A stretch of DNA of 64,000 nucleotides from NCBI GenBank assembly GCA_950097015.1, contig CATNEN010000033.1, positions 1,240,001 through 1,304,000 of the forward strand. The letters are read 5' to 3'. The notes beneath the pieces were generated by a model. The model was not told the DNA's origin, searched no databases, and saw only the letters and a list, made by a program, of their open reading frames with translations. The translations under genes were made by a program, and so were the position numbers. Shown piece after piece: positions 1 through 64,000 of the stretch. Every line of letters begins with the position of its first letter. Positions within the stretch are counted from its first letter, which is position 1. The DNA comes from Macrostomum hystrix. Taxonomy: Eukaryota; Animalia; Platyhelminthes.

Positions 1-235
1 TGGTACTAACAGCTGTACACAGAGTTGGTACTGACAGCTGTACACAGAGTTGGTACTGACAGCTGTACACAGGGTTGTTACTGACAGCTGTACACAGAGT
101 TGGTACTGACAGCTGTACACAGAGTTGGTACTAACAGCTGTACACAGAGTTGGTACTGACAGCTGTACACAGGGTTGGTACTGACAGCTGTACACAGAGT
201 TGGTACTGACAGCTGTACACAGAGTTGGTACTAAG
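1..235. repeat. 25-bp minisatellite TGGTACTGACAGCTGTACACAGAGT (extends off the left edge)
   Basis: Period 25, about 9 copies. Confidence 0.95.
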
Positions 236-971
236 AGCTGAAAATTGACTGTAAGTCGCACAGATTCCATAGGCGAAGAGAGCGTCAAAGTTTCTAACAA
301 CAAAAAGCTAGCTGAAAACGATATCCTTCTCGACTGATAAAGCCCAGTGACGGAGCGAGTGGTCTCAGAGTTGACCTGCATCTTCTTTGAGCTCGGCCGC
401 ACAGCTGAGTCGGAAATGGGAGCGGGCTGAGTGTGTGAAGTCGGGCAGTCGGGGGATCTCCTGACACTCCCGCTGTGCATTTCCTAAGATGCAAATCAAG
501 CGTGCCTGAAGCCCATTATGCAATCATTGCTGCTTACGGCTGGGCAGGTTCTTTTGGGGACGCCGGGGAAAGGGGATCTTTAACGAAAGTGGGAAGAGAG
601 TTTGAGGCTGGCTAGATAGGAATGAGGATTGAAGGTGGGGAGGGTAAGTCTGCTGCTGCTGCTGCTCTCGGACTCGAGTTGCGTAATTGATAAACGAGGT
701 CTTTCCACGTTTCGGGAGCTGCTTACCGACCTTCCCCTCCCCAGTTCCTTGGCCTACCGGCTCAAATCACTGGCGCTAGTGCGTGCGAGGTGAGTCTAAA
801 AGCATGACAGATAATGAGACAACAGTAATAGAGACACGTCAGTGGCTGGTACAGATTAAGGAGCTAGATAGTGAAACAGAAGGGGCTTGAGTAAAACACA
901 GAGAAAATTAATGCTCACATCTGAATAATGGTGGACAGATGACTAGTGGCTGTGTGGGTAAAATGTGATGA

Positions 972-1107
972 CGCAAATCGCATGACAAGCCCCCCAAGCC
1001 TTCTCTCCGCGGCTGCGGCACAAATGAATGTGGCCTCGCCGCGGAATCGAGTTCAGGGACCTTGGTGAGAGAGGCAGACGCGTTAGACCGCTCTGCCACT
1101 CACCCTC
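972..1107 (-). mobile_element. tRNA-headed SINE-like element (family A), 5' part
   Basis: Minus strand GGTGAGTGGCAGAGCGGTCTAACGCG (A box) ..CACCAAGGTCCCTGAACTCGATTCC (B-box-like); continues GCAGCCGCGGAGAGAAGGCTTGGGGGCTTGTCATGCGATTT, which matches the copy at about 63955-64000. Confidence 0.7.
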
Positions 1108-1127
1108 GGTGAATAGAGGCGAGTAAA

Positions 1128-1285
1128 TTTGGATAGAGGTGGATAGAGGTGGATAAAGGTGGATAAAGGTGGATAGAGATGGATAGAGGTGGATAGAGGT
1201 GGATAGAGGTTGATAGAGGTGGGTAGAGGGTTTCGGATTTGGATCAGCTATCAGCCGCAGAAGTCCAACAATTCCCTCACATGAC
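1128..1285. repeat. Dispersed repeat: (GGATAGAGGT)n plus a unique tail, copy 1
   Basis: 10-bp tandem units followed by CAGCTATCAGCCGCAGAAGTCCAACAATTCCCTCACATGAC; second copy at 14179-14300. Confidence 0.8.
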
Positions 1286-3373
1286 AAGGGTCAGTTTATC
1301 CAGTTCTTTGGGGATACTTTTGCCCTAGCCAAGTATCCCCGCTCCCAGTGCTTCACCTATTTGGACTCCAACGCAGTTCAGCAGGGGGGGGGCATGATTG
1401 CCTCCGCTATCCAGAAGTCAAGCGGCAGGCTCTCCTGGCCTGAAGATGAAAGCTGTGGCCCCGCCAGCAAATTGGATGAATTATCGATCCAATCTCTTTG
1501 TCGAGTGGCCCAGCAACCAAACCCGCCAGTCCCTGAGAGTTTGTTGCTGTCCGGAGTCATCTCACTGAGCAGGGTGGGGTGGGCGCTGAGGCAAAAATGA
1601 GATTATTCCCCTTCTCCCACTGATTACACACAAGAAAGTATACACACACACCGATTGAGCTGGGTGCATTCTGAAAGCTGGCGCCTCGCCCTGGTCCTTC
1701 TCTTTCACTCTGTCAGGGCGATCCTTCTGCGCCACTGAAATCTTCTTTCACGTTTGGGCCAGAAACAATCGATTCTTGCTGTGTCTAGCTAGCCTTGGCT
1801 TATTATTAATTAGATGGACCCTGGCGGGCACTGTTGTTCCTAAGGATGGTAATCCTGTCTCGCTCGCTTCTGCATTATATGAAGATTATATGGGTGTGAA
1901 AGGAGGTGGGGTTGGCTAACCAAAGGGAAGGGGGACAGGCGATCGATAACTAACGGCCGCTAGAGAGTGTACACTACCCGATAAGGCGAAAGACAGAGCA
2001 AATGTACACCCTGCGGGTGCGTGCCTGCGTTCGGTGTCTGTGTGTCCGTCTAATTAGTTTTATTTACTTTCTTGACGACAGTTAAAATAAATAATAAAAA
2101 AATTGTTAGAACAAAGACCACGAGAGTAGGACAAATAATACAAAAAAGACACATCTAGAAACACTGGGAAATTTTTTGCACGGCACATTTTCATATCGCC
2201 AACCCTCTACGGCGATCAATTCACATTTTCGTGTCTGGCGGCCTCCCTCTCAGCTTTATCGACGAGCTCAACGCCAAACTTCCCTGACAACCGGCTACCA
2301 TAAGGAAACCAATGATCCAGGGGCTCTCCCTGATCCCCATTTGCCCCAAGGCGGCAGTTGGGGAACCCCAGTGCCGGGAGTCTCAGCATGAATTCCTGGA
2401 GCAAAGGTGACCGCCGTTATTGCTAGGCCAGACTCCAGCTGTCTGGGGGTAGGGGTTATTTGCATCGCCAGCCCCATCAGGCAATCTAATAACACCCTCC
2501 TGCAAATAAGGCGCCCGAGGCACCGCACGCGATACCCGCCTCACCCCTCACCTGGTTCCGGGCCGCCTGAGTCAGAGAAATCACTGCCGACTCCTGCGGG
2601 GGGGGGAGAAAAGACCAGCCGAAGGACGGGACTCGCTGCTCAACATTTGCTCAGCAGCGGTCCATCATAATGGGATACTTCTCCCAAAACAGCACTCTCC
2701 CAGCTAGAATGAAAGCGGATTTAAGCCCATTCGGCTGGGGATGCAGCTCCCACTGCTCCAGTAATCCTTCTCTCCTTCCCCTGGGGTTCTGAGCTGGGGG
2801 AAAATCCCTCGGAATTCAAAGAGGTCGAACTGAAAGACTCGACCAGAGCGAGAAGGCGAATTTGTGGCTTGACAAATCTTGTCCCTGTCTCTCTGCCCTT
2901 CTGTCTCTTCTTTTCTCAGCTGTCCATCTCCGTATCTGATGCAATCAGCTCCATCACTGGCGCAGCTTAAACCCCCCTCAATTAACTGATGTGCCTCCCC
3001 TAACAGGACCAAAATAAGTTGGCAAAACAGGGGATTGCCGCTGCGATTGGGGGTCAAGGCGGCACAGACACGCCATCGCCCAGCGGGTTATTATTCCTCG
3101 TCAGCTTGCGGAATCCGTCAGATCGCAAATGTTCCACCGGATTATCGCATTGTGCTGGATTTGAATTGGCGGCCTCAATTGGCCCTGTCACTTCCTTGCA
3201 TGTGACCGGCCACGCGAAGCTCCACTCCAGGCAGCACCTGGCTGCAGCTTGCCTGCGCTGAAAAAATGTCGTGTTCTAAAGCAGCTTAGCTTGTAACTTT
3301 AGCGCGAATCCTGTTAAAGCAAACAAAACACACGAATGAGAAACCTCCTGATTATATTGACGGACGCAGCACA

Positions 3374-3785
3374 GTGACCAACTGCTGGGAGTGACCAACT
3401 GCTGGGAGTGACCAACTGCTGGGAGTGACCAACTACTGGGAGTGACCAGCTGATGGTAGTGACCATCTGCTGGGAGTGACCAACTGCTGGGAGTGACCAA
3501 CTGCTGGGAGTGACCAACTGCTGGGAGGGACCAACTGATGGGAGTGACCAACTGATGGGAGTGACCAACTGCTGGGAGTGACCAGCTGATGGGAGTGACC
3601 ACCTGGTGGGAGTGACCAACTGGTGGGAGTGACCAACTGATGGGACTGACCAACTGAAGGGAGTGACCAACTGAAGGGACTGACCAACTGAAGGGAGTGA
3701 CCAACTGAAGGGACTGACCAACTGATGGGAGTGACCAACTGGTGGGAGTGACCAACTGATGGTAGTGATCAACTTATGGGAGTGA
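3374..3785. repeat. 17-bp minisatellite GTGACCAACTGCTGGGA
   Basis: Period 17, about 24 copies; ends about 20 bp before the CUB exon acceptor at 3807. Confidence 0.95.
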
Positions 3786-3807
3786 TATCTCTGTTTCCGT
3801 CTCCCAG

Positions 3808-23519
<19,712 letters not shown>

Positions 23520-23764
23520 GTACGAAACGGCAGCCGGCACCATGGAGGCTACGCACATTCGCACAGCACGTCGACTCTTACTCGGGAAAAGATGCAGAAG
23601 ATCTCTATAGTATAAGCCGTGTCTCGTACTTTTTATCTAAAATGGTCATTCTCTTGCCAACAAATGCAGCAGTCTGTATTCTGTGTCGAAACAGCTATTT
23701 GCCCATAAATCTAGTCCTTTAGTTATCGACAAGTAACCCCTTCTAATGGCATTGATGTAATTTC

Positions 23765-23975
23765 ACCCCCATTGGCTCGCCTTCCTCTCGCTGATCCACC
23801 CAGTCTGCGACTCTAACCTTTTCTTGCTTCCTCATTGGCTGGCTTTCCTCTGCACAGATTCATCCAGTCTTTGACTCTAACCCTTTCTCGCTTCCCTCAT
23901 TGGTTGGCATTCTTCTGCACAGATCCACCTTCTGCACAGAATCGCTAACCTTGTCTTGTTCCCTCATTGGCTGCA
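23765..23975. repeat. Degenerate approximately 70-bp tandem repeat (CATTGGCT..CACAGATCCA..CTAACC)
   Basis: 3-4 diverged units. Confidence 0.6.
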
Positions 23976-25219
23976 AGGCGATAAGGTAGGTGACTATGCA
24001 TGCCATTTAATGTCCTCATTTAGTGCAAATTTTCGCTTTTTTAATTGTATTGAATATTTAAATCTATTTGATGAATCACGCGAAGGTTCAGAATTTCTTA
24101 TGCCATTTGCACTTTCCTTATTCAATACTGAGTACTGTGTTAGAAAATGTGTTTATCGAGCTTTTCATCCTACTTTAAGTAGGCGTCTTTGCATATGTTC
24201 AGTCGAACGCCAGCTGCATTTAATTGTTTCGTCATATGTAGTTGACCAATTCATTTGAATTACTTAGTTTTTTGCTAGCCTCTTTCTGCTTGCGAGGGGC
24301 AGAATCATCTAATATAGATAATTCGATCGTACCATTTTTGGCATTTTCATTGTTGTATCTAAAAATAATAATTGACAACTAATACCCAAAATTTCATACA
24401 ATTTAGAGTACTTTCTGCATGGCGCTGCCGAATCAGTGTGTAAGCCTCTCGTGGCAAATGCTCAATATCATTTTTTCTTGCTCTTAACAATTAGCAATCT
24501 GTGCTTTATGACTAGGTACTTATAGTTTCAGCATATTTTCGTAGCTCGAATTTTTTGCACAAAGTAGTAGTGGAAATAGAAAAGTATATAAATGGGCGAA
24601 CTAAACTCTAATCAAGGTTGTGTACATGATGTTAGTTTATTAGTTACGCATCAGTGCGCAATAACTTGTCATTTCACTCGCAGATATACCCGAAACACAT
24701 TTCAAAACCAATAGTTAAATATAGGTTTCCTTGAGTGCACTGTACCTCGTATTTAATGCCCTTTGTAGGACCAAAATTAATTTTAAAAGTACATTAGGGA
24801 GATGGCTGATACCTGTTTGTCTTCTAGCAAATTCATTCTTTGGGAATCCAGTGAGACAGTCGCAACAATGATTTCGTTTTTTCTGTATCTCCTAAAATAT
24901 TAAACCAATCACCATGAAAATCCAGAATACGTGCTAACATTTCCCACTCTACCCTTTGGAATCACAAAACAACTGCATCATCGAGATATTCAACGGTTCT
25001 CATCGGGGTGTTACTTTTGACCCAATATTTATTCGCCATATAGGTTTATATTGAGCAATGTCAGCTGTCCTTGTCACCAGGGTCTTCGACAAGAATCGCT
25101 GAATATCTCGACTATGCTGACGTCGGGCGGCTTTGATAGTTAGTTCATCGTGAAGGGCGGAACAGTGTTATCGATATGCTGGATTTTCACGAAAATCGGT
25201 CATTCGGTTTGGGAGCTAT

Positions 25220-25452
25220 CGTGAAGTAGGCAGAGAAGTAGGCAGTGAAGTAGGCAGTGAAGTAGGCAGTGAAGTAGGCAGTGAAGTAGGCAGTGAAGTA
25301 GGCAGTGAAGTAGGCAGTGAAGTAGGCAGAGAAGTAGGCAGAGAAGTAGGCAGTGAAGTAGGCAGTGAAGTAGGCAGTGAAGTAGGCAGAGAAGTAGGCA
25401 GTGAAGTAGGCAGAGAAGTAGGCAGTGAAGTAGGCAGTGAAGTAGGCAGTGC
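25220..25452. repeat. 12-bp minisatellite GAAGTAGGCAGT
   Basis: Period 12. Confidence 0.95.
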
Positions 25453-26095
25453 AGTTGGCAGTGGGTAATTGAAATGCCCCCCTGGTCTTCACCCAGTTGT
25501 AAACCCAGCGGGTCTTTCTATTGTTAACGGACTGAACAGTAGATAGAGCACGGTATAGGAGAGTATTGTGTTCTCCAGTGTTATGGAGCATCGGTTTCTA
25601 AGTGAAGTGAGAGATCGCGGGTTCCAACTTCCTACTACTGCGAGTAGTGTCCTTGTATTTCCCATTGCCACAGAGACATTGGGGAGGTCTGTGAGGCCTG
25701 CATCTGTTCAGTGCCTTGCCACCCTGAGCTCAGTGCTCGCTAGAAATTCGTGAATGGGACCGCGGCATTCACATTTTTCCTTCACTAAATAGATCTAGTT
25801 TATATTGAATTGGCTGAACTTTCCTCTCATATTGTAATTCAATTTGCACGTTTGTCTCAGCGTTGCAGTTTATATGGGCTTGCTTGAAACAACAAGTAAT
25901 CCTTCTAACCCTGACTTAACTTTTCCTCTTGTAAACAATAAACCTGACTTACCTTTCAATTAGAAGAGAAACGTTTTGGGCATGTTGGCTTCCTGTCTTT
26001 TATACATTTATTAGCTCCCCGAGATGAAACTTTTAGAGAAAAAAATAGACCTAATTTACGCTCGTACATTACCGATTTTTTAAGAGCTTCGAACA

Positions 26096-27190
26096 TGTAG
26101 CCAACCACCTCACGCCTCCTCATTCTCTTTCCATAACCTTGTAGCCAACCACCTCACGCCTCCTCATTCTCTTTCCATAACCTTGTAGCCAACCACCTCA
26201 CACCTCCTCATTCTCTTTCCATAACCTTGTAGCCAACCACCTCACAGCCTCCTCATTCTCTTTCCATAACCTTGTAGCCAACCACCTCACACCTCCCCAT
26301 TCTCTTTCCATAACCTTGTAGCCAACCACCTCACACCTCCTCATTCTCTTTCCATAACCTTGTAGCCAACCACCTCACGCCTCCTCATTCTCTTTCCATA
26401 ACCTTGTAGCCAACCACCTCACACCTCCTCGTTCTCTTTCCATAACCTTGTAGCCAACCACCTCACACCTCCTCATTCTCTTTCCATAACCTTGTAGCCA
26501 ACCACCTCACACCTCCTCATTCTCTTTCCATAACCTTGTAGCCAACCACCTCACACCTCCTCATTCTCTTTCCATAACCTTGTAGCCAACCACCTCACAC
26601 CTCCTCATTCTCTTTCCATAACCTTGTAGCCAACCACCTCACACCTCCTCATTCTCTTTCCATAACCTTGTAGCCAACCACCTCACACCTCCTCATTCTA
26701 ATTCCATAACCTTGTAGCCAACCACCTCACACCTCCTCATTCTCTTTCCATAACCTTGTAGCCAACCACCTCACACCTCCTCATTCTCTTTCCATAACCT
26801 TGTAGCCAACCACCTCACACCTCCTCATTCTCTTTCCATAACCTTGTAGCCAACCACCTCACACCTCCTCATTCTCTTTCCATAACCATGTAGCCAATCA
26901 CCCACGCCCCCTCATTCTCTTTCCATAACCTTGTAGCCAACCACCTCACACCTCCTCATTCTCTTTCCATAACCTTGTAGCCAACCACCTCACACCTCCT
27001 CATTCTCTTTCCATAACCTTGTAGCCAACCACCTCACACCTCCTCATTCTCTTTCCATAACCTTGTAGCCAACCACCTCACACCTCCTCATTCTCTTTCC
27101 ATAACCTTGTAGCCAACCACCTCACGCCTCCTCATTCTCTTTCCTCGACCATGTAGCCAATCACCCACGCCCCCTCATTCTCTTTCCTCA
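26096..27190. repeat. 44-bp minisatellite CTTGTAGCCAACCACCTCACACCTCCTCATTCTCTTTCCATAAC
   Basis: Period 44, about 25 copies. Confidence 0.97.
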
Positions 27191-27981
27191 ACCCAGTCGG
27201 CAGCCACCTCACACCCGCTCTTCCAAAACACCACGTACCAAACTTCCCGAAGGCATACAAAATAGTATTATAGACAAAAATAGAATAGACAAAACAGAAG
27301 CTTTTATTTTTTATAATAGAAAATTTATCAGCCATTCACTCAGCAGTATTATATAGTGACGTTATACTTCTTTTTACGAATAAAAAACTTTAAAAGTACA
27401 ATGATGGCATTCCTAGCATACACTGAACCTCCCAAAACTACTAGTCACACAGACAAGTTTGGAACATTGAAGCGAAAGAATTAGGGGTTAAAACGATATT
27501 AATATTTTTGTCAATCTTGTGGTTGTGCAATATTGTGGTTGAATTTGGAAACAAAAAACTTATTAAAATATTACAGAGAGTAGAAGAAAAAAGAAAATTA
27601 AGGAACAAGTAGGTACACAGACTATATGATCTAAGGCAATTCTTTCTGAAACCGCAATTATTTAGCAGACTTCTGCTGTTTTATTTTGCTCCATAGTTCA
27701 CATTATTTAAGAAAAGTAAGAACAACAGAAGAAAGAAAAAAACTGATATTTGGGAAACAAAAAATAGTCAGATTCCAGCTCGGAGGAAAATGGGGCAAAA
27801 TGAAAAGTTCCTCACTAGATCCTAGCTTGTGTACGCCAACATGAAAACCCAAGCAAAGTAAGCTTTCAACAACAATCAGATTTTCGGGTTAAATTTGTGT
27901 TGCTAGGCAGGTAAGCAGTGCTAATTCAGCGAGTCAAAGCCACCACGAGTTGTTCTCTTCTTTCAAGGTGCGAGGGCCCGC

Positions 27982-30238
27982 TCAGCTGTTCTGGTAGCCC
28001 TGCAGCTTGAGTGTGGTGGGGTAGCGGTCCCTGTGCGGCACGCACTTGTCCTTGTCAATGAAGATGGAATTCTTCTTCATCTGTATCTCCTTCTCCAACG
28101 CCATGCGGGTGTCCATGAGGTCCTTGAGCTGGTTCTCGCTCACGGTCAGCTGCTGTGCCAGGACGTCCATGCTGCTGGACAGGTCCTGCACCTCGCCGAT
28201 AAGGCTGCATTGCGAGGGGAGAGGGATAAATGTTTGTCAAATCTGAAGACGGGTTATCAAGGGTTGGTGAGTGGCAGAGCGGTTAAGTCGTTCGCCTCTC
28301 GCACCAAGGTCCCTGCTCGTAGAGCGAACACAAGGACCACTAGGAGTAGAAGTATGAAAAACTACGTCTGTATACTATTTTGTTCATTTCGTCTATATTA
28401 ATATATAAGATTCTACAGGGTCTAAGATTACAGTAATAAAAAGTGATACTGCTAGTGCCTGGGGAATAATTTTAGAATATATATAGCTAGTTTCCAAGTG
28501 CTTTAAAGCTTTAAAGCTTAAAGCTCAATGTAATTCTCACAAAAAAGCTTGACAGAAATCGATGAAGCTATAAATAAAAAACTAATATTAAAATATACGA
28601 GCGTAAGACTATGATCCACTTTCAAACAACAAAGTCATGAATTTGAAAATTCCCTAGTTTCCCATCCTTGAGCATTATACACTGTCTGATAATAAAAAAG
28701 TCAGGGCAGTTGCACACACCTACAGGTAATACGCGAGCGTGCTCAGGAGTCAGCGGTATAAGCAGAGTTGCTCACAGGCCCCCTACAAATATCACTTTTA
28801 TGAGTTACTCAGCAGCCTCTCCTACATTAGCCCTGAAATCCAAGAGCGCCACTCACTTGTACTGCGCCGGGTCCCTGCACAGATCGACGTTGGGTCTCGA
28901 TTGACGATTGTAAAGCCGGGTCTGGGCCACCTTCAGCGGGTCGTCCTTCGCCTTGATGGCCGCCCGCAGGTCTTCAATGTTCTTCTCCTGCTGGCTGATC
29001 TCGTCGCATGTCTGCAGTGAAGAGGCGAAGCATTATTTTGATTGATATTCGAAACAATGCACGCCTTTTGTTGCACGCCTGTCGTTAAAGTACAGAACAA
29101 CGCATGCGTACCTTCTTGAGGTTGTCCTCCTAGCTTGGCCTTAGCGTCGATGAGCTCTTCGATGCGCCGCTGGAAGGCCACCTCCACAATGTCCGCCTGC
29201 TCGCGCATGTCGCGCTGATGTGTCCACCAGAATGTTGTCGATCAGCTGGCGCAGCTGCTGGCTCGCCATGCGCTCGTGCTCGGCGCGCACAATGTTGTCG
29301 TGCGAGTTCTGCGCCCAGGACTCCGGCGTCGACTGGATCTCCTGGAAGCGGGCGACGCCGGCGTGGAACTGCTTGTTGGTGTCGCCGTTGCGCAGGTTGG
29401 CGCACACTGCGTCAATCTCGTCGGCCTCCTTCTTGTCGCTCCAGTCCATCTCCAGGCTCTCCTTGGCAGCGCGGTTCAGCCTGCAGAAGGTAACGGCAAG
29501 CGAATTGGCACTCATTAACACTTTCTTCTTCCAGTGCATTTTTTACTCCGTTTCCTTTTTTAAGATGCGTTGCAGTTTGACAGATTCAATAGTTGACTCA
29601 CTTGATCTGCTTGTCCGACTGCTCAATAGTCCGCTTGAGCAGGTCCTGCACCTTGTTGATGATGTCAACTTCCTGTTAATGTTGATGATAATTTAGGTTA
29701 ATTATAATTCAATACAACTCGTGCACCCACAGAAAAGAACGCAGCTGACCTTGAGCAGGCCAAGCTCAACGTCGTCCTCGACCAGGTCGACACCGTAGCG
29801 TCGTCGTCGGCAATTGAGGTTGTCAGTGGCAATGTGCAGCGGGATCTCCGTGGCCATCAGCGCATTCTCCAGGCGCACCTTCTGCGCACAAAGCAGGTCG
29901 GTCTCATCCAGGACATCCTGGATCTCGCGCTCCAGCTCGGTCTTCCAGAAGTTGATGTCATGAAGACGCTCCTTCAGCTTCTTGGTGCTCTGCGCCTGAT
30001 TCTTCTGAGTGAGGGCCTCCGTCTCCTTGATCAGCGCATTGGTGTCGTTGCGCACCTTCTGCGAATTCTCACGGTCCACGAAGCTCTGGTAGTACTTCTG
30101 GTAGTTGCTGTCGTGCCATTCACCGGGATTGCGCTTGGCGCTGCGGAATCCGACGGTGCTGATGCCCATCGTGTTGCCGGTGTTGCCCCGGTAGCTCAAA
30201 GATTCCATTGTAGCTTCCTTGCTCATTTCTCCTGGCAT
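27982..30238 (-). CDS. TEKT4: Tektin-4-like axonemal filament protein; 5 coding exons; two +1 frameshifts in exon 3
   Basis: Exons 30238-29750, 29672-29602, 29480-29112, 29011-28857, 28204-27982 are phase-compatible after removing one base near 29215 and one near 29130. Tektin signature RPNVDLCRD; RLHDINFWKTEL; DWSDKKEA; C-terminus FIDKDKCVPHRDRYPTTLKLQGYQ resembles the TEKT4 ending. Confidence 0.9.
28263..28770 (+). mobile_element. SINE-like family A head (28263-28320) and body (28677-28770) separated by about 350 bp of AT-rich DNA, in tektin intron 4
   Basis: GGTGAGTGGCAGAGCGGTTAAGTCGTTCGCCTCTCGCACCAAGGTCCCTG, and CACTGTCTGATAATAAAAAAGTCAGGGCAG..GTGCTCAGGAGTCAGCG. Confidence 0.6.
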
Positions 30239-31068
30239 AATATCAGTTGGCTGACTTATTTATCTGTAAGAAAGTTATGTACATTTATTTAAAGAACTGT
30301 ACTCAGACAGCAAGCGCATGTAACCAGGGTTTTGTCTCTTTGGCTTCTGAAGGTTTGTTGTGAAACCTTCCAAAAGCTTCATACACTTCTCTTCGGCAAA
30401 AACGAAACTTTCGATAAAATCACATTAACAAATATCTGCCATGAGGATTATCAGCAAGCTAATTAAACACCTAAAACTTGTTAAAAATCACTTAAAACGA
30501 AGCAAGAATTACACTACTAAGACGATACGACATATTTAAAAGAAATCGATAGGCAAGAAAGCAATAGAAGGCAAAAAATGCAATTTAATTATAGATTTTC
30601 CCAACTGTATAAAATTTCATAGATTAAAATCATTTGACTAAATTGTCTTAAAAGGCATGACATGATTAGATGGAAGTAGGGAACCTTTTTTAAAGAGCCT
30701 TAAGAGGCTCACTTGGGGCTAATTTAGGGGCTATTCAAACTAATTTGTGTGTTCTCATTATAGCTCTTAATAGCTATTTGTAAAAAATGGACAACAGAGA
30801 AAACTTTGCATATTTAGTAAGACTAATAGTTACTCTTGTTTTTTAATTTGCACACTTATCTGCCGTTTAAAGCATTTGCTCTAAATGACAAGCGGCATCT
30901 TTGCTCTATGGTTAAAATGGAGATACAATTATAAATGATTAGCTAGCTAATTCACGCGAATGGCCAGTCAATGACAATAAATATAATAAAATATTAAGTT
31001 ACACGGTTCGTAGCAAATATCAAGTAAAAAAGACGACGCCGAAACTTTCAAACAAACGGTTGCAGCGT

Positions 31069-31082
31069 GTTGCCATGGCGCA
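31069..31082. promoter_or_regulatory. Imperfect RFX X-box upstream of tektin
   Basis: GTTGCCATGGCGCA versus consensus GTTGCCATGGCAAC, about 830 bp upstream of the tektin ATG. Confidence 0.3.
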
Positions 31083-34000
31083 AAGTATGGGTTTTTAGTA
31101 AATAAAACAAAACGATGGTAGCGTAATTTGCATTTTATGGTAAGCATTTATTATATTCTAAAAAACAAGTCTAATGTATATATAAACTTAAGGAAGATAC
31201 AATTTGCTTATTATTTTAAACTCTGTCGTTCTGCGAATCAGTATCGCCTCCTGCCGTTTGAATTTCGAAGTCTTGCTAAGTTAGTCTGCTCTATACTTTC
31301 AATCAGAATTGCAAAAGCCTTAAGTTTGTCATATCCCATCGCCACGTTCATCTGCGATACCTTAATTTAGAAATAATCAGTTTCATTACCACGTTGCTTT
31401 CATCTTAAGATGGCTGGGTGTATTTAGTGTGTGTAGTATGTGGTCTGACTGTCATTCAAGTTTGTTCTATCTTTATCTATTGATGCAATATCTTCGTTTC
31501 TGTAGAATTATGTTCGAATCAAAATTTGGATTTATAAGAGACAGCCTACTCTTTCTCATTAAGTAATAATGACATTACTTAATGTTTAATGTTTAAAATG
31601 TGGAATAACATGGCTACATTTACAATTCACATTTACAATTCATAATTCACTTCATATATTAAATGTCAATCATAAAATATTTTCATTAGTCTGCAATGAG
31701 TTATGACAAATATTTATTTTTGTTATTTGAATTTACTTAATAGAATTAACAGTAATATTGGAGAAAAATATTTTTATTTCTTATAATTCTAATATTATGA
31801 GAACCATTTTTAATTCTAGGTCATAGCTAGGCCCTAATACCAAGGAAAAAACTTTTTTGGATTTCCTTACAAGTTAATAGTTTTCATATATAGATCAGAC
31901 ACACAGAGTTTCTAGATATAGCCCAATGATATTTGTCAGCTAGAAGAAATTCAGCTTAGATAGAAAATAGGCCTATAGATTATCTATAGTGTAATGTAGT
32001 GTAGTGTAGTGAAAATAGGCCTATAGTGTAATAAGTTAAGACTTAAGAGTGATAAAAAGTGAAGATAATAGTAAATAGGTAAATAAAGATATAAATTTAC
32101 AAACCTAGTAAATAAGTAACTACTAGCTAATTTATGAATATTGAACAATATCAGGTGTCTAGAACTTGGTAGTAAGATTTTTTCTTGGTATAACTGCATT
32201 CTGTCAACCATTTGATAAAGAATCTAAACCTGCAAGAACATTGCTTACATGCTCAAACAAGGCATACTATAGCCTACAAATGCTTATATTGTTTGATTTG
32301 CTCAAGTACAAAATAATTGTAGGGGGTAAGGTCTAGCCTTTTGCATGGATAGCTCCATATTCTGGATCATGTCCTTTACGCTGGAGATCTCCAGCGTAAA
32401 TCTGGTTTGGGATCGGAGGCTGGCATAAGTATAGGCCAAAATGTGCCTTGGCGTAAGTGCTTGGCGTAAGTACATGGCATAAATCAAGTGGCGTAAATGT
32501 TAGCACAAATGAGATCATTCACGATCAAATGTATCACTATAGAACATAACACATTTGCGTTAATTATGATGTTAAGGAGCAGCATTAAAACAAAGTTCAA
32601 TAAAATATTGCAGTTCGTATAAATGAGATAGCAGAATATCTATTGTAGGATAGCAAACGTTTTTTTAGCTTTAAGATGCTTACTTTGATACTTGATTCAG
32701 AATTTACAACTTGTGAGATTTTTAAACAGTTGCAACTTCTGAATTTAATTAATCACCGATTAACAAGAATTGTGAAGGACCTTTTTTGGGTGGCGTAAGT
32801 CAGAGGGACCTTTTTTTGGTTGGCGTAAGTCTGGCGTAAGTGCCAAAAAATGTTGGATTTTTCCTCCGGCGTAAGTCCAGCATGATCTGGACTATGGGGA
32901 TAGCTGAGCTCTCAAGTTTAAGTTCTTGCATGGGACTCTGAGAACATGCTCATTTTTCTGATAGTATACAGTGGTTAGTATGAATGTCACCATTGGCTTT
33001 AAATGCATGTACAAGTGGCACTATGGCTAGATGACAAGCTTGAATAATTTTTTTCACCATTCGCTTTGCTAGACTTCACTCTGCCCAGCATAGACTGCCT
33101 GTGCCAATGTGCATTGTAGATCTGATAGATCTAGTAGACATTACCACAGATAATTTCTCAGACATAGTGTAGCAGACCTCTCAGCTCTCTCTCTATTCGT
33201 TGGATTTGGGATTGGTGAGCTGAGTATTTGGGGTGGTAGTGTAAGTTATGAGGGTGAGAATAGGTATTTTCCATGCTGTTCGGGTTATACCTAAGGTAGC
33301 ACTAATGCCCGAGCGGCAAGACACTACCTACTAACAATGGGAGAGGAATCGACTGTTGCTGGCACGAGGGCTTAGGTCACTGATCTGGGGCACATAGTCC
33401 GTGGGCGTATCAGGATGGATTGAAGTTGCCTGGTGAACGTCTTTCGCACTCTTACTTTCCTTTATGGGGTCCGGGATTAGTACAGTCTCATTAGGAGGAT
33501 AAAGGCAGAGTTTTGGGACTTCAGGGGGGTATTTAGGGAACTTTAGGTGGACTTCGGATAGACTTCAGGTGGACTTTTAGACGGGATTTTAGGACGGTAT
33601 ATTGGGATTTCAAAGCGATCATATAATAGGGTGGATTTGGATAAAGAAGGCCGACGAGAGATCTTTGGGAGAGGATTGGGAAGGCAATCTTAACTGTTTT
33701 CCTCTTATTAGGAAAATAACTAAGGAACTCGGTCTATTAATAGCAAAACAGGGAAAGAGTAAGAAAGTGTAATCGCTTATATTTCGTAGAGCAAAACGTC
33801 GAGAACATATAGCAGGTCAAACAGGGGTAACAGGGTCAACAGGGTAAACAGAGTTAATCAGTGTAAACGGTGTGGTTGGGGATCGAGGTGAAGATCGCAT
33901 TATATTTTTCTCTGTATATATATAGCAAAATTGGGGTGAGTGCATGTTCCGCTTGAGTGCGCATACAACGAACAAAGAGCACCGCGTGAGGTTACGACAA

Positions 34001-34444
34001 ATATCTAGTGCGTGAGAAAAAGTGGCGGGAATTCAAAATGAAAGTGTCCTAATTACTCACTGCCTCAATAGTTTGATGATCTACCATAGAATCTATTGAG
34101 CAAGTTGCAGTGCCAACACTCAAGCCTGCTTTTGCTTTGTCAGCTGGTGGGGGTACCCAGTTTGGCAGAAATCTTGTTCAGTTGAAGCCTGCTCAGTCCA
34201 TGACTATGCAGATGCTTCCCAATGAGGTGACTAACCTTTGAAACTCAGGCATCGCATTCAATCATTGTTCTAATGGCAGCGACCTCAGTTGTTGTACTCG
34301 TAGGTGTACGTGTACTAGCCATAGACTGGCCGCTGTACTCCTCATTGTTCTTAAAATTTTTATTCAGCTCAACAGAGTTGATCAAAAATGGATAATATAT
34401 GGAATTCAGCCTATGCCATGTACATTAATTGGTCACATTTCCAG

Positions 34445-35189
34445 GAAGCCGAGCAGCTGCACGCAACCCAACGGCGCCTCGAGTCGCCATTCCTACTCTC
34501 CGGTCGGGTTGTTCCCGGCTTCCGGCGCGGCCGAGCGCTCGGCTGTCCAACGGCCAACATGCCCGCAGAGTCGCTGGTGCCAGGCGGTAGGCCGCCAGAG
34601 TTTGGCGTCTTCTGCGGCTGGGCGGCCCTAGTTGACGAGGGCAAGTCGGACACCGGCCAGGTGATTCGGACTGCAATCGAATCGCCGTACAATGCAGTGC
34701 TCAGCTGGGGCGTCAATCCGCAGTTTGGGCTGGACCGGCCGCTGTTTGAAGGTGCACCTTATGGGATTGGACTGCGAGGTGAGGCAGGCTTGTTGGCAAT
34801 GCAGTCAATGCTGCACTATCTTTAGGTCTCCTGTCCTGATCTTTAGGTCTGCTGTCCTGATCTTTAGGTCTGCTGTCCTGATCTTTAGGTCTGCTGTCCT
34901 GATCTTTAGGTCTGCTGTCCTGATCTTTAGGTCTGCTACAATTGAGAAGACACAGTCCTGATCTCTGTTATTTTATCTAAATCTACAGGGCGACCTCTAT
35001 GGCAGGCGTCTGCTTTGCCTGGCAACGCATCGGCTGCGCGACGAATGCAGCTTCCCCGGCGGCTTGGACGAGTTGCGCCGGGCTATCGAGCTGGATATGA
35101 CCACCGCTCGGCGCCTGCTGGCCGACAAGACGCCAGCCGAGGCTGCTGACCTGCTGAATAAACGGGCAGCTGCCACCGGCAAGCTTTGA
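34445..35189 (+). CDS. RFK: Riboflavin kinase; 2 exons; one +1 frameshift near 34750; start uncertain (acceptor at 34444 or upstream ATG 34388/34418)
   Basis: GRVVPGFRRGRALGCPTANMP (GxGRG..PTAN motif), SWGVNPQF, and after the frameshift EVHLMGLDCE. Donor GTGAGG at 34779, acceptor at 34988. Exon 2 (34989-35189) reads GDLYGRRL..RLRDECSF..LDELRRAIELDMTTARRLL. Confidence 0.9.
34822..34960. repeat. 21-bp minisatellite CTTTAGGTCTGCTGTCCTGAT in the RFK intron
   Basis: Period 21. Confidence 0.93.
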
Positions 35190-36892
35190 CTCCTTACTTT
35201 TTGTCTGACGATTTCTTTGTTTTTTTGTTGACATTAATTTTATAAACCAACCACTCCTTGGCATCCACCTCACTCCTCTTAAACCCCTAGGCACCCGTCC
35301 TACTGCCAGCCCCTCCCCACCCACCCCACTCCCTACCCCCTTGTCTCCTGGCCAATAATATTTATTCCGTGTTTTACTTAATCTCGCAATAAGGTAGTTA
35401 TAATTTTTCAACGAGTAAATTCCCAATCGGAGTATACTCCGTGTGCCACTCACAGCCTCTCTGTGATCTCTGTGTAGCTGTTGTCTCTCTGTATGGTTCC
35501 TAACTATCAATGCAAGCCATGCTTAGTATCTTAATCTCAAGCTGAATAAATAATTTTCAGATTTTTGTTAGTTTACATTCGAAGTGGACCCAGCAAAAAT
35601 CGCAGCGCACCAGTTAGCAGCTTCAACTGGCGTACATGGTTAGCATTTTTTTGTTTGTAGAGACCAGACAATCCTGAAGTTGTGAGTTCAGCTGCTGTGA
35701 GTTTAGCTATATACTCATTTATTTTAATAGCTCAGTTGATAGTAAAGTCAATAAAATAATAGTTTATTAGTTGTTTACATTAGCCATTATTTATCCTTGC
35801 GCACTTGACTGCACACATGAAGCGCCAGATTTGTTTCTTTAAAAAAGCTGAACTTTTTTTGCTCAAAGCTTCCCAGAACTCTCCGCTCTAGAACAATTTT
35901 TGTGCTCTCTCTCTGCACTGCACGAAACTTTTTTGAGAACCAATCGAAATAGAATTCACGTTGCAAATGAACAGCTGGATCTTGTGCTGCAGACTGTATT
36001 AAACAGTTGGTTGCTTTGCCTTCTCCGAGAGTTATTGAATTTTAATACATGGAACTGGTAGCTTTGCACTTCGACTAAGTGTTTGACTCAAACAAGAGTT
36101 TAAGAGTGTCAGAACTCCTTGAGTAAACGTATTCTTTAACAGTTGAAAGAAAGATTTTTATTCTTTAGGCATCAGTAGGAGTAAGTATATACCCACTGCC
36201 GATAGCTTCATGAAAGTCCACCATCTGAATAAAACTTCTCTCTTTACGATGAACTTACTTTTTAAGTCGTCCGAGTCAGCACCGTCGAGATATTCAACGA
36301 TTCTTGTCGAACAGCCTGGTGACAAGGACAACTAGCATTGATCTGTACTCTATGGCGAATCCCTATAATATTTCCGACAATGACTAGGTCGACATGGTTA
36401 CATGATGAAAATTTGCCTATATTTCGATGTTTCGTGATTCTGGAAGTTATGTCATCGGCTAGAGCGGACTGTTAAGCAAGAAATTGAATTTACCAGTCCA
36501 CAGTCTAATCAGCCATCTATATTTTCGCAAACTCAAAATTGCCTAAGACTGAGTTTTTAATGAAAAAAATCCCAAGGCAGGAAGTGTTTCACTTTATGCA
36601 ACTTCAGAAGAAATAACTGAAACAAAATTTAGTCCTTAAAATAATAATGGACTTTAGGATGAACAGTATATTATTGACTTAACATCGAAACTAAAAGTAC
36701 AAACTAGCACTTTGTTTTGCAATCGTCTGTCAGTCACCGGTTGCTGACTGAATGGCGAAATGCACTGTTACGGCAACTACCAAATATAATTAAAATACAA
36801 TTATCAGACGTAAACAAACAGCAAGGAATTGTGATAGCGAAATTACACGATTAATAATTGAGTTCAAACGGGACCAGAGAGGACACTGGATG

Positions 36893-37174
36893 TTAACTGG
36901 CTACCTGAAGCGCCTCCTGTATGAGTGTGATTGTGTCACCTTTGAGTAGAATGCGCCCGATGCGCTTGCGTCCGCGACTCTTCAGGTGGACCTCCTCGGC
37001 GTCGTCCATGACGATGTTCATGAACTCGTCGAAACCCAGGATGCGGCCCTCGATGCGCACATTCACCTGCTCGTAGAGCCACACCTGGACACGGGCCTGG
37101 CTCTGCAGGAAGCGGAAAATCAGAGAGATTGGCAGCACCTGCGTTTTCTGGACTCTCTGTTGACGATAAGCCAT
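36893..37174 (-). CDS. SNRPE: Small nuclear ribonucleoprotein E (Sm-E); intronless CDS, 93 aa
   Basis: [74 protein letters not shown] contains the Sm1 and Sm2 motifs typical of SmE. Confidence 0.96.
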
Positions 37175-40100
37175 GTCAGTGGGAGTGCAAACCTAGCTGA
37201 AGCATTTGTAGAATGAGTTTAAGGATATAATATAACACCATGCAGTTGCTTTCTAATTCCAACTCAGTAAGCTAATAATACTAAAAATAATTACAAACAG
37301 GTACAAACAGACTTTCAATAGTTAATTTTTAATAACATAATTATAAAACAACAAATGAAAAATGACATTCATTTACTTGAATTTCTTCTAATTTGATACA
37401 CTTCTCTTTTTTACTGATAGAGGATGTTAAATTTATTTTTTAAATATACAAAAGTTTTAATACAAGGTTGTTGGCAATTAGTAATATAGCCAATTAGTAA
37501 AAATAGTAAAATAATATATTTTTGTTCAGTTATTAATAATAATTGATGCTCTGGGATGAAATAATGTATATAAAATAATGTTTAGTGGCATATCAAAACC
37601 CAAGGAATTGTTGTTGTAACTGATATAACAGATATTCAAATAAAGTAGATAAGTAACTATAGAGCCAGCTAACTTACTTTGTAAGTCACTAAGTTTGACA
37701 TTTTTATTACTATACAAAAAACTCCAAGATAGCTAGGTGACATAAGTGGAGTTTATGAAAAGTTTAGTCTAGATAACAATCTAGTTATCTATGGTTTCAA
37801 TAAGAATTTTACCTAAATTAAATTTGGAAACTCTAATAAAAAACTAAGCATATTTAAAATGGCATTAGGTATAAGAGTGTAACTTCGAAGTATATCAAGC
37901 AAAGGCAAAAATTCAACAAACCAGGTCTATCCTTTATATGCATAAAAACCAAAAAGCTGTGTAGCTCAATTCCCTGACTGTAAATTTAAGCCCCCAATGA
38001 ACTAAAAGGTAATTTTAAAAATGATATAGCAAAATTTTTCACTCTAAAATTTAATGAGCTTGACTATGTTAGACCATTTTTAGCCAAAAACATTAATATA
38101 TATTTTATACCAAATAGAAAAAAATTATAAAGGTCCATGGTAGTAGTTAGACAATATCTTGATCTTGGTTTTGAGATCTCAAAAAAGGTTAAGATTTAAT
38201 TTTTTCATTTTATATTTAGTCTAAAGTTGTATTTCGTCACTTAAGAAAACACAATTATTACTTTAGCATGTTTTTAACCTATAACAATGGATAAAAATGA
38301 AAAACAGAGAAAAAAGGATGCAGTCTGTTGAAATAGAGTCAAGGGCTTTGCTTTACTTATAAATGGTATTGCTTAACTATACAGCATAGGAACTGCCTAT
38401 GGGGCTATGGAAATTGCCAGTGCCATAGAAACTCATCAAGATGTGTTTGGATTTGGAATAATTCTGGTAATGTCCCAAAAATTTGGCAGAACTTGCATTT
38501 GGTGTGGGCCCAGGTGCCCTCCATCAAGTTTGTACGTACTATATATACTCTGGTCTGAATGAAGAGTGAAGAAGTCAAGTGTAACAAATTTTAAATCTGA
38601 ACCTGAATATATGACTTTTAAGACTTTTGACCACAGACACCCTGATTAGTGCCACATCAGTATTGCATTTTGTGACTCTTGCCATGTCATGATTTGCAAA
38701 CTCAAATTCATATGTTTTTGATGCATAAGTTCAAAATGTCTCAAAATAATTTAGCAAATGAAAGGGAGCAAATGCAAAATAGACTGCAGTGGATACTGGA
38801 TTAAAAGTTGAAATATATTAGAGGGTCCTAATTTAGTCATAGATAGGCCTATGGACAAAATGTTCTTTATCCCTATCTATACATATTCTAAATAGGCGGC
38901 ATAGGCCCTACCTACCATTTAAGGCCTAGGAGCCTATCTGCAATGACTTTAAGGGCCTTAAAATATTTAAATCTATCCAAAAAGGCCTATATTCATAGTA
39001 GCTTTATAATAGGCCTAGTATATTTTAATCAACTCACATAGTTGTTCTTCACTAAATAAAACAGTTACTAGGCTAGGCCTTATTTGGCTATTGTAAAAAA
39101 ACAGTCTAACATGTAATATGTAAAATCGCACAAATAAAATAGTAGCATTTTTGCAACACAAATGCTAGAGGTACATATATATAATGAATAAATTATGTCA
39201 TCGAAAATTTATACGCACAAAATTTTGGCATGTGATTTCTGATTTGCCACACCTCTATTCATAATTCACGCCTACATAAAGGACAAGACACTGGCAGCTA
39301 TGCCAATAACTTTGCAGCTTATTGGCATGGTGCTAGCTACCCATGCCTCTGTGTGGCATTATTTAAATCATAGGGGCCTAACTCATAAGTAACACCATTG
39401 TTCGTTAGAATAATTCAAGATTTAGGCATTTTATAGGCCTATCGGATTAGTGCTTTCAAGCATTAAAAAAGATATAACAACTAAAATTTTAAGTGACTGA
39501 GCTGAATGAAATCTTTTCATTTTGAATGAAATAAGTCGTCATTTAAGGATCTAGATGTGGTTTTGTTAAAGTAACTGAGTCAGAATAAGTTAGTCGTAGA
39601 CATACTGATCAAATCAAGACTAAATTTTTCCAACGACACCAACCATCCTTAACTTAGTTAAAATGCGTGGTTTTCGAACTTTATTGAATTTCGATAAATA
39701 ATTAATTTACAAGTTATGTATGTATGTAATGTATTTAATATATGATAATTGAGGAATAAATTTCTATAATTAGATTAGTGCGTGATCCAGATTGCCGCAA
39801 TATTCGAAATTAAATAAATTGCTTTTTTAAATTGGTCAAATTATTTCTTCCGGGTTGTAAACATCTAAACAATTAACAAAAGCGAAAATAAACTTAAAGG
39901 AGTACATTCTAACCAAAATGGGTGTTGCTTTTTAAGTATCGGACCTAAAATGAATCTGGATTTTTCGAATTTTAGTTGCGAATTAATTTTTTTAGATTGG
40001 ACTGCCATAAGTTCGAATACGTTTTATTATTCGAGGGCTGTCCGATGAAAGAAAGGACTAACGCTGCATTAAAAAACAAAACAACTTGTGCAAAACAAAA

Positions 40101-40870
40101 ACGCTGTTACTTTCGTCAGCCACTTGTCAAAGGCCTCAGTAATTTAACTGGCAGGGGCCGGTTCGTCCCCCCCTCCCGGGCAGGCAGTCTTCACCTGTTG
40201 TTCGGTGTCAAATCTGCAACCTGCGATGCTGGATTTGACTTTTGAGAGCAGCAAAAAGTCCGCCGGAGCCAAATCAGGCGAGTAGGGCATTCACAACCTG
40301 AATGCATGTCCTGACTAATTGGTCCTCGCTGACACATGCGGGCGTGCATTTTCCTGATGCAGGAACCTGCGGACTAATAATAGCCGGCAATCTGCACAAC
40401 TCCACAACTAGCCTGCATATGAAAAGTACCCTCGATTCTTACATAATGCATGTACAACTCATTGAATATTCTGTCAAGTAGTCTTACAGCATAAACAAAA
40501 GAGTGTAGAAGCGAGATTTGTGTCTCGGAGCGCCTGACACAAAACTATCCCTGGATAAATGTACGTTATGTAGTTTATGTACTTATGTGACCGTAATAAT
40601 TAAATGTATTATACTTGTAATGTAACTGTTAATTTAAGTCCTTTTATAAATGTAACTCCACTAATTCTTTATAAAAAAGTGTTTTCTGCTTTTGTGTAAT
40701 TTTGCCCGAAATTTTTTTTTTTAACTGGATACAAACCCATTCACAACGGGTCCAAAAACTTATAGTAACAGAATTATAGCTTACAATTCAGTACCGAACA
40801 GAAGTAAAAAACTACGGCTTTTAAGTAAACAAAAGAGCGCTGTCAGAGTTAGTTAAAATAAGGCGCAGCG

Positions 40871-42160
40871 TCAGTAAATCTCAGTATCCTCACGTCTGCG
40901 ATCGCGGCGAATGCGCCAGTGCTTGTGATCGCTGGAGCCGTCCATGGCCAGCACCATGCTGCCATCGATCAGATCCATTGTCTGCGTGAGCAGGTCACCC
41001 TCAACTTGAGTCAGCAGCTCACTCTCGGCGTTAAACTCCTGTTCGTCTGTCGACGAGTAGCCAACGTACTTCTAAAAATTCAAGAAACTGCCTTATTGGA
41101 CTGACTATCGGTGAAAAAAACAAGCGAAAAATTGAGACGCCGATCAGTAACTACAAAAATTCTAATTTAAATAACAAATCAATCAATCACCTTAAACTTG
41201 CGCCACAGCCGACGAGACATGGCCGAGTCCTCAGTGGCGATAGTCGAGTTGGCGTTGCAGAAGTCAGGCACGGTGTACAGGTCCCTGTCCTTGTTGCCCA
41301 GAGTCACATTGTAGTACTGGTAGTTGCCCATCAGGCTGCGGAAGCGCCTCTTCACCCGGTAGGCGCCCTTCACAGGCACACAGGAGCCGCTGGTGACCAC
41401 GGAGAACACCTCTGTGGTCAGAGCGCGACTGGCGTTGCGGTAGCCGTAGGCAGTCACTGCCAGGCTGTTGGAGCCGGCGCCGTACGAGTAGGGGTCGAAA
41501 CGCTTGAAGAAGTCTACGAGAATCGGCGAGGGATGAGCGAGTTCATGAGTTCCACAATTCATGATTCCGAGCTGAAATTTACCACTACACTGACCTGGAA
41601 TGCAGGGTCGGCTCATCGGCCTCTTCAATCTGAACGTCTTGCACTTGTCCTTGAAGATGAAGTAGGCCTTCTTGGCGTTGAAGTCGGCCACAGTTCGAGT
41701 CTCGTAGACCCTCTTGGTCTTCTTGCAGTAGAGCATAGATCTGACGCCGACCTTCTTGCCAGAGAAGTCCAGACCAACTTTGCTGTCAGACTGCGGGTAA
41801 AGCAAGAATGAACAGAATTTGAGGATTGCGTTTGAATCGGCATACCTTATCTGCTTGAGCACCAAATCTTGGGCATCAAGCAGTCTGCAGTCCGGTCGCT
41901 TTGACCAGCCTACGAGCGTACAACTTAGAATGCACAAAGCGAGCCACTCGAGACCGCAGGCTGCAACTCACAGCTCGCACTTTGGGCTTCAGGAAGCGCT
42001 TGCTGATGTGGAAGGCGCCCACGCGACCCTCCCACTGGGTCGGCAGGCAGCAGCCCTGGCCCAGCTCGCCCTTGTCGTCCGCGTACTCTCCCTGCCAGAA
42101 GAGGCTTTCCATGGCGCTGGCAGAGGCCAGCACGGCTAGCAGAAGCACCACGGTCTTCAT
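40871..42160 (-). CDS. EPDR: Ependymin-related protein, copy L (secreted/lysosomal), 4 exons
   Basis: Exons 42160-41981, 41790-41595, 41513-41191, 41071-40871. Signal peptide MKTVVLLLAVLASASA; ependymin motifs CCLPTQWEG, PCIP, GSCVPV, YTVPDFC; acidic/Arg-rich C-terminal exon ending ..RRDRRREDTEIY*. Family-level call; orthology to EPDR1 not established. Confidence 0.88.
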
Positions 42161-42230
42161 GTTTGCTTTCTTTGATTTCAGTATGCTTAGATGAGAAAAT
42201 AACAGAGGAGGAGGGTGAAGTGTTGTATTG

Positions 42231-42238
42231 CTTTTATA
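42231..42238 (-). promoter_or_regulatory. Putative TATA box of EPDR copy L
   Basis: TATAAAAG on the minus strand, about 70 bp upstream of the ATG at 42160. Confidence 0.5.
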
Positions 42239-44651
42239 GTTTCAGTTTGCTACCTTTCTGTGAAACGTTATCTTTCCAGGCAACTAGGCGCAGATCTTTG
42301 GTTGAGAAAATTGAACAGGTTACCACGAGGCTGAAGGCCTGGAGACGCGCAATCAAGCGCGTTGGTACAGACACGTAGACAGAGCGTGTTTCTGGTCCAT
42401 GCTGGTGTACAGCTAGTCACATGCATTCTGACTAATAATGCACATGGCAGTTCTGTCTTACTAAGAGAACACAAAGTCACAAAGGTCGAATTCGGTGCAG
42501 AAAATATATCTTGATGCTATTAGCATTCGCAACACTGTTGTCAACAAGATTGCGCTGGTCGCTAGGAGTCGATTAGATCGCTCGTTCGCGCGAGGCATTT
42601 TGTTACAAACAGATAGCTAATGTTATGTGAAGGTCGTCTCTGTTAACCTGGCTCTGCCGACTGTTTCAAAATTAAGAGCTGCATTATCGGGCCAAATAAA
42701 TCTAATTTTATTTAGTCGATGACAGCCTGCAATCGCTCATGTGCAAGCAGATTTTTACAGCCATATGAAGCAGCAAGACTGATACTAAGCAAGAAGCTCC
42801 AGCGACTGTGTGCATTTCGGCGAATTTTTCGAATAATTAGTTCATACTATCTAATCGGCCTATAACAAAAACATACTGTTGCAGTTTAGCTCAGCTTTAA
42901 ATAAAAAACAAACTGAAAGGCTCGCTAAAAATCGTTACTGTTTTTAGCCGTCACTGGCATGAGCAGGGGACTTGGACCGGTCCCTGCGCACCAGAGAGCA
43001 TGTGTCGCTGAATCTTGGAAAGGGACAGCTCTGGCGGTCGATGTTGGGCTGCTTTGCTTGGGCCAAGCAGGGCCAGGTACTTTTTGTACACAGGTGGTTG
43101 CAGAACTTTGAAAAAACGTTTCAACGGCTGCAGCGGCTGATGTTGGTCTTTACTCTTCAGGCAGCTGGATGCCACGGGCATGAAGGTGGAGTGGAGATCG
43201 ATGAGGCGGGAAGTGGAGGAGGAGAGACAGGAGCGATGGTATCGGTGAGAAGCCTGATTGGCTAGCCACGGATGACAATGGTGCCTTGGCGTGCAGATGG
43301 AGAGCTTGAGCCACAGATCAAAGGTGAACGTGTGGCGCAGGTTGTAACAGGGACCCAGCCAGATGGAATCCTGGTGTCGCCTCGAATACGGGATTTGCTT
43401 GTGGTGAATAGGGTGTCTGTGCGTCAGCTCGAGGATATGTTCGAATGAAATTTGTTATTAGTCAACGAATCATTACAAAATTAGAGGCCTTCCATAAATT
43501 GGGAATCCCTGACTAAAAAAGTGATATCATAGACTATAATACTTGTAGTCAGCCAAGCTTCAGAAAATGATTTCTTAAAAAACGAGTAGCAAAAAAAGGA
43601 GTAACAAATGTAGGTTTCGCAAACTGTTTCGCAACCAGCATACCGGCATAGGTCGCGAGAGAATTTTGCGTGTACCTGGAATAAATACATACACTCATCA
43701 GATACATAGTCAGGCTTCTCAAGTATCCACATCGAACAGATTTTTGGTAGTTACTTAACAGTTTATTTTTAATCTGCACATGTTGGTCAGAAACAACTCA
43801 TGACCAGTCAATAGTGAAAAAATAATGCATGCACAACTTCGCAAAGCCTTTGCTTTTGATTTTGATTTTTTTATCTAGTTTAAAAAAGCGCGTAAAATGA
43901 AAAACAAAAACAGAGTTTGAGACAAAGACTCGCCAACACCAGGCTTTGTCGCCCGGCGGGAATTTCCTACTGGACTATTTTCAGTGTCGCGTAAGCGTCA
44001 GACACAAAAACTAAATTGAACAATTAAACTAAAGGTTAAGAACAAGACAAAACGTCTTTTTGAGGCAATTTAAACTACACAGAGTGCCGATATGAAGTGA
44101 TTTTGATGTCTTAAATTATCATTATTGTTCACAACAGCTGATGAATCGGTATTCCTGGTAAGCTGGTAGATTGGTACAAGTGTTCAAGGCTGACCCAGGA
44201 CAGCGGGGCTGTTGTGTTCCGAGATGGACTAGCTGGCTTTGCCTCGCGTTCTTGACGAGCAGAAAGACTCAGCACTCCAGTCCTTCTACATTTTAATTCA
44301 CTTATGGATGGCGGCAGCGGTGGATGGCATCGAGAGACTGATACAGCCAATCATGCGAGCAGGGCGATGAGAGACTACTCAAAACAGGATTACAGCTGCT
44401 CAAAGCAGGTTGGACACGACAAATTAAAGGTCTCTCGCTACTGCAAGTAGTGGGCATGATTCAAAACAGGATGACATCGCCAACGGGACGGCAGGACTAA
44501 TCTAATCAAGCGCTTCTGCTGAGTAGGGCACTGGGCAGCTCAGTAAGTAATTTTTTAACTCGTATCTTTGACTCGCAGAGTAAAGGGCACCCTGCAGTTT
44601 TATTGTGCTGCAGATCAGGGTGCAGATTGCTACTTTTGATCTACTGATCCG

Positions 44652-44663
44652 TGTCACGTGACA
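44652..44663. promoter_or_regulatory. Palindromic E-box matching the CLEAR consensus (TGTCACGTGACA)
   Basis: Perfect 12-bp palindrome containing GTCACGTGAC in the spacer between the divergent EPDR genes. Confidence 0.35.
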
Positions 44664-45024
44664 TGTCCATGGGTCTTCACATCGATCACGAACACTGTAA
44701 GTGCTCAGGATGGCGAGCCGGCTGTTAAGGGGTGCTCACACTCAGGTTCCCCTTCACCTAAGTCAGCGCTGTGCCAAATATCCAAGTAGCGAAGGTGACT
44801 GCTTCGACGAATTTATTATCGGAAGTATATTATTATTAAACTAAGTAATCTTTGAACATGAAAAACAATAATCCTCTAGTACAGTTTGCGAGTCCACAAA
44901 TTGTAATTTCCGTTCCAAAAAAAGAAAAAATTCGCCTTTAAAGAAAAGAAAAACGAAACTAAAATCAACCTTCGTGTCTCCTGCAAGCAACTTTGATCTA
45001 TGCACTCTGAGATAACGCAGCTTC

Positions 45025-45032
45025 TATATAAG
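45025..45032 (+). promoter_or_regulatory. Putative TATA box of EPDR copy R
   Basis: TATATAAG about 80 bp upstream of the ATG at 45113, at a spacing similar to copy L. Confidence 0.5.
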
Positions 45033-45112
45033 TCGGAGAAGAAAACTCGAAAAGTTTCTTCAAGCAAGTTAGCGAGAAAATCGCGCAGAGAACAACTAAC
45101 ACCAAAGCAAAC

Positions 45113-46498
45113 ATGAAGACTGTGGTGCTTCTGCTAGCCGTGCTGGCCTCTGCCAGCGCCATGGAAAGCCTCTTCTGGCAGGGAGAGTACGCGGACGACA
45201 AGGGCGAGCTGGGCCAGGGCTGCTGCCTGCCGACCCAGTGGGAGGGTCGCGTGGGCGCCTTCCACATCAGCAAGCGCTTCCTGAAGCCCAAAGTGCGAGC
45301 TGTGAGTTGCAGCCTGCGGTCTCGAGTGGCTCGCTTTGTGCATTCTAAGTTGTACGCTCGTAGGCTGGTCAAAGCGACCGGACTGCAGACTGCTTGATGC
45401 CCAAGATTTGGTGCTCAAGCAGATAAGGTATGCCGATTCAAACGCAATCCTCAAATTCTGTTCATTCTTGCTTTACCCGCAGTCTGACAGCAAAGTTGGT
45501 CTGGACTTCTCTGGCAAGAAGGTCGGCGTCAGATCTATGCTCTACTGCAAGAAGACCAAGAGGGTCTACGAGACTCGAACTGTGGCCGACTTCAACGCCA
45601 AGAAGGCCTACTTCATCTTCAAGGACAAGTGCAAGACGTTCAGATTGAAGAGGCCGATGAGCCGACCCTGCATTCCAGGTCAGTGTAGTGGTAAATTTCA
45701 GCTCGGAATCATGAATTGTGGAACTCATGAACTCGCTCATCCCTCGCCAATTCTCGTAGACTTCTTCAAGCGTTTCGACCCCTACTCGTACGGCGCCGGC
45801 TCCAACAGCCTGGCAGTGACTGCCTACGGCTACCGCAACGCCAGTCGCGCTCTGACCACAGAGGTGTTCTCCGTGGTCACCAGCGGCTCCTGTGTGCCTG
45901 TGAAGGGCGCCTACCGGGTGAAGAGGCGCTTCCGCAGCCTGATGGGCAACTACCAGTACTACAATGTGACTCTGGGCAACAAGGACAGGGACCTGTACAC
46001 CGTGCCTGACTTCTGCTACGCCAACTCGACTATCGCCACTGAGGACTCGGCCATGTCTCGTCGGCTGTGGCGCAAGTTCAAGGTGGATTTAATAGCACTG
46101 AAGCAATTTATTATTTTTGTCCATTTTGGTTTTTTGGTTTTTTATTAGGACCGAAAATAAAGTGATAGCATGAAGAGCAAAGGCACAAAGATCCTGCGCT
46201 TTTTCTCGTAGATGAAAGGTAACAAACGAAATGGGAATTGCGATTCCAGAAATACATCAGCTCCACCGACAGTAAGGAGTTCAACGCAGACAGCGAGCTG
46301 ATGACTCAGGTTGAAGGCGATCTATTGACCCAGACGATGGATCTTATCGACGGTAGCATGGAGCTGGCCATGGGCGGTGAAAAAGGTCACGAGCACTGGC
46401 GCAGCGGTCGACGTGAAGGTCGTCGCAGGGGACGTCACGGCAGGCGGCGCCACGGTTCGGAGGAGGACGAAGCAGGCCTAATGGAGTCGAGCTTATGA
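45113..46498 (+). CDS. EPDR: Ependymin-related protein, copy R, 4 exons
   Basis: Exons 45113-45292, 45483-45678, 45760-46082, 46250-46498. Same motifs as copy L; last exon ends ..RRREGRRRGRHGRRRHGSEEDEAGLMESSL*. Confidence 0.88.
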
Positions 46499-46899
46499 AC
46501 TGCGCCCCTATCTGACTGTTAGTGATTGTAATGCTAACATGCAAGCAATCGGTTAAATACGAGCTATGCAGGCGCTTCTAAATTTAGAAATAGTTTAACT
46601 CTGTAAAATACAACTATTTGACATCAAATAATCAGAAGATCTAGCTGTACGAGTGTCGTTCTCTTTCCTGAGGCAGATTGAGAACAACCAGTCAATCTTT
46701 ATTTGTAATGACTTACAGTATAAGTATTCGCTAAGAACCTTTAAACGTACTTGTACACTCGTGGTAGAACAAATCCCAGCAAAAAACACAATAGAGATGG
46801 CCCATCAAGTTCTAAGTACAGAATCTGCTTTATTTTTTAAGCAGCTTTAAGGTTGATTGATCAGCAATTTAGCGATAAATGTTGTCTAACGAGCCACGT

Positions 46900-48026
46900 T
46901 CATGCGGCAGTCGTTAGCTGCATGTCGCTGAAAGACCTCAACCTCAGGCGAACAGATTCAGCAGGATCGACAATGCCTTCTGTATGCAATTCGGCGACGA
47001 ATGTCTCGCAGTTGCCGGGCCACTCCAGAAAATCCGCGAACTGTCGACTGGCAAGAAACTCCGCCTCGTGGCGACGATCTGGCGAGCAGGCGAACTCATC
47101 CACGGGGTCGCCACCGCAGCCGGGCTCGCTGGGCAGGCAGGGCTCGCCGGGATGGACCATCCACTCGCACCAGAGCTCGGTTGGCTTTTGATGGCGCTGC
47201 TGCAAAGCCAGGAGTTCACAGATTGTGACTGAGTTATCAATATCGGCGATAGAACACTGTCGGAACTATTTCCAATAGAGTCAGTTGCCAGCAACGCACC
47301 CAGTCGAGCAATGCCGGCGCCAGCTGTCTGGCAAGCTGTGCGGCCACCCTGTCCAACCGCATCTCGGCTCCCATGCTGGACAGGCCGAGAAAGACGCCAG
47401 GCCATGCAAGCTCAGCCAGCCGGAAATCCTGCTCGGCCACCGACAGCGCTTCCGTAGACACCGCTGTCAGAAATCGCCGCCTGTCGAACTCGGCACCGTT
47501 GAGTTCTTCGTCGAAATCGACTGACCAGGGCAGGCGGCGCTCGGCGGGCACTCGAACGCGCCTGACACCGGCCGCGACGGTCGCTTCGGCGAAAGCGGAC
47601 GCGGCAAGGCCGGGCAGCGAGTGTGCGTGCTGGTGCCCATCAACGTGGCTGGCTGGCCGGCCGTTGAAGATCTCGACGAAGCGGGCAAACTGGGCGCCAG
47701 CCTCGGCCACAATGTCGGAGCGAATCACCCTGCCGGCTAAGACGGCGTCGCGAAATCCCATCTTTCCGAGAAATCGGCCACTGTCCGGATCCACCAGGCT
47801 GGGCACCTGATTTGGTGGGCAGAGCGGCCGGCCCTCGGTCAAATTTAGGTGAAGCCCTGGCGGAGGTCGATTCGCAAAGTGGCGCCGAATGTCTTCGGAG
47901 CTGCAGGCCGAACCGGTGACCATGAAGGATGCGTCTGTCACGTGACCATCGGCCAGAAGCCGCAGAATAACCCCGGTCGCGCCTGGCCGAGTAGCCCAGG
48001 TCGTCAGCATTGATAATTAGGTTCAC
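46900..48026 (-). CDS. YDJC: YdjC/ChbG-family carbohydrate deacetylase; 2 exons; +1 frameshift near 47970; no ATG at the start
   Basis: Exon 48026-47300 starts right after the acceptor ctctccAG: VNLIINADDLGYSARRDRG, then (after the shift) ILRLLADGHVTDASFMV..GLHLNLTEG..HVDGHQHAH. Donor gtgcgt at 47299. Exon 47199-46900 reads EWMVHPG..GCGGDPVDEFACSPDRRHE. These match the YdjC catalytic Asp/His motifs. Confidence 0.9.
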
Positions 48027-48974
48027 CTGGAGAGGCTGCGGGAAGAAGTCAAATTAAAAACTTTAAATTACTGGATTGATTACTTGATTGGCCAGAACCC
48101 ACCTTAGTGGCTAATACGTATCTACGAGTAATACGTAAGGTAATGTTAAAATAATTGACAATTTTAGTAACTCGTTTCCTTGGTAACTGATTACCAAGCG
48201 TTTGACCTTTAAATTTTCCTGACATGAATGTTAAAATGTTAAAATTAGCAAAAAAGTGGCATATAAATACGATAAACGGTAATATACCCCTCGTATTAGA
48301 TTCAGAATTCCTAATTTCAATAAAGAAAACCGATTCGCAGTCACAATATTACATAAACAACTGAACTGTGCTACACAACATATGCAAGATTGATCAAAGA
48401 TAAATAAATGTACAGTTAAAAAGCTCTTAAATGTTTTTTAACTGCCTGACAACTTGATTATACCAAAAAGTCTGAGATCCAAGTGCAGCCGCCTCCTCTT
48501 ATTGGGCAGTTTTATTAAAGCTAAAGCCCTGACGGTGGCGCGAAGTGTATCTCGATAAACTGACAGATAAGCTCTGGCTCAGCATGGCAATGGAACCAGT
48601 TCAAACTAGTTGGCGCTAGCAGCGTCTCAAACAGCTTATCGTCTGGTTAGTTTGCTTCAAATTAGTGAAGAGCAGCAGGCAGTGAAAGGGTAATTATCTC
48701 AGTAAATTGGCTAGCGCTTAAAATTGCTTCCAGACGCCACCTGCCGGCAATTTTATTTCGCCCACTACCGCAGCTTTTGCCGCGCATTTGCGTCAGAAAG
48801 CGATTAAAACAGAGCCTCGCTTTGGGTCAGCGATTCTCTCAGGCATCGATGCTGGCACAAAGGTCTAATCCTACGTAACAATTTTACTCAGAAGAGTTGC
48901 TCGACTCTGCAAGGAGTTTTAGAAAAGATTTTTCACATATCTGAGACAGGTGCGAGCCATCACAGGAAAATTTG

Positions 48975-49345
48975 AGACACAAGCGTGCAGATCATGACGA
49001 CTATGACACAAAGCGGGCAGATCATCCTGACGACTATGACACAAAGCGGGCAGATCATCATGACGACTATGACACAAAGCGGGCAGATCATACTGACGAC
49101 TGTGACACAAAGCGGGCAGATCATACTGACGACCGTGACACAAAGTGGGCAGATCATACTGACGACTGTGACACAAAGCGGGCAGATCATACTGACGACC
49201 GTGACACAAAGTGGGCAGATCATCCTGACGACTGTGACACAAAGTGGGCAGATCATCCTGACGACTGTGACACAAAGCGGGCAGATCATCCTGACGACTG
49301 TGACACAAAGCGGGCAGATCATCCTGACGACTGTGACACAAAGCG
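48975..49345. repeat. 33-bp minisatellite GACACAAAGCGGGCAGATCATCCTGACGACTGT
   Basis: Period 33, about 11 copies. Confidence 0.95.
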
Positions 49346-50578
49346 CTAGGAAACTTTCGACGGCAGTAAGTCGAATCGATGTCGCAACGACTCTGGGGCA
49401 ACGAGAAGGTCCTGAGCAACGTCAGAGGCCAGGCCTATAAAAATTGTATAATGCAGGTCCACTTCATCTGACCCTGGAGTCACGCCAAGTTTCTCATAGC
49501 AGGCCAGGTGAAATCACGCGCTGCCGGTTCTCTACCGACCCTCCACTCCGCCTCCTGTCGCCAGCCCGAGCTCCTGTGCTTCATCCCCGGCAAGCAGAAT
49601 TGATTGCTCCAGCCAGCCACTGAGAAGCTCATGGCTGTCGCACTTGGCCCGGCCAAGGTCGCAGCGACTTCCTCATCAGTCAGAGCTGGGCAGTCCAGTC
49701 GTATAAATATTTGCCCTGCGCCAGTCTGGGCTAGTTCCTGCCAACAGAATTGGGTGAAATCATGCGTGACAATCAAGGCCTGAGGCCCTGGATGCAGTGG
49801 ACTGCTCATGCAGTGCTATTCATTATCCGCTATCATTAATTCATTATGGAAGCCCTGCAGAGGATTCAGGAACTCTGAAAATTATCGGTGGGCCGCGAAG
49901 TTTCGAATAGAATATAATAACAACCACACGGAGACGTCAGAAATAGGAACGGAAGCATCAAATCAACAAATAAGCCAGTGCCACTCCCAGGTCATGTGAT
50001 CAAAAAGTTTCTGTCTTGGCCAACACGGTGGGGCAGTTGCCCCGGGGCACGAGGTGAGCGGCCTTGCCATGTCCCCAGTAGTTTTTTTCTCTCTATTTCG
50101 TTTTGCATTTAAAAAACAAAGCAATCCACAGGCTAGAATGCGACAGAATATGGATGGGCGATCGATGCCGATATCAGGTGTCTCCAGCAGGTAGGGCGGG
50201 GCTCATCCATCAGGGGCAACTCAACTACGATGTGTCTAGATCAGGGCACACGGGTGAGGTGTCGGATGATGCCGAAATCGTTATGATTGCTACTCGCGAT
50301 ATGAATGGGTGGCAGGGGAGAAGAGCATGACTCCTTTTTAAGCTTATTACATCAACTCAGTCGTGTTAGCCAACACAAAGCCCGCTCAGTGAGTCAGCTT
50401 CTCCAACGGACGCTGTTCCGAATACGGGTGGGACGACGAAGATTGCGTAATCCTAATCCCCTGAAACCCTGCATCCCCCGCAGCGGGCTCAGATAGGAAA
50501 ACATGCAGAGCAGGGTAGTTCTGGTGACTGCTGTGTGCGCATTCGCTGTGTGGCGATAAGCCGAGGAGAAATTTACTA

Positions 50579-50805
50579 TTTATATATATATATATATTAC
50601 ATATAAAGCCAGTGGCGCATCCGAAGTTTGTGCCCAGCTGTTCAGTCTATGGACTGTAGTGTGGGAAGCCGCCAACTGGGTGAACTGAAACAATGAGGAA
50701 TTTAGTGTTTTGCTCAAGGACACAAATCGCTTCCCTTGGGTTGCAATCCGAACCCCGGACCCGCCCGGACAGAAATCCGCGGCCCCAACCACAGGGCCGC
50801 AACAC
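50579..50805 (-). mobile_element. Second SINE-like element (family B) with a tRNA-like head and (TA)n tail
   Basis: Minus strand: GCGGCCCTGTGGTTGG..GGGGTTCGGATTGC (A/B-box-like), then GTGTCCTTGAGCAAAACACT..TTGTTTCAGTTCACCCAG (a motif common in metazoan SINEs), ending in (TA)n at 50579-50600. Confidence 0.55.
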
Positions 50806-51310
50806 CCTCTCGATACAGGATGAAGCAGCCCGCATGGTTTGCAGAGAAGGGGCGAGAATGCAATATAAAGCAGCAATCTAAAACAGCAGCCTGAACAATC
50901 GGGTGGACAGGGAGTGTGGGCACTGCAGCAGGGGGTGCAGAACTTCATTGCTGGCATTCAGCAGGAAAAACTGAACACTTTTCGTGTCGCAGTGTGGCGC
51001 AGCAAGTGCGGAGTGGGGAGAAGCAGGCAGGCAGGGAGACGGAGAACAACTGGCGCTGAGGAGCCCAGGGCCTGCCAACCAACCCCGGCGCAGACACATC
51101 AGGGGGGAATTGAAGCGAATCGGAGCTGCGGGAAGGCAGGAAATAGCAATGGGGAAGGAAGAAACCCGGGGTGGCGGCCGTGGCGCACGCAGTATTTCAG
51201 CCCTGACAGCGGCTGGATATGGCAGACTTGCCAAACCAGACCGGCTGGGTCGGCTGCGCAGTCGCGTCACTTTCAGGCCCTTCAAATATCAAACATTTGA
51301 AGCAGCAGCC

Positions 51311-51444
51311 ATGGACTGCGCATCGGACGAAAATCTGAACGCCGCTGCCGCAGTCTCGGTTTCGGTCACCGGGGACACGGAGGAGGTTGAGCTGGAAACG
51401 GCGGATGAAGAGGCGGAGATTGAAGAGACTTTCGGAGCTGCGAC

Positions 51445-51502
<58 letters not shown>

Positions 51503-54500
51503 CAAGAGCAGCCAGCGCATCAGGTTACTATAACTGCAAAGGTAGGTGCAAAGATTTGAACTGGAGTGATCATTTCAACTTCTATGGGGAAATTTTGACG
51601 CATGAGAGCTCAGAACTCTGAACGAAGGGTATCTGCGTGGAAAGAGTAGCACACCTCACAAAAAACATGCACTGTCAACCAAAGCAGCAGCCGCAGCAGC
51701 AGCCGCAGCAGCAGCAGCGAAGGTTGCCAGCACGAGTAGTGAACGCCCTGCCCGGCTGTCTACGCGCCTCAGCGGCAGCCTGGCGACTGTGGAAGCTGGA
51801 GACCCGCGTCCTGGTGGTCAGCTGTGCGGCAGCGGCAGTCAGCGGCCTCCTGGTGGTCGTTGGCGCTTTTACTAATACCTGGGCGCGACTGCGGCTTGTG
51901 GCTGAGAACGGACAGAATTTAACGGCTAGTCAGGGACTGTGGAAGCTGTCTTATAGTGGTGAGTGCGGCAGAGTTGGACTACAAATCAGAATGATCTGTG
52001 ATGCGATGGTGTGGCTGGAGTAGGTGTGATGCGATGGGGTGGCTGGAGAGGTGTGATGCGATGGGGTGGCTGGAGAGGTGTGATGCAATGGTGTGGCTGG
52101 AGTGGTGTGATGTGATGGGGTGGCTGGAGTGGTGTGATGCGATGGGGTGGCTGGAGAGGTGTGATGCAATGGTGTGGCTGGAGTGGTGTGATGCGATGGG
52201 GTGGCTGGAGAGGTGTGATGCAATGGTGTGGCTGGAGAGGTGTGATGCGATAGGGTGGCTGGAGAGGTGTGATGCGATGGGTGGCTGGAGAGGTGTGATG
52301 CGATGGGGTGGCTGGAGAGTGTGATGCGATGGGGTGGCTGGAGAGGTGTGATGCGATGGTGTGGCTGGAGAGGTGTGATGCGATGGTGTGGCTGGAGAGG
52401 TGTGATGCAATGGTGTGGCTGGAGAGGTGTGATGCGATGGTGTGGCTGGAGAGGTGTGATGCGATGGTGTGGCTGGAGAGGTGTGATGCGATGGTGTGGC
52501 TGGAGAGGTGTGATGCAATGGGGTGGCTGGAGAGGTGTGATGCAATGGTGTGGCTGGAGAGGTGTGATGCGATGGTGTGGCTGGAGAGGTGTGATGCGAT
52601 GGTGTGGCTGGAGAGGTGTGATGCAATGGGGTGGCTGGAGAGGTGTGATGCAATGGGGTGGCTGGAGAGGTGTGATGCGATGGGGTAGCTGGAGAGGATA
52701 TTCCTTGCATACCCAGGGGCTTTGACCAGCGGAAGCTAACGTGTTAGGGCATGAGCATCAAACTATTTATACAATTAACTGAATGAGCATCTCAAAGAAT
52801 TAAGGCTTTCCGCTTCAGCCTTGTTCACATGCAACTATTTAATAATCCCAGTAGAGTAGCAAGAGAGCAGTGAACGCTGCATGGCGTACCGGAGATGCGG
52901 CACCGACTTCAGTACCGACAAGCGAAAGATAGATGGCGAAAGGAAGGCGGGCAGCGACCGGATAATCCTGGATGGTCACCGCTTCGCTGGCTTGTGGGCG
53001 ATGACGCATTGTTAAGTGGCGCATGTGATGCATCGCCGGTGCACCCTGATACGAATACACAGACAGGAAGACTCGAATGTCCCATTAGCAGCGCATCAAA
53101 GATTTATTCCTAGAAACCTTGCAAGCGCTATTAATAAGGCGGTTGGCCCTTTAGGAAGATCATAAGAGTACGTAACAATGTACTATCACATCCGTGCTTC
53201 AGCTATGCAAGCATATTAATCAGACAATGCCCTTGCACAGATAAAGTACCAAGTAAACATGAAATATGACTTCCATCAACGAAAACGGATAAAGTATAAA
53301 ATAAATTTTAATCCGGCCTACAATGGAAAGGGAAAAAGGGAAGCTAGATAGTTCAAGGCACTGCCGAATGTTCGAATAAAATTTGTTAAAAGGCACTGCA
53401 GATAAAGAGGAGCGGAACGCTGCTGAACTAGCATTTGCAGCCCCTGTGCGCGCCCACTGTTGCAAACTGCCAGCAGTCTGCATTGGCTATAAATCAAAGC
53501 GAATGCTTGAGGCGCAGGCCTTTATAACTGCATGGGCGCAGGGAGGGTGCCGTGGGCAGAGAGGAAGAAGTATAGGGATTTTACACTTAACGCATAAAAT
53601 GATATTTGAGGAAAGCCAAAAAGCCAATTGAACCGCCTGAGTCTTCTTCCTATAAGGGGGAGAAAGGGCGTGAGGAAAAATGCCAATCCCATTCCAAAGG
53701 AGCTGCTCGGGATTGGGGCCAGAAATAGTGGCCTCATTTGCATGCGGGGCGCGGAGATCCGTCAGCAGGGGCTTTCAACTCACAGCCTGAGCAGACTCAG
53801 GGGTCCCGGGGGAGGGCGCATAGGGTGCCTAGATCCCAAACCATACTTTTCCCCGCCAGACATGGGTCTGACCTGAGATTGGTACAGGACTGCTCACAGA
53901 CTGCTTACTGCTCACGAAAAATCTCAGGAATTTATAATTATTTTAGTTTTCAAAGCTGAACACGAGTTGTGACCGATTACACATGTACAGCAGCACCGTA
54001 GAAGATTAGCAGCTTCAAAGTGCACCCAAGACACTTGAAAATGATATTTTTTCTTACGTTTACTTTCAGTGGGTCCCAAATCTTACGACTACGTGCTAAT
54101 TCACCTGTTTGAAGACAAATACGAAAGGAAACTGGACCACACTATCACAGGTGAGCTGGGTGCAGAGCATTATATGTATTTTGTATCTCTTTTGTTACCA
54201 CTCGAACATTGTGTGGGGCGCCAGTTTCAGTTAAAGATGGCAGAAGCAAGTTCAAACTAATTAGGACTGCCGAGAGAATTTCCGTAAGACACATCGATCG
54301 TCACCAGCCCCGTGCTGTCTGGGAGTTGCGTCCCCCATCTGTCACTCGCTGTTAATCTCAAGCTTACTTTCTCTTCACTTTTCTCTCTTTTGAGTACTTC
54401 ATTGAGTATTGAATTCCAATAGAACTCGATTGCCTTTCAGTGCGTATTAGCATCTTCATTTGTCTGTGCAAATTCGACTAATGGGCATAATTTTGACGAT

Positions 54501-57500
54501 AGGCTATAAGAAAGTTAACTAGAAATAGTAAAATAGGCGTTTGTCTGTAAAATTATAGCACACATCATCTGGGACGAGCGTTGGCAGAGTGCGACAATTT
54601 CCTGACTGCGGTACCTGGAAGCAGCAAATGAGCTGCTCCAGTTTCAGTGCGAGCGACCTGCAAGCTTGTTAGAGATGGGGAAGAGAGGCCGGAGCAAAAT
54701 TCTAGAACGATTCTTGGGAGAATTGGCCTCGCTCGCAAAGTGCAGCTTTAGGCTGGGCTAAGCGATTCTGTCACGCCAGAAATTGGCATCTTAAGCGACC
54801 TCTGCAGGCGTGCATTGTTTTCCAACAGGCCGCAGAGCCCTGCTTCGCATGGCAACCAGTGTGAGATGAGGAGAGGAACAAGGCTAGAGCGAGGGAGGTC
54901 GCTTTCTTTCTGGGCTGTCGGAGCATAGAATGGCCCTGGAAAAAGAGGCTGTTGTGGATGTTGATAGAGCAGAAAATGGGAATGCAAACAGAAGCGGGGA
55001 TGGAAAGCATGCAGAATTAGTGAGGAGGGCGGGCTGCCGCGGATAAACACCAAGAGGAGTTGCAAAATCCTGCAGCGATAGTGATGGGAAATGTGGAAAT
55101 TTAGACAGATGCACTCAGCTAGCATTACAATTTAACGTATATTCGGGTATCTAAGTGAATCTGTTTGCTTTGAAGTTAGTTATCACTTTCATCGCATGCA
55201 GGACTGATTGCGGTAGATTGACATCGGTTTTTCCCACAGCCCTGCTGCGCACCACAGTGTCATTTGTCGGCATCAGCCTGCTGATGATGGTCCTGTCGAA
55301 TGTCTTCGCCGTCTACTCGCTAAAGCATCCGCGCTACACTTTCAAGCGGGCTGCGGCTGCTCTGTACGGAATGACCAGTAAGCCTGGCAAAAACTGACAA
55401 GGTTGAGATTTGGGTCTTATGACAATGAATTAGGGTCCATCGGCAGTTTATCAAGGCCCTACGGTAAAGGATCAAGGTCCTGCACGACATAAGGATGAAG
55501 GTCCTACAATAATAATTATTTTTGTAGGTAACCTACAATAGTAGTACATTAAGATCCTACTTAATGGATCGAGGTCCTACGGTAATGAAACGAGGTCCTA
55601 AGGTAATGGATCGAGGTTTTACGGTAATGGATCGAGATCCTACAGTAATGGATCGAGATCCTACAGTAATGGATCGAGATCCTACAGTAATGGATCGAGG
55701 TCCTACGGTAATGAAACAGGTCCTACGGTAATGAAACGAGGTCCTACGGTAATGATCGAGGTCCTACGGTAATGAAACGAGGTCCTACGGTAATGATCGA
55801 GGTCCTACGGTAATTGATCGAGGTCCTACGAGCAGTGTATCAATGTCCTACGAGCAGTGTATCATTGTCCTACGAGCAGTGTATCATTGTCCTACGAGCA
55901 GTGTATCAATGTCCTACGAGCAGTGTATCATTGTCCTAAGTCAGTAGATTAGGATCAGATGTTAGGAAAAGGGTCCTCTCCGATACTATCGTTGGTGGTC
56001 TGCCAAGAGAGTGGACAGTTTCTAGTTTTCGATCGATTTTTCTTAATAACAAGTCTTCCTAAACGCAAAAATACCCAGCCCTTAACAAAACATTGTCTTG
56101 ACACAGTTAACCCAACTGAAAACTTTGCGTGCAACAGCGTACTGCATTTTTCAATAGCCGAGCGCTAAGGCACAAGACAGTGTTTTCTAGCTGCCTTTAA
56201 GGCCATTCATTCATCGACACGCCAGGCTCGCCATCCAGGGATCTGGGATCTGGAGAGGGATAGGAATCCCACAGCGTCACTCGGGAAACCCGCAGTGGAA
56301 TAGGGGAACGACAGGGGAAGAGGGCGACACGGAGGGGAGGGCACGGGGACTGCCAGAAGGAGATGAGCGGCTTTGCAGCAGCTGCTGCCGCGGCGGTGCC
56401 GTCAGTTGTCCGACCGATGGCCAGTTGGACGACGGTATCCAATTCCGGGTCGCAGATTCAGCTAAGCTGCGGGGCGTCAGTATACAGGATATAGCTGGAC
56501 TGTATCCGGATAGCATTGTTTACAAAAGCAATACACAGCCTGGCCTGGTAGCAGCAGGTCATTCTGATGCCCTTGCAATCCATGCATAGACAGTGTCTGA
56601 CCCCGATTTTAAACCAAGTCTGAACAAGTAGTCTAGACTGCTAGTTCTCCAGCCTTTGTGTTTAAATGCGACGGCTTAAAACGCCCCAATTTCACATCAG
56701 AAAACCAGGCACAGAAAATTTACAGGTTAACAAGTTAAAAAATAGTATTTTTACAAGCCCCGCATGCTGTGTGGCACCACCCGGAGAGTGTTTTAGGAGC
56801 CAATGTGAGATTTAGTTGTGAAATATGCTGCATTTCCGCATTTTGCAGCGCCGTGAAAACTATAGTTTGTGATTTATTGTATAAACAATGTCAATCTAAA
56901 CAGAACAGCCTAATCGTCGATTTTACTCGTAGCCCAGCAAAAGTTCATTTTGCGCCTCACTAGATAGAACCTCGCCTGAATTATCACGAGGAGCAAATTG
57001 CTTACTTGCACTTAGTCCATATCGTTTCAGCTCATTCTGTTCTATGATTAGAAAATTTATTGGATTTCATAGCAACATCGGTGTTTTCTATAGAATTCTT
57101 GTATTTACATCATATATCGACTTAGGGAAAATTCTGGCACTCGCGTTGAAAATCAGGGAAGAATTTTTACGATCGTGTAGCCCTTGTAATTGCACCTGTC
57201 CGTCTTGCAACACGTGTTTCCAGCTGGAAAAAGACCGTCTAATCAACACATTGTCCTTCATCTAAAATTTTACTAGCAGAAGCTTGCCGAAGCCACCCAT
57301 GACCTTCATTTAGCACTATTCTAACACATGCCCGTCTAATCAACCTTCAGCGTACGTCAATACCTGAGTTTTAGCGATCTGTCCAATCGACCCTTTACCC
57401 TCATTTAACACGCCATTAAGGGGTTATTCTAATCGATCTTAAACCTCCTTTAACATCCTATTCTCAGTGGCCTGCCTAATCGTCTGCGTAGACGTGTACA

Positions 57501-57805
57501 CCCGGATGCTCCGGATGGAGAAATCCGAACAGAAGCTGATTCGCTTCCCACGCCAAGGCGCATTTTCCAGTGGACTGGACGACAAAACAGTCGGCGGTAC
57601 GGAAGACCCGCAACGGATGAGCGTACTCGTGGAAGTGAAGTCGTGGTCCTACAACTACAGCCTGGTTGTTGTGGTCCTATCTGCGGTGGCCAATGGTTTG
57701 GCCGGCTTGCTGTTCTTTATATACAGCAAGAAACTCAAGGGAGCCAGGGCGCCCAATCAGAAAGTGGCTGAGGCCAACGAGGAGCTTCTGATTGGTCGGG
57801 TGTAA
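51311..57805 (+). CDS. Claudin/PMP22/TMEM178-like tetraspan membrane protein, with a putative acidic polyQ N-terminal exon
   Basis: Phase-1 exon chain ..51958, 54070-54150, 55240-55377, 57468-57805. TM1 VLVVSCAAAAVSGLLVVVGAF, then TNTW..GLWK (W-GLW motif); TM2/TM3 joined by HPRYTFKR; TM4 after SWSYNYS; tail ends ELLIGRV*. The 5' exon 51311-51541 (MDCASDE..polyQ..AK, donor GTAGGT) has no clear acceptor linking it to the TM1 exon. Confidence 0.75.
51447..51505 (+). repeat. (CAG)n(CAA)n triplet repeat encoding polyQ
   Basis: About 19 Gln codons within the 51311-51541 frame. Confidence 0.9.
51993..52697. repeat. 27-bp minisatellite GTGTGATGCGATGGTGTGGCTGGAGAG
   Basis: Period 27; starts about 35 bp after the donor at 51959. 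Confidence 0.95.
55560..55940. repeat. Compound minisatellite: about 21-bp CCTACGGTAATGGATCGAGGT followed by 22-bp CCTACGAGCAGTGTATCATTGT
   Basis: Two adjacent unit types sharing a CCTACG core. Confidence 0.9.
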
Positions 57806-60734
57806 CCCTCCAGGCATCTACACAAATCCCAAGCGTGCCTGACCCTATTATTTTAATGCAACAAGCTAGCTGCTTGAGACTGCAAGGAAGAAAACGAAAA
57901 AACAACTCAAGCAGCATGCCAAAACCTTGTGGAACGTGGAATGCACTCGCAATGAATGGCTCCGGTTTTTTACCAAAAAGGTACATCGAGGAGATAGCAA
58001 ACGTCTATACTTTCAGCAAAAATTTCATTCAAGTTGATATGAGAAATCTATGAAATCCCACTAGAATTTTTCTATATTTTTAAAAGGTCTTAAAAATATA
58101 AACAAACATGCATCTCCTGTACCGCACGGCACAATAATTGATGAACTATTGTACAGACTGAACCATTTGCGATCTCCCGAATGTTGGCTCGTATTTTGGG
58201 TCAAAGATAGCCATCAACTTATGCATAGTAAAGTATGATCATGTTGTCTTCAGTGCCAGCCCCAGACACTAACTGAATGAAATGATGATAGAGTCACGTC
58301 TTTGTGGAATGTATTCAGGATGCCTCGTACCATTGTGATTTTGTCCATCACCACTTTATTTCAATTTATAGATGTTGAGAAAATGCCAATTTATTCACCA
58401 ACCGGTCCAACAATAACCACTCGTGCCCTCGCTGAACCCTTAGGCGATCGTCAAGTTGTACTTTACTCCACCACGCATCAACGTGTCTCATTTGAATTTG
58501 TTGTATTTGTACATAGAGAATGAATTCGATTATCTAAACATTTACACTCCAGACCTGTCAATGGCCCTATAATCTGAGGCTCAAGCAATTTAGCTAAATT
58601 TGACGCAACTATTAAAATTAATAATTTTTATTAATCTTTATTGTTTAAACGGATGCTAATATATTTATTCTTTTTAATATCCTACCACTTACCCTATCCA
58701 CAATTAAAAATGCGTTACTTCATCCGCTAAACAAGTTAATATGCGCAGCCATTGCCGAATTCGAAGTCGCACAGTTGTAACAAAAATCATGTGCAACAAG
58801 GCATCACTTGAGGTTCTGTGAAATTTAACCGAGCCAACCCTTTGGCCGATGTTTTTTGCATCGAAAATATAAATGCCCCACGACTTGATTTTTTCTAGCT
58901 ATTACGGCTTGAAACCCAGAGGCTAAGCTTAACGTATACAAGTACGAGCTATAAAAGGATAATCTATTACGAGTTACTATAGATAGAATATAGCCAGAGG
59001 GCTGGCTACGTGCAATATGAGGGTTTGTTGAATGGCTTTGTAGACACAAATGCCTCAACTTCAAGACCAGTCTTGGCGTACACAATTAACACAAGTAGCA
59101 CATAATCCAACGTCTTAGCAGACAAGAACATCAAATTGGCAAATTGGCGATCTCATCTACAATGCTCTTTCACTCACAATTCAAGTAGCCCAATTAAGCA
59201 GAGGAGCAAATGGTGCTGTTAGACTTGTAAGGTGGGATCGTGACGACCGAACAGTAAAGTTGCCCAGTGACCTATGAGTATGTTTAGTGTTTTGAGTCTT
59301 AAAACATTCATTAAAGGTCGTTAAAGTGCATCAGATCGATGGCGTACATTTGCGATGCTTTCAAGCTCAAAGGTAACGAGAAAAGTAAACTTATGATTGG
59401 ATATTGCTGCTTGAAGCAGATTCAATATTTATCCCACGGCGATCATGCAGACCGATAACAGAATTAGCCGAGTTTGTTCGGTGCACATGATTTGGCCTCA
59501 AACAGATAGAATTATCCCCACCAGAGTCAACCCGGAACTATAGCCGGTTGGAACTAATTGGAAGCCCACCCGCTGGTCGGGAGAGTGAGTGCGCTCCGAT
59601 CGAGAGTCCACGCAATGCAGGATTGGCCTGCCACGGGCCCGTGTGAGTTTTCTGGGCGTGGCGAACGCATAGCCAGAGGATAAATATGGCAGCTAGGGAT
59701 ACAGCAAAGCGCTGAAATCGCATGCGAAATCTGAGAAGCCAAATTTAAAGAGGCCGAAGAGGACCGACAGAAGTGTGTGTACTAGTCAGGGCTGCGACAG
59801 CCGGATGTCAGACGGGGAAAAGTTTTGCAACTTGAATGTTTTTAGCAACGTCTGCATGGGATGTGAGCCAGGAAGAAAAAATGGATTGGACGTGAGGAAA
59901 TCGCATTCGTGACGACAAGAAATTTTAGCTTGAACATTGCTTCCCCGGGGTAGGCGGGCACAATTACAAGTATATAGCAATCAGTGTTGGACTTATTTCC
60001 AAAACAGTTTCGAGGGACAGGACTGAGCTTCTTGGTGGCCGACCTGCGCATTTGAGCTCTATTTTCTCACAGGTTCTCCGGTGCACAGGGATAGACTCCA
60101 ATAGTGAAAGTTAAACGACTAGAAAATTGTTCATCTGTACAGTCGTCAGTTGCTGTTGTGAAGTCTTGATTCTATAAACAAATACTTCAGTTTTTCTATT
60201 CCAACTACTCACAGTAACCACCGAAAGCTAGAAAAAAACTTATAGAAACTTTTACAAAGTGGAAGAAACAAAAATGCAAGTGAATGTGGACAAAGGCAAA
60301 TTATTGCGAGCTGAAATATTAGGCAAACCATACCGGAGGCATGACAAGCCAGTTCGCGCATGCAATTTATTTTGGACTGTTAATGCAAGTCTGCATACGT
60401 TAATAAAGACTGCAATTAGTATGAGCGTAAAACTATGTAATGAATGTCACGAAAATCTAGAAACGTGGTATCCGGAATTGGGTTTAGCGGGGTCCACATG
60501 ACACACAAACACCGTTTAATGCGCATTAAAGCTAAAAGAAGAGGGCAAAACAGAAAGGTAAGTAGAATGCGAGCCCAGAAATGGGTTACAGCTTTGCGCC
60601 CTGATTGCTTAATTGCTGTCTAAATGTATAGGGCAAATCGATTAACTGGAAATAAAATAGCACTAACAAAATTTTGGGTTTGTTACATACGGCAACCTAG
60701 TAAACGGGTTAGCTCACAATTCAGGCGACTTTGA

Positions 60735-62600
60735 GCACGGATCATGCTCGATGTGGAACTCAAGGGATTGGATCATGCTCGATGTGGAACTCAAGGGATT
60801 GGATCATGCTCGATGTGGAACTCAAGGGATTGGATCTTGCTCGATGTGGAACTCAAGGGATTGGATCATGCTCGATGTGGAACTCAAGGGATTGGATCAT
60901 GCTCGATGTGGAACTCAAGGGATTGGATCATGCTCGATGTGGAACTCAAGTGATTGGATCATGCTCGATGTGGAACTCAAGGGATTGGATCATGCTCGAT
61001 GTGGAACTCAAGGGATTGGATCATGCTCGATGTGGAACTCAAGTGATTGGATCATGCTCGATGTGGAACTCAAGGGATTGGATCTTGCTCGATGTGGAAC
61101 TCAAGGGATTGGATCATGCTCGATGTGGAACTCAAGGGATTGGATCATGCTCGATGTGGAACTCAAGGGATTGGATCATGCTCGATGTGGAACTCAAGGG
61201 ATTGGATCATGCTCGATGTGGAACTCAAGGGATTGGATCATGCTCGATGTGGAACTCAAGGGATTGGATCATGCTCGATGTGGAACTCAAGGGATTGGAT
61301 CATGCTCGATGTGGAACTCAAGGGATTGGATCATGCTCGATGTGGAACTCAAGGGATTGGATCATGCTCGATGTGGAACTCAAGGGATTGGATCATGCTC
61401 GATGTGGAACTCAAGGGATTGGATCATGCTCGATGTGGAACTCAAGGGATTGGATCATGCTCGATGTGAAACTCAAGGGATTGGATCATGCTCGATATGG
61501 AACTCAAGTGATTGGATCATGCTCGATGTGGAACTCAAGGGATTGGATCATGCTCGATGTGGAACTCAAGGGATTGGATCATTGCTCGATGTGGAACTCA
61601 AGGGATTGGATCATGCTCGATGTGGAACTCAAGGGATTGGATCTTGCTCGATGTGGAACTCAAGGGATTGGATCTTGCTCGATGTGGAACTCAAGGGATT
61701 GGATCATGCTCGATGTGGAACTCAAGGGAATTGGATCTTGCTCGATGTGGAACTCAAGGGATTGGATCATGCTCGATGTGGAACTCAAGTGATTGGATCA
61801 TGCTCGATGTGGAACTCAAGGGATTGGATCATGCTCGATGTGGAACTCAAGGGATTGGATCATGCTCGATGTGGAACTCAAGTGATTGGATCTTGCTCGA
61901 TGTGGAACTCAAGGGATTGGATCATGCTCGATGTGGAACTCAAGTGATTGGATCATGCTCGATGTGGAACTCAAGGGATTGGATCATGCTCAATGTGGAA
62001 CTCAAGTGATTGGATCATGCTCGATGTGGAACTCAAGGGATTGGATCATGCTCAATGTGGAACTCAAGGGATTGGATCATGCTCGATGTGGAACTCAAGG
62101 GATTGGATCATGCTCAATGTGGAACTCAAGGGATTGGATCATGCTCGATGTGGAACTCAAGGGATTGGATCATGCTCGATGTGAAACTCAAGGGATTGGA
62201 TCATGCTCGATATGGAACTCAAGTGATTGGATCATGCTCGATGTGGAACTCAAGTGATTGGATCATGCTCGATGTGGAACTCAAGGGATTGGATCTTGCT
62301 CGATGTGGAACTCAAGGGATTGGATCATGCTCGATGTGGAACTCAAGAGATTGGATCATGCTCGATGTGGAACTCAAGGGATTGGATCATGCTCGATGTG
62401 GAACTCAAGGGAATGGATCTTGCTCGATGTGGAACTCAAGGGATTGGATCATGCTCGATGTGGAACTCAAGGGATTGGATCATGCTCGATGTGGAACTCA
62501 AGGGATTGGATCATGCTCGATGTGGAACTCAAGGGATTGGATCATGCTCGATGTGGAACTCAAGTGATTGGATCATGCTCGATGTGGAACTCAAGGGAAT
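60735..62600. repeat. 31-bp satellite GGATTGGATCATGCTCGATGTGGAACTCAAG (about 1.9 kb)
   Basis: Period 31, about 60 copies; accounts for the long pseudo-ORFs in the track. Confidence 0.97.
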
Positions 62601-63412
62601 GGAATGAAGTTGAGCCAATACCTTTCACCAATTCTCACGAAGTCGCGTGAATCAGGCATTATACGACCAGACTGAAATCTGACACCAAATTTAAACAAAA
62701 ATGAATAAATAAATGGAATTAACAAGTAGGATAAATTCGGACACAAAAACACAATAAGCGGGCTCGGGCAGAATGTGCGTGGACAAGTCGGATAGCGATG
62801 CAGCTTTTGGGACCTCGGGTCGGCGGGAATGTCATTGCTAATCAATTAAGAGCGCAACAGAAGTGAATATTTTTTGCCCGGACTAGTTAGCAAGCAAGTG
62901 ATTTGGAATAGAACTCTGCTAAGCAACAATGGCAAACTAAAAATGTAAAAAGCACCCACCCAATATTCGGTTGAATCAAGCCTGGAAACAAAAAGTTACT
63001 GAGCCTAATTGGCAGAAATAGTTTAGTTCGGTAAGTCAATATTACAGACTGATTCTGCAACCAGACCAGCTTGTTTTCTTGTTAAAGACATTAAAGTAAA
63101 TTCAATGTGGCTATCCTGGCATTCTATTTAAATAAATTGGAATATATATAGAGAACGGTCAAGGAGCATTAAAAAGTCCACAATCTAAAAATGTAAAGCC
63201 AAGTGTTTAAAGCTAACAGAGAGACGTCAATAGATAAATAAATAACTTTGCAATAAAAACACTGCTGTCAAAACGAGCTAAAGAACTGTGTTTACTCTAA
63301 AAGTCTCAGGATAACTATGAGAATTTGATTTCTGCTGCTTTGAGAAAGAGTCCTAATTTTATTATATATATATATTGTTTTAAGTAAAGGACAGCTTGCC
63401 AGACCCGGAAAT

Positions 63413-63655
63413 TCACCGCGCCTTCTTAGCCTGGACTGGCGGCTGCAGCTGCACTTTCTTTGCCATCTCCTTCTCTCGGCGCTGCTGCTTCAGCTTGCGC
63501 TTGTTCTCGGCAGCCTCGCGCTTGTCCTTGTGGTGCTTGTAGAAGCGATAGGCAAAGAAAAGCATCAGGGCGATGACAATGACAGCTGGCAGGATAAAAA
63601 TGCTGTTGTCAATGCCCTCCTTGATTGGACTCTTGGGATTGTTCAGATCGACCAT
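63413..63655 (-). CDS. Small single-pass membrane protein (80 aa) with a Lys/Arg/Glu-rich tail
   Basis: GC-rich coding-like island preceded by an acceptor-like tttgcAG; TM SIFILPAVIVIALMLFFAY followed by RFYKHHKDKREAAENKRKLKQQRREKE; ATG to TGA uninterrupted. Confidence 0.7.
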   Translation of the reverse strand: MVDLNNPKSPIKEGIDNSIFILPAVIVIALMLFFAYRFYKHHKDKREAAENKRKLKQQRREKEMAKKVQLQPPVQAKKAR

Positions 63656-63734
63656 TGAGGTGCAGTTGAGGCCTAGCTAGTTGCACTGCAAACACGTAAG
63701 AGTCAAAACTATATTTGACAAAAAAATAATACTA

Positions 63735-64000
63735 TTTTGCAGGAGGGCTGCGGGCAATGGCACATCATTTGGTGACACTAGACCCTCAGCCAGCGAGGAG
63801 GCAATTCGGCCCATTTCGCTGACTCCTGAGCACTCAGGCACACATATACTTAATACAGGCAAACCCTCACACAGATGTGTACATCTGCCCTGACTTTCTC
63901 ATCGTCAGGCAGTGTATACTTCACTGTGCGTTGGAGGTTGGCCCTCAAGGGCATAAATTGCACGACAAGCTCCCAAGCCTTCTCTCCGCAGCTGCGCCCC
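63735..64000 (-). mobile_element. SINE-like family A body and 3' end (continues past the window edge)
   Basis: Shares blocks with 972-1020, 14130-14178, 17620-17765 and 28677-28770; ends in an AT-rich tail. Confidence 0.7.

What the first reader, a model, noticed from the sequence alone, without database searches (positions are those of the whole stretch)
40871..46498. Head-to-head EPDR paralogues with a near-identical ATG-to-donor tract but diverged last exons (probable gene conversion across an inverted repeat)
Seen: 41191-42169 (-) and 45104-46082 (+) align without indels (coordinates sum to 87273). I found only three substitutions (N/Y in PDFC[N/Y]AN, TTT/TTC, CCG/CCA), and introns 1 and 2 are included in the identity. 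Identity begins about 9 nt before the ATG and ends at the exon-3 donor. Intron 3, the upstream regions and exon 4 are clearly diverged: exon 4 is still alignable (EFNA[ED]SEL[LM]TQVEGDLLTQTMDLIDGSM) but has many synonymous changes and different tails. Inference: an older inverted duplication whose ependymin domains were recently homogenised while promoters and C-terminal modules stayed distinct, giving one ligand-binding domain under two promoters with two tails.
Basis: partly seen in the sequence, partly recalled or inferred. Interest (0 to 1): 0.75.

Follow-up and report, generated by a model that had tools for sequence, protein, structure and literature searches.

The report
Gene-converted head-to-head flatworm ependymin genes
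Two neighbouring, oppositely oriented copies of a secreted ependymin-type gene in a Macrostomum flatworm keep overwriting each other's first three exons and two introns while their last exons and promoters evolve apart; this is a clean but ordinary case of gene conversion between duplicates.

Summary
Arms 41188-42169 (-) and 45104-46085 (+) are a gap-free 982-nt inverted repeat with four differences, not three. It runs from 9 nt before each ATG to 3 nt past the exon-3 donor. Upstream DNA, intron 3 and 3' flanks align no better than shuffled sequence. Exon 4 is 77% identical, with core dS about 1.4 and dN/dS about 0.09. Exons 1-3 have dS about 0.012, and introns 1-2 differ at 1 of 262 sites.

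The genes are four-exon ependymin-related genes of a Macrostomum flatworm, present only as this pair in the 220-Mb assembly. Homologous proteins confirm the splice junctions.

M. lignano has several neighbouring pairs of the same family. Their first ~308 residues group by locus and their C-terminal ends group by type. The 'RRDRRREDTEI' end is shared with the left copy here. So the duplication is old, and the ependymin domain is homogenised repeatedly and independently in each lineage.

This is concerted evolution by interlocus gene conversion, as known from Drosophila Amy and Hsp70 and C. elegans col-12/col-13. The case is a new member of a known kind, of modest interest. This scan's notes list other converted inverted pairs in this genome.

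The parts
40871..42160 (-). Left EPDR gene (L, type-A tail). Exon 1 42160-41972, exon 2 41790-41595, exon 3 41513-41191, exon 4 41071-40871 (stop TGA 40873-40871).
   Evidence: Read from the sequence. Junctions KVRA|SDSK, RPCIP|D and RKFK|KY match the homologous proteins P0001-P0003. Pfam PF00811 matches exons 2-3.
45113..46498 (+). Right EPDR gene (R, type-B tail). Exon 1 45113-45301, exon 2 45483-45678, exon 3 45760-46082, exon 4 46250-46498 (stop TGA 46496-46498).
   Evidence: Read from the sequence. Same junction support as L. PF00811 scores 42.6 bits against a cut-off of 32.3 over 45483-46082.
41188..42169 (-). Left arm of the converted tract, 982 nt: 9 nt of 5' leader, exons 1-3, introns 1-2 and 3 nt of intron 3.
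   Evidence: 978/982 identical to the right arm, with no indels.
45104..46085 (+). Right arm of the converted tract, 982 nt.
   Evidence: Mismatches at 45121, 45749, 46017 and 46079.
42170..45103 (.). 2934-nt single-copy spacer holding both diverged upstream regions. TATA-like boxes: TATAAAAG at 42238-42231 (-), 78 nt before the L ATG; TATATAAG at 45025-45032 (+), 88 nt before the R ATG.
   Evidence: Unique in the genome except for a ~78-nt element at 44212-44289. The two upstream regions are no more alike than shuffles. The TATA boxes were read; their function is inferred.
41072..41190 (-). L intron 3, 119 nt, GC 0.31. Outside the tract and not alignable with R intron 3.
46083..46249 (+). R intron 3, 167 nt, GC 0.35. 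Outside the tract.
40871..41071 (-). L exon 4: diverged tail ending ...HWRIRRDRRREDTEIY (type A).
   Evidence: 77% nt identity to R exon 4; core dS 1.36, dN 0.127. The end motif is shared with M. lignano P0008 and resembles P0002.
46250..46498 (+). R exon 4: diverged tail ending ...GRHGRRRHGSEEDEAGLMESSL (type B).
   Evidence: The end resembles M. lignano P0005/P0007 (...GHGRRHRDSERYDEVEA).

Best explanation
These are two adjacent, head-to-head paralogues of a secreted ependymin-related (EPDR) protein in a Macrostomum flatworm. They come from an old inverted duplication that predates the split from M. lignano. Since then, repeated non-reciprocal repair of one copy from the other has kept a 982-nt tract nearly identical. 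This is interlocus gene conversion between the inverted arms, presumably double-strand-break repair without crossover. The tract covers the ATG region, exons 1-3 and introns 1-2.

The tract stops where usable homology stops: in the unconstrained upstream DNA, and in intron 3, which differs in length (119 vs 167 nt). Exon 4 therefore escaped and diverged, yet stayed under purifying selection in both copies.

The result is one homogenised signal peptide plus EPDR domain, joined to two different C-terminal tails and driven from two different upstream regions.

Shown here: the anatomy, the divergence contrast, and the cross-species mosaic. Inferred: the repair mechanism, what sets the tract borders, and the function of the promoters and tails.
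For: 1. The arms are 978/982 identical with abrupt edges, and the flanks score no better than shuffles.
2. dS is about 0.012 in exons 1-3 (2 of 163 synonymous sites) and introns 1+2 differ at 1 of 262 sites. The exon-4 core has dS about 1.36, dN 0.127 and dN/dS about 0.09.
3. Within this species L and R are 234/235 identical over the complete codons of exons 1-3, but each is only about 82% identical (191/234) to M. lignano.
4. M. lignano proteins with consecutive accessions and equal contig lengths (inferred neighbours: PAA46890/1, PAA56017/8, PAA60135/6, PAA62280/1) fall in one 90% cluster. Over columns 1-308 the variants L71I, Y131F and A256T are shared by neighbours whatever their tail type. 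Columns 309 to the end group by tail type instead.
5. The type-A end RRDRRREDTEI is identical in L and in M. lignano P0008, and it is similar in a third species, P0002. The two tail types are therefore older than the species.
6. Three of the four mismatches lie within 68 nt of a tract edge (P about 0.01-0.02), as expected if conversion is less frequent near the borders.
7. GC is higher inside the tract. Introns are 0.51 and 0.46 inside against 0.35 and 0.31 for intron 3, and GC3 is 0.79-0.86 against 0.66-0.70. This fits GC-biased conversion.
8. Only two copies exist in the genome, so there is no third donor.
Against: No reads or population data were available. Neither the assembly of the two arms nor polymorphism shared between the paralogues could be checked.

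The orientation of the pairs, their intron identity and between-species dS are therefore unknown. Adjacency in M. lignano is inferred from accession order and contig lengths.

Type-B tail orthology rests on a short, low-complexity match. The edge clustering and the GC contrast come from very small samples. That the tract edges coincide exactly with the start of the coding region and the exon-3 donor is explained only by argument (homology eroding down to constrained sequence), not by a test.
Confidence: 0.88

Rival explanations
1. A single recent conversion or patch-replacement event copied about 1 kb from one old paralogue into the other. There is no continuing process.
For: Only four differences separate the arms. 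One recent event explains the present state of this genome as well as many events would.
Against: If the copies had been about 77% identical beforehand, the end-points of one event should lie inside the exons and leave old divergence at the outer parts of exons 1 and 3. Instead identity runs to the very edges. M. lignano shows the same homogenisation independently, with locus-specific variants shared by neighbours. That points to a recurrent process in the genus.
Confidence: 0.07
2. A recent partial duplication copied only the 982-nt segment in inverted orientation. The exon-4 similarity would then be unrelated to the age of the pair.
For: Duplications limited to an ORF with unrelated flanks are a recognised alternative reading of such patterns (review PMC3966223).
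Against: Both copies end in homologous exon 4 sequences (score 77 against 12.8 +/- 3.4 for shuffles) with saturated dS. A whole-gene duplicate was therefore already present long before. M. lignano has the same two-tail pair. A copy landing exactly upstream of an old exon 4 is a conversion in all but name.
Confidence: 0.02
3. Assembly or polishing artefact: the two arms were made alike by consensus collapse or by misplaced reads.
For: No reads were available to check. Near-identical 1-kb repeats are the places where polishing can err.
Against: Polishing cannot turn unalignable introns and roughly 77%-identical exons into 99.6% identity with base-sharp edges. The arms keep four differences and sit in unique, different flanks. 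An independent M. lignano assembly gives the same pattern at three or four loci.
Confidence: 0.02
4. Purifying selection alone keeps exons 1-3 alike, with no conversion.
For: The EPDR domain is conserved across Macrostomum at 82% amino-acid identity.
Against: Synonymous sites (2 of 163 differ) and 262 nt of intron (1 differs) are also nearly identical, whereas the constrained exon-4 core has dS about 1.36.
Confidence: 0.01

Closest known systems
Drosophila Amy-p/Amy-d and Hsp70Aa/Hsp70Ab palindromic gene pairs (ectopic gene conversion; review PMC3924832)
   Same: Tightly linked paralogues in mirror-image orientation. Paralogues within a species are more alike than orthologues between species. 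For Amy, concerted evolution is confined to the coding region while the flanks evolve independently.
   Different: Here the tract covers only the 5' three-quarters of the gene, introns included. It stops at an exon-intron border, leaving a diverged but still constrained last exon, so the two products differ in their tails. The gene family (EPDR) and phylum (Platyhelminthes) also differ.
C. elegans col-12/col-13, hsp16 inverted modules and fog-2/ftr-1 (review PMC3966223)
   Same: col-12/col-13 have 99.5% identity in the ORF including an intron, diverged flanks, and paralogues that group within each species. The hsp16 modules form an inverted repeat with fully diverged flanks. In fog-2/ftr-1 the C-terminal part stays outside conversion.
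   Different: col-12/col-13 and fog-2/ftr-1 are direct repeats, not inverted. The distinct fog-2 C-terminus is novel recruited sequence, whereas here both last exons are homologous and old.
Long-lived concerted evolution in mammalian gene pairs (PMC2720389, listed; abstract only read)
   Same: Ongoing conversion that outlasts speciation, with stretches of homogeneity and paralogues more alike than orthologues.
   Different: A different clade and different genes. I did not read that paper beyond its abstract.
Vertebrate EPDR1 / mammalian ependymin-related protein (PDB 6jl9, 6jla, 6e7o)
   Same: The Pfam Ependymin domain is matched over the curated cut-off. A family profile hits EPDR1 chains at E about 2e-4. 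There is an N-terminal hydrophobic leader and several invariant cysteines.
   Different: The Macrostomum proteins carry an extra 65-90-residue C-terminal extension: an acidic stretch (DLLTQTMDLIDGSM), then a His/Arg-rich segment and a short acidic end. It has no Pfam match. Similarity to EPDR1 is remote.

Membership tests
Ependymin / EPDR (Pfam PF00811) | Match to the Pfam Ependymin profile above the curated gathering score | tested here: met
   Window 45483-46082 (exon 2, in-frame intron 2, exon 3) scores 42.6 bits against a cut-off of 32.3. Exon 3 alone scores 31.6 bits. The genome scan marks both copies as over the cut-off. The homologues P0001-P0003 carry precomputed PF00811.
Ependymin / EPDR (Pfam PF00811) | Sequence relationship to EPDR1 proteins with solved structures | tested here: met
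   The profile of A1 hits 6jla, 6jl9, 6e7o and 6jld at E 2.4e-4 to 4.3e-4 over profile positions about 111-217. The match is weak but specific: no other PDB family appeared.
Ependymin / EPDR (Pfam PF00811) | LolA-like beta-sheet fold with a hydrophobic pocket | tested here: inconclusive
   The AlphaFold2 model of the M. lignano orthologue from a 6-sequence alignment has mean pLDDT 31.4. It is unusable and no fold search was run.
Ependymin / EPDR (Pfam PF00811) | Secreted glycoprotein: signal peptide and N-glycosylation sequons | not tested
   Seen in the sequence only: MKTVVLLLAVLASASA at the N-terminus, and NAS, NVT and NST sequons in exon 3. No signal-peptide predictor was available.
Concerted evolution by interlocus gene conversion between adjacent inverted paralogues | Silent sites and introns nearly identical in one part of the pair and saturated or unalignable in another part | tested here: met
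   dS 0.012 and 1/262 intron differences, against dS 1.36 in the exon-4 core and an unalignable intron 3.
Concerted evolution by interlocus gene conversion between adjacent inverted paralogues | Paralogues within a species more alike than orthologues between species, although the duplication predates the species | tested here: met
   L and R are 234/235 identical over the complete codons of exons 1-3, against about 82% to M. lignano. The type-A end RRDRRREDTEI is shared by L and P0008, and the type-B ends are similar. M. lignano neighbours group by locus in columns 1-308 and by type in columns 309 to the end. This was tested at protein level only, and type-B orthology is moderate.
Concerted evolution by interlocus gene conversion between adjacent inverted paralogues | Polymorphisms shared between the paralogues within a population | not testable with these tools
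   No population or read data were available. The nearest substitute is the set of locus-specific variants shared by M. lignano neighbours.
Concerted evolution by interlocus gene conversion between adjacent inverted paralogues | Both copies physically present as assembled | not testable with these tools
   No reads. Indirect support: unique flanks, four differences between the arms, and the same pattern in an independent M. lignano assembly.

The most novel reading that the evidence does not exclude
The 982-nt inverted arms could also act as a recombination switch. A crossover within the arms would invert the 2.9-kb spacer that carries both upstream regions, and so exchange the two promoters between the two tail isoforms. 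If such inversions are polymorphic or recurrent in Macrostomum, each EPDR tail could be re-assigned to the other expression programme while conversion keeps the ligand-binding domain uniform. This scan's notes list several other converted inverted pairs in the same genome, so the process may be unusually active in this lineage.
Probability: 0.1. Interest if true: 0.55.

Novelty: new member of a known kind. Interest (0 to 1): 0.3.

Why it matters
This is a clear, well-bounded example of partial concerted evolution: one gene pair with a homogenised domain and two independently evolving, still constrained tails, apparently maintained across Macrostomum species.

It matters in practice for annotating and building phylogenies of Macrostomum gene families. 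Trees built from the EPDR domain would wrongly date the duplication as recent and species-specific.

It also offers a handle on conversion tract limits and possible GC-biased conversion in a flatworm model genus. It does not reveal a new mechanism.

Tried and rejected
I could not fetch M. lignano or Logan DNA, so there is no between-species dS, no intron comparison and no orientation of the M. lignano pairs.
- A second word search with a 6-sequence profile found no further relatives beyond three clusters. Tail types could not be surveyed in more species.
- The structure prediction of the M. lignano orthologue failed (pLDDT 31.4), so no fold search was made.
- The literature search found nothing on EPDR in Macrostomum or on the M. 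lignano gene ids.
- Rfam and tRNA scans of 40.0-47.5 kb were empty, so no RNA gene explains the intron identity.
- The bacterial promoter/terminator scan does not apply to a eukaryote and was ignored.
- A wider search for inverted repeats over 28-60 kb found no larger ancient palindrome around the pair.
- An RNA-mediated origin of the tract from a partly processed transcript was considered, because the edges sit near the ATG and at a splice donor. I judged it unlikely. Introns 1-2 lie inside the tract, and each copy has its own TATA box about 80 nt upstream, so the 5' edge is not a transcript end.
- The large representative-protein search was not used, because the family scans had already settled the family.
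Searches went exon by exon by reference, or used the naturally in-frame stretch of exon 2, intron 2 and exon 3.
Full report
**Organism and scope**

The window is part of contig C33 of a 220-Mb, 42-contig assembly. The best protein relatives of the genes studied are Macrostomum lignano proteins, about 82% identical over exons 1-3. It is not human.

Every search used single exons by reference, or the stretch 45483-46082 / 45336-46148. That stretch is naturally open because intron 2 is 81 nt long, in frame and stop-free.

**The observation**

The repeat finder gives one long inverted pair, 41188-42169 and 45104-46085, 982 nt with a 2934-nt spacer. It also gives a weaker pair, 40912-41053 / 46262-46403, at 77%. 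A base-by-base comparison finds four mismatches and no indels:
- 45121: ACT/ACC, Thr codon 3, synonymous.
- 45749: A/G, inside intron 2.
- 46017: TAC/AAC, Tyr in the right copy and Asn in the left.
- 46079: TTC/TTT, synonymous.

Identity begins 9 nt before the ATG (AAAGCAAAC ATG in both copies) and ends 3 nt into intron 3. Outside these edges identity drops at once to background level.

Global and local alignments of the 300-500 nt upstream, of intron 3 (167 vs 119 nt) and of the 300 nt downstream score no better than shuffled sequence. Exon 4 aligns at 150/194 = 77%, score 77 against 12.8 +/- 3.4 for shuffles. The whole assembly holds only these two copies of the tract, of exon 3 and of exon 4.

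**Gene models**

| Copy | Strand | Exon 1 | Exon 2 | Exon 3 | Exon 4 (with stop) |
|---|---|---|---|---|---|
| Right (R) | + | 45113-45301 | 45483-45678 | 45760-46082 | 46250-46498 |
| Left (L) | - | 42160-41972 | 41790-41595 | 41513-41191 | 41071-40871 |

All introns are GT-AG. The junctions are confirmed by three homologous protein clusters, one from M. lignano and two from Logan assemblies. These read ...K(V/F)RA|SDSK......PCIP|D(F/Y)F... and ...WRKF(K/R)|N(Y/F)(V/I)G....

Exons 2-3 match Pfam Ependymin (PF00811) at 42.6 bits against a cut-off of 32.3. The genome scan flags both copies as over the cut-off. A profile of the family hits EPDR1 structures 6jla, 6jl9 and 6e7o at E about 2-4e-4.

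Exon 1 encodes a hydrophobic leader (MKTVVLLLAVLASASA), and exon 3 carries NAS, NVT and NST sequons. Secretion and glycosylation are inferred from these, not tested. Exons 1 and 4 have no Pfam match.

**Divergence contrast**

Nei-Gojobori estimates were made exon by exon:

| Region | Differences | dS | dN |
|---|---|---|---|
| Exon 1 | 1 synonymous | 0.023 | 0 |
| Exon 2 | none | 0 | 0 |
| Exon 3 | 1 synonymous, 1 non-synonymous | 0.013 | 0.004 |
| Introns 1+2 | 1 of 262 nt | - | - |
| Exon-4 core (EFNA...HW, 41 codons) | - | 1.36 | 0.127 |

Exons 1-3 together have 2 synonymous differences in about 163 synonymous sites, so dS is about 0.012. The exon-4 core has dN/dS about 0.09. Silent divergence therefore differs by about 100-fold between two parts of the same gene pair, and both last exons are under purifying selection. 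Selection on the protein cannot explain identical introns and silent sites. Only non-reciprocal copying can.

**Comparative evidence**

The M. lignano cluster has ten members. Consecutive accession numbers and equal contig lengths indicate neighbouring genes on at least three contigs:
- PAA46890/46891 and PAA62281/62280, contig of 132,122 bp.
- PAA56017/56018, contig of 150,389 bp.
- PAA60135/60136, contig of 230,924 bp.

Adjacency is inferred, and orientation is unknown. Each pair joins a 325-aa protein ending ...GHGRRHRDSERYDEVEA (type B) with a 313-318-aa protein ending ...RRDRRREDTEI or ...GRREGVEI (type A).

Over alignment columns 1-308, P0005 and P0006 (one pair) are identical. P0007 and P0008 (another pair) share I71, F131 and T256 against L, Y and A in the first pair. 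From column 309 to the end the proteins group by tail type: P0005 equals P0007, and both differ from P0006 and P0008. So the first ~308 residues follow the locus and the end follows the type. This is the mosaic expected from conversion between neighbours.

The left copy here ends ...RRDRRREDTEIY. That matches P0008 at 11 of 11 residues and resembles the third species, P0002 (...RREDRRRVDSEV). The right copy's end (...GRHGRRRHGSEEDEAGLMESSL) resembles type B. The two tail types are thus older than the species.

The EPDR domain, by contrast, is 234/235 identical over the complete codons of exons 1-3 within this species and about 82% between species. That is concerted evolution in at least two lineages. 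The 3' border of the tract differs: nearly the end of exon 4 in M. lignano, and the end of exon 3 here. The exon-4 cores of L and R (70% aa identity) are still closer to each other than to M. lignano (52-59%). This suggests exon 4 left the tract in this lineage after the split from M. lignano. That last step is an inference from short sequences.

**Secondary signals**

- Three of the four arm differences lie within 68 nt of a tract edge (P about 0.01 to 0.02 by simulation). This is expected if sites near the border are included in conversion tracts less often.
- GC is higher inside the tract. Introns 1 and 2 are 0.51 and 0.46 against 0.35 and 0.31 for the two copies of intron 3. GC3 is 0.79-0.86 in exons 1-3 against 0.66-0.70 in exon 4. 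This fits GC-biased conversion.
- Both signals rest on small samples and are only suggestive.
- Homologues have Asn (P0002, P0003) or Lys (M. lignano) at the Tyr/Asn site. The Tyr of the right copy is therefore probably a new, unconverted change.

**Surroundings**

The 2934-nt spacer is single-copy except for a ~78-nt element at 44212-44289. It has no RNA-family or tRNA match. Each gene has its own TATA-like box: TATATAAG at 45025-45032, 88 nt before the R ATG, and TATAAAAG at 42238-42231, 78 nt before the L ATG (read). The upstream sequences are otherwise unalignable. No larger inverted structure surrounds the pair within 28-60 kb.

**Mechanism**

The most likely mechanism is as follows.
1. 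An old inverted tandem duplication produced the pair.
2. Breaks in one arm have since been repaired from the other arm on the same chromatid or the sister, without crossover. This repeatedly erases differences.
3. Unconstrained flanks (upstream DNA, intron 3) accumulated substitutions and indels until they could no longer support heteroduplex. The review calls such changes 'terminator mutations'. The borders therefore retreated to the first constrained sequence: the ATG context on one side and the exon-3 donor on the other.
4. Introns 1 and 2 stay identical because they are bracketed by homologous exons.
5. Selection for different tails may also remove tracts that reach exon 4.

The tract, the contrast and the cross-species mosaic are shown. 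The repair pathway, the cause of the borders and any functional difference between the tails are inferred.

**Rivals**

- A single recent event (0.07) does not fit identity reaching the very edges, nor the parallel pattern in M. lignano.
- A recent partial duplication (0.02) is contradicted by the old homologous exon 4 and by the conserved pair in M. lignano.
- An assembly or polishing artefact (0.02) cannot create sharp-edged 99.6% identity from unalignable introns. It is also contradicted by the independent M. lignano assembly, though no reads were available to check.
- Selection alone (0.01) is refuted by the silent sites and introns.

**Comparison with what is known**

This is the classic pattern described for the Drosophila Amy-p/Amy-d and Hsp70 palindromic pairs. 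There, concerted evolution is confined to coding sequence and the flanks evolve independently (PMC3924832). The same pattern is described for the C. elegans col-12/col-13, hsp16 and fog-2/ftr-1 genes, with introns included in tracts, diverged flanks and a C-terminal part kept out of conversion (PMC3966223).

Notes of this scan list further converted inverted pairs in the same genome: Osr, GCNT and another ependymin-like pair. I did not check them. I found no paper on EPDR genes in Macrostomum.

**Verdict**

This is a new member of a known kind, with interest about 0.3.

**Limits**

- The structure model failed.

Noticed in passing
window 45679-45759 (+) and 41514-41594 (-): Intron 2 of both copies is 81 nt, in frame and free of stops. 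Its retention would insert 27 residues into the EPDR domain without breaking the frame. The long ORFs 45336..46148 and 41179..41937 read straight through it.
   Followed up: partly
window 40144-40405 (-): Remnant of a mariner/Tc1-type transposase (...PYSPDLAPADFLLLSKVK...). It lies about 0.5-0.7 kb beyond the stop codon of the left EPDR copy.
   Followed up: no
window 44212-44289: A ~78-nt element in the spacer has four diverged copies (75-88%) on other contigs (C33, C7, C41, C9). It has no Rfam or tRNA match and is possibly a small dispersed repeat.
   Followed up: partly
G000 C14:332561-332686 and C14:1198470-1198541 (loci L009, L010): Weak sub-threshold Pfam Ependymin matches elsewhere in the genome. 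They are probably distant EPDR-like genes that do not belong to this pair's subfamily.
   Followed up: no
same genome, other pieces (scan notes s1-316736, s1-402571, s1-278306): Earlier notes report other inverted paralogue pairs with apparent gene conversion in this genome: Osr, GCNT and another ependymin-like pair 53 kb apart. Conversion between inverted duplicates may be common in this genome.
   Followed up: no
window 47237-48010 (-): A 257-aa ORF lies just beyond the 3' end of the right EPDR copy, on the opposite strand. An earlier scan note calls it YdjC-like and says it lacks its own ATG, possibly starting from a spliced-leader AUG.
   Followed up: no
M. lignano proteins P0001, P0012, P0013 and P0004: UniRef names some of these EPDR homologues 'Protein virilizer' and one 'PIPK domain-containing protein'. 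Nothing in their sequences or Pfam hits supports these names, so they look like annotation errors.
   Followed up: partly
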